Source of the DNA: Acidobacteriota bacterium
Lineage (GTDB): Bacteria; Acidobacteriota; Vicinamibacteria; Vicinamibacterales; 2-12-FULL-66-21
Assembly: GCA_046732715.1 (NCBI GenBank)
Contig: JBKPNQ010000131.1
Span: 1,692-65,691, forward strand
Direction: 5' to 3'
Length of the DNA: 64,000 bases
Part shown: positions 1 through 64,000 of the stretch, one piece after another
Layout: every line of letters starts with the position of its first letter
Position numbering within the stretch: the first letter of the stretch is position 1
Position numbers and translations under genes: made by a program
Notes under the pieces: generated by a model
Seen by the model: the letters and a program-made list of their open reading frames with translations, nothing else
Told to the model about the DNA's origin: nothing
The model's database searches: none

Positions 1-315
1 CCGGTCACCCGTGGCACCAGAAACGTCTTCGCGGATCTCGGGTTTCCCGATGTCGCCGAGCGTCAGGCCAAGCTGCGCCTGGCCTATGCCCTGAATCAGG
101 TGCTTGAAGCGCGCAGGCTTTCGCAGGCCGATGGAGCCAAGGTGCTGGGAGTCACGCAGCCCAAGGTCTCGGCGCTTCGTCACTACAAGCTGGCGGGCTT
201 CTCCGTGGAACGCCTGATGAACCTGTTGACCGCGCTCGACCAGGACGTCGAGATCGTCATCCGGCGAAAGCCCCGGTCGCGCAAGGCTGGTCGGATTAGT
301 GTCGTCGCGGCCTAG
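1..315 (+). CDS. XRE-family helix-turn-helix protein, HigA-type antitoxin-like (5' end cut by window edge)
   Basis: Frame 1 is open from base 1 to TAG 313-315. It reads ...RQAKLRLAYALNQVLEARRLSQADGAKVLGVTQPKVSALRHYKLAGFSVERLMNLL, a typical XRE HTH core of antitoxin size. A partner toxin would lie upstream, outside the window. Confidence 0.8.
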   Translation, partial: PVTRGTRNVFADLGFPDVAERQAKLRLAYALNQVLEARRLSQADGAKVLGVTQPKVSALRHYKLAGFSVERLMNLLTALDQDVEIVIRRKPRSRKAGRISVVAA

Positions 316-596
316 CCCGTAGTGCAGAATGCGACCTGCTCGCCGCCCTATAAGCCGAGCGTTGGTAAAGCGAACGGAACGATGATAGCTATGGTCCGCA
401 AACGAACAACGCCAAAAAGCCGAACGTCCTTCGAGAAGGCCTGTCGCCGTGCGCTGGCCAGACTCCGCGAGGGCCTGGATCTAGGTTGGACTCCACCAAC
501 ATCGCGAGGTGAGCTGTACCGATCAGCAGCCATCCGTCCCGGCAATCGAAGGCCTCCTTCTTCGGGATGACGCGGCGTGGAAACAGGTCGGCGCCG

Positions 597-1224
597 TCAG
601 CCAGCCGTACGCCGCGATTCAGAAGTTTCATCCCTGCGCGCGCGCGCGCGTCGCTCACCGACATCCTTCCGGAGCGGCTGAGCGCGTGGAGTATCTCGTT
701 GGTCGCTCGATCGTAGGCTACCGACTTTTCGACACGGACGGTGAACTCGTGCTTGACTGCGGCGTTCGTCGCGGCAGGCGGCACGGCAGGGAGTATCGGC
801 TGACAATCGTCCGCGACGGAGTTTCCCGCCGGACTCCGAGAGACCTTTCCGAATTCGGCGCATGGCCGCCTGTCGTGCCTTCACCTGGCTCCAGAGCTCG
901 TCATCCACGATTCGCAAGCCCGGAACGCTGGTCGTCACCCACTGCGACGGCGGATTCGGACGCCAAACCCGCTTACCAATATCCGGATCTTTCACGTACC
1001 GCAGACGATTCCACACGAGACGGCAGGAAGAGCGCGTTCATCGTGCCCTTCAGTCCGACGTGCAGGTGCGTGATGTCGCCTTCGCTAACCGAACGGTAGC
1101 ATCCCCCTTCAATTTGCGCCAGCGTCTGCCGCCATGTCGTTTCCTGAGTGTCTTCAGGCGGCGGATGCCCCGACCTCGCGATGTCGCTAACGATTTCAAG
1201 GAATATGCGGCGAACGGAGAATTC
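597..1224 (-). pseudogene. Large serine recombinase remnant A (central 'Recombinase' domain only, frameshifted)
   Basis: Two minus-strand frames read ...FSVRRIFLEIVSDIARSG...GTMNALFLPSRV and then WNRLRYVKDPDIGKRVWRPNPPSQWVTTSVPGLRIVDDELWSQVKARQAA. Together these match the conserved recombinase-domain core (..ELYIGRLVWNR.R..KDP.TGK...NP..EW......LRIV...LW..V.AR). The frame breaks near 1010. No resolvase catalytic domain or Zn-ribbon is attached. Confidence 0.6.
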
Positions 1225-1287
1225 AACTCCTCGAAAAGACAGAGTTCCGGCGTATCCTTTTGCGCTTTTCGGGAAACTAGATACCGC

Positions 1288-1803
1288 ATGACCGATTCGG
1301 ACTTCCGAAGCGCCTTCTATGCGCACAAGGACGTGCTCTACCGCTTCGTATATCGGATGACCGACTCAGCTGACGATGCCGAGGAGGTTGTACAGGAGTG
1401 CTTTCTTGCGCTGTGGCGAAAACCAAAGGCGTACGATCCGAATCGCGGCACGCTACGGGCGTTTCTGTTCGGAATCGCTCGTAAGCTGGTTCTCAAACGA
1501 TGGCGAGACCAGCATCCCCACGACTCGCTCGAAGAGGATTCGTCGACCTGTGGGCCGGTCGACTTGCTCGGTCAGGAGCGTGGCCAGATGGTCGCCTGGG
1601 CGGTTCAGACGCTGCCGCCCTTGCAGCGAGAAGCGATCATCCTGGCTGAATACGAAGATCTAACGTTGGACGAAATCGCCCGCGTCACTCAATCGGAGCT
1701 TGGCAGCGTGAAGTCACGGCTGCACCGAGCACGCACAAATCTGCGGCGGATGCTCGCTCCGCTTCTTGACCACAAAGAAAGCACTGCGTATGGACACAGG
1801 TAA
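1288..1803 (+). CDS. ECF (sigma-70 family, group 4) RNA polymerase sigma factor
   Basis: ATG at 1288 in the 862..1803 frame. Region 2-like DAEEVVQECFLALWRK and region 4-like LPPLQREAIILAEYEDLTLDEIARVTQSELGSVKSRLHRARTNL. The stop overlaps the next gene's start. Confidence 0.9.
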   Translation: MTDSDFRSAFYAHKDVLYRFVYRMTDSADDAEEVVQECFLALWRKPKAYDPNRGTLRAFLFGIARKLVLKRWRDQHPHDSLEEDSSTCGPVDLLGQERGQMVAWAVQTLPPLQREAIILAEYEDLTLDEIARVTQSELGSVKSRLHRARTNLRRMLAPLLDHKESTAYGHR

Positions 1804-2104
1804 CGATCCCCGACTGAAACGTCTGATGCAGGAATGGCAGGTTCCGAATGCTCCTGATGCGCTCGAACAGCGCGTGCTCGGTCAGCGGAGGCCGTGGTGG
1901 CGCAGCCTTCTGACGTCCCGTGTTCGAGTTCCGCTGCCGGTCGCCATTGCGGTCTCCGTACTGCTCGTATGGTTCGCCACTCTCGCGGCGCGCGATCGCG
2001 TTCCCCAGGTGCAGACGCCTGGCACCACCCACGACCTGCGGGGCTTCCAACCCGTCAATTCCGTTAGCGTGAGAATCGAAAGGAGCGGCGATGCCATACC
2101 GTAA
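1790..2104 (+). CDS. Putative anti-sigma factor (single-pass membrane protein)
   Basis: ATG 1790 overlaps the sigma-factor stop (ATGGACACAGGTAA). Short cytoplasmic N-terminus, then one hydrophobic helix VPLPVAIAVSVLLVWFATLAA. The position directly after the ECF sigma gene is the classic anti-sigma arrangement. Confidence 0.65.
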   Translation: MDTGNDPRLKRLMQEWQVPNAPDALEQRVLGQRRPWWRSLLTSRVRVPLPVAIAVSVLLVWFATLAARDRVPQVQTPGTTHDLRGFQPVNSVSVRIERSGDAIP

Positions 2105-2975
2105 TGCAATCGCTTTTCTGCTGGTCACCAGCGCGGCACTGCCGGCGGCGGCGCAAGTGTCGGTCTCTATGCACAGCGGAATCGAAGTTCAGATGACCGC
2201 GCGAATAGAGCCTGGTTCAGTGCGGATTCCATCGGGCGTGATGGCAATGCACATCGGTCGCTTCCATCGCGTCGTGCAGGATCGTAGTCAGAGGCGGTAC
2301 TTTGCATACGACGTGCTCATCGAACCAAAGGACGACTCTCGGGTATTCCAGGTCCGGATTGAACCGTTCAGCTTGTCCGCATCGGAACTCGCTGAAATGC
2401 AGGTCGATCCATCCTGGACATATGTCGCGCTCCTCAAGTACCCCGTGGTGCCGGATGTGCGCGCGGGAGATCGCGTGGCGATCGATCTCCTGGAGAATCC
2501 CACGACCGGACAGAAAGTTGTGGACTATTTCGTCTTCAAACCTTCGAACGCCACGGCTGCCGCAGAACTCAGTCCGGTTCGAGACTTGTCCCTGGCTGAC
2601 GTGCAGCTGCGGCTGGACGATTTGCGGATCAGCGTGAACGGAACGGTGCTGGACGCCTCAACGCGTGTGGGCGGCAGTATCTCGGGTGCCGCGCTGTGGT
2701 TCTACCTCCCGGAGAGGGGGCGCTTCGTGATGTCATTGCTGCCGAGCCCGAAGCTCGGCTTCCGCCGAGCTGGCGAAGTCACGAACGCGTTGCTCAGCTT
2801 CACGGACGGGAGTGATCGGTACGACATCAAGAGCACCGGTCGCATCGCTCCGGCTAGCGGCCGCTTCAACCTCTACGTTGTTCGCGATCCCGAGTGGCGA
2901 CCAACGGGGAGTGAGTCGAACTCGCCGCTCGTTGTTGGAGCAGGCGATCGCGCAGAATGGCTGGTGGCTAAGTGA
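2091..2975 (+). CDS. Secreted protein of unknown function (third gene of the ECF module)
   Basis: Start overlaps the anti-sigma stop by 14 nt. Signal peptide MPYRNAIAFLLVTSAALPAAAQV. The 294-aa ORF has coding-like composition. I recognise no family motif. Confidence 0.7.
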   Translation: MPYRNAIAFLLVTSAALPAAAQVSVSMHSGIEVQMTARIEPGSVRIPSGVMAMHIGRFHRVVQDRSQRRYFAYDVLIEPKDDSRVFQVRIEPFSLSASELAEMQVDPSWTYVALLKYPVVPDVRAGDRVAIDLLENPTTGQKVVDYFVFKPSNATAAAELSPVRDLSLADVQLRLDDLRISVNGTVLDASTRVGGSISGAALWFYLPERGRFVMSLLPSPKLGFRRAGEVTNALLSFTDGSDRYDIKSTGRIAPASGRFNLYVVRDPEWRPTGSESNSPLVVGAGDRAEWLVAK

Positions 2976-3010
2976 CCGCCGCAAACGCGCGGCGACCGTC
3001 GCAACGAGGT

Positions 3011-3440
3011 CTACCAGGGATCCGGGCCATCTCCGGATGCAGGAGCGTTGGCGGCGCGTCCGCGGCGCCGACTCTCGCTTTCAGCGCCTCGCGCCTGGCC
3101 GCATTCGCGGTCCTCATCCTTGACCTCTGACGGCGGAGCGCCCTCCATTACCATCTCGATCAGCTTCTTGCGACGCGCTTCGATCCGCTCAATCTCTCGT
3201 TCCGCCGCTGACAGCCCCGCGCGATGTTCCATCCGTAGTCGGTTCATCTCGCGTGTGAACTCATCGCAGAACTCTTTGAAGAGATCCTGCCGAAGCAGCT
3301 TCTCTTGAAGCGCACGCCAGACCCGCGCCTCGACTTCACCGCGGCCGATGGTCAGGTGGTTGTCGCACCGCCCTTGATCGCGCGCCCCGAAGCATCCGAG
3401 GCGGTGCTTGCCGGTCAGAACGAGGCTCTCGAGCGTCATT
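3011..3440 (-). pseudogene. Large serine recombinase remnant B (Zn-ribbon/coiled-coil C-terminal part only)
   Basis: The C-terminal 140 codons of ORF 3011..3892 read LVLTGKHRLGCFGARDQGRCDNHLTIGRGEVEARVWRALQEKLLRQDLFKEFCDEFTREMNRLRMEHRAGLSAAEREIERIEARRKKLIEMV. This is the recombinase zinc-ribbon plus coiled-coil pattern. The N-terminal 150 codons of the ORF look non-coding (S/P/R-rich) and carry no catalytic domain. Confidence 0.6.
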
Positions 3441-3647
3441 CCGAAGGCGCTCGCGCAGGCATGATGCCGTGTAGTAGCCTGTCGATCGCTGCAGAGCACA
3501 GGTAGGTTCTCGAGCATCGCCATCGGAGTGACGCGGATGCCGCCGTAATGGCGCAGGCACGGCATAGTGTGCGGATCAGGTGCGTGGATCGCTGAGTGTA
3601 GCGCCGTAGTTGGCGTCGCAAGCACCGTTTGTCGGCTTGGAGGCGAG

Positions 3648-4637
3648 ATGAAGACCACTTCCTTACTGATCGGCCTTCTGTTGTTGATTGGGCTGAATGC
3701 TGGCGTCGACTCGCAACAGCCGATCGCGATCAGCAGCGACTCTCTAAGGGTGATACTACTTGGGACGGCCGGTGGTCCCACAATAGATGCGCAACGACTG
3801 GGTATCAGCACGCTGATTCTGGCGGGACCTGAGACATTGTTGTTCGATTGTGGGCGCGGCTTGACGACCGGCTTGGCCAGACTGGCGATCAACCCGGCGG
3901 ATGTGACGAAAGTGTTCTTGACTCACCTCCATTCGGATCACATCGTGTCCCTCCCCGAACTCTATTTGTTTCCCTGGGCGTCTCAAGGTCGAGCCATGCC
4001 ACTGAAAGTGTGGGGGCCCGATGGCACACGGTCGATGGTCAAGCACTTGGAGGACGCATTCTCGGTCGATATTCACATTCGGCGCGATGTGGACGAACGG
4101 TTTTCTGCCCAGGGCATCACGGTCATTGCGACCAACATTCGCGAGGGCGTCGTCTACGAAACGAACGACGTCAAAGTCACGGCGTTTCTCGTGGATCATG
4201 GACCGATTAAACCGGCGTTCGGTTACCGTGTTGACTATCGAGGTCGCTCAGTTGTCATGTCCGGAGACACGAAGCCTTCTGACAACCTGATCAAGTTCTC
4301 GCAGGGTGTTGATGTGTTGGTTCACGAAGTCGGGAGGTCGAAGCAGGATCCTGCCTTGATTGGCCCTCCGAATGAAGTGCTTCCGAACTCCCGCCAAACT
4401 CGTGGACAAGCCAAGACGATCGCTGATCACCATACGGATGGCATCGAAGCCGGACGAGTATTCGAACGGGTGAAGCCAAGGCTTGCGGTGTTCTCACACT
4501 TCAACGGAGTACCAGCTGCGATACTCCCTCTCGTGAGACAGAGCTACGCTGGCTCTGTGGAGTTTGGTGAAGACCTGATGACAATTGATGTCGGCGACGC
4601 TGTCAAGGTTCGTCGTTTTGTCCCCGCGAACAGGTAG
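3648..4637 (+). CDS. Exported MBL-fold metallo-hydrolase (RNase Z / beta-lactamase superfamily)
   Basis: ATG 3648 is preceded by GGAGGCGAG. Signal peptide MKTTSLLIGLLLLIGLNAG. Contains the metallo-beta-lactamase motif THLHSDH and a later DHGP. Confidence 0.9.
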   Translation: MKTTSLLIGLLLLIGLNAGVDSQQPIAISSDSLRVILLGTAGGPTIDAQRLGISTLILAGPETLLFDCGRGLTTGLARLAINPADVTKVFLTHLHSDHIVSLPELYLFPWASQGRAMPLKVWGPDGTRSMVKHLEDAFSVDIHIRRDVDERFSAQGITVIATNIREGVVYETNDVKVTAFLVDHGPIKPAFGYRVDYRGRSVVMSGDTKPSDNLIKFSQGVDVLVHEVGRSKQDPALIGPPNEVLPNSRQTRGQAKTIADHHTDGIEAGRVFERVKPRLAVFSHFNGVPAAILPLVRQSYAGSVEFGEDLMTIDVGDAVKVRRFVPANR

Positions 4638-4826
4638 TCGGTCGAAGGACCCACGTCATCGGCCAGGAGGAAACGCCCTCGAGGCCTGACCGGTACCAGC
4701 GAGGCTCTCACGCAGCCCCGTTCCACAACTGCAAGTAGCGCTGGTTGCACGCCCCCGCAACCAAACCGGTTGAACGGATTACGGCGATTCGCTGTCACCC
4801 GTTTTTTGTTTCTGTATAAGGTCTGT

Positions 4827-5420
4827 CTAACGCCGCTTCCTTAGTTTGTCGCAGACGGTAACCACAGGCACTTGCGGAAGCGAAGGCGGCAGGGGCATTG
4901 GGATGTCGCATTGCAGGTCGCGCACGAACTCACGAGACCGCTTCGCCAGCACCAAGTTCCAATCGCCAACGAGCGGCAGCGTCGGATCGGTCAATCGCGT
5001 GTTCGTGATGCGCCAGTCACGATCGACATCGTCAACGACGATCGTGTTGATGTGATCGAGCCTGATCGTGGATTGTCCGATCGTTGCCGAGCGACTGTCG
5101 AAGTCGGCCCGGAACGCGATCGTCACCTCCCCGTAGTACTGAGAGTGCGAGACGACACCGTTCGTGCCAGCTCCGAACGAACGTGAGCCCGCCCCGCCGG
5201 AGCGTCCGCTACCGTTCCGTTGGAACCAGCCTGGTTTCCCGCGCCACAAGACCAGCAGATCAACGATCTCGTTATCGCCCTGACGATGTCCACAGAAGGT
5301 CGACACGACGGTGGACGAAACAATGTCGGACTGGCAGCTCGCGCTCTCGCGCGGTTGCTGCGGGCCCGCCTGCGCGAACGCCCAGAGCGTCGCCATAGCG
5401 GTCAGCATCGCTCGCATCAT
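4827..5420 (-). CDS. Secreted hypothetical protein
   Basis: 197-aa ORF with signal peptide MMRAMLTAMATLWAFAQAGP and a beta-rich mature part. No recognisable family. Confidence 0.6.
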   Translation of the reverse strand: MMRAMLTAMATLWAFAQAGPQQPRESASCQSDIVSSTVVSTFCGHRQGDNEIVDLLVLWRGKPGWFQRNGSGRSGGAGSRSFGAGTNGVVSHSQYYGEVTIAFRADFDSRSATIGQSTIRLDHINTIVVDDVDRDWRITNTRLTDPTLPLVGDWNLVLAKRSREFVRDLQCDIPMPLPPSLPQVPVVTVCDKLRKRR

Positions 5421-5517
5421 TCGGCGATTCTATCTTCATCATGCGGAGCGCAGTCACCCGCCGGTGCTGTCGGTGCGGCGATTGCACAACGCTGCCGCGT
5501 CGCGCCGGCACCACAGC

Positions 5518-8148
5518 CTACTCAACACGGAGGGCTGTGACAGGATCAACGCAGGCGGCGTGTCGTGCGGGGATCCAGGCGGCGGTCAGGGCCGTCAGAC
5601 TGAGAGCCAGGGCTGTTGCCACGTAACTTGCCGGGTCGGTTGGCTCTACCCCGAACAGAATGTTCGCGACAGCATGAGCGGCCACAATCGCCCCCCCAAG
5701 ACCCGTCGCGATTCCAATCGCCACCGGCCATGCGGACTCTCGAACCACCTCGCGCACGATTTGACGACTTGTGGCACCGAGGGCAATCCGAACGCCCATC
5801 TCGCGAGTCCGTTGTGAGACCGAGTACGTCACCACACCGTAGACGCCGGCAATGGCTGTCAGCAGCGCGATCGCCGCCAACAGACCAAACAACACTGCGC
5901 TGTCGCGCTCGGATCGCACGGCTGCCGCCAGTCGCTCGTTCATGGTGGTGTCCTCATCGATCACGATGTTCTGCCCAAGCGTCCAGATGGCTTCACGCAT
6001 GGTGGGGAGTAATGCGGCGAGGTCGCCGGTGCGCGAGCGCGCGAGGATCGTCAAACGCGCGAACGCGAATTGGCTGCCGACGGTCTGAGCCAGCGGAATG
6101 TAGACGAACGCGTGCGCAGGTTGCCGCAGCGACGTGTCCAGCGTGTCTCCCACTATCCCGATCACGGTCAACGCCGATCTGCCAAACTGAATCTGCGAGC
6201 CGAGCAGCCGCGGCTCCGACGCCAGCACTCGCACGAAGGCTTCGTTGACAATGGCGACGCGCTCGCGATCCGCCACGTCCAGCCGACTGAAGTCACGACC
6301 GGCGGTGAGCCTGATTCGCATGGTGGCGAAGTAACCGGGAGTGACGGCTGCCACTGACACGGATCTTCCACTCCCGGCGACCGGTGGCCTGCCGATAACG
6401 GACACCCCCGACATCGAAATCGTCGAACCGCTGAGCGGCACGCTGGAGGCGGCGGCCACCGACTCCACGCCCGGAACGCGGCCGATCTGCTCCGTCACTC
6501 GATCGAAGAAGGCCGACGCCAGGTGCTGGATTTCGGGAATCGTGCCCGACATTCCTGGCATCACGCCCGCCGTCACGACACGATCGCTGTCGAAACCTGA
6601 CTTGGAGTGATTGAGGTTCCAGAGTGTTCGAGACAGCAGCGCCGCCGTCAGCACCAGGACGAACGCCACGGCAACCTCCAGCGCGAGAAGCGCTCGCCGC
6701 AGCCGAGTGCGGCCGGTGACCGTTCGATCGGCTCCCAAGTTGGCACCGGGGACGCCACTGCGCCGAATGGCGACGAGCGATACGAGACCAGTCAGAGCCC
6801 CCGCCGCCGCCGCGAGTACAGCGTTGAATACCAGCACCGACCAATCAATCGGGAGTTGCTCAACGTAGGAGACGCGTGGGGTCAGCGTCGAGCGCAGCAC
6901 ACCATTGACGACGTACGCGAGGATCAGCGCGCCGACCGATCCGAGGCCGGCGAGCAGCAGGCTCTCGGTCAAAACCAGACGTATCAGCCGGCCGGTCCGC
7001 GCACCAAGTGCCGCACGGACGGCGAACTCCATCTGGCGGGCGGACACCCGTGCCAGCAACAGACTGGCAATGTTCGCGCACACGATCAGGAGAACGCAGC
7101 CCACCGCGGCCATCAGCAGCAGCAAGCGGTGACGAGTATCGCCAATCAGGCGATCCTGAAGCGGCGTCGCCGCGACCGATGTGCGTTCGATGAGGCTGGC
7201 CGAGTACTGGGCTGAAGCCTCCTGCTTGAAGATGCCGGTCAACTCTGACGATGCCGTTCCGGGGGTGGCTCCCGGCGCAAGCCGCCCGAGCACTTGCGGC
7301 CAGGCGTTGCGGTCGGAGAGGCGGATGACGTCTGGCTGCATCCTGGCGAACAGCGGTACCTGCTCGGGCGACTCGGCGACAGGAAAGCGGAAGTCGTGAC
7401 GAAGAATCCCGACGATGACGAGCGGCTCGCCGGTGTTGGCGATGTCGGTGAGCCTAATGGTCTTGCCGAGCACCTCGGGGCTGCTGCCGAACCGTCGAAC
7501 CCAAACGTGGTGAGTCAGCACCGCGATCGCCGGCGCACCGGGGTTCGCATCAGCGTCCGAGAATGTCCTCCCCAACTCGGGCGTGAGACCGAGCAACGGA
7601 AAAAAGTTCGGCGTGACGGCCGCAGCGTTCACCTGCATGGGCTGATTCCCGATGACGACCGTCGCCGGTAGCGATGGCTCGAACCCCGCGAAATCGGCCA
7701 GCGTGTGCCCGTGAGCACGCCACGCGTCTGTCAACCAGCGGGGGCTGCCTCCGAGCGGCGGATGTTCGATCAAAACGAGTCGGTCCGGGTCGGCGTACGC
7801 CAGTGGGCGCAGCAGAACGGCATTCACAACACTGAAGATTGCGGTGTTTGCACCAAGCCCAATCGCCAGAGACAGCAGCGCCATCGCCATGAAGGCTGGA
7901 GAGCGCCTCAAGGAACGAAAGGCAAACCGAGCGTCCTGCTGCAGGTGCTCGAGCCACATGAGTCGGCGAGACTCGTAGAACCGCTCTCGGACCCGAGTGA
8001 CGTTTCCGAACTTGCGACGGGCCACGCTCGCGGCGTCTTCGGGACTGAGTCCATCCGCGATCAGCCGGTCGGTTTCGAGCGTGACGTGTGCTTCGATTTC
8101 CTCGCGAAACTCCTCATCGGATGGACCGCATCGGCGCGTCATGGTCAC
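5518..8148 (-). CDS. ADOP-type duplicated FtsX/MacB-like permease (no cognate ATPase in window)
   Basis: 876 aa. The N-terminus [44 protein letters not shown]...[17 protein letters not shown] is characteristic of this family. Two FtsX modules are present (..[17 protein letters not shown].. near the C-terminus). The start ATG overlaps the PadR stop (ATGA). Confidence 0.95.
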
Positions 8149-8495
8149 GCCTTTTCAGGTCCAAGAATCCGTGCGATCGCGCCGCTGAGGCGATACCACT
8201 GGCTCGTCCCCGCCGTCAGTTGCTTCCGCCCGGCTCGAGTGAGGCGGTAGAAACGCGCTCTTCGGTTGCTGTCCGATGTGCCCCACTCAGCGTCGATCCA
8301 CCCGCGCCGCTCGAGACGCTGCAGGGCGGGATAGAGCGATCCATGGTCCACGAGCAACGCCCCGTCGGTCTGTTGCTCGATCGCGCGAGCGATACCCTGG
8401 CCGTGTTCATGGCCGAAGATCAGGACTCGCAAGATCAGGAGATCCAATGTTCCCTGAAGCAGGGCGATTCGCTCACTATCATCTCGGGTCGACAT
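8145..8495 (-). CDS. PadR-family transcriptional regulator
   Basis: Start at ATG 8495 ([35 protein letters not shown]...[41 protein letters not shown]), a canonical PadR winged helix. The upstream part of the 223-aa ORF looks non-coding. Confidence 0.9.
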
Positions 8496-8534
8496 CCGAC
8501 CTGAGTTTCTCTCCACTTCGGGTCGAATGTCAAC
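8488..8534 (-). promoter_or_regulatory. Putative PadR operator/promoter: 14-bp imperfect inverted repeat around a TTGACA-N18-GAAACT-N8-ATG arrangement
   Basis: The gene-sense strand reads GTTGACATTCGACC-N19-GGTCGGATGTCGAC, with 12 of 14 positions complementary. The left half contains TTGACA (8528-8533). A weak -10-like GAAACT lies at 8504-8509. The right half contains the PadR ATG (8493-8495). Confidence 0.4.
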
Positions 8535-9036
8535 CTGAAAGGAATTCAGGCAGGAGCAACTCGAACTCGATCTCGTCTTCAATCGGACGTCCGCCAACGC
8601 CGAAATGCGAAATCTCTGGCTTGAGCCTGCGTGATTCCGCAAGCGCACCACGATGAACGGCTGCAAGATGCAGACCCCAGCGTGAGTAGAACGTAATGGC
8701 GGGCTCATTGTCGTTGGTTGTAATGAGCCATAGTCTTCGGCATTGCAGGTCGCGGGCGCGGTCCCGAGCCGCAGCCAGAAGGCGAGAGCCGAGTCCACGT
8801 CCAGCGATAGCGGCATGCAGCGAGACGACCTCCAGTTCGCGCTTCAGCACGCAGTAGGTGAGCAAGGCACTTGGCTCGCCGCCGAACATGGCGATGAACC
8901 CCGGGAGCGCGTCTGCCTGATGCAGGACGCCGCGGGAAACGACCTTCGTAGACCCGAAGTGTTCTCCCAAAAAGGAGCGGACCCAGTCGCGGTCCGCCGG
9001 CGCGATCTCGCGAACGGCGATCTCTGTGTTGGTCAT
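8530..9036 (-). CDS. GNAT-family N-acetyltransferase
   Basis: Start at ATG 9036 ([18 protein letters not shown]...). Acetyl-CoA-binding-like segment [48 protein letters not shown]. Confidence 0.85.
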
Positions 9037-9336
9037 CGAAGGTGGTGAACTGGTCGAACGTGATCGATACGATCGATCCCGCCTACTACACTGTCGCCGA
9101 TGGCGATGAGCCAACGCCGTCGGCACTTGCTCCTACCGTCGCATTCGCTGGGCGACCTAGATTATGCAGCCGTCCAGGGGAACTCCAAATTCAGTGGGCT
9201 GCACGCCCCCGCAACCACAAAGGCCACAGGGTCACGCGCTCGTAGCCGTTTCCATTTTTGGGGCGTGACCCGTTCGTGTTCGTGGTTGTGGGCGCAAGAT
9301 GGGAACGTCTTCTCTCACGGCAACCACGACGCCGGC

Positions 9337-10731
9337 TTATCCGTGTTTCGGCGTGTGCACTAGATCGGCAGCAAATGGCTGAACCGACATGCGTCCATAG
9401 GGTGCGTGGTTCGCACTCTTCGAATGCAAGGTTCGCACGATCAGCAAAGCCAGCAGCGGTATCGCGATCGCATAGGCGTATTGCGCGAGCGTTACGCCGA
9501 TGCCGAACGGAAACCAGATGTCCGTCAAGCCAATCGAGCGTAGCTCGCCGGCAAAGTGCGCGACCATGATCGATGCCATCGTGGCGATCGCCATGTTGCG
9601 CATCGGCCCATCGCGAACGATCCGCACGATAATCAGCGCCAGCAACGCGAGTAGTCCGAGCCGACAGATACGGGTCATTACCATGACGTTCATCGCACCA
9701 CCCGCGACCCCGACCACGCCCAGCATCAAGGTTGCGCCGTCGATGGCCCGCGAGGTCCGCAGACACCAGCGGTTCCAGGCGAGCGTCCAGGCCGTAAGGC
9801 TAAGGGGCGTCCAGAGTACGTTTGTCAACCACACGTAAGTGGGTAGACTCATCAGATCGGTCCACGAAGCAATCGCGTTGTCGAGGCGCTTCGCCGACCA
9901 AAGCACGAGCGCGACGCAGGCAAACGGGATGAAGCGCGGGTGGCTGCTGCGGGGCCGAACCGCAAGTGCCAGACCAACGAGCGCGAACATGGCAAGCGGC
10001 TCGATCAGCTCGACGATATAGCCCGCGATCGTACGCCACCATTCGACGCGGTAGAGCGCGTGGCTCTCCGGGCGCGGCGCCAGCGTCGGCGCGACGTGGA
10101 TGCCGCCCCCAGTGTCACCTCCACCGTAGCCCGGTTGCATGAACACGCGGATGGCGAGCACCGCACGGGTACCCGCCGCATCGGCGGGAAGCGCGAAAAT
10201 CATCGGCCGCGTGCCGACGATTCTGGGGGATGCGCCAAGGCGGCCCGATCCGCCGAGCAGCACGCCGTTCCAATACAGCTCGTAGCCGTGGTCGACGGCC
10301 GTCGGTCCCAGAACATCCCAGGCATGGTTTCCGGCCGGCACCGTCACCGTGCGTCGATACCAGGCATACCCGTAATAACCGGGGTGGCCGTGCGCCATCC
10401 ATCCGGCGGCGTAGTTCGGCAAACCGACGTCCCCATCATTGCTGCTTGCCGGTGCGGTCAGGTCCATCGTTTCCCAGCCACTGTCGTCCGCATCCGCGCT
10501 GGCCCAGTGCGGGTCGTCGCCGATGTGGAATCGCCATGCGCCATCGAGCAATGGGGCCACGGCACGTAATGCAGATGGGTCGGGTTGGCCACCGATCGCC
10601 AAGACCGCGATCACGCCGCCGAGCGCAATCAAGGTCGCGATGACGATCCAGACCTCGAGAGTCCGCCGTGGTGAATTGAGCGGCGTGCCAAGAGAGGACA
10701 CAGGTTCACCGGATGGTGTTGCGCTTCTCAT
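9337..10731 (-). CDS. Polytopic membrane protein with an N-terminal extracytoplasmic beta-sandwich-like domain (7TM-DISM-like receptor module, no output domain)
   Basis: 464 aa. TM anchor VWIVIATLIALGGVIAVLAIGG, then a ~200-aa soluble region (WRFHIGDDPHWASADADDSGWETMDL...YYGYAWYRRTVTVP...YELYWNGVLLG) that resembles the sugar-binding-like sensor domain of 7TM-DISM proteins. About 7 hydrophobic helices follow to the C-terminus. Confidence 0.8.
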   Translation of the reverse strand: MRSATPSGEPVSSLGTPLNSPRRTLEVWIVIATLIALGGVIAVLAIGGQPDPSALRAVAPLLDGAWRFHIGDDPHWASADADDSGWETMDLTAPASSNDGDVGLPNYAAGWMAHGHPGYYGYAWYRRTVTVPAGNHAWDVLGPTAVDHGYELYWNGVLLGGSGRLGASPRIVGTRPMIFALPADAAGTRAVLAIRVFMQPGYGGGDTGGGIHVAPTLAPRPESHALYRVEWWRTIAGYIVELIEPLAMFALVGLALAVRPRSSHPRFIPFACVALVLWSAKRLDNAIASWTDLMSLPTYVWLTNVLWTPLSLTAWTLAWNRWCLRTSRAIDGATLMLGVVGVAGGAMNVMVMTRICRLGLLALLALIIVRIVRDGPMRNMAIATMASIMVAHFAGELRSIGLTDIWFPFGIGVTLAQYAYAIAIPLLALLIVRTLHSKSANHAPYGRMSVQPFAADLVHTPKHG

Positions 10732-10769
10732 CTACCACTCTCTCGATTGACCCCGATTGTGGTGACCAT

Positions 10770-11345
10770 CTAAATCTGTTTAGATGGTAACGCACACACC
10801 ATTCGATAAAACGCTTCTTGCGACGACCTCGTCTGGGTCAAGTCGACAGGCTGAAGCCTCACGTGGTCGTTGGGCCCTCCGGCATTCCCGAGGACGCCTG
10901 CCGACGTCTTCGTCGCGGCATATACTGCTGGCGCGAAGCCCGCCGCAACGCCGCATCCGATCGAGACTCGAAGCGCCATTGCCAGCACACGTATATCGAG
11001 TGGGACCATTCAGCCCGATCGCGCGGCGACAGCGGGCAGAAGCAGCGCGGCGACGAACTGGTTGAGCCATACGGCCAGCGCGACGCCCAGTGCGGTACCA
11101 CCGGCCGCGAGCAGAATCGCCTCGGTGAGCTGCAGCAGGAGCAACCGCTCTCGATCAGCGCCGAGCGCCAGCCGCACGGCGTATTCGCGCTGACGGCCGA
11201 CGCTGTGTCCCGAGCCCCTCGACGAACCTGGCCCGCACACGCTCGAGTTCCCGATTCTCTTTGGGATGATTCGCAGCCAGCGCGCGCACGAGTGCATCGA
11301 GCTCCGCCTGCGCCATCGCGAACGACGCACCGGGAGCCAGACGGA
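10770..11345 (-). pseudogene. Remnant of an ADOP/FtsX-type permease (internally deleted and frameshifted)
   Basis: Three minus-strand frames carry family pieces. These are IVRLAPGASFAMAQAELDALVRALAANHPKENRE (periplasmic-domain motif), GRQREYAVRLALGADRERLLLLQLTEAILLAAGGTALGVALAVW (FtsX loop/TM) and LDIRVLAMALRVSIGCGVAAGFAPAVYAATK. The total is under 200 codons versus about 900 in intact copies. Confidence 0.6.
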
Positions 11346-11415
11346 CGATGAGTCTCGATCAGCTTGCCGATGTCGTACCCGGCCTCAGGGACGCGTCTAT
11401 CGTGAACGAGACCGG

Positions 11416-13374
11416 ATGGTGTCTCCCAAACCATACCAGTACAATCTCCCTGTCGTGACCGAGCCGAGCTACCGATTCGGACCCTTCGTGGTCGATCGCA
11501 TCCGCTACAGGGTGCTGCGCGACGACCGGAGCCTGGAAATAACCCCGAAACTGCTTGACCTGCTACTGCATCTGCTCGATCACGCCGGCGAGTTAGTGAC
11601 GAAGGAGCAACTGCTCGACGCGCTATGGCCGGACGCCAACGTCACCGACAACGCCCTCGCCCAGGCGGTGTCAGAGCTGCGGGACGCGCTCGGCGATGAA
11701 CCCGGTACGCCGCAGTTCATCAAGACCGTCGCGCGTCGAGGTTACCGCTTCATCGCGCCTATCGAGCGCCTCGAGAAGCCGGCGCATCCGCACACGCCGT
11801 CCGTTGCAGCCACACAATCCGACGATCAGTCGATTGCGGTGTTGGATTTCATGAACGTCACTGGCGATCCGAGCGCGGCCTGGCTGGCGGCCGGCATCGC
11901 CGAAACGGTCACCGCCGATCTGCGGGGGATGGGGCGGTTTCGTGTGGTCGACCGCGGCCGGGTGATCGACGCGAGCCGCCGCCTGAGTGGATCGCTGCAC
12001 GAGATATCGTCCCATCTTGGTATTACCTTCGCCGTCGTCGGCAGCTACCAGATGAGCGCCGATCGGATCCGCATTACGGCGCGCATCGTCAACGTCAACA
12101 GCGGCGAGGCCTTAGCGGACGCGAAAGTCGACGGTCCGATTGCCGAGATCTTCGAGCTGCAGGATCAGGTCGTCTCGCAGTTTTCAACCGAGCTCGGTCT
12201 GAGTCCGATTGGTGCCCCCAGCATCGGCCCGGCGCGCGAGACGCCGAGCCTCGAGGCGTACCGCGCGTACACCGAAGCGTGGCTCCATCTCGAGAGTCTG
12301 GACCTGCATGAGATCCCGCACGCCATCGCCGGATTCGAGCGAGCGATCACGGTCGACCCGCGCTACGCGCTCGCTTTCACCGGTCTGGCCAGCGCGCAAC
12401 TCGCGGCGTATGAAGCGACGCGATCGGACACTGTTCCGGTGAGTCAGTTGCTGCAAGACGCGATCGAGCACGCGCGACGCGCCGTCGCACTCGATGACGC
12501 GCTCGCGGAAGCGCATGCGACGCTCGCTTTGGTGCTGGTCAGCGCGTGGCAGACGGTCGAAGCCGTGGAGGTCGCGCGTCGAGCGGTGGCGATAGAGCCG
12601 ACCAACTGGCGGCACTTGTTCAGGCTTGGCCACGCCGCGTGGGGCGACGAGCGGCTCCGGGCCGCGAATGGCACGCTGGCGTTGTATCCAGATTTCGCGT
12701 TCGCACATTTCCAGAAGGCGATGGTTCACGTCGCGCGCGGCCACTTGCACGACGCGGAGACCGTGCTGCACCAGGGAGCGGCCGTGCAGGACCGACAGGT
12801 GGCCCGTGGCGACCGGTATCCCGCGCTCGGGCTGCACTGGCTGCTCGGTCTCGTTCGACTCGCGCAGGGCGACGTGGACGAAGCGCTCCAGGAGTTCGCG
12901 CGAGAGGAGCAGCGGGCGGATCCGCACCGGCTCTACGGACGCGAGTACGAGATGAGCGCTATGCACGCACGCGGTGCGTGTCTGCTGCACCTGGCACGCC
13001 ACGACGAGGCGATCGCGTGTTTCGAACGGGCGCTCGGGTTGTACCCGGAGCACGCACAATCGCACATCGGCATCGCGGTCGCCCTCCGCGCGGCCGGCTC
13101 CATCGATCGGGCCGACACGACGTTTCGGAAGGCGGCAGCGATCGCAGCGCGCCTCAGCGGATCGCGTCCGATCGAGGCTGCGCTCGTGGAGAGTCTGATG
13201 CTGACCGCGTCGAACCAGCTGGAGGCCGCCGGTGCAACGCTGTGCAAGCTGCTCGAATCGGCGCCGCCTGGCTTCGCGGCGTGGACACTGCCGGTCGAGC
13301 CGTTGTTCCCGCAACAGTATAGGTCAGAACCATTTACGACCGCGCGTCGCCGACTCGCCGAGCGGGCACGCTAG
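11416..13374 (+). CDS. CadC/OmpR-type winged-helix DNA-binding protein with TolB-N-like and TPR-like C-terminal regions
   Basis: ATG 11416. YRFGPFVVDRIRYRVLRDDRSLEITPKLLDLLLHLLDHAGELVTKEQLLDALWPDANVTDNALAQAVSELRDALGD...FIKTVARRGYRFIA is a trans_reg_C domain. It is followed by IAVLDFMNVTGD... and long alpha-helical repeats. Confidence 0.9.
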   Translation: MVSPKPYQYNLPVVTEPSYRFGPFVVDRIRYRVLRDDRSLEITPKLLDLLLHLLDHAGELVTKEQLLDALWPDANVTDNALAQAVSELRDALGDEPGTPQFIKTVARRGYRFIAPIERLEKPAHPHTPSVAATQSDDQSIAVLDFMNVTGDPSAAWLAAGIAETVTADLRGMGRFRVVDRGRVIDASRRLSGSLHEISSHLGITFAVVGSYQMSADRIRITARIVNVNSGEALADAKVDGPIAEIFELQDQVVSQFSTELGLSPIGAPSIGPARETPSLEAYRAYTEAWLHLESLDLHEIPHAIAGFERAITVDPRYALAFTGLASAQLAAYEATRSDTVPVSQLLQDAIEHARRAVALDDALAEAHATLALVLVSAWQTVEAVEVARRAVAIEPTNWRHLFRLGHAAWGDERLRAANGTLALYPDFAFAHFQKAMVHVARGHLHDAETVLHQGAAVQDRQVARGDRYPALGLHWLLGLVRLAQGDVDEALQEFAREEQRADPHRLYGREYEMSAMHARGACLLHLARHDEAIACFERALGLYPEHAQSHIGIAVALRAAGSIDRADTTFRKAAAIAARLSGSRPIEAALVESLMLTASNQLEAAGATLCKLLESAPPGFAAWTLPVEPLFPQQYRSEPFTTARRRLAERAR

Positions 13375-13460
13375 CAGCCGATAACCCGCTCAACGTTTCT
13401 CAGCGTTTCTGAACTCGTGCTCAGGACACCGTCTGTGTCGCCGCCCTATCGTGTTCGCAT

Positions 13461-16400
13461 ATGGCACCGCACACCTACCGCAACACGCTGAAGCAACGGG
13501 GACTGCAGCCGTTTCTGTGGACGCAGTTCCTGGGCGCCTTCAACGACAACCTGTTCAAGATCGTCGTCTCGATGCTGGCGGTGCACATGGTCGCCGCCGC
13601 GCGCGCGGGACGGGAGCTGTCGATCGTCAGCGCAGTGTTCATCTTGCCGTTCCTGCTGTTTTCCGGCTACGCCGGTCAGCTCGCCGACGTCTACAGCAAG
13701 CGCACTGTGCTCGTCGTCTCCAAATCGCTCGAGATCGTCGCGGCAGGCCTCGGCTTCGTAGCGTTCGCCTTCGGACATCTGCAGCTGACGTATGCGGTCT
13801 TGTTTCTGATCGCGCTGCAGGCGACGTTCTTCAGTCCGGCGAAATACGGCATCCTGCCGGAGATGCTGCCGGACCGCGACCTGTCGCGCGCCAACGGCGT
13901 CCTCGAGATGAGCACGTTCGTCGCGATCGTGCTCGGCACGGCGGTGGGTGGATACCTGTTCGAGGCCTGGCGCGCACATCTGTGGGCCGTCGGCCTGGTC
14001 GTCGTCGCTGTTGCGATCGTCGGCACCGCCTCGAGTTTCGGGATCCCGCGCGTTCCAGCCGCGGCGCCGACTCAACGAATCAACAGGAATCCGTGGGGAG
14101 AAATCTGGGCCGGCATCTCGACGCTTCGGCGCGACCGGGTGCTCTGGCTAACGGTGCTCGGCATTTCGTACTTCTGGTTCCTTGGATCGCTGCTCCAGCT
14201 CGTCGTGATCCTGTTCGGGACCGACGTCATGGCCCTCAGCGATACGTGGGTCGGCGTCCTTACGGCGTTCGCGGCGATCGGCATCGGGATCGGCAGTCTC
14301 GCCGCCGGCCGGTTGTCGGGTGACAAGGTCGAGCTTGGCTTGGCGCCGATTGGTGCGATAGGCATGGGCGTGTTCGCGATTGCCCTCGCGCGCTCGGGCC
14401 ACTCGTTCACGCTCGCGGCCGTCAACCTGACGCTTGTCGGCTTCTTCGGCGGCTGCTTCGCCGTGCCGCTCAACGCGCTCCTTCAGCAGCGCAGCGGCGG
14501 CGACGAAAAGGGCCGGCTGATGGCGACCAACAACTTCCTGAACATGGTCGCGATCATGGTCGCGTCTGGGGCGCTCTCGATTCTGAGCGATCGATTCCGG
14601 CTTGCCCCCGATCGCATCCTGCTGGTGTTCGGCGCGCTGACGCTGCTGTCGAGCGTGTACGTGCTGAGCATCGTCCCGGAATTCCTCGTGCGCTTCAGCC
14701 TGTGGCTGCTGACGCACACCATCTACCGCATCCGCATCGTCGGCCAGGAGCACGTGCCGTTTCGAGGACCGGCGCTGCTCGTCTGCAATCACCTGTCTCA
14801 TGTCGACGGCGCGCTGGTCGGCTCCTGTGTCCAGCGCTTCGTTCGATTCCTGGTCTACGGGCCGTACTACGACCACTGGGCGCTCCATCACTTGCTGAAG
14901 CTGATGAAGTCGATCCCGATCGGCGCGGGCCGCGAGGCGCTGATGGCGATCGAACAGGCGAAACGCGAACTCCAGAATGGCCACGTCGTCTGCATCTTCG
15001 CAGAAGGATCGATCAGCCGAACCGGCAATATGTTGCCGTTCAAGCGCGGCTTCGAGCGGATCGTCGATGGCCTGGACGTGCCGATCGTCCCTGTCTATCT
15101 CGATCGCGTCTGGGGCAGTATCTTCAGCTTCAAGGGCGGACGCTTCTTCTGGAAGTGGCCGGTGCGCGTGCCCTACCCGGTGACCGTTGCGTTCGGCTGT
15201 CCGCTTCCCGCGAGCGCTACCGCCGCCGAAGTACGACTTGCGCTACAAACGCTCGGCTGCGACGTGGCGATGCACCGGCGGCCGGCTGACGAGTCGCTCG
15301 GGCGCCAGTTCGTGCGAACGGCGAAGCATCAGTGGCGGTCGTTCGGGATGGCGGATGCCACTACCAAGCCGATGACGTTCGGCCGCGTGCTGGTCGTCTC
15401 GCTCCTGCTCTCGCGATGGGTGCGGCGACGCCTCGGGCACGACACGAACGTCGGGGTGCTGCTGCCGGCATCGGTCGGCGGGGCGCTGGCGAACATCGCG
15501 GTGTCGCTCGCCGGCAAGGTGCCGGTCAACCTCAACTTCACCGCAGGACGCGATTCGATGGCCGTCGCCGTCGACACGTGTGGCCTCAAGGCGATTCTCA
15601 GCTCGAAACGGTTCCTGTCGAAGGCTGGCATCGAGCCGCTCGAAGGGACCATTTATCTCGAAGACGTCATGGCGGAGATCGGCCGGTTCGCCCGGTTACG
15701 TACGTTCGTAATCGCACGGCTGCTGCCGTCGTGGGTGCTCAACCGGCTGTACCTCGAGCGGATCGACGGCGACGCGCTCGCGACGGTGATCTTCTCCAGC
15801 GGCAGCACCGGGACGCCGAAGGGCGTGATGCTCGCACATCGCAACATCCTCGCGAACGTCGATGCGATTGGGCAAATCTACGAGCTGACGTCAGACGATG
15901 TGATGGTCGGCGTGCTGCCGTTCTTCCACTCGTTCGGCTTCACCGGAACCGTGTGGTTCCCGGCGATCAGCGGCTTCGGCGTTGTTTACCATCCCAATCC
16001 GATGGACGCGAAGACGATCGGCGAGCTCGCGGCGCAGTACAAAGCGACGCTGATCATCAGCACGCCAACATTCTGCTCCTCGTACATCCGCAAATGCGAA
16101 CCGGAGCAGTTCAAGCACCTCCGCTACGCGATCGTCGGCGCCGAGCGGCTACGCGAATCGATCGCGACGGCGTTCAAGGCGAAATTTGGCATCGATCTGC
16201 TCGAAGGGTACGGCTGCACAGAGATGGCGCCGGTCGTCGCGGTCAACGTGCCGGATGTCGAGGATGGACACGAACGCCAGCGAGGCACGCTCGTCGGTTC
16301 GGTCGGTCATCCGCTGCCGGGCGTTGCGGCCAAGATCGTCGATTCCGTCACCGGCGAAGGTCCGCTGTTTGGCCGCGAAGGTCTGCTTCTCGTCAAGGGA

Positions 16401-16859
16401 CCGAACCGGATGATCGGCTATCTCTCCGATCCTGAGAAGACGTCGGACGTGATCCGCGACGGCTGGTACGTCACCGGCGATATCGCGATGATCGACGACG
16501 CGGGTTTCGTTCAGATCACCGATCGGTTGTCACGCTTCAGCAAGATCGCCGGCGAAATGGTGCCACACATACGGGTCGAGGAACAGTTGCAGGCGATTGT
16601 CAGCGATCAGTGCACGGCGGTGGTGACCGGAGTACCTGACTCGACAAAGGGGGAACGCCTGGTTGCGTTCTACACCGATCCCGATCTGTCGCCGCAGGAG
16701 ATCTGGGAGCGTCTCTGTCAGACCGATCTTCCGCGTCTCTGGTTGCCCAAGCGCGACGACCTTCAGTTCGCGCTGTCGATTCCGACACTCGGGACCGGCA
16801 AGGTCGACCTGCGCGCCGTTCGTCAACTCGCGCTCGCGCACATCGGATCCGCCGTTTAG
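13461..16859 (+). CDS. aas: Triple-fusion lysophospholipid transporter (MFS, LplT-like) + PlsC-type acyltransferase + acyl-ACP synthetase (Aas-like)
   Basis: 1132 aa. The N-terminal ~400 aa are MFS-like with about 12 helices. The acyltransferase HX4D motif is CNHLSHVDG, with FAEGSISRTG downstream. The AMP-binding motif is IFSSGSTGTPKGVMLAHRN, with later GYGCTEM and GWYVTGD. Confidence 0.9.
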   Translation: MAPHTYRNTLKQRGLQPFLWTQFLGAFNDNLFKIVVSMLAVHMVAAARAGRELSIVSAVFILPFLLFSGYAGQLADVYSKRTVLVVSKSLEIVAAGLGFVAFAFGHLQLTYAVLFLIALQATFFSPAKYGILPEMLPDRDLSRANGVLEMSTFVAIVLGTAVGGYLFEAWRAHLWAVGLVVVAVAIVGTASSFGIPRVPAAAPTQRINRNPWGEIWAGISTLRRDRVLWLTVLGISYFWFLGSLLQLVVILFGTDVMALSDTWVGVLTAFAAIGIGIGSLAAGRLSGDKVELGLAPIGAIGMGVFAIALARSGHSFTLAAVNLTLVGFFGGCFAVPLNALLQQRSGGDEKGRLMATNNFLNMVAIMVASGALSILSDRFRLAPDRILLVFGALTLLSSVYVLSIVPEFLVRFSLWLLTHTIYRIRIVGQEHVPFRGPALLVCNHLSHVDGALVGSCVQRFVRFLVYGPYYDHWALHHLLKLMKSIPIGAGREALMAIEQAKRELQNGHVVCIFAEGSISRTGNMLPFKRGFERIVDGLDVPIVPVYLDRVWGSIFSFKGGRFFWKWPVRVPYPVTVAFGCPLPASATAAEVRLALQTLGCDVAMHRRPADESLGRQFVRTAKHQWRSFGMADATTKPMTFGRVLVVSLLLSRWVRRRLGHDTNVGVLLPASVGGALANIAVSLAGKVPVNLNFTAGRDSMAVAVDTCGLKAILSSKRFLSKAGIEPLEGTIYLEDVMAEIGRFARLRTFVIARLLPSWVLNRLYLERIDGDALATVIFSSGSTGTPKGVMLAHRNILANVDAIGQIYELTSDDVMVGVLPFFHSFGFTGTVWFPAISGFGVVYHPNPMDAKTIGELAAQYKATLIISTPTFCSSYIRKCEPEQFKHLRYAIVGAERLRESIATAFKAKFGIDLLEGYGCTEMAPVVAVNVPDVEDGHERQRGTLVGSVGHPLPGVAAKIVDSVTGEGPLFGREGLLLVKGPNRMIGYLSDPEKTSDVIRDGWYVTGDIAMIDDAGFVQITDRLSRFSKIAGEMVPHIRVEEQLQAIVSDQCTAVVTGVPDSTKGERLVAFYTDPDLSPQEIWERLCQTDLPRLWLPKRDDLQFALSIPTLGTGKVDLRAVRQLALAHIGSAV

Positions 16860-16875
16860 CCACGGAGCATCGTCA

Positions 16876-17622
16876 ATGAAACGCGTCCTTCTGGGCCTTG
16901 TTGTGGTCGGCGTGTGCGCGACGGCGGCGACGATGCCGCGGATCCCCCAAGATCCCGCATACCATCGTCTAGCCGATCAGCGGGCCTTCGCCGGCATCCC
17001 GAACATGTTTGATGTGATGTCGAACGTGCCGTTCTTGATTGTCGGCGGCCTAGGACTGTTGACTCTTGTCGATCGCAAGCGTGCCCCATTCGTGGCGGCG
17101 GCGCGACCGCCGTGGCAGGTCTTCTTCGCGGCAGCCGCCGCGACGACGGCCGGATCGATCTACTATCATCTGCTCCCAAACAACGCTCGAGTCGTTTGGG
17201 ATCGATTGCCGATCGCGGTGGCGTTCGCGAGCCTTTTGACGGCGGTCATCACCGAGCGCGTTGACGCCGGTGTCGGCCGTCGCGTCTTTGTACCGCTGCT
17301 GCTTGCCGCCGTCGCCAGCGTGACGTTCTGGTACTGGTCAGAGACGATGGAGCGCGGCGATTTGCGGCCGTACGTCGCAGTCCAATTCGGATCGCTGCTG
17401 ATCCTTGTCGCGATCCTCGCGCTGTATCGCGAGCCCCGCTCGGAACTCCGCTATCTCATCGCCGGCTTGGCCGCATACGGCATCGCGAAGCTCTGCGAGC
17501 TGTTCGACGGACAGATCTATGCACTCACCCACGTCGTCAGCGGACACACGCTGAAGCACCTGGCAGCCGCGGCCGGCGTCGGCTGTGTCGTGGCGATGCT
17601 TCGCATGCGGAGGACGCAATGA
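16876..17622 (+). CDS. Alkaline-ceramidase-like integral membrane protein
   Basis: ATG 16876, 17 nt after the aas stop. PAYHRLADQRAFAGIPNMFDVMSNVPFLIVG, SIYYHLLPNNARVVWDRLPIA, GDLRPYVAVQ and SGHTLKHLAAA match the bacterial ceramidase-domain family as I remember it. About 6-7 TM helices. Confidence 0.7.
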   Translation: MKRVLLGLVVVGVCATAATMPRIPQDPAYHRLADQRAFAGIPNMFDVMSNVPFLIVGGLGLLTLVDRKRAPFVAAARPPWQVFFAAAAATTAGSIYYHLLPNNARVVWDRLPIAVAFASLLTAVITERVDAGVGRRVFVPLLLAAVASVTFWYWSETMERGDLRPYVAVQFGSLLILVAILALYREPRSELRYLIAGLAAYGIAKLCELFDGQIYALTHVVSGHTLKHLAAAAGVGCVVAMLRMRRTQ

Positions 17623-17763
17623 CTCTTGGTCGCTCTGTTCGCTACGGCAGTCCTGACGTTTCGTCTCTGGACCCCGCTTAGAGGGGATAGAAACGGCGAT
17701 CGCCGCGCTGACGGATCGCCTGCGTCGGGCGACCTTTCGCTGGGCCGGAATCAACCAGGCCAC

Positions 17764-20523
17764 CTACTCGCTTCGCAACGCTTCGGTGGGATCGATGCGG
17801 AGGCCACGGCGGACAGGACCGAGCGACGCGAGGACGCCGACGAGCAGCATGAACGCGGCCGCGCCGGGGAGCACGCCGGGAATCGGCAAGCCGCCGACCT
17901 GCTCGATCGGCAAGTACCGACCGAGGAGGTACGCGGCGAGCATCCCCGCGGCGGAGCCGGCACTGATCTGCCAGAAGGCGCGCCTGAACACGGCCGCCAC
18001 TAACTGGCCCGGCTGGGCGCCCAGGGCCGAACGGATACCGATCTCACGCCGGCGTTGCGCGACCGTGAAGGCCATGAGCGCGTACAGGCCGGCGGCCGAG
18101 AGCAGCAGTACGCTGCCGGTGACCGCGCCGATGGTGATGGCGCCAAGGTTGTCGCCGAAGCGTTGATCGCGGTAGATCTCAGCCAACGTGCGGACCTGGT
18201 CGACGTGCAGCGCCGGGTCGACGCTCGCGGCGACATCGCGGAGGCGTTCCGCGAGACCGGCAGCGCCGCCTCTCAAGCGAAGTTGCAGGTTCGCGGGATG
18301 GATCTGACCCAGGACGACCGGATGGTACGCCACCCGTGCTTCGGTCGTCACCGGCAGATTACCAACGACGCCGACGATTTCGTACCAGCGGTCCGCTTCC
18401 GGGCCGTCTAGCCATTCGCCGTCCATCGCACGGACGTATCGGAAACGGTGTCCGAGCGCGGTGCCGCCGGGGGCGATGGTGTCGGCGAAGTTGCGATTGA
18501 CAATGACCGCACCGGGCTCCGACGCGACGTCGCCTGCGGCGAATCCCCGACCGATAACGGTCGGGACCTGATACATCTCGAAAAAGGAGGCATCGACCTG
18601 GTTGAACCGCGCGGGGAAACCCGGCAGCCGGCCGTTGAGGACCTCGGTCGGCACGTCGCGGCCCTCCATGTCGACGAACACCCAGGGCTCCTCGCCGGGC
18701 GGCCGCAAGGCGGTGGCCACGCCGAGGATGCCCGGTTCGGCCAGCAGCCGTCGCGTGAGCTCGCGCTGGCGATTGCCAAAGAGCACGGCGCGTTGTCGCC
18801 GCGCGCCTTCCGGCTCGCTGGCCATCTGCCGTGGCGTCTCTCGAGCATCGAGCACGAACCGATCCTCTTCCATTGCGACGCGTGCGGTCGCAAACTCCTC
18901 GGCGGCGAAGCCCGGGCCGATGGCGCTGGTTCGCAGCGTGCCCCAGGCGACCTCGGCCGCCAACGGCAGCACGCCGACCGAGAAGGCGACCTGCGCGATC
19001 ACCAGCGTGGTCCACGTGGCACCCAGCCGGAGGCTGGTCCGTCCGGCGAGCGCGCCGGCGCCAAGCCGCGACAGGCGCCCGGTGGCCTGGAGCGCCGGCA
19101 CGAGGCCGGACATGGCGGCTCCAGCCACGGCCAGTACGGCGACGAAGAGAAGGGTGCGGTACGAAACATGGAACGTCATCCAGAACGGCGGGCCCCCGGG
19201 GATCTGCTGCAGGCGCTCGGACACCACGACCGATACGAGACGCAGGATCAGCAAGGCGACACCGGCGGCCGCGGCCGTCAGCACGAGCGACTCGATGAAG
19301 AGCTGCCAGACGATCCGCGCGCGGCTGCCGCCGAGGGCGTAGCGGGCGGCGAACTCCTGCTGCCGCGTGACGGTGCGCGCGTAGTTCAGGACCGCGATGT
19401 TCGCGCCGGGCGGCAGCAGCAGCAATACGAGTGCGAGGCTGGACACCGACCAGAGCAGGCCCAACTCGCTGCGTTCGAAGTCTCCCGTGAATGCAAAGGT
19501 GTACGGAACCACGCGGGCTCCGGTCCCTCCTTCGCGCTGCGCGCTACGCAGGGCAGGCGCCAGGATCCCGAGCGCCGACACCTCCGCGTGCGCGCGCGCG
19601 ACCGTCGCGTCCGGCGCGAGCCGGCCGAAGACGGCACCTTCGGGACCGGTGGTACGCAGCGTCTCGTCGGCCCCGGGCTGCAAGGGAACCCAGTACCGGA
19701 AGTTGAATGGGAACTGGAAGCCGTCCGGCATGACGCCGACGACGGTGTGCACGGTCTCGCCGAGCCGCAGCTCGCGGCCGATGACGTCTCGCGCGCCGGC
19801 GAAGCGCCGCTGCCAGACGTCGTGGCCGATGACGATGACGGGGGCGGCGCCGGGCGCCAGGTCGGCGTCGACGATGCCCCGGCCAATCAGCGGCGGCACC
19901 CTCGCAACCCGGAAGCCGGCGGCCGAGATCTCGGCGACCGCCGCGAGTTCGACCGATCCGTCGGCCGTGATCACGTTGCGCCGGATCGTCTGGAAGGCGC
20001 CGACATCATCGACCGAGTGCAGGCTGCGGCGCCAACGCTCGACGTCCTGCCACGGCGTGTCACGCCGCCGACCGGCCTCGCGGTCCCAGATCTGGATGGC
20101 GACGATCCGGTCGCCCTCTTCGAGTGGAAGCCGACTCGACATGAGGACGTCGAACGCGGTGAACACGACCGCCGCGATGGCGATTGCCACGGACATCGCC
20201 AGCCCGCCGACCAGCGTCAGCCCCCAGTTGCGGACAAGCAGGCGGAGGCCCAGCTTGAGATCGAGCCACGACGAGCCGAGCCAGGGCAGGCCGCGCTGGT
20301 CGCGCAGCGCTTCGAGCGCCTGGATGCGGCTGCCGGCGGCAGCCCGGGCGAGTCGCGCAGCGTCGGTCGGCGCGTACCCCTGCCGACGGAGCTCGTCTTC
20401 AGCGAGGACGAGGTGTCCGGCAAGCTCGCGCTGCAGGTCATGGTCGGGTCGACGGCCACTGAGCGCGCCCCATACCCGGCGTGTCCACTCCCGAAGCGAG
20501 GAGCACACTTCCTGGAGCGTCAT
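17764..20523 (-). CDS. ADOP-type duplicated FtsX/MacB-like permease (second intact copy)
   Basis: Start ATG 20523 overlaps the PadR stop (ATGA). N-terminus MTLQEVCSSLREWTRRVWGALSGRRPDHDLQRELAGHLVLAEDELRRQGYAPTDAARLA. C-terminus ..FTVAQRRREIGIRSALGA...GPVRRGLRIDPTEALRSE. The 45 codons further upstream in the ORF overlap the PadR gene. Confidence 0.95.
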   Translation of the reverse strand: MTLQEVCSSLREWTRRVWGALSGRRPDHDLQRELAGHLVLAEDELRRQGYAPTDAARLARAAAGSRIQALEALRDQRGLPWLGSSWLDLKLGLRLLVRNWGLTLVGGLAMSVAIAIAAVVFTAFDVLMSSRLPLEEGDRIVAIQIWDREAGRRRDTPWQDVERWRRSLHSVDDVGAFQTIRRNVITADGSVELAAVAEISAAGFRVARVPPLIGRGIVDADLAPGAAPVIVIGHDVWQRRFAGARDVIGRELRLGETVHTVVGVMPDGFQFPFNFRYWVPLQPGADETLRTTGPEGAVFGRLAPDATVARAHAEVSALGILAPALRSAQREGGTGARVVPYTFAFTGDFERSELGLLWSVSSLALVLLLLPPGANIAVLNYARTVTRQQEFAARYALGGSRARIVWQLFIESLVLTAAAAGVALLILRLVSVVVSERLQQIPGGPPFWMTFHVSYRTLLFVAVLAVAGAAMSGLVPALQATGRLSRLGAGALAGRTSLRLGATWTTLVIAQVAFSVGVLPLAAEVAWGTLRTSAIGPGFAAEEFATARVAMEEDRFVLDARETPRQMASEPEGARRQRAVLFGNRQRELTRRLLAEPGILGVATALRPPGEEPWVFVDMEGRDVPTEVLNGRLPGFPARFNQVDASFFEMYQVPTVIGRGFAAGDVASEPGAVIVNRNFADTIAPGGTALGHRFRYVRAMDGEWLDGPEADRWYEIVGVVGNLPVTTEARVAYHPVVLGQIHPANLQLRLRGGAAGLAERLRDVAASVDPALHVDQVRTLAEIYRDQRFGDNLGAITIGAVTGSVLLLSAAGLYALMAFTVAQRRREIGIRSALGAQPGQLVAAVFRRAFWQISAGSAAGMLAAYLLGRYLPIEQVGGLPIPGVLPGAAAFMLLVGVLASLGPVRRGLRIDPTEALRSE

Positions 20524-20867
20524 GCCGGATCCTCGAAGAGGGTGTGCATGACGGACACCATCTGATCCCACGCCTTCTTCTCGGCGGCCAGCCGCCGGCG
20601 TCCGGCGGCGGTGATGACGTAGAAGCGCGCTTGGCGGTTGTTGTCGGTGACACCCCACTCGGCTTTGACCAGGCCCTGCTGCTCCAGGCGCATCAGGCCC
20701 GGGTACAGCGTGCCCATGTTCAGGGTGAGCGCGCCGGACGAGACCTGCTCGAGCCGGGCGCCGATGGCGTAGCCGTGCTGCGGCCCGAGCGAGGCGAGCG
20801 TCTGCAACACCATCAAGTCGAGCGTGCCACGCAGGATTTCCGCCTTGGAGGGTTCTTTATTAGACAT
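20520..20867 (-). CDS. PadR-family transcriptional regulator
   Basis: MSNKEPSKAEILRGTLDLMVLQTLASLGPQHGYAIGARLEQVSSGALTLNMGTLYPGLMRLEQQGLVKAEWGVTDNNRQARFYVITAAGRRRL. An alternative ATG exists at 20894. I prefer 20867 because its promoter geometry matches the other PadR gene. Confidence 0.9.
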   Translation of the reverse strand: MSNKEPSKAEILRGTLDLMVLQTLASLGPQHGYAIGARLEQVSSGALTLNMGTLYPGLMRLEQQGLVKAEWGVTDNNRQARFYVITAAGRRRLAAEKKAWDQMVSVMHTLFEDPA

Positions 20868-20905
20868 CCCAATGGACCATAACCCGCGTTCCATTCGGAA
20901 GTCAA
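20868..20905 (-). promoter_or_regulatory. Putative PadR operator/promoter: TTGACT-N18-TATGGT-N8-ATG with a 9-bp inverted repeat
   Basis: The gene-sense strand reads cattTGACTtCCGAATGGAacgcgggtTATGGTCCATTGGGATG. Half-sites CCGAATGGA and TCCATTGGG match at 8 of 9 complementary positions and are 13 nt apart. The -35-like element lies at 20900-20905 and the -10-like at 20876-20881. Only 8 nt separate the -10 from the ATG. Confidence 0.4.
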
Positions 20906-20915
20906 ATGAAGACGA

Positions 20916-21389
20916 CTAGTCGCTAGCGGCGTCCTTGCGGATGTCGTTCCACCGCTCTCGTCGCTCGGCCTCCGTCGTGTCCTGGATGCGGCTCGCCAAA
21001 GTCCAGACATGCCCTGATGGATCCATGACTCGCGCGGTTCGGTCTCCCCAGAATTGGTTTTGCGCCGGCACTAGCACGCTGCCGCCAATCGCGGCAGCTT
21101 CCTCTACCGCGCGGTCGACATCTTCGACGTAGACCAAGACGACGATCGGCGACGTTCCGTCCAGTTGTGGGGCGCGGCTGGCGAGCTGCGGGAATTCGGC
21201 CTGCAGAATAATGCGAGCCTCTCCGAGGCCGAGCGCTGCATGCACCGTGCGGCCATCGGGACCCGGCCGGCGAACGACCACATCGGCAGCGAGCACGCGC
21301 TGACAAAACTCGACCTCGTGTTCGACATCCCGGCAGACGAGCATGGGGATGACGCGCGGCGATGTGTCGGGAATCGATTTGACCGCCAT
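20916..21389 (-). CDS. VOC-family (glyoxalase/bleomycin-resistance/PhnB-like) protein
   Basis: Start ATG 21389 (MAVKSIPDTSPRVIPMLVCRDVEHEVEFCQRVLAA...). C-terminal FWGDRTARVMDPSGHVWTLA is the typical VOC/PhnB ending. The upstream part of the 268-aa ORF is not coding-like. Confidence 0.85.
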   Translation of the reverse strand: MAVKSIPDTSPRVIPMLVCRDVEHEVEFCQRVLAADVVVRRPGPDGRTVHAALGLGEARIILQAEFPQLASRAPQLDGTSPIVVLVYVEDVDRAVEEAAAIGGSVLVPAQNQFWGDRTARVMDPSGHVWTLASRIQDTTEAERRERWNDIRKDAASD

Positions 21390-21492
21390 GTTGTCCTGTC
21401 CCTCGCGCAGCCGGTTCAGTCTACTCTGACACGATCGATGCGGGTTGGCTGCGTGTGTTTCCATGCAGATCATCGCAAATTCTTTACCGCTG

Positions 21493-22044
21493 TCAGAACC
21501 GAATCGTAGCGAGGGCTCCGGCCTGTCGGCCGCCGAGTAGCGGCGACACGTGGATGCGGACCGCGGTTCGCGTTCCAGCGAACTGAAAGACCGTCTTCTT
21601 GATGGCGGCATCGATAAGCCCGCCTGCAGCCGTGCCGACAGCAATCGACGGCACGCCGATGGCCAAAAACACGATCGCTGCGCACTCGTCGTCGGGGAGA
21701 TCACAGAAGACATGGGGCGCAAACCACGCCGCGCCGATACCGGCGCCCAATCCGAGCAACAGCCCGTCTAACACAGAATCTGCGCGCTGAACCCGGTTCA
21801 CCTCCGCTTCGGACATCTGGATCTTTTGAGATCCCTGCATCAGGACAAGGCTGCCCGGACGGAGCTCGACGAGCTTGCCCTTGACACGGTCGCCCCACGC
21901 GTCGGTCACGCGCACGGTCTGGTTCGGCGAAATGGCGCCCTCTGCTATCAGCTGCTCGAACGACGCCGCCGGCGTCTGCGACAGAGCGGGCGCGGAAATC
22001 ATCAGAAGAAGGACGCCTGCGCCGATCAAGTGCCGTATCGTCAT
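21493..22044 (-). CDS. Exported hypothetical protein with Gly-zipper-like C-terminal hydrophobic region
   Basis: Start ATG 22044. Signal peptide MTIRHLIGAGVLLLMISAPALSQ. C-terminal LDGLLLGLGAGIGAAW...FLAIGVPSIAVGTAAGGLIDA. Confidence 0.65.
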   Translation of the reverse strand: MTIRHLIGAGVLLLMISAPALSQTPAASFEQLIAEGAISPNQTVRVTDAWGDRVKGKLVELRPGSLVLMQGSQKIQMSEAEVNRVQRADSVLDGLLLGLGAGIGAAWFAPHVFCDLPDDECAAIVFLAIGVPSIAVGTAAGGLIDAAIKKTVFQFAGTRTAVRIHVSPLLGGRQAGALATIRF

Positions 22045-22362
22045 CACTGCCTCCCTTCGCTTCCACTCAGGAATGCGCGAAGCGGCCACGGTCCGGCTCA
22101 CGGCAGGATCTCCGAGGTTCCCAAGCCGACAGGTCATGAACGTTCTTGAGACCTGGCCGTCACTCGAGAGACCACAGCTGCCATCAACATCATCAACAAC
22201 CCTTTTCGCGATCCCCTCAGTCTGAGCGCCGAGCAGTTTTCCGCCGGTTTCGATCCCTACGCCGTCGCGGCGGCCAACTCGCGGATACGGCCCGACCCAC
22301 AGTGGTCTTGCCTGGAAGTAGCAGCCTCCGCGCGTGACCACGTTTCAGATGCACGTCACGTT

Positions 22363-22890
22363 TTAGCGCGGGAGCGGTTGCTTTGCGGGCACACCTGGTT
22401 CCGTGCCCCCCATCGCGCGGAAGGCTTTCCAGGTGCCGTCCGGGAGCTTCTTCCACACTCCCAGCACGGTGCCGCGAACCTGTTTCACCTCAGCACCCGG
22501 CGACTCGACATACGACGCACTGTAGGTTCGCCACTCGACGGCCCAGCCACCATCCAGAAAAGCGAAGTCCTTGACTTCCGGAACATAGCTCAGCACCTTG
22601 AACTGCTTGTTGGCCGTCTGGCGTTCGTTGGTCGCGCGGATAGCCGGCTTCCCCACGTCCGCCGGCGCGCCTACGCCAATACGAATGGCGTCATCGGTCC
22701 AATACTCCGTCAGCGCCGCAGGATCTCGCGCAATCGTGGCGGTAATGTCCTGCTGGCGGAGCTGCTCGATCGCGGCCAGGTCCGCAGCTCGCTCCTTTTG
22801 GGTGCCAGCCGGCGCGGCCGGTCGCTGCGACACTTGCGCTGCCAACGCGGTCAACGCGCAGACAACGACAGCCACTGAATGCACTCTCAT
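22363..22890 (-). CDS. Exported SnoaL-like/DUF4440-like (NTF2-fold) protein
   Basis: Start ATG 22890. Signal peptide MRVHSVAVVVCALTALAAQV. DLAAIEQLRQQDITATIARDPAALTEYWTDDAIRI... and ..GTVLGVWKKLPDGTWKAFRAM are typical of this fold family. Confidence 0.75.
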   Translation of the reverse strand: MRVHSVAVVVCALTALAAQVSQRPAAPAGTQKERAADLAAIEQLRQQDITATIARDPAALTEYWTDDAIRIGVGAPADVGKPAIRATNERQTANKQFKVLSYVPEVKDFAFLDGGWAVEWRTYSASYVESPGAEVKQVRGTVLGVWKKLPDGTWKAFRAMGGTEPGVPAKQPLPR

Positions 22891-23057
22891 GCGCCCCTCC
22901 AGTCCAACCCTGCCCGTTTCAGGTGAAAGAACAATCCTCGCCGCTTCGTCAATCTCCTTCGCCACCCGCCCGGGGAAGTCTACGCGATGGCACACAATCC
23001 ACGGTGTGATTCCGAGCATAATGACCTTGGGCGCGAGAGGGTGACGTGATTGCATTC

Positions 23058-25331
23058 ATGAGGAAACATGCTCTCGCAATGACATTGGCTGCCGGCCTCA
23101 GCCAAGCGGTTGGACTGGCGCAATCACCCCAGCCCGACACCGCGTCGAGTCTTTCCACAAATCCTGCCCACGTACGTGAATTGGCAGACTGGCTGGTGGC
23201 CAAGAACCCGAAGGTGCGCGAAACCGCCGAGGCCGCGCTGGTGCAAGGGGCGCGGCGTTCGTTCCCTTTGCTGAGACGATTCCTCACGCCTGAGCACAAC
23301 AACCTGCATGGGGTGACTTTTCAAATCATCCAGCGCATCGGCCCTCCGGCGATTCCGCTGCTGGTGGAGTTGCTGCGGCATGACTCGGAGTCCATCCGGC
23401 GCAGCGCCGTCGACGAGCTGATCGACCTGGCGCCCCACACAGAATGGATTCAGCCGGCGTTGAGGCGGGCGCTCCGAGACCAGGATTCGACCGTCGCCGG
23501 CGATGCGGCACGCGCGCTGGGCGCGTTGGGCAAGAGGGCCACTCCTTCGGTCGCCGCTCTCGTCAGGACTCTTTCGCACGAAGATCCATACGTCCGCGTC
23601 TACGCGGCGGAGGCGTTGGCATCCATCGGTCCGACCGCGGCGACTGCGACAAGCGCCTTGGCAGAGGCGTTAGGCGATCCTGTTCCCGGCGTTCGGTGGG
23701 CGGCGTGCGAGGCGCTCGGAAGCATCGGCGCGGCGGCTCAATCTGCAGTGCCGCGTCTGATCGACGCGCTGGAAGATGAATTTCTCTATGTGCGTATCTT
23801 TGCCGCCGGCGCGCTGGGAAGCATCGGACCGAAGGCACAATCGGCACGAGAGGCGCTGACGGCGGCCGCAGATGATCCCGCGTTGCGTGATGAAGTCGAG
23901 TGGGCGTTGAGTCGAATCAACGGAGCCAAATCTGGGGAGCCTGTCGCGTCACAGGTTGCGCCCGCGGCTTCCGTCGCTCCCCCGCTCGAGACGACCACGG
24001 TTCGAACGGGCAATCCTCCGGTTGACTGGGATACGACCACCGGCCGGAACATCGTCTGGAGTGTGGAATTGGGAAACGAAACGTATGGTCGTCCCGTGGT
24101 TGCTGGCGAGGCGGTCTATGTCGGGACCGACAATGCGAGGCACATGAACCCCGACTATCAGGAAGACGCCGCCGTGCTCGTGGCACTTCAACCGAAGAAT
24201 GGCAAGTTCCTGTGGCAGGACGTGGCCCCGCGAGTCGAGCGAGGTCTGCGGGAGTTCCTGTTGCCCTCGACGACAAGTGCGCCGTATGTGGAAGGAAACC
24301 GGTTGTACTACGTCACGGCCGAATGCCAGCTTCGTTGCCTCGACACACAGGGCTTCCGCGATAGCGAGAACAATGGTCCGTATCAGGATGAGCCCTTCCA
24401 GGACACCGCAGCAGCCGACATCGTCTGGGAGTTGGACATGTGTCGCCGCCTGGGTGTCTTTCCGCACGAAGCGACCAATAGCGAGGTCTTGCCCGTCGGT
24501 GATCTGCTGGTGGTCTCTACCTCCAACGGACAGAATGAAGGCCACACGCGCGTGCCATCGCCGCGCGCCCCAAGTCTGATTGCGGTGGACAAACATTCGG
24601 GCGAAGTGGTCTGGCGCGCCATCGGCGCGGGCGCGCAGGTGTTGCACGGCCAGTGGTCGAGCCCCGTGGCGGCCAACGTCAACGGGCGCACACAGGTCCT
24701 CTTTGGCGGAGGAGATGGCTGGCTGCGCTCCTACGACGCGGCGTCGGGGCACGAAATCTGGCGATTTGACGGCAATCCGAAGCACGCCCGTTGGCTGCCG
24801 CGACCCGGAGTCCTGTCGCGCAGTTCCATCATTGCTTCACCGGTCTTCGCCGACGGTCGCGTCGTCATTGCGATGGGAATGAGTCCTGAGCACGGCAATG
24901 GACCGTCGTTGATTTACGCGATCAGTCCGAACGGCCAGGGAGATGTCACCGAGAGCAGGCTCCTCTGGACTTCTCGGGACGTCGGCCGCGTGGTGGGAAC
25001 GCCGATTGCGAAGGACGGTCTTCTGTACGTCGGCGACCTTGGCGGAACGATTCATTGTCTGGACGCGGCGACCGGCGCCCAGGTGTGGAAACACGAGACG
25101 AACGAGGCGATTTGGGGAAGCCTCCTGATGGCCGGGGACCGGCTTTACGTTGGGACCGTTGACGGCAGCATGATCGTTCTTCGTGGCGGACGGAAAAAGC
25201 AATTGCTGGGACAGATCCAGATGGATGCGCCGATCTACACGCCTCCGGCCCTGATCGGCGATGCGCTGTACCTGGCCACGGCGATCCGGTTGTATCTCAT
25301 CGCGGCAACGCCAGGATCCCAGACTCGTTGA
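23058..25331 (+). CDS. Exported HEAT-repeat + PQQ-like (BamB-like) beta-propeller protein
   Basis: Signal peptide MRKHALAMTLAAGLSQAVGLAQS (alternative GTG at 23046). The N-terminal ~280 aa carry repeated HEAT/PBS-lyase motifs (D..VR..AA.ALG.IG). The C-terminal part has repeated propeller blades (..SGEVVWRA.., ..ASGHEIWRFDG.., ..ATGAQVWKHET..). Confidence 0.9.
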   Translation: MRKHALAMTLAAGLSQAVGLAQSPQPDTASSLSTNPAHVRELADWLVAKNPKVRETAEAALVQGARRSFPLLRRFLTPEHNNLHGVTFQIIQRIGPPAIPLLVELLRHDSESIRRSAVDELIDLAPHTEWIQPALRRALRDQDSTVAGDAARALGALGKRATPSVAALVRTLSHEDPYVRVYAAEALASIGPTAATATSALAEALGDPVPGVRWAACEALGSIGAAAQSAVPRLIDALEDEFLYVRIFAAGALGSIGPKAQSAREALTAAADDPALRDEVEWALSRINGAKSGEPVASQVAPAASVAPPLETTTVRTGNPPVDWDTTTGRNIVWSVELGNETYGRPVVAGEAVYVGTDNARHMNPDYQEDAAVLVALQPKNGKFLWQDVAPRVERGLREFLLPSTTSAPYVEGNRLYYVTAECQLRCLDTQGFRDSENNGPYQDEPFQDTAAADIVWELDMCRRLGVFPHEATNSEVLPVGDLLVVSTSNGQNEGHTRVPSPRAPSLIAVDKHSGEVVWRAIGAGAQVLHGQWSSPVAANVNGRTQVLFGGGDGWLRSYDAASGHEIWRFDGNPKHARWLPRPGVLSRSSIIASPVFADGRVVIAMGMSPEHGNGPSLIYAISPNGQGDVTESRLLWTSRDVGRVVGTPIAKDGLLYVGDLGGTIHCLDAATGAQVWKHETNEAIWGSLLMAGDRLYVGTVDGSMIVLRGGRKKQLLGQIQMDAPIYTPPALIGDALYLATAIRLYLIAATPGSQTR

Positions 25332-25358
25332 GGGTAGTGACTCATCCTGACAGTACTA

Positions 25359-25465
25359 AATGCTGAATTCTGATTGCTGATTGCTGATTGCTGATTGAAA
25401 ACGACATCGGACGCGAACGCGTTCGGGCACTTCAGCATTCAAAAATCAGCACTCAGAATTTCAGC
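25359..25465. repeat. AT-rich palindromic intergenic element, copy 1 (includes four tandem CTGATTG heptamers)
   Basis: The left arm aatgctgaattctgattgctgattgctgattgctgattg pairs imperfectly with the right arm ttcagcattcaaaaatcagcactcagaatttcagc. The central loop holds the small palindrome cgaacgcgttcg. GC is far below the flanks. It lies between convergent genes. Confidence 0.8.
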
Positions 25466-25492
25466 GAACACGGTTTTTAAACCAGTTCTCGT

Positions 25493-26182
25493 CTAGTGTT
25501 GAAATCGTGCCTGAAACGCACGCAGGCGTTCGACCGTCAGGCCCGGGCGGCGAACGAACTCGAGCACATCTCGCTCGGCGCGGCGGATGCGCTCCGCCGC
25601 ATCGGCGACCTGTGCGGCAATCTCTGCCGGAATCGTCAGGAGTCCATTGACGTCTCCATGCAGGAGATCGCCGGCGTTCACGCTGAGCCCTGCGACCGCG
25701 ACCGGCACGTTGACCTCGCAAATCAGCGGGTAGCCGTGTGACACGACGAAGCCGGGACAGAAATACTGAAACCCACCGAGCGCCCTGACCTCCGCAACAT
25801 CGCGCAGACCACCGTCAGAGACGCAGCCGACCGCTCCCAATGCTTTTGCTGTCGTTGCCATCACCTCACCCATGTGGCACGAGCGGCTGCGATCGCTCCC
25901 GATGTCCTTGATGACAATCAGCGCAGGCTTTGGCGCTGCTTCGAGCGCCTCCCACAATCGCATCAGACCGCGGTCGCCTCCCCTTGGCGCCGTCGTCGTG
26001 TCTCCCGTGCACGTGACCGCATAGCCGATCGTGGTGCCGATATCGGGAAAGGCACAGCGCAACTCCCAGCCGGCATAGCCTTCGATCGGCGAACGTACGC
26101 TGAATTGTTCGATCGCATTCGAAACCGTGGGACTGTCGATGAGGCGCAGGACTTCGAGCTGTTCAGCGGTCAGACTGGACAT
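25493..26182 (-). CDS. RraA-family protein (RNase E regulator / 4-hydroxy-4-methyl-2-oxoglutarate aldolase-like)
   Basis: ATG 26182 is preceded by GGAGGTACC. PTVSNAIE, ALIVIKD, GEVMATTAKALGAVGCVSDGGLRD and AGDLLHGDVNGLLTIP follow the RraA/demethylmenaquinone-methyltransferase-like fold pattern. Confidence 0.85.
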   Translation of the reverse strand: MSSLTAEQLEVLRLIDSPTVSNAIEQFSVRSPIEGYAGWELRCAFPDIGTTIGYAVTCTGDTTTAPRGGDRGLMRLWEALEAAPKPALIVIKDIGSDRSRSCHMGEVMATTAKALGAVGCVSDGGLRDVAEVRALGGFQYFCPGFVVSHGYPLICEVNVPVAVAGLSVNAGDLLHGDVNGLLTIPAEIAAQVADAAERIRRAERDVLEFVRRPGLTVERLRAFQARFQH

Positions 26183-26208
26183 GGTACCTCCACGAAGAAT
26201 CAACGTCC

Positions 26209-26316
26209 TTCAGAATTGCTGAATGCTGTTTTCTGTATCCTGAATTGGGCCCAACGCTTCGCATTCGGCTTCTTGTTTTCAATCAGGAATCAGAATTCAG
26301 CAATCAGCATTTTCAG
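26209..26316. repeat. AT-rich palindromic intergenic element, copy 2 (inverted relative to copy 1)
   Basis: Its reverse complement reads aaatgctgattgctgaattctgattcctgattgaaaac...gcgaagcgttgggc...cagcattcagcaattctgaag. This aligns along its length with copy 1 (aaatgctgaattctgattgctgatt...ctgattgaaaac...gcgaacgcgttcgggc...). Confidence 0.8.
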
Positions 26317-26372
26317 CCGTCATCGTCGAAACGCGTGCCGTCTTGTCCGGCAGGACTCATAACCATGATAGG

Positions 26373-26774
26373 ATGCGCCGGCTCATGCGCATTCGAGCGC
26401 GGCACGCTATCGGAGTTGATGCGGTTGCGCTCCTCGGACCGTTGTGGCTGGGTGACATCCCCCTCCTCCGTGCAGCCGACCCGCTGATTCGCTTCCAGGA
26501 ACTGATGGCGGGAGCCAACGGCGACTCTCGGGTCCAGTTCATCACCTTCGTCGTCGATGGAAACCGCGCGAAGCGTTGGGCCGGCGAGGTTCGTAGAGGG
26601 CTCGGCGTGAGGGTCGATGAGAAAGTTCCACGAAGCGTGCATTTTGACTGGGAGCACGACCCGGTCGTTGTCGTGCGCTGGATTGATACCACGAAAGCCT
26701 CGATCAGTTTCTGGGAAGGTGATCGCGGCGATCACGTCGCCCTGATCCGACCGTTATCTGAAACTTCATCATGA
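26373..26774 (+). CDS. Hypothetical small protein (uncertain; competes with antisense ORF 26313..26735)
   Basis: Its stop TGA 26772-26774 overlaps ATG 26771 of the next gene (ATGA), which suggests translational coupling. The protein reads ...PLIRFQELMAGANGDSRVQFITFVVDGN.... Third-position GC does not discriminate between the two strands here. Confidence 0.35.
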   Translation: MRRLMRIRARHAIGVDAVALLGPLWLGDIPLLRAADPLIRFQELMAGANGDSRVQFITFVVDGNRAKRWAGEVRRGLGVRVDEKVPRSVHFDWEHDPVVVVRWIDTTKASISFWEGDRGDHVALIRPLSETSS

Positions 26775-27187
26775 CGACGACACCGCAGCTGAACGCCTAT
26801 CTGAGCTTCAAGGGTGACTGCGAGGCCGCCTTCCGCGCCTACGCGCAGTGTTTCGGAGGAACGGTTGGCGAGCTGTTTCGATATGGTGGATCGCCGATGG
26901 CGGATCAGGTCCCGCCCGACTGGGCGGACAAGGTCATGCACGGAAGCGTGACAATCTGCGGCCAGATTCTGATGGGGGCCGACACGGTGCCACTGCAGTA
27001 CGAAGCGCCGCGCGGAATCTCACTCGCGCTGCACATCAAGGGCGCGGCTGAAGGCGAGCGGATCTTCTCTGAGCTGGCGGTTGACGGCACGAGCGTCGTG
27101 CCGATGGAGAAGACGTTCTGGGCCGAACGTTTCGGCGTGGTTGTCGATCGATTCGGCATCACCTGGTCGATTAACTGCGAGGCCTGA
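26771..27187 (+). CDS. VOC-family/PhnB-like protein (3-demethylubiquinone-9 methyltransferase-domain type)
   Basis: MTTTPQLNAYLSFKGDCEAAFRAYAQCFGG...VMHGSVTICGQILMGADT...EKTFWAERFGVVVDRFGITWSIN is the standard PhnB/YjdN-like pattern. Confidence 0.9.
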   Translation: MTTTPQLNAYLSFKGDCEAAFRAYAQCFGGTVGELFRYGGSPMADQVPPDWADKVMHGSVTICGQILMGADTVPLQYEAPRGISLALHIKGAAEGERIFSELAVDGTSVVPMEKTFWAERFGVVVDRFGITWSINCEA

Positions 27188-27210
27188 TTGCCCCACTCGC
27201 ACCGACTGAG

Positions 27211-29637
27211 ATGAACTGGCGAAGGTACAGCAGCCTCTTCCTGTCCGCGGTCGTTCTGGCGTCGATGGGTGCGGGAGCGCAGGGTGGGACCGTGCCTAAC
27301 GCCTCGCTGATCGATCTCACGCGCGCCACGATCGTCACGCCACCCACACTGACCGTTCCGGAGCGGACCGCGGTGCGCGTATTGGTCGAGGAGATCGAAA
27401 AGCGCACCACGATCCGATTACCCGTGTCGTCACAATGGCCGACCAACACGGTACCCGTCATCGGGATCGGACCGCTCGCAACGGCTTCACGCTGGGCGGC
27501 GGCCGGGCTTAGCAACGCCGCATCCGCGAGTGCTCCCGGCGCCGAGGGATATCGAATCATCGTCAACGCCGCAGCGCGTGCGGCGCCCACCGTGCTCGTC
27601 CTGGGATCCGACCCGCGAGGAGTCCTGTTTGGCGCCGGCCGGTTGCTGCGCGAACTGCAAATGGCCCGCGGCTCGGTACAAGTGCCGGCCGCCTTCTCGA
27701 TCGTTTCGACACCACAGGTCGCCCTCCGCGGGCATCAGCTCGGCTACCGGCCCAAGACGAACTCCTACGACGCCTGGGACGTGCCGATGTGGGAGCAATA
27801 CATCCGCGACCTTGCGATTTTTGGCACTAATGCGATCGAGCTGATCCCTCCGCGTTCCGACGACGCCGCGGACAGCCCGCACTTTCCGCTTCCGCAGATG
27901 CCGATGATGGTTGAGATGTCGCGCATCGCAAACGAATACGGTCTGGACGTCTGGGTCTGGTACCCCGCGCTCGACAACGACTACGCGGATCCGAAGCAGA
28001 TCGATTTCGCCCTCAAAGAGTGGGCCGATGTTCTGTCGAAACTACCCCGCGTGGACGCCGTGTTCGTACCTGGTGGGGATCCCGGTCACACTGAACCTCG
28101 CCATCTGATGGCGCTGCTGGAGAAGCAAACCGCGAATCTGCGCCGATACCATCCGAAGCTTCAGATGTGGATGTCGCCACAGGGTTTCACGAAGGAGTGG
28201 ATGGCTCAGTTCTACCAGATTCTGCAAACGGAACCTGCGTGGCTCACCGGCGTCGTCTTTGGACCGCAGGTCCGCGATAGCTTGCCCGTGTTGCGCGCAA
28301 GAGTACCGACGCGATATCGGATCCGGCACTATCCGGACATCACCCACAGCCTTCGCTCTCAGTACCCGGTACCGGACTGGGACCTCGCGCACGCGCTCAC
28401 GTCACAACGCGAGCCGATCAATCCACGGCCGATCGATGAAGCGGCGATCTTCCGCGCCGCGGAGCCATACGCACGCGACTTCATCAGCTACTCGGAGGGA
28501 TGCAACGACGATGTGAACAAGATCGTGTGGAGTGGGCTTGGATGGGACCCGAAGAGCGATGTGCTGCAGATTCTGCGCGAGTACAGTCATTACTTCCTGG
28601 GGCCCGCCTACACCGACTCGTTCGCGGAAGGCCTGCTTGCGCTCGAGCGCAACTGGAGGGGCGCGCTTGCGGCCAATGCGTCAGTCTATGCGACGCTGGA
28701 ACAGTTCCAGGCAATGGAGCGCGCCGCATCGCCGGCCGACTTGCGCAACTGGCGCTTTCAACAGGCGCTGTACCGCGCCTACTATGACGCGCACGTGCGG
28801 AGTCGGCTGCTGCACGAGACGGCGATTGAAGAGCGGGCGCTCGAACGCCTGCGCGTGGCGAGAAACGGCGAATCGCGCCAGGCGCTGTCGGAAGCTGCGC
28901 GGATTCTGGACGAGGCCCAGGTTCGCCGGGCTCTCGAGTGGCGTCAGCGCGTCTACGTTCTTGCGGAAGCGCTCTTTCAAAGCATTCGACAACAGCTGAG
29001 CGTCGAGCGCTACGGTGCGATCGCGGTCGGGCGCGGGGCCACGCTTGACAGCTTCGAAACGCCACTGAACAGCAGAGGATGGCTCCTCGCACGGTTCGGC
29101 GAAGCGGCAGCGCTGGCCAGCGAAGCGGAAAGACTCGCCGCCATCGAACGCATCGTCCACTGGACTGATCCTGGCGTCGGCGGCTTTTACGATGACCTCG
29201 GCAACCCGTCGCAGCAGCCGCATCTTGTGACGGCGCTGCCGTACGAGGAGGATCCGCAACGCTTCAAGTCCACGCTGACCGGTTTTGGCTACTCGCCAGA
29301 CTGGCGGCTGTCCTGGATGACGCACGCCGAATCGCTTTGGGACACCCCCTTGGAAATGCGCTACACCCGACTGGATCGAACGGTGCGGTATCGGGTGCGT
29401 GTCGTTTACGCCGGCGATGTGTTCAACGTCAACGGTCTGGTACGGCTCGTCGCGAACGGCACGTTCGAAATCCATCCACTCATGAAGAAAGAGTTGCCAA
29501 TCAAGCCAATGGAGTTCGACGTGCCTGTGGAGGCGACCCGCGGCGGTGAGCTGACGCTGACGTTCACTGGCCCGCCCGGCATCGGCGGGTCCGGCCGTGC
29601 CAATCAGGTCGCCGAAGTCTGGCTGTTGCGAAAATGA
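27211..29637 (+). CDS. Secreted large hydrolase-like protein, probably a glycoside hydrolase (family not assignable by eye)
   Basis: 808 aa. Signal peptide MNWRRYSSLFLSAVVLASMGAGAQG. The N-terminal GYRI..VLGSDPRGVLFGAGRLLREL pattern resembles the N-domains of alpha-glucuronidase-type enzymes. It is followed by a TIM-barrel-like region (RGHQLGYRP..., NAIELIPP, VWVWYPA, FVPGGDPG). The functional call is weak. Confidence 0.8.
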   Translation: MNWRRYSSLFLSAVVLASMGAGAQGGTVPNASLIDLTRATIVTPPTLTVPERTAVRVLVEEIEKRTTIRLPVSSQWPTNTVPVIGIGPLATASRWAAAGLSNAASASAPGAEGYRIIVNAAARAAPTVLVLGSDPRGVLFGAGRLLRELQMARGSVQVPAAFSIVSTPQVALRGHQLGYRPKTNSYDAWDVPMWEQYIRDLAIFGTNAIELIPPRSDDAADSPHFPLPQMPMMVEMSRIANEYGLDVWVWYPALDNDYADPKQIDFALKEWADVLSKLPRVDAVFVPGGDPGHTEPRHLMALLEKQTANLRRYHPKLQMWMSPQGFTKEWMAQFYQILQTEPAWLTGVVFGPQVRDSLPVLRARVPTRYRIRHYPDITHSLRSQYPVPDWDLAHALTSQREPINPRPIDEAAIFRAAEPYARDFISYSEGCNDDVNKIVWSGLGWDPKSDVLQILREYSHYFLGPAYTDSFAEGLLALERNWRGALAANASVYATLEQFQAMERAASPADLRNWRFQQALYRAYYDAHVRSRLLHETAIEERALERLRVARNGESRQALSEAARILDEAQVRRALEWRQRVYVLAEALFQSIRQQLSVERYGAIAVGRGATLDSFETPLNSRGWLLARFGEAAALASEAERLAAIERIVHWTDPGVGGFYDDLGNPSQQPHLVTALPYEEDPQRFKSTLTGFGYSPDWRLSWMTHAESLWDTPLEMRYTRLDRTVRYRVRVVYAGDVFNVNGLVRLVANGTFEIHPLMKKELPIKPMEFDVPVEATRGGELTLTFTGPPGIGGSGRANQVAEVWLLRK

Positions 29638-29653
29638 CGACCACGAACTCCGG

Positions 29654-31177
29654 TCACTCGGCGCTATTGCTCACAAAGGCAATCATCCGGCCGTCTGGCG
29701 ACCACGAGGGCACGTTGATCGTGCCCTGGCCGCCGTAGACATACGCGATCACTTTTGGCGCGCCGCCATCGACCGGCATCACGCGTAAGTACACGCGCTT
29801 GTAGTACGGATGGTCCGATGGGTCGATCCCCTTTGGAAAGCTGATGAAGGCGATCGACTGACCGTCGGGCGAGATGTGCGGGAACCAGTTGTTCAGATCG
29901 TCATTGGTGATTCGTTCGGGATCCTTCCCGTCCGCGGTCATCCGCCAAATCTGCATCGTCGCTCCGCCGCGGAGCGAGTTGAAGTAGATGTACTTTCCAT
30001 CCGGGCTGTACTCGGGCCCATCGTCCAGGCCGGGAGTCTCAGTCAGATTGACCTCGGCGCCGCTGCCGTCAGACGCAATCCGATAGATATCGAATTCTTT
30101 GTTCCGGCCGCCGGTGTAGACGAGCCATTTACCATCGGGCGACCAGCCGTGAAGATAGGACGGCGTCAGAGGCGTGATGCGCTTCGGTGTGCCCCCACCT
30201 GTCGCCATCGTGTAGATCGTCGACGCGTTGCCGCTGCCATCGCTGATGCCGAGCATCGTGCCGTCGAACGAGAGCACGTGATCGTTGTTGGCGCGATTCA
30301 GCGTGCCGGTCTCGATGGCCGTGGGCTGCCGCGTCGCGAGATCGAACCTGAACAGCCGGCCGCGATTCTCGCCGCGTCCGCTGCTGTTATAGATCAGCGC
30401 GCCGCCATCGACCGTCCAATTCGGTGCCTCGAAGGGCTCCTGCGCCCGATGGATCATTAGCCGGCGACCAGTCTGCACTTCGAGCAGCTCCAGCACGCTG
30501 CCGATGTAGTCGCGATACGGAACGAAATCCGCCTTTGCCGGGCGGATGATGCGAACGTTGCTGAACACCGCTCGCTCGACGACGTCGGGGTTGTGCGAGC
30601 AGAGGGCCAGGCCAACGACTACTTCGTCTCCCAGGTCGATGCTCGAGACCTCAGTGTCGACGAACGGCTCGCCAAATCTCGCCGCCGAGAAGGTGAACGT
30701 CGAGCCGCGGCGTTCCAGCTGCAGGACGTCCGCAGCTTTGATGGCAGCCTGTTTTTCTTCGGTGATGGCGCCTTTGCTCCGGCGGAACTGCAGCGACGTC
30801 AGCCCGTCGCCGTGGACGATTCCGTCGGCATAGGCGGCATCAGGATCCTGGCTCGAGCGAACGATCAGGCCGGCCTTGCGATGCGCCTCCACACCGTTGC
30901 CAATCAGCTGCACGCGCGTCTGCAGGATGAAATCGCCCCGGAGGCGCTTCCATACAAAGTGAAACTCGTCGCGCTGCGCCCACATGTTCGTGCCCGCAGC
31001 GGTGATGGTGTACTCCTGCGACACGGGGTTGAATGCCGCCGAGCCGGCGATTCTCGGCGCGCCGACGTCGCCGTGGCCGTCAAAGTCGCCGAGCGGGATC
31101 GTTTGTGCGTCGAGAAACACGGCAGCTCCGGCGATGGCGACGGCAACCAGGGCCAGAAGAACTCTTCGTACACGCAT
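29654..31177 (-). CDS. Exported TolB-like (PD40/WD40-like) beta-propeller protein with N-terminal lectin/LamG-like domain
   Basis: Start ATG 31177. Signal peptide MRVRRVLLALVAVAIAGAAVFLDAQ. The C-terminal half has PD40 repeats (WSPDGKWLVY, YSPDGKYIYF, ISPDGQSIAF, WSPDGRMIAF). Confidence 0.9.
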   Translation of the reverse strand: MRVRRVLLALVAVAIAGAAVFLDAQTIPLGDFDGHGDVGAPRIAGSAAFNPVSQEYTITAAGTNMWAQRDEFHFVWKRLRGDFILQTRVQLIGNGVEAHRKAGLIVRSSQDPDAAYADGIVHGDGLTSLQFRRSKGAITEEKQAAIKAADVLQLERRGSTFTFSAARFGEPFVDTEVSSIDLGDEVVVGLALCSHNPDVVERAVFSNVRIIRPAKADFVPYRDYIGSVLELLEVQTGRRLMIHRAQEPFEAPNWTVDGGALIYNSSGRGENRGRLFRFDLATRQPTAIETGTLNRANNDHVLSFDGTMLGISDGSGNASTIYTMATGGGTPKRITPLTPSYLHGWSPDGKWLVYTGGRNKEFDIYRIASDGSGAEVNLTETPGLDDGPEYSPDGKYIYFNSLRGGATMQIWRMTADGKDPERITNDDLNNWFPHISPDGQSIAFISFPKGIDPSDHPYYKRVYLRVMPVDGGAPKVIAYVYGGQGTINVPSWSPDGRMIAFVSNSAE

Positions 31178-31235
31178 GACTTCACCAACCATCGTTGCGG
31201 GTGCCGAGCAGTGTAGCGCAGATGTGTCGCCGGCG

Positions 31236-31346
31236 ATTAGCAAGTTTAGGGCGCTTGGCGTCGCGCGTCTCCATCTCTACCAGCTTCACACACCGGATCC
31301 CCGAACGCCCTTGGCCACTAGCGTTCGTGCGCTTCAACAACTCAAG
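31236..31346 (+). pseudogene. Aldo/keto-reductase gene fragment (about 37 codons)
   Basis: Reads ISKFRALGVARLHLYQLHTPDPRTPLATSVRALQQLK. This matches the AKR segment ..L.RLGTDYIDLYQLHRPDP.TPIEET..AL..L. Nothing AKR-like lies before or after it. It sits in the divergent intergenic space next to the TolB-like gene start. Confidence 0.4.
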
Positions 31347-31394
31347 GTCTCGACCAGCATCGAAGATGCGCAAACCAACGCGGCCTGGCGATTC

Positions 31395-32003
31395 GTGAAC
31401 CGCTATGGACGGCTTCCTTCCGACAACGATCTCGCGCGGTTGAAACGGTCTGACACCACTCTTTTCCTGTCAGGCGCGCAGTTCACGTACCGCCGCGAAC
31501 TCGAGCCGCCGGACGCATCCGAAGGCTTCTCACGCGTCGAGGTCATCCCGTTCGTCCGACGCCAGGATTCGGATTTCGTCAACCGGGCGGTCATCGTTTC
31601 CTGCGACGACGTCGACGATTTCGTGCGTGTAGCTGCGCAGCTGCGTACTTTTCACAATCGAGGCTACCGACTGCTTGGCATCTCGTGGCAGCCGGAGATT
31701 GCGGAAGGAAAGCGGTCCGAGGACGCCGTCAAAATGACGTTCGCACGCGAGTGCAAGCGTCTTGGTCTCGAAGTGGACGTCGAGTGCTGTCCGCACGCGG
31801 CCGGCCCGCCGCGATGCTGGTGTCGCAAGCCGCTTCCCGGCCTCGGTGTCGTATTCATCAAGCGCTACCGCCTGGACCCGGCCCAGTGTATCTACGTCGG
31901 GACCGGCCCTCACGACTCGGGGTTCGCGCGGCGCCCCGGGTTCGCGTTTTGCGATGCTGTCGATCTCGCATCAGGCAAGGACGAAGGCACAGCTTGCCGA
32001 TGA
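31395..32003 (+). CDS. HAD-IIIA (GmhB/histidinol-phosphatase-like) protein with degenerate catalytic motifs (possible pseudoenzyme or pseudogene)
   Basis: CPHAAGPPRCWCRKPLPGLG matches the GmhB Zn-loop/motif III (CPH....C.CRKP.PG). Motif I reads VIVSCDDV instead of F.DRDGT, and motif IV reads VGTGPHD instead of VGD...D. The start is uncertain: GTG 31395 is chosen, the frame is open back to 30984, and ATG 31176 would overlap the divergent gene's start codon. Confidence 0.45.
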   Translation: MNRYGRLPSDNDLARLKRSDTTLFLSGAQFTYRRELEPPDASEGFSRVEVIPFVRRQDSDFVNRAVIVSCDDVDDFVRVAAQLRTFHNRGYRLLGISWQPEIAEGKRSEDAVKMTFARECKRLGLEVDVECCPHAAGPPRCWCRKPLPGLGVVFIKRYRLDPAQCIYVGTGPHDSGFARRPGFAFCDAVDLASGKDEGTACR

Positions 32004-32180
32004 CAGACGTCTTGGGATCCCGAATGTCGATGCAACCGTCCAAGCGTTGCAAGCTCTTGACCTGTCGGGATAATCACTCGGTCCTGGTCCCCGCACAAGG
32101 GCACGGCCGAGGTCCGTTGACGACCGCGCCAATCGGTCGGCCGCCCGTAATCCTTCAAGTGGTAACCTATCGGCGCTCCG

Positions 32181-33449
32181 ATGAACCACGATGATCTATC
32201 GCGTCGCTCCTTTCTGAAACGAAGTGCGGCACTCGCGGTTGTTTCGCCGCTGGCGACGTTCTTCTCCGCGACACGGCGCACTCAAGCCACCAGGCCGCTC
32301 ATTGCCTACGTGGGAACGTTCAGTTCGCCTCTTCACGACACGTTACCGACGCAGGTCGATCTGCCTCCGGGAAATGGCCGCGGCATCCATGTCTTCCACG
32401 TCGATCGCGCCACCGGCGCGATGACGCCGAGTGGGATCGTCGAGATAGGCACCAGCCCGAATTGCCTGGTGACCAACGCTGCCGGAACCCGACTCTACTC
32501 AGCGAATGAGACCGACCAGATTGGGGAAGATAAGCAGGGCACCGCCAGCGCCTTCGATATCAGCCGGACCGACGGCGGACTGAAGCTTCTCAACTCCGTG
32601 CGAACAGGCGGTGCCGGGCCCACCTATGTCAGCGTTCATCCGCGCGGACGCCACCTGCTCGTTGCCAACTACTTCGGCGGTTCGGCCGCGGTGCTCCCGA
32701 TAGTCGCCGACGGACGCCTTGGCGAGGTCTCGGACGTTAAGGTCGATGCCGGCACCATTGGTCCGCGCCGGGCGACGAGCGCGCCATCCGGCAGCTTCGC
32801 GGTGAGCGGGCACGATCGGACTCATGCCCATATGATCCGTGCCGATGCCTCTGGACGGTTCGTGCTCCACGTGGACCTGGGCCTGGACACGATCTTCATC
32901 TGGCGGTTCGACGAGCAGCGCGGCACCCTGACGCCAAACGATCCGCCGTCGGTATCGCTCCCTGCCGGCGATGGACCACGCCATTTCGACTTTCATCCAA
33001 ACGGCCGGTGGTTCTACTCGATTCAGGAGGAGGGCTCCACGATTGCCCTGTTCGACTACGACTCTGGACAGGGACGCTTGACGATACGGCAGACGATCTC
33101 CAGTCTGCCGCCCGGTATTGCCGGCAGCAACTTCTGCTCGGAGATTCTCGTATCCGCGGATGGACGCTATGTGTACGCTGGCAATCGGCTGCACGACAGC
33201 ATCGGCATCTTCTCTGTCGGCGCCGACGGGCGCCTGACGCATGCGGGTGACGAGTGGACACGCGGGGATTATCCTCGCAGCTTCAGCTTCGATCCGACCG
33301 GACGCTTCCTGTACTGCTGTAACCAGCGATCCGACGTCATCACCGTCTTCCGCGTCGACCGCGCGAGCGGCGGCCTTTCATTCACCGGTCAGTATGTTTC
33401 CGTGGGTAACCCCTCGAGCATTGCCTTTGTTGATCTCGCACAGTCCTGA
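32181..33449 (+). CDS. Tat-exported lactonase, 7-bladed beta-propeller (6-phosphogluconolactonase/YbhE family)
   Basis: Twin-arginine signal LSRRSFLKRSAALAV. GPTYVSVHPRGRHLLVANY, GPRHFDFHPNGRWFYSIQE, ILVSADGRYVYAGNR and PRSFSFDPTGRFLYCCNQ are the repeated blade motifs of this family. Confidence 0.9.
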   Translation: MNHDDLSRRSFLKRSAALAVVSPLATFFSATRRTQATRPLIAYVGTFSSPLHDTLPTQVDLPPGNGRGIHVFHVDRATGAMTPSGIVEIGTSPNCLVTNAAGTRLYSANETDQIGEDKQGTASAFDISRTDGGLKLLNSVRTGGAGPTYVSVHPRGRHLLVANYFGGSAAVLPIVADGRLGEVSDVKVDAGTIGPRRATSAPSGSFAVSGHDRTHAHMIRADASGRFVLHVDLGLDTIFIWRFDEQRGTLTPNDPPSVSLPAGDGPRHFDFHPNGRWFYSIQEEGSTIALFDYDSGQGRLTIRQTISSLPPGIAGSNFCSEILVSADGRYVYAGNRLHDSIGIFSVGADGRLTHAGDEWTRGDYPRSFSFDPTGRFLYCCNQRSDVITVFRVDRASGGLSFTGQYVSVGNPSSIAFVDLAQS

Positions 33450-33493
33450 CGTGCCGCGACGGCTGGCTATCGACCGACGATGAGGGGACGTGC

Positions 33494-35125
33494 TCAGCGG
33501 AACTCGTACAACACAGCCTCGCCTTCGCTATCGCTGAAGACGCCGAGCTTGCGTACTCCCTCGTCCGCGTCGAGCGTAGCCACTGTGTGCTCGTACTTCT
33601 GCCGGTCGTCGCCGTACCCGGTCTGGTGAACCACCACGTAGCGAACGTCTGCCCGGCGGAGGACGCGAAGCGAGAACGGCTCCGGAAACCGTCGCAGATC
33701 CATGAGGCGGCGGTAGTACACCGGCGGCGAGAATCCACTGTAGCCATTCAGCAGCGGTTTCCAATGAAAGATCGACAGGTATGCGTATCTGGCCTCCTCT
33801 CCCGCACGGGCACCGTCGGGCATGGGAAACTCGGCGACAACTCCGGGCGGTTGGCTGGCCAGCAGTCGGTATATTGGCGGCGCTGTATTCGGATACGTGG
33901 CGAGGGGGACAGTCGTGTAATCTTCCAGCAGGATGACGGACAACAGGGCCAGCAGCAGTATCACGCGGCTGCGCAAACGCAGCGAGGCAGCAAGGAAGGT
34001 GTAGCCGAACCCGGCAAGGACCGCCAGAAAGAGCACCACGAAGATGCCGAGCCGCGCCGGCGCTCTCAATCCATGAAACACCGAGACATGCTCGTGAAGG
34101 AACGTGTACGAGTATCCTCGAAGACCAAGTGAAGCTTCGAACGCCGCAATAACAGCCAGGACATATACGATGATCAGGCGCGATGGCGGCCGCAAGAGCA
34201 TGGCGACGACGGCGAGCAGACAGGCGACCGCACCCGGAAACAGGCGACGCTCCCCTTCTCCTCGCGTCTGCCATCGGCCGTACAGCCAGTTCTCGGCCGG
34301 CACGATGAGATAGTCAGCCGGACGAGCGGCAAACGTGCGGACTTCATCGATAGGTCGCTCCCCGACCCGATCCCGCGCGAGACGGTAGGGACCTGCGTAC
34401 GGTCCGATAAAAGCGACGGCGAGAATCGCGCCGGCGACCAGTGCGAGCATCACGCGGCGCACGTTCATCCGGCTGTTGCCCAGCTGCAACAGCAGGCCGC
34501 ACATGGCGAGCAACGTCGCCAGAAAGATGCCGTAGTAAATGCTCGAAAACATCTGCAGCGCCACTGCCGCTCCGGTCGCCAGCCCGTGACGGATCCGGGG
34601 TATTTCAATCGTCCGGTGGAGCGCCAGAAACGCGAGCGGCATCCACATGGTCCACTGCAACTCCATGTGCATGATGTGCTCGAACCGGTAAGGCGCAAAC
34701 GCGAAGATGGTTCCGGCAAGGATCCCGGCGCCGCGGCTGCCCGTGAGATACCAGACCAGCGCGAACATGGTCACGGCCGACAGCACGATCGCGCCGAGCA
34801 TCAGGAGGTTGTGCACGAGCACCGGCGCGGTGCCCAGCCAGATGAGCGGCGCGGCGATCGCTCCCTGAACAAGCATCGCGTCCGAAAACGCCAGCGTACG
34901 GGGCTCCGGATAGAAGATGTTGCCGTTGAACAGATTACCAGGCGAGGTCGACAGCGCGTGAGCGATCCACTGCAGCCGCCACATGTTGAAATAGACGTCC
35001 TGGTTCAGAATCGCGCTGTCGGAGATGTGCCGCGCCTGCGGCCACATCATGACGCCGGTGAGAGCGAGGAACAGCGCACCCGCCAGCGCCGTCTGCCGGA
35101 TCCATTTTGCTGAGTCGGCCAACAT
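33494..35125 (-). CDS. Large polytopic membrane protein, GT-C-like (putative glycosyltransferase; function unproven), paralogue 1
   Basis: 543 aa with about 11 hydrophobic helices, then a ~110-aa soluble C-terminus. Conserved N-terminal block WPQ.....D...NMWRL.W.AHAL..SPG....GNIFYPEPRTL.FSDAM. Collinear homologue of 35326..36936. Confidence 0.85.
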   Translation of the reverse strand: MLADSAKWIRQTALAGALFLALTGVMMWPQARHISDSAILNQDVYFNMWRLQWIAHALSTSPGNLFNGNIFYPEPRTLAFSDAMLVQGAIAAPLIWLGTAPVLVHNLLMLGAIVLSAVTMFALVWYLTGSRGAGILAGTIFAFAPYRFEHIMHMELQWTMWMPLAFLALHRTIEIPRIRHGLATGAAVALQMFSSIYYGIFLATLLAMCGLLLQLGNSRMNVRRVMLALVAGAILAVAFIGPYAGPYRLARDRVGERPIDEVRTFAARPADYLIVPAENWLYGRWQTRGEGERRLFPGAVACLLAVVAMLLRPPSRLIIVYVLAVIAAFEASLGLRGYSYTFLHEHVSVFHGLRAPARLGIFVVLFLAVLAGFGYTFLAASLRLRSRVILLLALLSVILLEDYTTVPLATYPNTAPPIYRLLASQPPGVVAEFPMPDGARAGEEARYAYLSIFHWKPLLNGYSGFSPPVYYRRLMDLRRFPEPFSLRVLRRADVRYVVVHQTGYGDDRQKYEHTVATLDADEGVRKLGVFSDSEGEAVLYEFR

Positions 35126-35325
35126 TCTTATCGATGCAGGAAGCGCAAGCTGCGCTCCTTTTTTGTCCCGCGAAATTCCGGGAAAAGCAAACGTCCGTCG
35201 TTTTGGAAGTACTGCCGGCCGGGCCGCGCGGAAGCATTTCGGACAACGTCACTTGCGAGGTACCATCGAGCGCTCGCCGTCCCCATACAGGTTACTCGCC
35301 TTCTCGACTGGTACGGGTTGTTGAC

Positions 35326-36936
35326 ATGATTCGTTTCGCCAAAGCGGCAGTGTTGTTCACGGTGCTGACGGTCGTGATGACATGGCCACAGGCCGCCCGG
35401 TTCACAACCGATGCGTGGCAGCACGAGGATGTCTTTTTCAACATGTGGCGACTCGGCTGGTTCGCGCACGCCCTGGCGAAATCGCCGGGTCACGTCCTGG
35501 ACGGAAATATCTTCTACCCTGAACCTCGCACCCTGACCTACTCGGATGCGATGGTGGTCGAATCGGTCGTCGCGGCACCGTTGTTGTGGACCGGAGTACC
35601 GCCGGTTCTCGTCCACAACCTCATGCTGCTCGGCGGCATTGTGTTGTCGGCCGTCGGCATCTTCATGCTCGCGGCGAAGCTGACCGGTAGTCAAACCGCT
35701 GCGGTCACCGCCGGGATCGTGTTCGCGTTCGTACCCTACCGGTTCGACCACTACATGCATCTGGAGCTGCAGTGGACCGTGTGGATTCCATGGACTTTTT
35801 GGGCCCTTCACCGAACGCTCGAAACCGGGGCGATCCGCGATGCCCTGCTCCTGGGCCTGTTCGTCACACTCCAGGTGATGTCGAGCATCTACTACGGTCT
35901 GTTTCTTGTCGTGCTTGTTGCCGTGTGCGCCCTGTTCCTTCTCTGCGGCGTCCGTCCTGGCGAGCTGCGAAGCCGGATGACCGGTCTGGTCGTCGGCGGC
36001 GCAACCGCCGCCGTCCTCATCTTGCCCTACGCGATGCCCTATGTCGCGGCCCGGCGCAGTCTCGGTCCTCGACCCGAAGCACAGATCGTGCTGTTCAGCG
36101 CACGTCCATCCAGTTATCGGACCGCGACCGTCAACAACTATCTCTATGGACATCGATCGATTCGCATGGGCCGTTCGGAACGGCGATTGTTCCCAGGCGT
36201 TCTTCCGCCACTGCTGGCCGTTGTCGGGTTGCTGCTGTACGCCCCACCCAAACAAGCACTGATGTACCTGGTAGGCCTGGCGATGGCGTTCGAGATGTCG
36301 CTCGGCCTCAAGGGATACACATTCAGCTTCCTCTACGATCATGTTCCGGCATTCGATGGTCTCCGAGCGCCAGCCCGCGCCGGAATCTTCGTCGTCTTCT
36401 TTCTTGGAGTGCTCGCGGCTTACGGACACGCCGCGCTCGAGCGGTTCTTCGGTACACGTATGCAACGCGTGTTCATGGCGCTGATTCCCGCTGTGCTCCT
36501 GCTGGAGTACTGGGTTGCTCCCTTGCCCCTCGTCTCCTACCCAACGGCACCTCCTCCACTCTATCAATGGCTCAAGACCCAGCCAGCCGGCGTCGTCGCG
36601 GAGTTTCCCATGCCGCAGCCGGACGAGTTGCCCGCCCATGACCCGCGCTACGAATACATGTCTACGTTTCATCAGATGCCGTTGATTAACGGCTACAGCG
36701 GGCATTACCCGGAGTCGTATCTCGCCCGCGTCTATCGTCTGCGTGGTATGCCGGACGATGCCGCACTCCAGACGCTGGTCGGCGAGAACGTCCGGTATGT
36801 CATCGTTCACCAGGGTCTCTATCGTCGTGGCACGGGCGACGAGGTGTATTGGGCGCTCAAACGCCATTCCCGATTTCGCGAAGTTGGCCATTTCGACGAC
36901 GGGTTGGGCGGAGCCGACGTGTTCACGGTGCGCTGA
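35326..36936 (+). CDS. Large polytopic membrane protein, GT-C-like, paralogue 2 (divergent from paralogue 1)
   Basis: ATG 35326 (MIRFAKAAVLFTVLTVVMTWPQAARF...). It shares long identical blocks with 33494..35125 (GNIFYPEPRTL, PVLVHNL, FAF.PYRF.H.MH.ELQWT.W, SERRLFPG, GLRAPAR.GIFVV.FL.VLA, GVVAEFPMP, NGYSG, VRYV.VHQ). Confidence 0.85.
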   Translation: MIRFAKAAVLFTVLTVVMTWPQAARFTTDAWQHEDVFFNMWRLGWFAHALAKSPGHVLDGNIFYPEPRTLTYSDAMVVESVVAAPLLWTGVPPVLVHNLMLLGGIVLSAVGIFMLAAKLTGSQTAAVTAGIVFAFVPYRFDHYMHLELQWTVWIPWTFWALHRTLETGAIRDALLLGLFVTLQVMSSIYYGLFLVVLVAVCALFLLCGVRPGELRSRMTGLVVGGATAAVLILPYAMPYVAARRSLGPRPEAQIVLFSARPSSYRTATVNNYLYGHRSIRMGRSERRLFPGVLPPLLAVVGLLLYAPPKQALMYLVGLAMAFEMSLGLKGYTFSFLYDHVPAFDGLRAPARAGIFVVFFLGVLAAYGHAALERFFGTRMQRVFMALIPAVLLLEYWVAPLPLVSYPTAPPPLYQWLKTQPAGVVAEFPMPQPDELPAHDPRYEYMSTFHQMPLINGYSGHYPESYLARVYRLRGMPDDAALQTLVGENVRYVIVHQGLYRRGTGDEVYWALKRHSRFREVGHFDDGLGGADVFTVR

Positions 36937-37001
36937 ACACATTCGTCCGACTAAAACCGAAGAACCGCCCGGGGGCGAGATTCGGCGCTAATATCTCCGC
37001 C

Positions 37002-38693
37002 ATGAGACTGCGACTGACTCTCCTGCTCTGTCTGCTTTTCGCCTCCTCGTGCGCGCGCACCTCGGCGCAACAGCCCTACGACCTGACGATCACCGGCGGC
37101 TCGGTGCTGAACGGCGAGGGCACGCCAGCGGTGCGAATGGACGTAGGAATTCGCGGCGGTCGCATCGCAGCGCTGGGCAATCTCGGCAGCGCAGCGGCGA
37201 CGCGGCGAATTGACGCGTCCGGGCTGACGGTCGCGCCCGGTTTCATCGACATGCACAATCACTCGGACTACACCGTCCTCGTAGAGCCCAAAGCCGAGAG
37301 CATGATCCGGCAGGGCGTGACAACGATGGTGCTGGGCGAGTCGCGATCGGCAGGGCCAATCAAGGCGGGAGCTGAAGAGGCACGCGCTCGCGCCGACGGC
37401 GTCGCGGTCGACTGGACAACGCTCGGCGGCTATTTTTCCAAGCTCGAACAGAAGCACATGTCGACCAACATCGCGTCGTACGTCGGTGAGGAACAGGTGT
37501 GGACCTACGTGAAAGGCTACGGTCAGTCACCGGCGACGCCGCAGGAGCTCGACGAGATGAAGCGGCTCATCGCGCAGGCGATGCAGGACGGCGCGATGGG
37601 CCTCTCGACCGCGCTGTTGGAGCCTCCGTCGAGCCTGGCGACGACCGCCAACTTGATCGAGCTGGCCATGACCGCCAAAGAGTATGGCGGCATCTATTCA
37701 TCGCACATCCGGGATGAAGGCGAAGGCGTTTTCCGCGCGATCGACGAAGCGATCCAGGTGGGCAAAGGCGCGAGAATTCCGGTCGACATCATCCACATGA
37801 AGATTGCGCACAAGAAGTTGTGGGGCCGCGCCAACGAAATCATCGCGATGGTACAGAAGGCCCGCGACGAGGGGTATGACATTCGCGCCAACGTCTACCC
37901 GTACACGGCGGGACAGAACAATCTCTCTTCAATCGTGCCGCCGTGGGCACACGACGGCGGCCGCGAGAAGATGCTCGAGCGATTGAAGGATCCGGCGGCG
38001 CGGAAGCGGATGCGCGAGGAGGTCCTGAATGGCCTGCCAAACTGGTACAACCACTACCTCGCGACCGGCGACGGGTGGGGCGGGATGTTGCTCGTATCGT
38101 TGAAGAGCGACCGCAACAAGCCGTTCCAGGGCAAGCGTATGAGCGACTTGATCGCGGCGCGCGGCGGCAATCCCGCCGATGTCCTGTTCGATGTGCTGGT
38201 GGAGGAAGGCGGCAGCGTGCCAACCGTGTTCTTTCATCATTCCGAGCCGGACATGCAATTGATCCTGAGGCAGCCATGGACGTCTATCGGCTCGGATGGC
38301 AGCGCAGTGAGCCCCGATGGCCCAACCGGCCGCACTCATCCGCACCCGCGCTACTACGGAACGTTTCCGCGTGTGCTCGGCCGCTATGCGCGCGAGCTGA
38401 AGGTCGTCACACTACCCGAGGCGGTCAAGAAAATGACCAGCATGAACGCCGACAAGATTGGCATCCGCGATCGAGGGCGGTTAAAGGAAGGATTCGCCGC
38501 TGACGTCACGGTCTTCGATCAGGATCGCGTGATCGATCGCGCGACGTTCGAACAGCCGCACCAGTTCCCGGTCGGAATCAAGTACGTCATCGTCAACGGC
38601 GTCGTCACAGTCGACAACGAACGTCACACCGGCGCACTGGCCGGGCAAGTCATTTATGGGCCGGGCAAGCGGCCGCCGGGCAGCTCCCGATAA
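37002..38693 (+). CDS. Exported N-acyl-D-amino-acid deacylase (D-aminoacylase) family amidohydrolase
   Basis: ATG 37002. Signal peptide MRLRLTLLLCLLFASSCA. YDLTITGGSVLNGEG...DVGIRGGRIAALG...GLTVAPGFIDMHNHSD (HxH metal site), later SHIRDEG, and C-terminal ..GIRDRGRLKEGFAADVTVFD...GIKYVIVNG. Confidence 0.9.
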   Translation: MRLRLTLLLCLLFASSCARTSAQQPYDLTITGGSVLNGEGTPAVRMDVGIRGGRIAALGNLGSAAATRRIDASGLTVAPGFIDMHNHSDYTVLVEPKAESMIRQGVTTMVLGESRSAGPIKAGAEEARARADGVAVDWTTLGGYFSKLEQKHMSTNIASYVGEEQVWTYVKGYGQSPATPQELDEMKRLIAQAMQDGAMGLSTALLEPPSSLATTANLIELAMTAKEYGGIYSSHIRDEGEGVFRAIDEAIQVGKGARIPVDIIHMKIAHKKLWGRANEIIAMVQKARDEGYDIRANVYPYTAGQNNLSSIVPPWAHDGGREKMLERLKDPAARKRMREEVLNGLPNWYNHYLATGDGWGGMLLVSLKSDRNKPFQGKRMSDLIAARGGNPADVLFDVLVEEGGSVPTVFFHHSEPDMQLILRQPWTSIGSDGSAVSPDGPTGRTHPHPRYYGTFPRVLGRYARELKVVTLPEAVKKMTSMNADKIGIRDRGRLKEGFAADVTVFDQDRVIDRATFEQPHQFPVGIKYVIVNGVVTVDNERHTGALAGQVIYGPGKRPPGSSR

Positions 38694-38720
38694 CTCGCCG
38701 TCCGCGACTCGATCGATGGC

Positions 38721-38762
38721 GGCGGTGGCCAGAGAACCGTTGCTCCTCCGGGAGCCACCGCC
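38721..38762. terminator. Hairpin between convergent genes (possible bidirectional terminator)
   Basis: ggcggtggc (38721-38729) pairs perfectly with gccaccgcc (38754-38762), with a nested ctcc/ggag pair. It is followed by gatttcg. There is no strong U-run. Confidence 0.35.
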
Positions 38763-38778
38763 GATTTCGTCGATCGAC

Positions 38779-39186
38779 TCAGCTCTTCGGCATCTGCACT
38801 TTTCCACGCATGCTGCCGCCATCCTGAATGGCGAAACGCGGCGACGCGACGTCGCCAGTCACCGAGCCGGTCGATCGGATTTCGACCTTCTCCCCTGCGA
38901 TGACGTTGCCGGTCACGCCTCCCATGATGACGACGTTCTTGGCAGAGATCTCCGCCTTGATGTCAGCATCGGGGCCTATAGTGAGCGTGTACTCCGTAAG
39001 CTTGACGCTGCCTTCCATGCGGCCGTACAGGGTCAGATCCTCCGAGCCGCTGAGCTCTCCCTTTATCATCACTGACTTGCCGAGATTCATGACGAGCTTG
39101 TCGGCAGCATCGCGCGCGATCGGCGACGGTGGCGGCGGACCCTGACGCGAGCCTGCCGCTGCATCCGCTTCATCTCGTTTCCACAT
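38779..39186 (-). CDS. Bactofilin-family cytoskeletal protein
   Basis: Start ATG 39186. The core SVMIKGELSGSEDLTLYGRMEGSVKLTEYTLTIGPDADIKAEISAKNVVIMGGVTGNVIAGEKVEIRSTGSVTGDVASPRFAIQDGGSMRGKV is the DUF583 beta-helical repeat. It has a Pro-rich N-terminal tail. Confidence 0.9.
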   Translation of the reverse strand: MWKRDEADAAAGSRQGPPPPSPIARDAADKLVMNLGKSVMIKGELSGSEDLTLYGRMEGSVKLTEYTLTIGPDADIKAEISAKNVVIMGGVTGNVIAGEKVEIRSTGSVTGDVASPRFAIQDGGSMRGKVQMPKS

Positions 39187-39320
39187 GATCGTCTCCCAGA
39201 TCGCAGGGGCTTCCGATGTGAGAGACACGATACTCGAAATCGGCTGGAGCGGAGTGACAAAAGCGACGAGCATCTCGAGGCGAGCTCATCATTCTCGACG
39301 CTAGCCGAGTTCGATCGGCG

Positions 39321-40649
39321 TTATGCATGACGACCGAAAGCGGACTGTCGTCTGGTGTCGCGCATCGCGATCGAGACAATGAGCGCGATTGCGATCATCG
39401 AAGAGAGATAGTAGGAAAACCAGACTTCGTGCCCGATCGATTTGAACCACAACGCGATGGATTCGGCCGGGCCGCCGAAAATCGACGTCGTGATCGCGTA
39501 AGGCAGGCCGACTCCAGTGGCTCGCACGGTGGTTGGGAACAGCTCGGCCTTCACCAGCGCGTTGACCGACGTGTAGCCGGCGACGATCAGCCACGCCGCC
39601 GCGATCAGCGCGAACGCCGCGCCGGCGCTCTTCGCCGATTGCAGCGAACGGAGCAACGGAATCGTGCACACCGTCCCCATCAGACCGAACCAGATTAGGA
39701 GCGGCTTCCGCCCGATCCTGTCGGAAAGCGCTCCGTAAATCGGCTGCAGGCACGCCGCAAACACCAGCGATCCCGCGCTGACCATCGTCGTTTGGTTGTC
39801 GCCCAACCCAACCGACAGCTTCAGGAACTTTTGCATGTACGTCGTATATGTATAAAACGCCGTTGTCCCTCCTGCCGTGAGCCCGACGACAATCAAGACC
39901 TCACGGGGATAGTTGAAGAGCGCCCGAAACGAACTGTCGCGCCTCTCCGACACCCTGGCCTCGATGAAGTCTTCCGTCTCGTGGAGACTCCTGCGCATTA
40001 CGACGGCAATGATGGCGAGGAGAGCACCGATCGCAAACGGGATGCGCCAACCCCAGGCCCGCATTTGCGCCGGGGTCAGAAACAATTGCTGCAACACGAG
40101 CAGGACGAGGATGGCGCAGAGTTGACCGCCGATCAGCGTCACGTAATGAAAACTGACGTAGAAGCCACGGTGCTTGCCGTCGGCCACTTCCGCGAGGTAG
40201 GTGGCGCTGGCACCATACTCTCCCCCCAGGCTCAAGCCCTGGACGATGCGCGCCAGCCCCAGCAACACCGGCGCCGCAGCGCCGATCGAGGCATATGTTG
40301 GTGTGACCGCGATGACGAGGGACCCACAACACATCAGCAAGACTGAGAGCATCAGGGCGGTTCTTCGCCCATGATGGTCGGCGAGGTGCCCGAACAGCCA
40401 GCCGCCGATCGGCCGCATCACGAAGCCGATGGCAAACACGAGCGCGGCGTTCAGTTGCTGCAGGACCGGATCGTTGCCGGGAAAGAACGAATTGGCGAAA
40501 TAGAGCGCGAAGGCGGTGTAGGCGTAAAAGTCGTACCACTCGACCAGATTGCCGATGGATCCGATGAAGATCGCTTTCAACCGGCGCCGAACGTCGGGCA
40601 AGCGGAGCGAGTCGGTGCCGCCCGCCACGTGATTCATGGCGAGCATCAT
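39321..40649 (-). CDS. kgtP: Alpha-ketoglutarate permease-like MFS metabolite:H+ symporter
   Basis: GNLVEWYDFYAYTAFALYFANSFFPGNDPVLQQLNAALVFAIGFVMRPIGGWLFGHLADHHGRRTALMLSVLLMCCGSLVIA...GLSLGGEYGASATYLAEVA...FHYVTLIGGQL tracks E. coli KgtP block by block as I remember it. 12-TM layout. Confidence 0.85.
   Translation of the reverse strand: MMLAMNHVAGGTDSLRLPDVRRRLKAIFIGSIGNLVEWYDFYAYTAFALYFANSFFPGNDPVLQQLNAALVFAIGFVMRPIGGWLFGHLADHHGRRTALMLSVLLMCCGSLVIAVTPTYASIGAAAPVLLGLARIVQGLSLGGEYGASATYLAEVADGKHRGFYVSFHYVTLIGGQLCAILVLLVLQQLFLTPAQMRAWGWRIPFAIGALLAIIAVVMRRSLHETEDFIEARVSERRDSSFRALFNYPREVLIVVGLTAGGTTAFYTYTTYMQKFLKLSVGLGDNQTTMVSAGSLVFAACLQPIYGALSDRIGRKPLLIWFGLMGTVCTIPLLRSLQSAKSAGAAFALIAAAWLIVAGYTSVNALVKAELFPTTVRATGVGLPYAITTSIFGGPAESIALWFKSIGHEVWFSYYLSSMIAIALIVSIAMRDTRRQSAFGRHA
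40100..40166. repeat. 67-bp direct repeat, copy A (inside kgtP coding sequence)
   Basis: gcaggacgaggatggcgcagagttgaccgccgatcagcgtcacgtaatgaaaactgacgtagaagcc. It differs at 1 position from 41542-41608. Confidence 0.9.
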
Positions 40650-40785
40650 ACGATTGAAGCCATCAGATCCCGCGTCGGCCTTGACTCAGACGAATCGTGC
40701 GAAGCATCGTGCCCATTCTGGACAACCATCAGGTTTGAGAGTACAAGACAGCAGGTCGCTCCTGCGAAACGCTCTGGAGGGACGA

Positions 40786-41472
40786 ATGAAGCCCAAGCTC
40801 GAGTACTTCTCTCACGGCCCGTATGTCGTCGAACTCCAGAGCAAGCTCAATGCCCTGATGCCCGACGTTCTGCCGCTGTTGAAGATCGATGGGACATACG
40901 GCGACAGCACGGTCGCACGGGTCAAACAGTTTCAGAAAAGTCGTGGACTGTTTCCCGATGGTCTCGTGGGCGCGAAGACCTGGGCGGCGATCGATGGGTT
41001 GCCGGGTACGTCGCCTGCCGCGTCGCCCGGCAAGTTTCCGCATTCCGCGCCACCATCGCCCCCTGCGGAAGCCCACGGCTCCCACGCGGCGCACCTCGTA
41101 GGTGAGCGGGCTTATCTGGGCGCTGCTCTCAGGTGTGACCAGGGCACCCACTTGAGTGTGTTCGTCCTGGCACCGGACACTCCGGCAACGGTGGCGGACA
41201 GCAAACCATGGGTCAACATCATGCCGTTCGGCCGGTGCAAATCTCTCAATCACCCCAATGCCGACCCGGAAGTCTGGGTTGATCCGGTCATGGGAGACGT
41301 GTCATTCACAACCGGTGAGACCAAACCCGGGACCTGGCCGATGTGCACGCTCGACATTTACTCACAGTGGCTGGGAAATTTCGGCAAGACGGCAGAAAGC
41401 CTAGAGTCTCGAGTGATCAACAAATCCGCGAAGTGCTTGTGCAAGTGCGGCGGCACCGTTCGATTCCTTTGA
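40786..41472 (+). CDS. Peptidoglycan-binding (PG_binding_1) domain fused to DUF4280 (PAAR-like) domain protein
   Basis: ATG 40786 is preceded by GGAGGGA. N-terminal VVELQSKLNALMPDVLPLLKIDGTYGDSTVARVKQFQKSRGLFPDGLVGAKTWAAI is a PG_binding_1 repeat. C-terminal GAALRCDQGT..SVFVL......KPWVNIMPFGRCKSLNHPN....PMCTLDIYSQW.....INKSAKCLCKCGGTVRF follows the DUF4280 consensus (L.C..G...S.L.V.P.....NI.PFG.C.S..NP...P.PC.P....W......S.L.C..GG.I.). No signal peptide. Confidence 0.85.
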   Translation: MKPKLEYFSHGPYVVELQSKLNALMPDVLPLLKIDGTYGDSTVARVKQFQKSRGLFPDGLVGAKTWAAIDGLPGTSPAASPGKFPHSAPPSPPAEAHGSHAAHLVGERAYLGAALRCDQGTHLSVFVLAPDTPATVADSKPWVNIMPFGRCKSLNHPNADPEVWVDPVMGDVSFTTGETKPGTWPMCTLDIYSQWLGNFGKTAESLESRVINKSAKCLCKCGGTVRFL

Positions 41473-41477
41473 GCAGT

Positions 41478-42131
41478 TCAGGCGCACAGCTGTGCGCGAG
41501 TGTAGCGCTCGAGAAAGTCGCGATCGAATGAGCGCACTCTGGCAGGACGAGGATGGCGCAGAGCTGACCGCCGATCAGCGTCACGTAATGAAAACTGACG
41601 TAGAAGCCGCCTTACCGCAGCCGCTGGCATGGTCTCCTGCCTCGTGAGCGTGAACTGGCTACTCGTCGGCGCCTGGAGTCCCAGGCTGTCGCACGCTGTG
41701 AAGACGACGTCGAGTTGACCTGAAATTGACGTCGCCATTGCGGTGCCTGTCCCCTGTCCTGACACCAGGCAGTCTGGTACACCGGCAATCGCGCCGGCCT
41801 TCGAGACATAACGGAGTGACAGCTGCGTTCCGGTCACGGTGCCCGATAGGGTGCCCGTAAAAGTCAGGTCGCTCACGGCGGGTGACGTCGTGAGTGTCGC
41901 GGGCCCCGAAACCGTGTTACCGGTTTGAGTTGCCGACCACGTCAAGCGCAGCGCTCTTCCGCCCCCGGAGCCGGACCCGATGCTCCCCGACCACGTTCCG
42001 GAAAGGTCAATCGTCGTCGACGGTGTCATTGACTGACTGCCGCAACCCCACGCGATCAACGCCAGCAAAGGGAAGATGATACCGGCCGCGACCCGACGCC
42101 ACGCCGGAGTCCGCCGACGCCGCATGAACAT
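41478..42131 (-). CDS. Probable lipoprotein, Thr/Gly/Ser-rich beta protein (C-terminal ~40 codons derived from out-of-frame kgtP fragment)
   Basis: Start ATG 42131. MFMRRRRTPAWRRVAAGIIFPLLALIAWGCGSQ has a lipobox-like AWGC. The mature part is TWSGSIGSGSGGGRALRLTWSATQTGNTVSG...TFTGTLSGTVTG. The tail RRLLRQFSLRDADRRSALRHPRPARV is encoded by repeat copy B. Confidence 0.7.
   Translation of the reverse strand: MFMRRRRTPAWRRVAAGIIFPLLALIAWGCGSQSMTPSTTIDLSGTWSGSIGSGSGGGRALRLTWSATQTGNTVSGPATLTTSPAVSDLTFTGTLSGTVTGTQLSLRYVSKAGAIAGVPDCLVSGQGTGTAMATSISGQLDVVFTACDSLGLQAPTSSQFTLTRQETMPAAAVRRLLRQFSLRDADRRSALRHPRPARVRSFDRDFLERYTRAQLCA
41542..41608. repeat. 67-bp direct repeat, copy B (orphan kgtP fragment inside the 3' end of the lipoprotein ORF)
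   Basis: gcaggacgaggatggcgcagagctgaccgccgatcagcgtcacgtaatgaaaactgacgtagaagcc. Same orientation as copy A, 1442 bp away. The flanks are unrelated. Confidence 0.9.
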
Positions 42132-42263
42132 CCGCGTTGCAGGGGCCGACCCGACTTTGGCCGCTGTGAACATCCTTGCGTTCGCCCTTCCCTGTATAGG
42201 CCAAAAGACGACAGATTCTTTCAAGCCGGCTCCGCTCGGTCGCCGTCCGTCCTGTCCGGCTCC

Positions 42264-43466
42264 TCAGATCAGCAGCCGCAATCGCTCCCGGGCGGCCCAT
42301 TCCTTCAGAAGCCGACGCGATTTTCCTGCGGCCGAACGATTACACCAGCCTCGCGCCTGGACGATCGCGCGTTTGTTCAGGTCCACTTCAATCGTCAGGA
42401 CATGGCGAATCTTCGCACCTCGCCGGACGCGGAGCGACCAAATCCGGGATGCCCCTCGCCAACATCGACCTGCATAACTCGCCACGCAATGGTGGAGGGC
42501 GCTGCCCTCGATGCGGAGCTGTTCGCTATTGGTCAACTCCATGAGTTGCCACACCATTGGCGGTGCGGACGAGTCCTGACTTGGTTCCTCCAGGAACATA
42601 GGTCGCAGCGGTGACGGCGACCACGTGAACCCTCCAGTGGTGACGCCCAGCCCGCGATGCCACTCCTGCATCAATCGCAACACGGATCGGACGGTGCGCC
42701 CCTTCATCGAGAACGACGGCTGCGGCGGATCGCGCAGCACGATTCCATCGCGGGTTTCCACCGCGACACGTTCGTGCCGAATCGCCTGAAGGAAGTCGAG
42801 CAACGGCCCAACCTGGGCGACATCAATCGCCTGAGCATTCGCAATTAGAAATCTCCAGACTGTCCGCCAGAACGCGCCATGACGCAGATCCATGACCGCA
42901 CGGGTTGCCACTACTGCGTCGACCAACTCGTCCGTCGCTCCGAGTGCGACCAGCTCCGCTCGCCGCATCGCGTGCTCGATCGAAAAGTGATCGCATGACC
43001 CGAGAAAGATGTGCTCCATCTTCCGGGACATGGCGATCGGCAGATCGAGCGACCGAAAGCTCGCGCCCCGACCGTGCGCAACGAACCATTCACGCTTTCT
43101 TTCGGCGTAGTCACCCTCCGCCGCGTGCCACGACGCTCCGAGAAACACCGGTATGACGTATGGACAGGTCAAGTGTTGTGCAAGAGACGCCACCGCCCGA
43201 TGCCAGGACGCGGACGTGCCGCACCAATTCGACACCCGTCGAACATGCGCGTTCCTGAAGCGGGACAGATTCGCCAGCGCCTCGATGCCTTGATGCCGAC
43301 CGTTTACGACCGGCGCGTCCAGGATCCGTGTGCCTCGATCGCGAGTGCAGCGCAACAGCTCACGAAATGTAGCCGACGCATCCGAGGCGAGACGCGAGTA
43401 GGCCTCACTAATCGCACGGTCAGTTTGTCGCTTGTGATGCCGAACGAACCGTTCAGCCGAAGACAC
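42264..43466 (-). CDS. PcfJ-like domain protein
   Basis: 400 aa. The C-terminal ELTNSEQLRIEGSALHHCVASYAGRCWRGASRIWSLRVRRGAKIRHVLTIEVDLNKRAIVQARGWCNR matches the PcfJ-like signature (EL.....L..EG..M.HCV.SY...C..G...I.SLR.......TIEV......I.Q.RG..N). This family is usually found on conjugative or mobile elements. Confidence 0.8.
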   Translation of the reverse strand: MSSAERFVRHHKRQTDRAISEAYSRLASDASATFRELLRCTRDRGTRILDAPVVNGRHQGIEALANLSRFRNAHVRRVSNWCGTSASWHRAVASLAQHLTCPYVIPVFLGASWHAAEGDYAERKREWFVAHGRGASFRSLDLPIAMSRKMEHIFLGSCDHFSIEHAMRRAELVALGATDELVDAVVATRAVMDLRHGAFWRTVWRFLIANAQAIDVAQVGPLLDFLQAIRHERVAVETRDGIVLRDPPQPSFSMKGRTVRSVLRLMQEWHRGLGVTTGGFTWSPSPLRPMFLEEPSQDSSAPPMVWQLMELTNSEQLRIEGSALHHCVASYAGRCWRGASRIWSLRVRRGAKIRHVLTIEVDLNKRAIVQARGWCNRSAAGKSRRLLKEWAARERLRLLI

Positions 43467-43878
43467 GACGCCCTCCTTCGTTTCCAGAACGGGATCTGCT
43501 GATGTCGACCGCGGCCGCAGCCGTGCGATCGACGTGAGAGGCGGAACAGATGGATCACGCCCGGACGCGATTCAGTCCGCCACGCAGGCCCGCACTAGAC
43601 GAGGGAGAAGAACATCGTGAAACGATCGTGAGGCTTCGGCAGGCGATTCGTCAAGGGACAGAAGTGTAATTATCCAGAGGAATCGCGGAACGGACGCCCG
43701 CTGTGGCGAGGCCGCAACTGACGCAACACGACCGACACACTCGCCATCCGCACGCGCCAAAACACCTGAAAAAGTGCGCCTGTGTGCCGGCATTTCCTTT
43801 GCGACACCTTTTCAAACAGCTGTGGAGGCGTCGCGAGGAGTCGGTGTGAACACATCCTAATTTCAGGAGACTGAAGGT

Positions 43879-46824
43879 ATGCGGTCGTCGACGCTCGTCT
43901 TGATTCTTAGCCTCATGTTCGCCGGGGTCGCCTCGGCGCAACAGACCACTGGAACGATTACAGGCCGCGCGATCGATGCGCAAGGCCTGGCCGTGCCCGG
44001 CGCCACTGTTACCCTCACGGGACCGCAAGGCTCCAAGACCGCCACGACGGATGGCCAGGGGCGCTTTACGTTTCCTTACATCACGCCTGGAACCTACACG
44101 ATCCGACTCGAGCTCCAGGGATTCAATGCGGTCGAGCGAAAAGACATCAACGTCAGCCTCGGACAGACTGTCGACTTGCCGTTGACGATGACGGTCGGCG
44201 CCCTGAGTGAAACCGTTGACGTGACCGCGTCCTCGCCCGTGATCGATCGAACATCGACGACCACCGGTGCGGTGATTTCGAGCGACCTGCTCGACCGCAT
44301 TCCGGTGGGACGGCGCGTGAGTGACACGCTGTACCTCGCGCCCGGCGTCAGCAGCGGCGGGACCGTGGGCCAGGCGAACCCCTCGATGTCGGGAGCGTCC
44401 GGCCTGGAGAATCAGTACGTGATCGACGGCGTCAACGTCACCAACCAGGGATATGGCGCGCTCGGCTCGTACTCAATCGTGTTTGGCTCGCTCGGCAACG
44501 CCACACCGTTCGATTTCATCAAGGATGTCCAGGTGAAGACCGGCGGCTACGAAGCCGAGTTCGGACAGTCGAGTGGCGGAGTGGTCAACGTCATCACGAA
44601 GAGCGGCAGCAATGCGATCAAAGGATCGGCGTTCTATTACGATCGCCCGAGCGGCCTTGAAGGCACCTGGACCGAAGTGCAGACACCGAACGGCACGGTC
44701 CAGACGACGGGGTCTCGGAGCTACGACGGCGGCGCGGAGGGAGGCGGACCCCTTCTGAAGGATCGCGTGTTCTTCTTCGGCGCCATCGATCCGTCGCGCG
44801 ACATCCGCACGTTTCAGGCGCCCCAGGGCTTCCCGCTCCTGAGCCTGGGCGACATAGACCGCACGAGAGACAGCGTGACCTACGCCGCGAAAGGAACGAT
44901 GCAGTTCACCAGCGGTCACCGAATCGACGTATCGTTCTTTGGCGATCCATCGAACGGGATCAACGGCCCGCAGCGTGGCGACGCGCTGCTCAATGAGACG
45001 ACGGCAGGGTTCAGCTCCCTCACCTACGGCGGGCACAACCAGACCGTCCGCTACGACGGCGCCGTTCGGCCGAACTGGTTGCTCGAAGCGTATGTCGCAC
45101 ACGCGCTGAACAACATCGCGGAGACGCCGTCGGTGGAGGCCTGGGAGGTGACTGACAGAACCGTGACGCCGAACGTCACGACCGGCGGGATCGGGTTCTA
45201 CGAAGCCGGTAATCGAAGTCAGAGTGAACAGTACGCAATCAAGGGGACGAATTTCATCGGTGGTCACCAGATCAGGTACGGGTATGAATTTGACCACTCG
45301 AACTGGGATCAGCTGAACAGCTATACCGGGCCGACGTTCACCGCGCCGAACGGGCAACTGACCGCAACCGGTGCAACCGTGGAGGTCATCCCCGACGACA
45401 CCTACGGCCAGATCTACCGTGTCGACCGCGCGCGATTTACGCCCGGTCCGACGACGACGCAGAATTATCAGTCGTTCTTCGTGCAGGACACGTGGCAGGT
45501 CGGCAAGCTGACCGTCAATCCCGGCCTGCGCTACGAGCAGCAAACGCTGAATGGAAACGTCATTTCCAACTTCACGCTGAAGAACAACTGGGCACCGCGT
45601 ATCGGCGCAACCTACGCGCCTGACGGCAAGACGAAGGTCTACGGCAACTGGGGTCGCTTCTATGCGCGAATGCCGAACGATCTGGCGGCGCGCTCGCTTT
45701 CGTCCGAACTGACGGTGACGCGCGGTGATTACTTCGACGCCGGGCTCACACAGCCGGTGCCCGATGGCACGCTCGCCGGCGGACAGACGACCCATCTCGT
45801 GCTCTCAGGCGGCACCGCGGGCGACACGATCGATCCAAACGCGAAGATGTCGTACGTGGACGAATTCGTTGTTGGACTGGACCGTGAAGTGCTGCCGCAT
45901 ACGAGCGTCGGATTCAACTACATCCACCGCAATACCGGCCGCGTGCTCGAGGACGTGGCCAACTGTCCGATGGCGGCATACTTCGAGGACGCCACTTCGG
46001 GTATTTGTAAGAATGTGTCGTACATCCTGACGAATCCGACCAGCGCGACGGCGATCAATCCCGACGTCATCGCCGCAGATCCGAGTTTCGCTGATGTCGC
46101 CTTCGCCGATCCCAGACACGTCTACGACGCCGTGGAACTCACCTGGAATACCCGGTTCGCAAACAACTGGTCGGCGCTGGCGTCCTATCGATGGTCGCGC
46201 CTGCGCGGCAACTTCGAGGGCTTCTACCGCGACGACAACGGCCAGTCGGATCCCGGGATTTCTTCCTTGTATGACTTCCCGCAAAATGACCCGACATATA
46301 CTTCGGCTGGCGTGCCGCAGTTTGGCTTCGACGGGGACATCCGGTTCCTTGGCGACCCCAACGGGATTCTTCCGCTCGATCGGCCACAGCAGTTCAAGGT
46401 TTACGGTCAGTATCTGTGGCACGAACTCAACCTTGGTCTCGCCTTGTTTGCGGGATCAGGGGCGCCGTTGACCCCGCTCACCACCAATCCCGCGTATGGC
46501 AACGGTGGTGAAATTCCGACTGCCGCCCGCGGCAGCGGCATTCAGACGGTGGATGGATTCAAGACCCGGACGCCGTTCCAGAGGCAGCTCGACTTTCAGG
46601 CCGCGTACGACTGGAAGCTTGGAGGCGATCGGCGCGTAACGCTGCTCGCCGACATTTTCAATCTGTTCGATCAACAGATCGTGCAGAACTACGACACGTT
46701 TACGTCGCTGACGTTCGGCGCCGGGGCGAACCCCAACTTCGGTCAACCCACGTCGCAGATCCTGTCCGGTCCGCAGATTCAAGCGCCGAGGCAGATCAGA
46801 ATCGGCGCCCGGTTCTCGTTCTGA
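43879..46824 (+). CDS. TonB-dependent receptor with N-terminal carboxypeptidase-regulatory-like domain (Oar-like)
   Basis: Signal peptide MRSSTLVLILSLMFAGVASAQ. TGTITGRAIDAQGLAVPGATVTLTGPQGS...TTDGQGRFTFPYITPGTYTIRLELQGF is CarboxypepD_reg. Plug-like DRIPVGRRVSDTLYLAPGV. The barrel ends ..RQIRIGARFSF. Confidence 0.95.
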   Translation: MRSSTLVLILSLMFAGVASAQQTTGTITGRAIDAQGLAVPGATVTLTGPQGSKTATTDGQGRFTFPYITPGTYTIRLELQGFNAVERKDINVSLGQTVDLPLTMTVGALSETVDVTASSPVIDRTSTTTGAVISSDLLDRIPVGRRVSDTLYLAPGVSSGGTVGQANPSMSGASGLENQYVIDGVNVTNQGYGALGSYSIVFGSLGNATPFDFIKDVQVKTGGYEAEFGQSSGGVVNVITKSGSNAIKGSAFYYDRPSGLEGTWTEVQTPNGTVQTTGSRSYDGGAEGGGPLLKDRVFFFGAIDPSRDIRTFQAPQGFPLLSLGDIDRTRDSVTYAAKGTMQFTSGHRIDVSFFGDPSNGINGPQRGDALLNETTAGFSSLTYGGHNQTVRYDGAVRPNWLLEAYVAHALNNIAETPSVEAWEVTDRTVTPNVTTGGIGFYEAGNRSQSEQYAIKGTNFIGGHQIRYGYEFDHSNWDQLNSYTGPTFTAPNGQLTATGATVEVIPDDTYGQIYRVDRARFTPGPTTTQNYQSFFVQDTWQVGKLTVNPGLRYEQQTLNGNVISNFTLKNNWAPRIGATYAPDGKTKVYGNWGRFYARMPNDLAARSLSSELTVTRGDYFDAGLTQPVPDGTLAGGQTTHLVLSGGTAGDTIDPNAKMSYVDEFVVGLDREVLPHTSVGFNYIHRNTGRVLEDVANCPMAAYFEDATSGICKNVSYILTNPTSATAINPDVIAADPSFADVAFADPRHVYDAVELTWNTRFANNWSALASYRWSRLRGNFEGFYRDDNGQSDPGISSLYDFPQNDPTYTSAGVPQFGFDGDIRFLGDPNGILPLDRPQQFKVYGQYLWHELNLGLALFAGSGAPLTPLTTNPAYGNGGEIPTAARGSGIQTVDGFKTRTPFQRQLDFQAAYDWKLGGDRRVTLLADIFNLFDQQIVQNYDTFTSLTFGAGANPNFGQPTSQILSGPQIQAPRQIRIGARFSF

Positions 46825-46884
46825 GGCGGGCGCTGCTGCAGCCCGCCTACACGCGAGTTCGCGGGGTCCATTGGAGACCCCGCG
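46824..46884. terminator. Two GC-rich hairpins after the TonB-receptor stop (between convergent genes)
   Basis: aggcgggc/gcccgcct (46824-46848) and cgcggggtc/gaccccgcg (46860-46884, perfect 9 bp with a 7-nt loop). No U-run, so terminator function is uncertain. Confidence 0.35.
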
Positions 46885-46998
46885 GCGCTCGCGTGGCCGA
46901 CGAGAGAGGGAACGGAGAAGATTGACCTTCGTTCGTTCTTCGCTAGCTCCGTTCCTTCGTCGTGAATCTTTTCCGTTGCCTCCGCAGTCTTCCAGGCA

Positions 46999-47379
46999 TC
47001 ACTGCTTCAATTCGATTCGCAGGATGTGCCCCTCCGTCTTGCCAACGTTCTCGACCGTGTGGATCACGGCATCGCTCCAGGCAAACGTCCCCGCCTTCCT
47101 CTGATTGACCACCGGCGGTTTTCCATCGACGGTCACCTTCGCGTCCCAATCGGTGAAGTAGACGCTCAGTCCGTGTGGATGGCGATGCCGTGGTTCAGTT
47201 TTGCCAGGCGGGACGTGGACGTCGAGAATGCGGACGAACGCGTTCTCGAGCGCAATGCGGTGACTGTCGGACGCGACGCGCACCGGGTCGAGCGCGTCGC
47301 CGGTCGGCTGTTGACGGACAAAACCGGTTCCGATGATGAGAATCGCGCCGGCGGCGAGCAGCACACGTGTCCTGGTCAC
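46999..47379 (-). CDS. Exported cupin-domain protein
   Basis: GTG 47379 lies 5 nt after GGAGGAGG (the ORF track starts at TTG 47394). Hydrophobic leader TRTRVLLAAGAILIIG. Cupin metal motif PPGKTEPRHRHPHGLSVYF and ..AVIHTVENVG. Confidence 0.85.
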   Translation of the reverse strand: MTRTRVLLAAGAILIIGTGFVRQQPTGDALDPVRVASDSHRIALENAFVRILDVHVPPGKTEPRHRHPHGLSVYFTDWDAKVTVDGKPPVVNQRKAGTFAWSDAVIHTVENVGKTEGHILRIELKQ

Positions 47380-47652
47380 GATAGCCTCCTCCAAGTTTCT
47401 GAAATGCCTTCAAACCGAGTGACACGGGGCGAACGAGAGGCGCGCGAGCGTCGTCGTGATCGCGCGAAGGCGGCCGTGCGGAGTGATTATGGCGCAATAG
47501 TCCGAGCTCGACGGGGCGGATCGGGGATTCCGCCCTCCTCTTCCGAGTCGCCTCGCGACACGGTTCAACACTTCGTCCGCGAGGCGGTCAGGAAACTCGC
47601 AGCGCTTTCGCCAGAAGTAGCCTTCACGTAAAGTCGCGAACGGTGCTTATGT

Positions 47653-47883
47653 TTGACTGCGTGCCACGACGTGCACGATGATGGCGCGGTTGGCAGCGAT
47701 GAGCTGGCCACCAATTGTGACCCAGCAGATTCCAACCGGGGCTACGACGAGTTCGTCCACGCCCTGCTGAACGGCACTGCCTACGCCAACGTCCATACGA
47801 CGGCATCGCCTGGCGGTGAAATTCGCGGGCAGATCCGGGTTGATCGTGACAACGGTCAGGGCAACGACGGTCGCGATCGATGA
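47653..47883 (+). pseudogene. CHRD-domain remnant (C-terminal half only)
   Basis: Ends with FVHALLNGTAYANVHTTASPGGEIRGQIRV, the CHRD C-terminal signature (..G..YVNVHT...P.GEIRGQI). Only 76 codons, from a TTG, with an in-frame stop just upstream at about 47629. No signal peptide or first half of the domain. Confidence 0.5.
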
Positions 47884-47909
47884 TCGACTGAAAACGTCAG
47901 GTCTGAGCC

Positions 47910-47945
47910 AAAGGGCCCGCGAGGTTCGCGGGCCCTTTGCTTTTG
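47910..47945. terminator. Rho-independent-type terminator hairpin between convergent genes
   Basis: aaagggcccgcg-aggtt-cgcgggcccttt is a perfect 12-bp stem followed by gcttttgc. The A-run before the stem gives a U-run on the opposite strand, so it could act in both directions. Confidence 0.75.
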
Positions 47946-47955
47946 CGACTGCTTT

Positions 47956-48819
47956 CTATGCCAGGGCCTTGCCGTACAGCGCGAGCAGCCGGCTCCACGC
48001 CTTCTCGGCCTGCGGCTCGTTGTAGACACCGGAGTCAGGCGGACACCATCCGTGCGCGGCGCCTTCGTACACCTCGATTTCCGCCGGCAGGTTCGCCTTG
48101 GCGAATGTCTCCTTGAGCACGTCCTTCTCTTTGGGCGACCGCTGGTCGTCGTTCGACGCGATCGCGATCAGGAATTGCGCGTGCGTCTTCGCGGCCTGAA
48201 TGTGCGGGCTGTTTGGTGTATCGTTCACGAGCCCGCCGCCATGAAATGATGCGACGGCGCCTACACGGTCTGGCGCCGCGGCCGCCGTGCGAAACGCGAT
48301 CGGGCCCCCCATGCAATACCCCTGAGTCCCGACTTTTCGATTCTTCGCGACCGACGGCTGCTGATCCAGCCATCCAATGAACGCCTTCGCATCGGTCATC
48401 TGCGTCGTCTCGGTCAGGCCCTGCGCGAGCGGCCGCACATCGGCGATTGGTGTCGCCGCGCCGTTCGGTGCCGTGGGAGCTTTCTTCGCACGGTAGAACG
48501 GGTTCACGACCAGAACCGAATAGCCGGATTCCGCGAGCCGCTTCCCCATCTGCCGGAACGCGGGCCGTAAGCCGAAGATGTCTGGCCATACGAGCACAGC
48601 GGCGGCGGTGCCGCTCGCCGGGTGCACGAAATAGCAGTCGGCGGTGCCGTCGGGCGTCTTGATCTCGACATCTGATTCCGTGACCGCCACCGCGTTCGCG
48701 ACCCGTGGCAACATCATCGTGAGACCTGCTCCAACCAGCACACCGAACTGTCGACGCGTCACCAATCCGCGCGCTTCATAGTCGAGTCGGTCCTGCTCAA
48801 AATGATCCTGATCGCACAT
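47956..48819 (-). CDS. Tat-exported dienelactone hydrolase family protein
   Basis: ATG 48819 is preceded by AAGGAG. VTRRQFGVLVGAGLTMMLPRVANA is Tat-like. VLVWPDIFGL, the nucleophile elbow GYCMGG (Cys type, as in dienelactone hydrolases) and ..YEGAAHGW. The upstream 140 codons of the ORF are not coding-like. Confidence 0.9.
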   Translation of the reverse strand: MCDQDHFEQDRLDYEARGLVTRRQFGVLVGAGLTMMLPRVANAVAVTESDVEIKTPDGTADCYFVHPASGTAAAVLVWPDIFGLRPAFRQMGKRLAESGYSVLVVNPFYRAKKAPTAPNGAATPIADVRPLAQGLTETTQMTDAKAFIGWLDQQPSVAKNRKVGTQGYCMGGPIAFRTAAAAPDRVGAVASFHGGGLVNDTPNSPHIQAAKTHAQFLIAIASNDDQRSPKEKDVLKETFAKANLPAEIEVYEGAAHGWCPPDSGVYNEPQAEKAWSRLLALYGKALA

Positions 48820-49039
48820 GTTTGCTCCTTGATTATCCGAGAGTTCGCCCCTCGGCACGCCTCCGCTGAAGCTTCGGCGATGTCCGCCGTAGCCTTGGCG
48901 AAGGCGGAACTCCCTCACGCGCTCTCTCGCGAGCCGCTTCGCCGACTCGCTTCGCTGCGCTCGCTCGCGTCCTTTCGCGCCCACCCTTGCAGCAGACTCG
49001 ACGAGTATATTGAACTCCCAAAACTGCTGTCGCGTACCG

Positions 49040-52000
49040 TCAAAAGGCCTGACCGATGCTGAAGTAGAACCGGCTGCGCTTTTCGCCCGGACGCGGGTCG
49101 AGCACCCAGCCATAGTCGGTCCGGAGGAGAACCCATGGCGTCCGGAGACGAATGCCGACGCCGCCCGACTCGCGAAGATCGGTAAAAGTGAAATCCTTGA
49201 TGGCCGGGAACACGTTCCCGATATCGACGAACAGCACCCCATCGACGATGCGTACGAGCGGCATCCGAAGCTCGTTGTTGATCACCAAAGACGCAGTGCC
49301 GCCGGCCGGAACGTTGTCGACACCAACAGGACCAACCGCATTCTGCTCGAAGCCGCGCAGGGTCGTGCTCCCGCCCGCGTAGAAACGTTCGCTCGTCGGC
49401 ACCTCGCCACCCAGACCATGCGCCAGACCGACCCGAAGGCCGGTCGCAAACACCAGCCGTGGCCGCAGGATTTCGTTGGTGAAAGGTTTCGGCCGTTCAG
49501 GACGCAACGGGAAATAATGGAAGTACTGGCCGTAATACTTCACGTACGGGCGGTCGGAGCCAAGCCAGCTCGGGGAATACGCGAACGCCTGCGAGAGGAA
49601 TGTCCCTTTCGCAGCGTCGAGCACTTCGTCGCGCGTTTCACGCGTGAGGGTGCTCGTCAGCGGCGTGACCCGCACGGTTTCTGTCGCGCCGACACCGAGC
49701 GACGGCTCGAGCGTCGTGGCTAATTCGTACCGGTAACCGTAGCTCCACACGTAGAACTTGCGGAACTGTGCTTCCTGCTGAACCGACGCCCCCTGGCGGC
49801 TGATGTCGAACGGATCGGTCTGTTCCGTTGGCGGGTTGAGGTCCTGGCGGAAATAGACGCTGCCGGTCGTCTTCCGCGGCCAGGACCGCAGCGACGGTTG
49901 GCTCATATAGATGCGTGCTTCGTGGATCTCGCTGTCGTATCGGCCCTGCGCGCCAAGGACGCGGGCTTTCCCCAACGAATTGTGGATTGAAAAATCCAGG
50001 ATTCCGCCGAGCCCACCTTCAGTGTCGTACGACAAGCCGTATCGCAGCTGCACCGGCTGGACTTCACGTACCGACACAGTCAGATGGACAGGCTTCTGAT
50101 CGTGGCTTGCCGCATCCTCGGCGTTGGCGTCATCGGGAGCAGACGTGGGGGCCTCCGCGCCGACCTCTCCCCGAGTGATGTCCGCGATCGAGAACGCGCC
50201 CGTGCTGTAGAGATTCTTCCGCGAACGGGCCAGCATGGCGAGATCGAGCGGCTGCAGCGGCGACAGTTCGATCTGGCCGCGAACGAGACGTTCGCTCGTC
50301 TTTCGGTTGCCTTCGACCGTAATGTTCGCGACCACGCTTTGTCGGCCTTCGACAATCGTGAAGGCGACATCAACGCTGGCACTGGTTCGATCGATCGCGA
50401 GCGCGTACTCCGATCGCATATCGTTGTAGCCCTTGCGCCAGTAGAGATCGCGGATCCGCTCGAGCGAGTGCTCGGCCGCTGCGGCCACGAAGGGGCTGCC
50501 GGAAACGAGGGACAGTCGCCCAATGATGTCCGCAGAGGGATAGGTCGTGTTCCCGCTGACGGTGACAGACCTGGCGAGAAAGCGTCGACCTTCGCGAACG
50601 GGAAGAACAACACGGGCCGTCGTCCCCTGAAAATCAAAACGAGGTGCGTCGATCTCCGCCGCCAGATACCCTTGGTCGTGATAATAGCGCTGTAGCAGCG
50701 CCGTTACGGCCGATGGATCGGTGAACAGCTGGCGTTCCAGCCGCTGCTGCTCAACGATCTTGTCCAATCGACCGGGATCGATCCCTGCGACACCTTCGTA
50801 TGCGACGATCACCCTGTCGTACTGCGGCCCTGGCTGAACACGAAAGGTCACCCGCCGCCGGTCGCCGGCGTCTTCGACGGTGTATTCGGCGCTCGGTTGC
50901 AGGTACTTATCCCCCATCAGCCATTCTTTCAGCACCCGAACGCTGTCGTTGCCTCGTTGCTTATCGAACACGCCCTGCTGCCAGGTCGCCCGAACCTGCT
51001 GCTGAATTTTCGACGGCGGGGTGATCCCTTCGAAACGCAGTTCGACGAGCGGACCGCTTGCGACACGCAGCGCCAGATTGGCCGCATCGCTGACGACGTG
51101 GCGATCCAGGCGCACGCGCGATTGCAGATAGCCCGCTTCGAGATAGCGCTCTTCGATGCGCTCGAGGCCGGCGCGGGCGGCAAAGAATTCGTACGGCTCC
51201 CCGATCTTCAGTTTGAAAAGCTTGCGCAGCGTGGCTTCGTCAAGTCCGTTGTCTGACGTCACCGTGAGGGTCTGGATGGTCGGCCGGTGCCGCAGTTCGC
51301 GTCTCGGAGCCGGATCGCCGCCAAAGCGCAGGTCGTGGCGGAAGTCGACCCGATAGCTGTCGTCATCGCGTTCGCGCACACCACGCATCTGGAACCGCCG
51401 GCTGACGTCATACTCCGCGACCCAGATCTGATCGTTGCTATCTGCCAGGTTCGTCGAGTAAATGAGCTTCACCTGGTCGGTCACGTTCTGCCCGACGGTC
51501 AGGCGCGCGGTGGGATCCGTCTCGTTCGCGATCAGCACCGGCTCTATCCGTACTTCGCTGATTCCCGTCGCCCGTTCGAGTCCTTTCCCGAACCTCGAGC
51601 CGACGCGGCCGGTGAGATACGTCAAGGCCTGCACGCGAGCGACTTCAGATTCTTCGCCCCGCATTTCGTCAACGGTGCGCCCGGTCACGAGCAGCGCCAT
51701 GATGTCTGGCTCCGCCAGCGGCGGCTCCGACGTCCAGCTCGCATCGGTCTTCCCTGGCGTGCCGGCGATGGCAATCCTGACGTCGTAATTGCTCGCTTTG
51801 GTGTTCAGCGCCAGGTCGACCGACGGGACGATCCGGCGATCGTCGACGAAGGTGATCACGCCACGCTCCACTTCGTAGCGGCGCGCGTTCAGCGTGATCT
51901 GGCCTCCTTCGGCAAGCGTCATTCGGCCGGTGAGCCCGGGCTCGTACGGCGTCCCGACGATATGAAGGTCCGCGTCGATCTCGGCGCGCGCCAGATTGTT

Positions 52001-55000
52001 ATCGATTGTGACCGGCGCCGCCGTTTTAACGCTGATGTTGAACCGCACTCGCTCGAGCAGGGAATCTCGTGTTGCGGTGAGATCCAGCGTTCGGGGTGCC
52101 TCGATTGCCGCGAACAGCCCTTCATTGAGATTGATATCCGTAGTGAGACCCGCCTCCTTGATCGTGACCTGCCCGCCAACCAGAAACTCTTCCCCTCGAC
52201 GGTTCACGCGGATGGCCGCATCCGACAGGCTGCGCAATGCCAGCGGAGCGTCGTAGGCAACGTCATTGGCGGACAGCCGCAAATCGATGTCGCTGATGGT
52301 TCCGTTACCGAGCGTCAAGCTGCCCGATCCGTCGAGGGCGCCACCGTTTACCTCGCCCGTGAGCCGGGCCAGCTCGATTCGATGACCGGCCAGGTTGACG
52401 TGCGCGTTGACGCCGACCGCGGCGACATTGAGGTCGTCGCTCGCGACGGTTGCCTCCTCGAGATCGAAGGTGCCGTTGAGTGCCGGCTGCGTCAACGTTC
52501 CAAGCGCCGACACCTTCCACAGCGCCATGCCATCGGCGCGAATTCCTGGTGTCAGTGCCGACAGTGCCGCTACCTGGAGGTTGCCGTCGACGTTCACGTC
52601 GACCGCCCGCTCGCCAAGGAGGCCGATAGTCCCCTCGGCTCGCACGGATCCTGCCGACCCCGAGAGGGCGAAACGCTCCACCGTTGCCTTGCCCGAATCG
52701 ATGCGGATCCTCGACGTTTCCTGCTGGCTGAGGGCGAACCGCTTGAACGACAGCTCGAGCTGAGGAAACGCGATGGACCCGTTGAGGGTGGCGAGATCAC
52801 CAGGGGCGGCTGAGGCGACGATGTCCGCTCCGATTCGCCCGGCGAGTCCTGGCGGTGCGCCCGGAAGCGTCACTGGATCGAGGTTTCGTATTGATGCCTT
52901 GAATGTGGCGGGCCCGACCCTTCGGGAGATCTCGACCGGCAGCGGTGGAAGCACCTCGAGAGGAAGGGTGCCCGATGCCTCGATCGTCGCGGTCCCCCAT
53001 TGGCTCGTCAGCTGTTCGATCTCCACCGCGCCGTCGCCAATTCTCGCGCGCAGCTGAATATTCGAAGCGGCCGGCTGCAGCTGCGGCGCCGAAAGCATGC
53101 CGTTTTCAACCGTCAGGTTGAGATCCGGAACAATCGATTGCAATGTGCCGTGGACCGAACCCGTCAGGCTGGCAGCACCCTCGCCGGTGAACTTCATGTT
53201 TGAGGGCAGCAATCGGGCCAGCGTCGTCAGATTGGCTCGTGCTTCGACTGCCAGGTCGCCGGTTCCAGCGCTCGCTGTAAGCGGCAGTGTCCCGCTTACA
53301 GCAAGCGAGGAGTCGCGCGCTGTCACCTCGACACGGTCGACGGTGAGACGCTGATTCTCGTATTGCAGGTCACGTGGGCTCGTCACGCTGAATGGCTGTC
53401 CGTTCCATGACCCTGCCAGTGCTTCGATGCTCGCTGTCGCGCGTCCTCGGACGGGCTCGACGAGATCGCCGGAGGCGTGGACAGTGCCGCGCAGGCGCCC
53501 CTCGAGCATCGTGACCACACCCAACGGTAGCGTCGCGAGGTCGAGATCGTTGGCACGCACCGTGAGCGTTGTCGGCCACGGCCGAGCGAGCCCTATCAGC
53601 GCGTTGGCGTCGAGCTTGAAACGCTCTGACGCCGCGGTCACGGTCGCCTGATTGTTTGCGGCGGTCGCCGCGATGACGATTCGGCCCAGCTCTGTAACCG
53701 ATGGCGCAGGTCCGTTCGGATCTGGAGAGCGTTCCTGGAGACTGTCCATCTCGAGCGAATCGGCGTTGAAGTGCAGCGCGCCCGATGGCGAGCTGACGGT
53801 GCCCGCTCCCTTCCCCGAAATCTGAACATTGCCGCGGAACCGCCGTCCGTCTGGCAACGTGAACCCGAGAAGTCGAACGTTCTCCGATTGAACGTCATAC
53901 GTGTAGCTGCTTCGATCGAAGTCGTAGGACCCGTTGCCGTTGACTTGGCCCTGACTTCTCTCCTGCGGCTTATCGATGACCAAACGCGAAACCGCGAGCT
54001 GGCGATTCGTGAGCGTTGCCTCCGCGGTCAACGATCCAAACAGTTCGCCAAATGCCGTCATGTCTGCGCCGTGCAAACTCAGGCCGGCCTGGGGACGCGC
54101 GATGGTGCCGCGAATGGTGCCGCTGACATTGATCCGGCCGGATACCGGGATCGCCCGCAACTGAGTCGCCTGAACCAATGGCTGCAAGTCCGCAGCGTCA
54201 GCAGTCATCGCCAGATCGAGTGGTTGCGTGCCGGTTAATCCAACCGTACCGATCAGGGCAGCTCGGGCGCCGCGCCAGCTCCCCTCACCGCGAGTGATCG
54301 ATACCGCGGCCGGCGTCGCGGTCAGATCGGCAGCGATCTGAACTCCATGCGCTTCGCCCACCGACAGCGCTGGTGCGCTGACGGTCATCAATGCGGTCGG
54401 CGTCTCGAGGGTCCCGCCGAGTCGGGCGTCCACGGTCGCCTCGCCTCTGACCAGCGACGGCACGAACGACCCGGGCGTGCGTCCGAGAAACGATTCCGTG
54501 CTGCGGGCGGCGGGCGCGAGGTCAGGTGCGTGTGCTCGGAGCGCGCCAACAAGACGACCACCAACGTCAACCTGCAGCCGGCCGTCCAGGTGCGTGCCCG
54601 CAACGACGATCTGCCGCGCATCAACAACGACGGTTCCGTCCTTGCCTCGCGCCGACAGTCGACCGCCCAGCGGCAGCACTTTCGGCGCGGCCGACGTCGG
54701 CGTCAAGGTCACCGCTCCGGTGCCGGACCCAGTGCGGTATTCGAGCCCCGGCCATTGCGCGTCGATCGCCCCATTCAGCCGTGTACCGACGACATGCGCC
54801 GCGTTCAGTCCGCGGAGAACGGCGGCAAGGTCGATATTGGTGAGCTCCGCGTGCAGTTGCGATCGGCCATTCCGCCCGACGCCAAGATCGCCTGTCGCCA
54901 TCATCCGGCCCCACGGCGCGTCGGTACGCGCCGTCACGTGGGCGCGCTGAGCTGACGAGTCGTAGGCCGCGCGCACTTCCAGCTCGCCTCCCCGGAGCGA

Positions 55001-55942
55001 TCGAAACTGAAGGTCCGAAGCGGACGCGAGCGCCTCGAGAGCCAGCGCAGATAACGGGCCCTTCGCTGTCGCCTCTACGGTCATCATTCCCATGACCGGA
55101 TCGGGCATGTCGACAAATGCCGCGACTCGGGAGACATCGACATTCCCGTGCCCCGTGACTTCCAGTTGCGGGGTGTCGAACCCGCGCAGCGCGCCGCCGA
55201 GATCGACGCGTGAGCCAGCGGCATCGAGTCGCACGCGATCGATTCTCAGATCGTCATGGCCTAAATCCAGAACTCCGGACACTCGATCGATAGCGTCGAC
55301 GTGCTTTCCGACCTGCACGTGACCGTGCTCGCCCTCGAATCTGACCTGATGGCGATTGGTCAGCGCGCTGCCCCTCACCTCGATCGCCGACACCGGGACG
55401 GCGAGAGCGACCTGGTGCACGCGATTCACGTAGCGAAGGTGGGTGTTCGAGATCAGTAGATGGTTGACGAGGTAGTCGGGAAGCTTCCGTGACGCGGTCG
55501 GACCGGAGGGCGGTCGCGGGAGGTTGTCCCGGCCGTCCTCATCGACGACATATTGAACGTCGGCACCGTCCACCACCCCCGACTGCACAACGGAGCGCCC
55601 GCGGAGTAGTTGGGTGAGGCTCAAATCGAGCTGGACGTGTCCGATGGTTGCAAACGCTGGCAGGCCCGCCGCGTCGGCAGCGCGGACGCGGACATTCCGC
55701 GCGTCGATCGAGAGCGTGAAGAGGTTGTAGCGCAGCGAATCCGTCTGCAGGTCGATGCGCCGGGAAGCCAGGAACGCGGTGAGCCGATCGAGTGCAAACT
55801 TACGCGCTGGACCTGTTTGAAGTACTAGGAGCAACAGGAAGACGAGCAAGCACGGGCCACCCGCGAAGATAGCGAACCTCCGAATCACGCGCCGCGCTCT
55901 GGGCGGCGGGGGATTCGATTCCATTCCCGGCCCTCGTGTCAC
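49040..55942 (-). CDS. Giant envelope protein: TamB-like (N-terminal membrane anchor, long beta-rich region, DUF490-type C-terminal domain) fused in frame to POTRA repeats + Omp85 (TamA/BamA-type) beta-barrel
   Basis: Uninterrupted 2300-codon ORF (GTG 55942 or ATG 55924). Anchor FAIFAGGPCLLVFLLLLVLQTG. DUF490-like DLALNTKASNYDVRIAIAGTPGKTDASWTSEPPLAEPDIMALLVTGRT...LTVGQNVTDQVKLIYSTNL...WVAEYDVSRRFQMRG...YRVDFRHDLRFGG. POTRA-like units follow (IQTLTVTSDNGLDEATLRKLFKLKIGEPY..., VTVSGNTTYPSADIIGRL..., ITVEGNRKTSERLVRGQIEL...). The barrel reads ...ERFYAGGSTTLRGF...VLFVDIGNVF...GVGIRLRTPWVLLRTDYGW...SRFYFSIGQAF. Confidence 0.9.
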   Translation of the reverse strand: MTRGPGMESNPPPPRARRVIRRFAIFAGGPCLLVFLLLLVLQTGPARKFALDRLTAFLASRRIDLQTDSLRYNLFTLSIDARNVRVRAADAAGLPAFATIGHVQLDLSLTQLLRGRSVVQSGVVDGADVQYVVDEDGRDNLPRPPSGPTASRKLPDYLVNHLLISNTHLRYVNRVHQVALAVPVSAIEVRGSALTNRHQVRFEGEHGHVQVGKHVDAIDRVSGVLDLGHDDLRIDRVRLDAAGSRVDLGGALRGFDTPQLEVTGHGNVDVSRVAAFVDMPDPVMGMMTVEATAKGPLSALALEALASASDLQFRSLRGGELEVRAAYDSSAQRAHVTARTDAPWGRMMATGDLGVGRNGRSQLHAELTNIDLAAVLRGLNAAHVVGTRLNGAIDAQWPGLEYRTGSGTGAVTLTPTSAAPKVLPLGGRLSARGKDGTVVVDARQIVVAGTHLDGRLQVDVGGRLVGALRAHAPDLAPAARSTESFLGRTPGSFVPSLVRGEATVDARLGGTLETPTALMTVSAPALSVGEAHGVQIAADLTATPAAVSITRGEGSWRGARAALIGTVGLTGTQPLDLAMTADAADLQPLVQATQLRAIPVSGRINVSGTIRGTIARPQAGLSLHGADMTAFGELFGSLTAEATLTNRQLAVSRLVIDKPQERSQGQVNGNGSYDFDRSSYTYDVQSENVRLLGFTLPDGRRFRGNVQISGKGAGTVSSPSGALHFNADSLEMDSLQERSPDPNGPAPSVTELGRIVIAATAANNQATVTAASERFKLDANALIGLARPWPTTLTVRANDLDLATLPLGVVTMLEGRLRGTVHASGDLVEPVRGRATASIEALAGSWNGQPFSVTSPRDLQYENQRLTVDRVEVTARDSSLAVSGTLPLTASAGTGDLAVEARANLTTLARLLPSNMKFTGEGAASLTGSVHGTLQSIVPDLNLTVENGMLSAPQLQPAASNIQLRARIGDGAVEIEQLTSQWGTATIEASGTLPLEVLPPLPVEISRRVGPATFKASIRNLDPVTLPGAPPGLAGRIGADIVASAAPGDLATLNGSIAFPQLELSFKRFALSQQETSRIRIDSGKATVERFALSGSAGSVRAEGTIGLLGERAVDVNVDGNLQVAALSALTPGIRADGMALWKVSALGTLTQPALNGTFDLEEATVASDDLNVAAVGVNAHVNLAGHRIELARLTGEVNGGALDGSGSLTLGNGTISDIDLRLSANDVAYDAPLALRSLSDAAIRVNRRGEEFLVGGQVTIKEAGLTTDINLNEGLFAAIEAPRTLDLTATRDSLLERVRFNISVKTAAPVTIDNNLARAEIDADLHIVGTPYEPGLTGRMTLAEGGQITLNARRYEVERGVITFVDDRRIVPSVDLALNTKASNYDVRIAIAGTPGKTDASWTSEPPLAEPDIMALLVTGRTVDEMRGEESEVARVQALTYLTGRVGSRFGKGLERATGISEVRIEPVLIANETDPTARLTVGQNVTDQVKLIYSTNLADSNDQIWVAEYDVSRRFQMRGVRERDDDSYRVDFRHDLRFGGDPAPRRELRHRPTIQTLTVTSDNGLDEATLRKLFKLKIGEPYEFFAARAGLERIEERYLEAGYLQSRVRLDRHVVSDAANLALRVASGPLVELRFEGITPPSKIQQQVRATWQQGVFDKQRGNDSVRVLKEWLMGDKYLQPSAEYTVEDAGDRRRVTFRVQPGPQYDRVIVAYEGVAGIDPGRLDKIVEQQRLERQLFTDPSAVTALLQRYYHDQGYLAAEIDAPRFDFQGTTARVVLPVREGRRFLARSVTVSGNTTYPSADIIGRLSLVSGSPFVAAAAEHSLERIRDLYWRKGYNDMRSEYALAIDRTSASVDVAFTIVEGRQSVVANITVEGNRKTSERLVRGQIELSPLQPLDLAMLARSRKNLYSTGAFSIADITRGEVGAEAPTSAPDDANAEDAASHDQKPVHLTVSVREVQPVQLRYGLSYDTEGGLGGILDFSIHNSLGKARVLGAQGRYDSEIHEARIYMSQPSLRSWPRKTTGSVYFRQDLNPPTEQTDPFDISRQGASVQQEAQFRKFYVWSYGYRYELATTLEPSLGVGATETVRVTPLTSTLTRETRDEVLDAAKGTFLSQAFAYSPSWLGSDRPYVKYYGQYFHYFPLRPERPKPFTNEILRPRLVFATGLRVGLAHGLGGEVPTSERFYAGGSTTLRGFEQNAVGPVGVDNVPAGGTASLVINNELRMPLVRIVDGVLFVDIGNVFPAIKDFTFTDLRESGGVGIRLRTPWVLLRTDYGWVLDPRPGEKRSRFYFSIGQAF

Positions 55943-56160
55943 CGCGAACCCTATAGAAGGTCATCGTCGCACCTTTCGATGGGTCCAGGCAAAGCCGATT
56001 CGCCCTGCCTTGCATTGCCCGAAGTAGCAGCTCGCCGTCCATCCAACCGTCACTCTCGCGACGATTACCGAATTCTGCTTGATTCGAGCACCACGCACGG
56101 AGAGGATTGAAGTGAACGTTCCCGCGAATTAGACCGTGTGTTCGAAGTGAGAGCTGCCGC

Positions 56161-57360
56161 ATGCATCGCGCTCCAGAATGTCATCGGTTTGCGTGCCGAG
56201 TTCTCCTCGCGGCTGCGTGCGTCGTTCTCCTCGTGCCGTCCGCTCGCGGCCAGATCCGGCCCAATCCGGCGGCATTGACCAATGCGCCAACGGCGCTCAT
56301 CGCTCGGCTACGGGCTGACCCGTTCACGTACTTCCGATTCGTCAATCGCGCGTGGACATCGCGCGTCTGCGACGCGTTCGCGGACGTCCAGAACGCGCCA
56401 ATTGTGCGGCTTCACGGCGACGCGCACATCGAACAGTACGCCATTACCAAGGACGCATCGGGCCTCGACGATTTCGACGAGTCGGCTCGCGGGCCGGGCT
56501 TTGTCGACATCGTTCGATTCCTGGGCTCAATTGATCTGGCGACACGTCAACGCCATTGGACCGCAGATCGAGACCGGCTCTGGAGCCGGTTTCTCGAGGG
56601 CTACCGTCAGGGTTTGTCCAATCAAGGTTCTCGACCTGCCGAGCCAGACATCGTGCGGCGACTGCGCGCACAGGCCCCTCTCACCCGCGCCGCGTTTCTC
56701 GCCTGGGGTGAGACGCAGATGCAGCCGATGGATGAAGCCATCCGGAAATCGGTGATCGCGGGGATGGCGGCGTTCGATCGGTTCATGCGGCGCGAGCGTC
56801 CGGATCTGCCGCCCGGATACTTTACCGTCACGCGCGCCGGATGGCTTCGTATCGGCGTGGGCAGCGCCGGCGTCAGTAAGATCTTGATCCGTGTGCAAGG
56901 TCCGACAGCCGACGCCGCAGATGACGTCCTTCTCGAAGCGAAGGAAGCTGTGAATCTCGACGGCATCTCCTGCCTCGAGCGACCGATGACACCCGCCGCG
57001 GTTCGAGTGATTGACGGCGCCCGGCAACTCGGTCGCCTGAAGCACGAGATCCTTGCCGTAGGCCCGACGATATTGATCCCGGAGGTCGCACCCCGCGCGG
57101 AACACTGGTTGGAATGGTGGGTTTCGAGTTGGGAGCCGTCCTACCGCGAAGTTCGTCTCACCGATCTCCGCTCGGTCAAGGATCTCGCGGATATCGCGTA
57201 CGATTCCGGCGTGCAGCTCGGCGCCAAAGAGCCCGTCGACTCGGCAGCCCGGACGCTGGCACTGTCGTGGGTGGTCACGCTGGACAACCGGCTGCGGAAA
57301 GAAACCTCCGCGATGGTCGAGGAATTGCTCGCCGGATGGCGGGAATTCGGACGCCAGTGA
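56161..57360 (+). CDS. Exported DUF2252-family protein
   Basis: Signal peptide ...CRVLLAAACVVLLVPSARGQ. FTYFRFVNRAW....IVRLHGDAHIEQYAI....GLDDFDESARGPGFVDIVRFLGSI follows the DUF2252 core (FYRG....GD.H..NFG....DLNDFDE...GP..WD..RL..S). Confidence 0.8.
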   Translation: MHRAPECHRFACRVLLAAACVVLLVPSARGQIRPNPAALTNAPTALIARLRADPFTYFRFVNRAWTSRVCDAFADVQNAPIVRLHGDAHIEQYAITKDASGLDDFDESARGPGFVDIVRFLGSIDLATRQRHWTADRDRLWSRFLEGYRQGLSNQGSRPAEPDIVRRLRAQAPLTRAAFLAWGETQMQPMDEAIRKSVIAGMAAFDRFMRRERPDLPPGYFTVTRAGWLRIGVGSAGVSKILIRVQGPTADAADDVLLEAKEAVNLDGISCLERPMTPAAVRVIDGARQLGRLKHEILAVGPTILIPEVAPRAEHWLEWWVSSWEPSYREVRLTDLRSVKDLADIAYDSGVQLGAKEPVDSAARTLALSWVVTLDNRLRKETSAMVEELLAGWREFGRQ

Positions 57361-57385
57361 AGACCAATGCGCCGGCCGATCGATG

Positions 57386-59722
57386 CTACCTGGTAACGAT
57401 GACCAGCTGCCGCTTGACCTGATAGCCGTCGCTGCCGGACGCGGTCAGTTCATACGTCGTCGTGCGGGCCGGAGTGACGCGAAGACACGTCAGCGCGCTC
57501 GCCGGCTTGACGTCACCGACACCAGGGTCGATGCGGGCATGCATAGCCCCGCTCGTCGCATAGCAGAGAGCGGTGGATCCGCCGGTCGCGATCGAGCCGG
57601 GCCGCGGACTGAAAATCAGGATGCTCGCCCGCTCGGTCGTCGGTCCGCGCGGCGTCGACCCATTGAGACCCACGCGAACGAGCACGGTCTGGCGCACGCT
57701 GTCTCCCCCTGCCGTCCGCGCCGTCAGCGTGTAGGTCGTCGTCTCCGAGGGTGCGGCTCGCACGCAGTTCCGTTGACGTGGGTCTACTTCGCCAATGTCC
57801 GGATCGATTCGCACGCCTGCACCATTGGCCACTTCATAGCAGAGACCGAGGGACTCTCCTGCGGTGATGACGTCAGGAAAAGCCGTAAATCTCAGCACAC
57901 TCGCCGCAGGCGCCGCTCGAACCGGTTGCGGCGGAATCTCGATATCAGTGGTTGGCACTGCGAGGCTGCTCTGAAGAACGGGACGGCTGCCGGAGACGTT
58001 CAGATCTGTCCACGACAGCCCAGAGCGGCTGGCCAGGAATCCCAGTCCCCCCAGGATGATGAACAGCAAGACGACGAATAACGGCGCGGCGGAGGTTTTC
58101 CTGTTGGCGATGACAACCGGCGACGGAACTGCGTCTCGAAGCGGCAACGAATCAAATTCCGGCACCGCCGCGGCTACGGGCGTGGACACCGGGCGGCGTG
58201 AAGCGATAGCGATGGGGGCCAGCACAAAACTGAGATTTCGCCGGCTTGCGGCGATAGCATCATCGTCGTCCAGCGTCTCGCGCAGCTTCAGCGCCCGGCT
58301 CAATGAGGTTCGCGCGATCCCGGCATCGCCCAGACAGAGGGCGCGCGTTCCAATCTCGTGCAGCGCCCAGGCTTCCGCCGATCGATCCTTCATCGCCTTT
58401 GCGGCGGTCAGACACCGGTCGAGGGTAATCGCCCACGCACCCCATCGCGCGCCAGCCACCAGCGCTGCCTCGATCAGCCGGCCGAGGTGAAGCACTTCGC
58501 CCCATCTCTGCATCTCAACCGCGCACTGCTGGACGCGCAACAACGCGTCCGATTCCTCCAGCAGCGCGTTCGGGGTGCGACGGTAGCGCTCGGCCCATGC
58601 GGTGAAATAGGTGATCGCGCGATTCACCCACGGCCTCAGGTCCTCGGTTCGACGCAGCTGGTCGGCGACACCGTCGGCGAGTCGATGCCGCGACTGGCTC
58701 CGAACAACGAGTCCCTCGCGAACCAGCGCGGCCAGCGATGGTTCGACGTCGATGACTTCGGCCAGGCCGGCAATGTGTTGAACCGGCAGCGAGACGATGG
58801 AGAGCGCCGCCAGCACGCGCCGCTGTTTGTCGTCCGTGGATGTCAACAGCTCGGTGATCAGCTTGTCCGGCAGGACGTCGCGCGCGACCACGTCGATCGC
58901 GATTCCACGATCGCGAATGAGGGCTGCGACCTGGCGAATGCGAAGCGGATGTCCTTCAACGCTTCCACAGACATCAGCGGCAAGCGATCGCTCGGGTGGG
59001 CTGAGCGGCCGCCCAACTTCGCGTTCAAGCAGCAGGATTGCTTCAGTCGCAGCAAGGCCGTGAAGCACAACACTCCGCACCTCGCCGAGCAAGCACCGCT
59101 CGCGCGTCGCCAGCGCCAACGCCGATCGCGGCGCAACGTCGAGCAGTTGCTCCATCTCGTTCCGGGCAAGCTGCACATCGTCGAGGAGGATCAGTGCCTG
59201 CTTGTCCTCGAGCCCGCGGCGGATTTCCGCCGTGGTCGGCTTCGAGACCTGACCGCTTTCGTAGAAGGCTTCGAAGATCAGCTGAAGGATGTCAGCGGAC
59301 GACTGACCTCGCGCCGAGATGTAGATGACACCGTCGACGAACGCCGCCGCTCCCGAATGATGCGCAAGCTGGTGGAGAAACGCCGTCTTACCGACGCCGC
59401 GTTCGCCACTGACTTCAATGGACAGGCCGGCATCGACGGCGGACAGCGCGTCACTCAGTTCCTGCTGATGCCCCAGAAAACCACGAGTCAGGCCCGGACG
59501 CTGGAGGATTGGGGTGGCACGCGCGCGACTGTGTGATCCAGTCTGAGCCGCTTCCTCGACGACACCGCCAAATGCCTGGCCGACATGAATGACATAGCGG
59601 CCGACGAGGATTTGAGCGGCAATCGCGCTGTACAGGGAGGATGACGCACCCGGTGCGTTGGCCTCATCGGCCGGCGCATCCAAGGGCCGATCGGACCCGT
59701 CGAGGTTGAGCTTCGTGATCAT
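57386..59722 (-). CDS. NB-ARC-type STAND ATPase with helical/TPR-like region, one transmembrane helix and two C-terminal extracytoplasmic Ig-like repeats
   Basis: 778 aa. Walker A GERGVGKT (res 106-113). Walker B ALILLDDV. ALALATRER (sensor-I-like). EGHPLRIRQVAAL (GxP motif). Winged-helix-like RRVLAALSIVSLPVQHIAGL. TPR-like AEAWALHEIGTRALCLGDAGIARTSLSRALKLRE. TM APLFVVLLFIILGGLGFLA (res 546-564). Two ~78-aa repeats each have a Cys pair (..SLGLCYEV..GVRIDPDIGEV....NCVRAAPSETTTYTLTA.. and ..STALCYAT..HARIDPGVGDV....TCLRVTPARTTTYELTA..). Confidence 0.85.
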   Translation of the reverse strand: MITKLNLDGSDRPLDAPADEANAPGASSSLYSAIAAQILVGRYVIHVGQAFGGVVEEAAQTGSHSRARATPILQRPGLTRGFLGHQQELSDALSAVDAGLSIEVSGERGVGKTAFLHQLAHHSGAAAFVDGVIYISARGQSSADILQLIFEAFYESGQVSKPTTAEIRRGLEDKQALILLDDVQLARNEMEQLLDVAPRSALALATRERCLLGEVRSVVLHGLAATEAILLLEREVGRPLSPPERSLAADVCGSVEGHPLRIRQVAALIRDRGIAIDVVARDVLPDKLITELLTSTDDKQRRVLAALSIVSLPVQHIAGLAEVIDVEPSLAALVREGLVVRSQSRHRLADGVADQLRRTEDLRPWVNRAITYFTAWAERYRRTPNALLEESDALLRVQQCAVEMQRWGEVLHLGRLIEAALVAGARWGAWAITLDRCLTAAKAMKDRSAEAWALHEIGTRALCLGDAGIARTSLSRALKLRETLDDDDAIAASRRNLSFVLAPIAIASRRPVSTPVAAAVPEFDSLPLRDAVPSPVVIANRKTSAAPLFVVLLFIILGGLGFLASRSGLSWTDLNVSGSRPVLQSSLAVPTTDIEIPPQPVRAAPAASVLRFTAFPDVITAGESLGLCYEVANGAGVRIDPDIGEVDPRQRNCVRAAPSETTTYTLTARTAGGDSVRQTVLVRVGLNGSTPRGPTTERASILIFSPRPGSIATGGSTALCYATSGAMHARIDPGVGDVKPASALTCLRVTPARTTTYELTASGSDGYQVKRQLVIVTR

Positions 59723-59886
59723 GCCCGGCAGAATCCACGCCTGAGCCAGTGATGCTCCCCATAATACGATGAAAGCAAAGCAAATAGGGGATTTACGCTA
59801 TTGGCTCTCCAAACGGATGAGCCGGAGCGATAGACGATCGCGTTCAGATGAAACGAGGCGGGTCGAGCTGAGTGAGTTGATTTCAA

Positions 59887-59922
59887 GCGTGTCGCGCAGC
59901 CGTCGTGAGCTGCGCTGCACGC
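59887..59922 (-). terminator. Hairpin just downstream of the M16 peptidase stop
   Basis: gcgtgtcgcgcagc-cgtcgtga-gctgcgctgcacgc is a 14-bp stem with a 2-nt internal mismatch. A/T-rich runs flank it on both sides (gatttcaa / tttatc). Confidence 0.45.
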
Positions 59923-59940
59923 TTTATCGGATCCAGCGGC

Positions 59941-62781
59941 TCACTGCTTCTCAGGAAAGAGCAAGACCTTCACGTAGCGATTCATGTCGAGATACGTCCG
60001 CGCGGCCTCACGCAGAAGCGCCGGCGTCAGCTGATCGTAAATCGCCCGCAGGCTGGTCGGATCGGGAATCGGCTCGTCGTACTGGTAGGCGTACGAGAGC
60101 TGGTTCAACGCAAAGCCGTTCTCTCGGCTGTCGGTTTCGAGATCCCGCCGGAGCGCCGCCTGCACGTCGGCGACCTGCCCGACTCCAGGCCCATTCGTCT
60201 TCAGGTCGTCGACGACCCTGAACAGTGCTTTGACGAGATCCTGCGTCCGGGCCGGATCGCAGGCGAAAGTGATCGTCACCTGGTATTCCTCGGTCGGTCG
60301 TTTGGTGAACTCGGGAACGACGCTGACACCGTAGGTGCCGCCGAGATCCTCGCGCAATACTCGCTGCAGGTTGCCGCCGAGCGTGTTTGCCATCGCGCGG
60401 ACGATGATGCGGTTCTTGTCGTTGTTCTGGAACGGTCCGCTGAACACGACGCCGACTTCGCTCTTCGGTGTATTCCCCTTGGTGACTTCCTTCTCGACGA
60501 CACCCGATGGCGGGCGGATGCCGACGTCTCGTCCGGCCTCCTTACGGTTCAATGCGGGAAGGCTGCCCAGGTACTTCTCGACGAGCGGCTTGATCGTCGG
60601 CAGATCGAAGCTGCCAACAAACACGAACGTGAAGTCGCTGGCATCCGCGAACCGCTCTTTGTAGAACCTCAGAGACTTGTCGAGATTCATCTGCTGAACC
60701 AGTTCCGGGCTCATCGGCCGCGCTCGTAAGTGGTTCTGCGTCACCGCCGCGTTCAGGACATCCTCGAATACCGCGTCGGGTTGTGCCTGTCGATTCGCCA
60801 GGGCGGCGGTCAACTGGCCGGTCGTAGCGCGGAACGCTTCGGCATCTGCGCGCGGCTGCGTGAAGCGCAGGTAGATCAACTGGAACATCGTTTCGAGATC
60901 GCGCCGCAGCGCGCGACCGTTCATGCCTTCGTACATCTCACCGATGTCGGGCCGCACGACCGCCACCTTACCCGCCAGTTTCTTGCTCAGATCGATCGCG
61001 CTCAGCGTCCCGAGTCCTCCCTCGGCAACAATTTGATCAGCGGTCTCGGCGGCAATGTAATCCTGGTCACTCGCGAGCGACGTCCCGCCCGGACTGAACG
61101 CGCGAAACAGAATCTCGTCCTGCTTGAACGTCGTCGGGTCAAGCACGACTCGCACGCCGTTGGACAACGTCCATTCGGTCACGCCGGGCGCTTTGGTTGC
61201 CGTTTTCGCGACCGTGCCCGGCTTCGGCTCCGTCTCGAGCAGAGGCTTCGCACTGACGGTGTCCACATAAGCGGTCAGCGTTCCGCCACCTGCATTCTTG
61301 ATGATGGCCGCCAGCTTCGCTTCGTCCGGGACCGCCACTCCGGCCTTCTTGGGGGCCATCACGGCGACGACGCGGTTTCGATCGGGAATCCAGTTGCGGG
61401 CCAGGGTGTTAACGTCGGCCAGCGTGATTTCCGGCAGAAATCTCTGCACCAGCCCATTCTCGTAGGCGATACCGGGAATCGGTTCCTGCTGCATGAAATT
61501 GCGGATGAACTCGTCGGCCAGCGACTGCGACGTATGTTCGTCGTTCGACGCAGCAAGCTGCGCGAACGTCTGCATGTAGTTCAGTCGAAATCGATCCAGC
61601 TCCGTTTGGGTGAAGCCGAACTGCGCGACCCGGCTCGCTTCCGTGAACAACGCGGTGAGACCCTTCTCAACCCCACCATCGGGCACGAGCGCACTCAGTG
61701 TCGTCCCCTCCGCCGTATTCACGAACAGGCCGCGGCTGGTATCCGCGTCGAGGAACGGCGCATCCGGTTTCTGCGCGATCTCGGCAAAGCGGCTGGACAG
61801 CAGCCCGCCGAAGACTCGCTCGATCGTCTGCTGCCGATAGGCGCCGAGCGTTGTCTGATCGCGGGCCGCCATCATGCTCGAGACGGTAACGATTGTCGAT
61901 GTCGCTTCAGGATCAGTCGCGACCGTATAGCGCGTACCAGGATGATCCGGCACGTCATACGTCGGCCGCGGGCGTGGAGAAACCGCCGCCGGGATCGACC
62001 CGAAATGAGAACGGATCAGTGATTCAACGCTGGCCACGTCGAAATCACCGACCGCAATCACCGCCATCAGGTCGGGGCGGTACCAGTCGGTGTAGAACTT
62101 CTTCAGGCGATCGTAGGGAAAGGAGCGAATGATCTCGGGTTTTCCGATTGGGAGTCGTTCCGCATATCGAGAATCTTTGAGCAGGACCGGCAACTGCACG
62201 TCGAGCATCCGCGCCCCTGCGCCGAGCCCAGTCCGCCACTCCTCGAGGATGACCCCGCGCTCCTTGTCGATCTCGTCCGGATCGAACGACACTGCGTGCG
62301 CCCAATCCTCGAGGATCAGAAACGATCGATCGATGACGGCCGGACTGTCCGTTGGGATCTGCAATTGATAGACAGTCTGATCGAAGCTCGTGTTGGCGTT
62401 GATGTGCGCGCCGAAACGCATGCCGGTCGACTGCAGAAATGCGACGACGTCCTGCTTGGGGAAATGACGCGTGCCGTTGAAGCACATGTGCTCCACGAAG
62501 TGCGCGAGGCCGCGCTGATCGTCGTCCTCCAGAATCGAGCCGGCGTTGACGACGAGCCGGAGTTCGGCGCGCCGCTGAGGCTGATTGTTGGCGCGGAGGT
62601 AATAGCGCATTCCGTTGGGCAATGTGCCGACGAGAATCCGTGGATCGACGGGAACCTCGGCGGTCAGCGGCGCATTCTGCGGGCCAGTGGTGACGGCCCG
62701 CTGAGCGTAAGTCAGGCCGCTGGTGGCGGCTGCCAAAGCCAACGTCAAAAACATCAACCGTGCGCGGAAGCGAAAAGTCAT
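59941..62781 (-). CDS. Exported M16-family (pitrilysin/insulinase) zinc metallopeptidase, two-unit type
   Basis: ATG 62781 is preceded by GGAG. Signal peptide MTFRFRARLMFLTLALAAATSGLTYAQ. Inverted zinc motif GLAHFVEHMCFNGT (HxxEH) with downstream E-rich VILEEW. The ~940-aa length is consistent with fused active and inactive M16 halves repeated. Confidence 0.9.
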   Translation of the reverse strand: MTFRFRARLMFLTLALAAATSGLTYAQRAVTTGPQNAPLTAEVPVDPRILVGTLPNGMRYYLRANNQPQRRAELRLVVNAGSILEDDDQRGLAHFVEHMCFNGTRHFPKQDVVAFLQSTGMRFGAHINANTSFDQTVYQLQIPTDSPAVIDRSFLILEDWAHAVSFDPDEIDKERGVILEEWRTGLGAGARMLDVQLPVLLKDSRYAERLPIGKPEIIRSFPYDRLKKFYTDWYRPDLMAVIAVGDFDVASVESLIRSHFGSIPAAVSPRPRPTYDVPDHPGTRYTVATDPEATSTIVTVSSMMAARDQTTLGAYRQQTIERVFGGLLSSRFAEIAQKPDAPFLDADTSRGLFVNTAEGTTLSALVPDGGVEKGLTALFTEASRVAQFGFTQTELDRFRLNYMQTFAQLAASNDEHTSQSLADEFIRNFMQQEPIPGIAYENGLVQRFLPEITLADVNTLARNWIPDRNRVVAVMAPKKAGVAVPDEAKLAAIIKNAGGGTLTAYVDTVSAKPLLETEPKPGTVAKTATKAPGVTEWTLSNGVRVVLDPTTFKQDEILFRAFSPGGTSLASDQDYIAAETADQIVAEGGLGTLSAIDLSKKLAGKVAVVRPDIGEMYEGMNGRALRRDLETMFQLIYLRFTQPRADAEAFRATTGQLTAALANRQAQPDAVFEDVLNAAVTQNHLRARPMSPELVQQMNLDKSLRFYKERFADASDFTFVFVGSFDLPTIKPLVEKYLGSLPALNRKEAGRDVGIRPPSGVVEKEVTKGNTPKSEVGVVFSGPFQNNDKNRIIVRAMANTLGGNLQRVLREDLGGTYGVSVVPEFTKRPTEEYQVTITFACDPARTQDLVKALFRVVDDLKTNGPGVGQVADVQAALRRDLETDSRENGFALNQLSYAYQYDEPIPDPTSLRAIYDQLTPALLREAARTYLDMNRYVKVLLFPEKQ

Positions 62782-63001
62782 GGGAACTCCATACGCGAGC
62801 GTCCTCGTTCGGACCCGGGCAACCGGACCTCGACGCGATCGGCTCACACATGGATATCATTTCACAGGGTGGCGGTCGGTGTGACGGCCGGCAAAAAATG
62901 ACAGATCCGTCGTCCGGCTAGCGGGCTGAGAGTCCGCCGAAACTGATCGCCAAGCGGTTTCGCGTCGGCTGAGTAACTCCTCGCGTTCGCGCTCACGCTC
63001 G

Positions 63002-64000
63002 CTACACAATCCGCTCAACAAACCAGTAGGTTCCCGCCGCGATGACCAGCACCGACCACGCGCGAGCCAGTCGTACCCGCGAAGATGAGCGGCGGCTCAG
63101 CCACCAGAAGAGCGGCACAACCCAGGACGCGACGAGGATCTGCCCGACTTCGACCCCGATGTTGAAAGCCGCGAGCGGCAGTGCGATCCCGCCGTGTGCG
63201 CCGCCGCCGACGCCGAGATCACGTAACACGGTGGCGAATCCGAGGCCATGGACGAGCCCGAACGCAAAGGTCAGCTTCCAGCGGGACGCGGGCGCGGTTC
63301 GCACCAGGTTTTCTGCGCCGACATACACAATCGACGCGGCAATCAGCGGCTCGACAATGTGGCTGGGAATGAGAAGCAGGCCGGTAGTCGCGAGGCCGAG
63401 TGTCATGGAGTGCGCCAGAGTAAACGCGGTCACGGTCTGAACGACGTCGCGCCAGCGCCTCAACACCACCAGCACCCCGGCCAGGAAAAGCAGATGGTCG
63501 TAGCCGGTCAGAATGTGCTCCACCCCGAGCCGCAGGAATCGTGTGAAGGACGACCGCGAGTCGACGGCAGCAATGTCCAACGTCGTTTCATTCGAGTCTC
63601 TGTCCAGCATGTGCTCCACGCGAACACGTCGGTCTCCGCTGCCGATCGACAGCAGTTCACGATGGCCTCGTGCGAGGTGCTTCGGAATCTCGGAGCGTAC
63701 CAGGAGGCGGCGGCCAAACGCTTTGTCGTAGGTCATCCGCGCATGCACGGCTCCGCCGGCGTCGGACCACACCGACGTCGCCGTTGGCACCAGCTGCCGG
63801 CCATCCAGAATCAACTGGATCGCTGTCGGCGCCAACATTGAGAGTGCGTCGTCTTTTCCGATGCCTCTCGCGTCGCCAGCAGCAAGCGAGAGGGTCGCGA
63901 CGACGGTGCTGTTCCCGACTTGCACGTCGAGCGAGCTCAGCCCGGGATCGTGAGCCGCAAGACGCATCGTGGCGGCGACGATCACGGCCGCCACGATACC
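63002..64000 (-). CDS. HupE/UreJ-family membrane protein (N-terminus probably beyond window end)
   Basis: FLRLGVEHILTGYDHLLFLAGVLV, AFTLAHSMTLGLA, FAFGLVHGLGFA and NIGVEVGQI are HupE/UreJ_2 signatures. The frame is still open at base 64000 (..GIVAAVIVAATMRLAAHDPG looks like the end of a signal peptide). Confidence 0.85.
   Translation of the reverse strand, partial: GIVAAVIVAATMRLAAHDPGLSSLDVQVGNSTVVATLSLAAGDARGIGKDDALSMLAPTAIQLILDGRQLVPTATSVWSDAGGAVHARMTYDKAFGRRLLVRSEIPKHLARGHRELLSIGSGDRRVRVEHMLDRDSNETTLDIAAVDSRSSFTRFLRLGVEHILTGYDHLLFLAGVLVVLRRWRDVVQTVTAFTLAHSMTLGLATTGLLLIPSHIVEPLIAASIVYVGAENLVRTAPASRWKLTFAFGLVHGLGFATVLRDLGVGGGAHGGIALPLAAFNIGVEVGQILVASWVVPLFWWLSRRSSSRVRLARAWSVLVIAAGTYWFVERIV

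Follow-up and report, generated by a model that had tools for sequence, protein, structure and literature searches.

A single gene in the window, i.e. the whole 64,000-nucleotide stretch of acidobacterial DNA that was analysed, encodes a TamB-like protein continuous with a POTRA-bearing Omp85 barrel. We confirm that this TamB-Omp85 fusion is real, and consider it probable, at roughly 0.6, that the gene encodes a covalent, single-chain translocation and assembly module (TAM) reaching across both membranes. The minus-strand open reading frame, 49040..55942, is uninterrupted and comprises 2,300 codons when counted from its GTG. Translation probably begins at the ATG at 55924, which has GAGGG upstream of it; the resultant 2,294-residue product is the version also given by public gene callers and is identical to a database protein (P0001). 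The presence of three full-length domain matches in a 6.9-kb open frame makes a chance origin impossible. The original prediction, made from the letters and their translation, was of a 6.9-kb frame without in-frame stop, running from a signal anchor through a long TamB/AsmA-like β-region ending in DUF490, via a short linker, to POTRA domains and an Omp85 barrel; both the frame and the layout are borne out (Table 1), and the strings that it quoted lie where they were placed (..RFGG ending at nucleotide 51317, then the linker, and ..SRFYFSIGQAF at the C terminus).

Table 1. Features of the fused gene and its product; residue numbers are counted along the open reading frame.
Feature	Position	Strand	Residues	Basis or remark
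Fused protein CDS	49040..55924	(-)		Stop 49040-49042; open frame reaches GTG 55942 upstream
Signal-anchor hydrophobic core AIFAGGPCLLVFLLLLVLQTG	55811..55873	(-)	24-44	Hydropathy scan
TamB/AsmA, bridge-like lipid-transfer β-groove	52364..55756	(-)	~63-1193	~75 strands
TamB/DUF490 domain	51317..52363	(-)	1194-1542	PF04357, secondary structure, E. coli TamB alignment
Last DUF490 strand SYRVDFRHDLRF	51323..51358	(-)	1529-1540	β-signal-like; GG follows
Linker DPAPRRELRHRPT	51278..51316	(-)	1543-1555	13 residues, Pro/Arg-rich
Five POTRA domains	50165..51277	(-)	~1556-1926	Each β-α-α-β-β (model secondary structure)
Omp85 16-strand barrel	49043..50098	(-)	1949-2300	C-terminal β-signal ..FYFSIGQAF

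The N-terminal part of the product has the features expected of a TamB. The signal-anchor core lies in the sole strongly hydrophobic stretch of the whole protein in the hydropathy scan (residues 23-44) and is covered by a helix at residues 14-41 of the AlphaFold model, together predicting an uncleaved inner-membrane signal anchor. The groove that follows, ~1,350 residues in length and upstream of a full TamB/DUF490 domain, is modelled as ~75 consecutive strands with a pLDDT of 86.6, i.e. as the long, continuous 'taco'-type β-groove of TamB proteins. Its best Foldseek matches are LPD-3/BLTP1, the ApoB100 belt and the Vps13 N terminus (E 7e-7 to 5e-4), with the low TM-scores that are expected of long flexible rods, and Pfam returns weak DUF748/AsmA-type matches to the N terminus. 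Hence the proposal that the N-terminal 1,500 residues are TamB/AsmA-like stands, there being matches both to TamB/AsmA-like models and to the bridge-like lipid-transfer fold.

The match to PF04357 at residues 1194-1534 is strong and covers almost the entire profile (E 2.9e-36; 126 bits versus a cutoff of 22.4; profile positions 3-381 of 381). The AlphaFold secondary structure of the DUF490 region comprises the last part of the groove, helices of low confidence and 5-6 short β-strands, the strands having confidence values of 54-83 in a model with a pTM of 0.56. The last of these strands, SYRVDFRHDLRF, has one hydrophobic/aromatic face and another reading R-D-R-D-R; per-position analysis of 235 fusions reveals that both the alternating hydrophobic/charged pattern and the terminal Phe are conserved. 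The strand aligns residue-for-residue with ALDLLYQFEF at the C terminus of E. coli TamB, including an Asp matching D1252, and thus shares with that protein a β-signal-like end to DUF490. DUF490 in the fusion is internal, rather than being at the extreme C terminus with an aromatic β-signal residue as in TamB, because the conserved strand and its terminal Phe are succeeded by GG, the linker and 750 further residues. The NCBIfam TamB equivalog, NF047952, matches only residues 1122-1264, with 40 bits against a cutoff of 825.

The second half of the chain belongs to the Omp85 superfamily, as manifested by matches to PF07244 (E 5e-29) and, over the full profile, to PF01103 (residues 1988-2300; E 5.8e-39), and by the aromatic C-terminal β-signal; the C-terminal residue is F, Y or W in 391 of the 397 long homologues that we retrieved. 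Profile and fold comparisons indicate that this half is BamA-like, not TamA-like. It has the five POTRA domains, 16-strand barrel and loop-6 (V/I/L)RG(F/Y) motif (LRGF, residues 2195-2198) characteristic of BamA, and in a Foldseek comparison the DUF490, POTRA and barrel segment aligns with full-length E. coli BamA over ~840 columns (E 6e-42). The best match to a curated family is to TIGR03303 (BamA), the positions covered being 61-741, although the score is below cutoff (243.1 bits versus 297.15). By contrast, the TamA model NF047950 gives 63.9 bits against a cutoff of 625, and there are five POTRA domains rather than three. We rejected Foldseek TM-scores as a guide to barrel opening, the higher scores being those of shorter target chains.

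These similarities raise the question of whether the barrel half is the housekeeping BamA, possibly the only Omp85 of the cell, in which case general outer membrane protein insertion would be tied to a TamB bridge. The five POTRA domains, the match over nearly the whole of TIGR03303, the fold similarity to full-length BamA and the naming of one fused homologue (P0106) as BamA by NCBI are all consistent with such a role. We nonetheless regard it as quite unlikely, given that the score lies under the family cutoff, that the gene neighbourhood is not of the bamA type, that an inner-membrane tether would limit the mobility of BAM and that Acidobacteria are reported to have a canonical BamA as well as a second, BamA-like TamB partner (Heinz et al. 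2015, PMC4494059). As originally noted, no tamA-like gene is adjacent; there is no second Omp85 gene beside the fusion, and neither the window nor ~1.7 Mb of related loci yielded another Omp85 or a partner gene. Except in one close relative (L079), no conserved gene order was detected around the fusion across related loci, and a promoter/terminator scan gave no signal exceeding shuffled expectation.

The two halves are joined by a linker that is itself a conserved feature. Its family-wide motif is xP(A/E)PRRxxRxRPx, with conserved Pro/Arg positions, and its length in 235 sequences is mostly 12-17 residues, with a mode of 13. No signal-peptide-like stretch is present in the linker or at the junction, where the highest 15-residue hydropathy average nearby is 0.93. 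The barrel half therefore has no independent export signal, and differs from BamA in having no cleavable signal peptide of its own and in not being a stand-alone secreted precursor. One interpretation is that the protein is a polyprotein, exported whole and then cut in the Pro/Arg-rich linker to give a two-subunit TamB plus Omp85 complex, such that the fusion would serve solely for co-export of the halves and for fixed stoichiometry. Consistent with processing, the linker motif is conserved and contains a dibasic RR with flanking prolines, unlike a random spacer; the linker is predicted to be disordered (pLDDT <50 at its centre); and the Phe that terminates free TamB proteins is kept immediately before it. 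However, no protease or cleavage motif is known for the site, and the tightly conserved length suggests a geometric constraint, for which a cleaved spacer would have no need. Further, the conserved arginines could equally be explained by contact with the head groups of lipids on the periplasmic side of the outer membrane. On balance, we consider cleavage unlikely and favour a chain that remains intact.

The retrieved sequences show that the fusion is a large acidobacterial family and not a peculiarity of one genome. Among 472 retrieved proteins, 397 are of at least 1,900 residues and these have the same layout, with identity down to ~24%; the full-length fused proteins form more than 100 clusters, ranging from 76% to 24% identity, and the junction is spanned, mostly as one aligned stretch, in all 150 of the best representatives of 50%-identity clusters. 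Searches of reference genomes gave 114 stretches matching the fusion; of the 80 loci kept, which are labelled as Vicinamibacteria, Bryobacterales and other Acidobacteriota, ~60 have an intact frame. Complete genomes carry the fusion (e.g. OY970174.1 and OZ252029.1), and an identical 2,277-residue fusion is assembled in ENA/NCBI, JGI and Logan data, providing independent assembly support. When a cultured or non-acidobacterial host was sought, only MAGs, metagenome contigs and 'bacterium' records were found.

The possibility that two ordinary genes have been joined by sequencing or assembly error, or that the locus is decaying, is raised by the interruption of some related loci, but is effectively refuted by the overall data. 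The few broken copies are mainly on contigs of long-read MAGs (with names of the form contig_NNNN) or at the ends of contigs; both the frame and the conserved linker are retained in hundreds of independent sequences; and the barrel half carries no signal peptide of its own. Comparison of related genomes for fused versus split arrangements, which could have overturned the original prediction, instead revealed orthologous loci to be uniformly fused. One candidate for a natural split orthologue (P0077; 1,449 residues, TamB only) was rejected as a broken copy, since its locus (L001) is frameshifted at query residue 1413 and lacks the sequence beyond residue 1485. Likewise, short 'Omp85-only' representatives (P0129, P0195, P0241 and others) are fragments, beginning inside DUF490 or with out-of-frame junk.

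The fusion shares with E. coli TamA-TamB an inner-membrane signal anchor, a long β-groove, DUF490 and an Omp85 protein with POTRA domains. It differs in that E. coli has two polypeptides, encoded tamA then tamB, whereas here there is a single chain in which, as proposed, the order is reversed, TamB preceding Omp85; further, E. coli TamA has three POTRA domains rather than five, and the TamB part of the fusion is longer by ~280 residues. Scores against the proteobacterial TamA and TamB family models are far under their cutoffs. In place of the two separate subunits of a canonical TAM there is one frame, without an internal signal peptide and conserved as a fusion; we found no description of a TamB-Omp85 fusion in the literature searched. 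In E. coli, C-terminal strands of TamB and strand 1 of TamA form a hybrid barrel, and a role in lipid transport has been reported (PMC13119328). Since recent cryo-EM work places TamB C-terminal strands within the TamA barrel wall, an inner-membrane-anchored chain that reaches the outer membrane is not new per se.

By homology with this system, we infer that the N-terminal helix would be anchored in the inner membrane, that the TamB-type hydrophobic groove (~1,500 residues) would cross the periplasm and that the C-terminal five-POTRA barrel would be inserted in the outer membrane, with its lateral seam as the docking site for the last amphipathic DUF490 strands of the same polypeptide, comparable to the docking of the E. 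coli TamB C-terminal strands with TamA strand 1. If it functions uncleaved, as we favour, the chain would form a permanent 1:1 bridge for phospholipid delivery, perhaps with a part in the assembly of some outer membrane proteins. The analysis thus supports the earlier reading of the fusion as a one-polypeptide TAM, with the single, uncleaved working chain being its conditional part. When the E. coli lumen salt bridges were mapped onto the fusions, at ~18% identity, conservation was seen on one side only. The Asp matching TamB D1252 is conserved, but most of the aligned fusions have Gly at the position of TamA K283, and a counterpart of R368 is kept only in part of the family, which weighs somewhat against the proposed docking.

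The 13-residue linker can span at most ~45 Å and has to reach POTRA1, which of the five POTRA domains is the most distant from the barrel along the chain. If the linker is too short for docking within the chain, the terminal TamB strands might instead insert into the barrel of an adjacent chain, so that dimers or arrays would form. The shortness of the linker relative to the five-POTRA arm and the moderate AlphaFold confidence of the DUF490 strands count against same-chain docking and are compatible with such an arrangement, as is the coevolution analysis. The latter employed mean-field DCA on 306 sequences (effective number ~204), with gap-rich columns, which had dominated a first run, being filtered; it recovered hairpin contacts within domains, which served as controls, but no clean ladder of contacts paired the last TamB strand with strand 1 of the barrel, this block being no better than noise. 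Coevolution, however, cannot tell intra-chain from inter-chain contacts, there is no positive sign of oligomers and the E. coli TAM has a 1:1 stoichiometry (PMC11014939). We consider inter-chain docking very unlikely and same-chain docking at the seam the tentatively preferred arrangement.

The closest precedents for the combination of parts come from partners encoded separately. In acidobacterial BamA-like/TamB operons, i.e. in the same phylum, TamB is likewise paired with a multi-POTRA, BamA-like Omp85, and it is from this pairing that the TAM is considered to have originated (Heinz et al. 2015, PMC4494059). A split locus of this kind from an Acidobacteriaceae (L002) encodes an Omp85 of 1,093 residues, a 261-residue gene product and a TamB of 1,353 residues, with only ~24-26% identity to the fused protein; its operon order is opposite to that of the fusion, so simple loss of a stop codon there cannot yield the fusion order. 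Partners other than TamA also occur in the TamB-BamA of Borrelia burgdorferi and the chloroplast TIC236-TOC75, where the TamB homologue is paired with a five-POTRA BamA or a different Omp85 protein; the spirochaete gene order, tamB then bamA, is that of the fusion, but in both systems the partners are non-covalent. The Borrelia partner is its sole, essential BamA, and a housekeeping role for the fused barrel would be an extreme form of that partnership. A more speculative version of that role, which we view as decidedly improbable, has the fused barrel as the main or only BamA-type insertase, with the five POTRA domains curling back to place POTRA1 at the barrel rim, where it would ring the groove exit. 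Were it so, lipid delivery and β-barrel insertion would be hard-wired in one immobile, two-membrane machine, the barrel of which would have to be assembled while its own chain was still anchored in the inner membrane.

The function of the TAM complex and the stability of the TamA-TamB contact are presently being worked out. A large natural family in which the partners are covalently joined by a linker of conserved length provides independent evolutionary evidence for permanent 1:1 association, and adds to what has been published on the evolution of the TAM in Acidobacteria, the phylum in which the module is proposed to have arisen. As a single-gene, fixed-stoichiometry object, the fusion may be useful in structural studies and in complementation experiments. 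It also brings into focus the question of biogenesis, i.e. how BAM folds a barrel whose chain remains tethered to the inner membrane, and poses one of geometry, i.e. what layout of a five-POTRA arm places its first domain within ~45 Å of the barrel seam.

A groove domain and a barrel on a single chain are also found in LptD, in which a periplasmic, lipid-carrying β-groove delivers cargo through an outer-membrane barrel. LptD is of an unrelated family, with a 26-strand barrel and no inner-membrane anchor, and the other parts of the Lpt bridge are separate proteins. LptD structures are among the Foldseek fold matches of the groove, where they score weakly.

The original prediction of one stop-free ORF encoding TamB-like, POTRA and Omp85 parts in that order was borne out: the gene is a single open frame of 2,300 codons, its Pfam matches follow the proposed order (see table), and the strings and coordinates quoted for it proved correct when checked against the sequence. 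Translation likely starts at the ATG at 55924, preceded by GAGGG; the resulting 2,294-residue product is also that of public gene calls. Fusions of this type are publicly annotated as 'TamB domain-containing protein', as 'BamA/TamA family outer membrane protein' or with a double BamA/TamB label.

Features of the fusion gene and protein, other window genes and related loci (protein residues count from the GTG at 55942; adding 1109 converts C-terminal model numbering to ORF residues)
Feature	Location	Evidence
Fusion gene	window 55942-49040 (-)	
DUF748/AsmA-type	N-terminus of fusion protein	Pfam, weak
TamB/DUF490	residues 1194-1534	Pfam, E 2.9e-36, whole profile covered
POTRA repeats	fusion protein	Pfam, E 5e-29
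Omp85, full domain	residues 1988-2300	Pfam, E 5.8e-39
Groove end, then low-confidence helical stretch	start of C-terminal model	AlphaFold
Five or six short strands	C-terminal model 371-431	AlphaFold
Disordered linker	C-terminal model, after short strands	AlphaFold
Five clean POTRA domains (beta-alpha-alpha-beta-beta)	C-terminal model, after linker	AlphaFold
Short disordered acidic insert	C-terminal model, between POTRA domains and barrel	AlphaFold
16-strand barrel	C-terminal model, last element	AlphaFold
LplT/Aas-like ORF	window 13461-16859 (+)	
HEAT/PQQ_2 ORF	window 23046-25331 (+)	
Dienelactone-hydrolase ORF	window 47956-49242 (-)	
Weak promoter-like site	window 49033-49004	
NB-ARC/AAA ATPase	window 57386-59722 (-)	
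Small gene in split operon	L002 7156-7941	no Pfam match
Broken fusion relative	L001 8001-12573	

Two AlphaFold models, with 34 diverse homologues as the input alignment, describe the predicted fold. That of the N-terminal 1,144 residues (pLDDT 86.6) consists of a long helix (ORF 14-41), followed by a second one and some 75 consecutive beta strands, and its best matches among solved structures are the bridge-like lipid-transfer proteins LPD-3/BLTP1, the ApoB100 belt and an N-terminal fragment of Vps13. That of the C-terminal 1,191 residues (pLDDT 78.5, pTM 0.56) aligns with full-length E. coli BamA over about 840 columns (E 6e-42). The NCBIfam BamA model TIGR03303 (positions 61-741) likewise aligns with residues 1623-2300, at 243 bits against a cutoff of 297, and the protein falls far under the cutoffs of the proteobacterial TamA, TamB and TamL models. 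That the fused barrel is the housekeeping, or the only, BamA of its host seems to us quite improbable. In the entire protein, strong hydrophobicity is confined to residues 23-44; hydropathy revealed no signal-peptide-like stretch near the junction, so the barrel half would not be exportable by itself.

The architecture is widely conserved. An initial database search yielded over 100 full-length protein clusters (approximately 2,200-2,390 residues) with the same Pfam order, at 76% down to 24% identity. When the C-terminal 1,191 residues were searched against 1.8 billion cluster representatives, all of the best 150 matches were fusions, most covering the query end to end in a single stretch, with E-values near 1e-155 even at the last of them. 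At least 1,900 residues were present in 397 of 472 retrieved proteins, 391 of which end in an aromatic residue. Scanning one genome per species identified 114 stretches encoding junction relatives; in the 80 loci kept, the match spans almost the entire junction query. Their labels comprise Vicinamibacterales, Vicinamibacteria, Luteitalea sp., Bryobacterales/Solibacteraceae/Bryobacteraceae, UBA6911 and 'Acidobacteriota', with Polarisedimenticolaceae and Thermoanaerobaculia among further fusion records; the closest to the window are Vicinamibacterales MAGs, with junction identities of 79-80%. The frame is intact in about 60 of the 80, the broken copies lying mainly on long-read MAG contigs (contig_NNNN names) or at contig ends. 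A sequencing artefact, which would reduce the fusion to two ordinary genes, is effectively excluded by its recurrence in hundreds of sequences and by an identical 2,277-residue fusion that recurs in independent ENA/NCBI, JGI and Logan assemblies. Typical acidobacterial fusion genes also occur on three contigs labelled 'Bifidobacteriaceae' or 'Gemmatimonadales' (L036, L039, L026), probably through binning or labelling errors.

In an alignment of 36 homologues the junction has the same layout throughout: the last DUF490 strand, GG, a short linker and POTRA1. It is under constraint. The strand before the linker has the consensus S-Y-R-(F/L)-D-F-R-H-D-(L/V)-R-F-G-G, with a hydrophobic/aromatic face opposite an R-D-R-D-R face, the pattern that a barrel-wall strand facing a water-filled interior would be expected to show. 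It aligns with ALDLLYQFEF at the C terminus of E. coli TamB, the terminal Phe matching Phe and the conserved Asp/Glu matching D1252. Among 235 full-length fusions the linker is mostly 12-17 residues long (13 in 94 of them) and rich in Arg (22%) and Pro (16%); 13-residue linkers follow the motif xP(A/E)PRRxxRxRPx and carry net positive charge. Conservation of the linker would also suit its being cut after export to leave an ordinary two-subunit complex, which we consider unlikely. A sub-branch with proteins of 2,370-2,450 residues (P0108, P0114, P0283) has a longer low-complexity spacer, of tens of residues, after the DUF490 end and, ahead of the usual POTRA1, one more POTRA-like module (about 90 residues).

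A 2026 cryo-EM preprint (PMC13119328) reports that E. coli TamA holds TamB through a stable hybrid barrel: TamB has six strands within the membrane, and its C-terminal beta-signal strand is paired with strand 1 of TamA. According to the authors, this state supports phospholipid transport. By homology, we propose, with a probability of roughly 0.6, that the fusion acts as a single-chain TAM: its N terminus would be anchored in the inner membrane, the chain would span the periplasm as a lipid groove and terminate in its own Omp85 barrel, and the DUF490 strands would dock at the seam of that barrel. With an even count of membrane strands the last would end on the periplasmic side, from where the basic linker could rest on the inner leaflet before running into POTRA1. 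The coevolution signal was too weak to show contact between the DUF490 strands and the barrel seam, and one of the two partners of the E. coli lumen salt bridge is not conserved in the fusion alignment. A 13-residue linker reaches at most about 45 Å, its target being the POTRA domain most distant in sequence from the barrel; therefore either the POTRA arm is curled or docking occurs between chains rather than within one, the latter being, in our estimation, very improbable.

As originally predicted, no adjacent tamA-like gene is present: neither a second Omp85 gene nor any conserved neighbor was found near the fusion gene in the window or related loci. Orthologous loci uniformly show the fusion rather than split genes. 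The sole apparent split relative, P0077, was rejected as a frameshifted and truncated copy; its locus (L001) holds a gene closely related to the fusion (46% identity), with a frameshift at query residue 1413; the part beyond 1485 (DUF490 end, POTRA domains and barrel) is missing, with small ORFs that match no family in its place. Either decay of the copy or a fault of long-read assembly could account for this. In the split operon of an Acidobacteriaceae locus (L002), genes for an Omp85 protein (1,093 residues), a 261-residue protein and TamB (1,353 residues) follow in the BamA-TamB order described for Acidobacteria by Heinz et al. (PMC4494059), whereas in the fusion TamB precedes Omp85, which therefore required rearrangement beyond mere loss of a stop codon. 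At another locus (L083), the fusion gene is immediately preceded by a 206-residue gene that has no match; a small accessory protein is possible at both loci.

No natural TamB-Omp85 fusion was mentioned in the open-access and bioRxiv literature that we searched, which included work on TAM evolution and TamL, an Omp85 superfamily survey and reviews from 2023/2024; a description that we have not seen is possible. All the parts, and the interaction between them, are already known; the covalent single chain, reversed order, five-POTRA partner and wide Acidobacteriota distribution appear to be undescribed.

The window contains a second envelope-lipid gene fusion, a 1,132-residue ORF whose single chain has MFS-transporter, acyltransferase and AMP-binding-enzyme parts, an arrangement similar to LplT, the lysophospholipid transporter, fused to Aas, the acyltransferase/acyl-ACP synthetase. 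A 761-residue ORF has HEAT repeats and a PQQ_2 beta-propeller, a fold family with a BamB-derived Pfam name. Downstream of the TamB-Omp85 gene, the dienelactone-hydrolase ORF, if started at its first ATG, would share 200 nt with the 3' end of that gene; its true start is probably later, because its Pfam match begins only at residue 203, and a weak promoter-like site lies by it. The nearest relative locus (L079) has neighboring genes in common with the window, and a 778-residue STAND-type ATPase, about 1.5 kb past the 5' end of the fusion gene, is common to both (55-66% identity).
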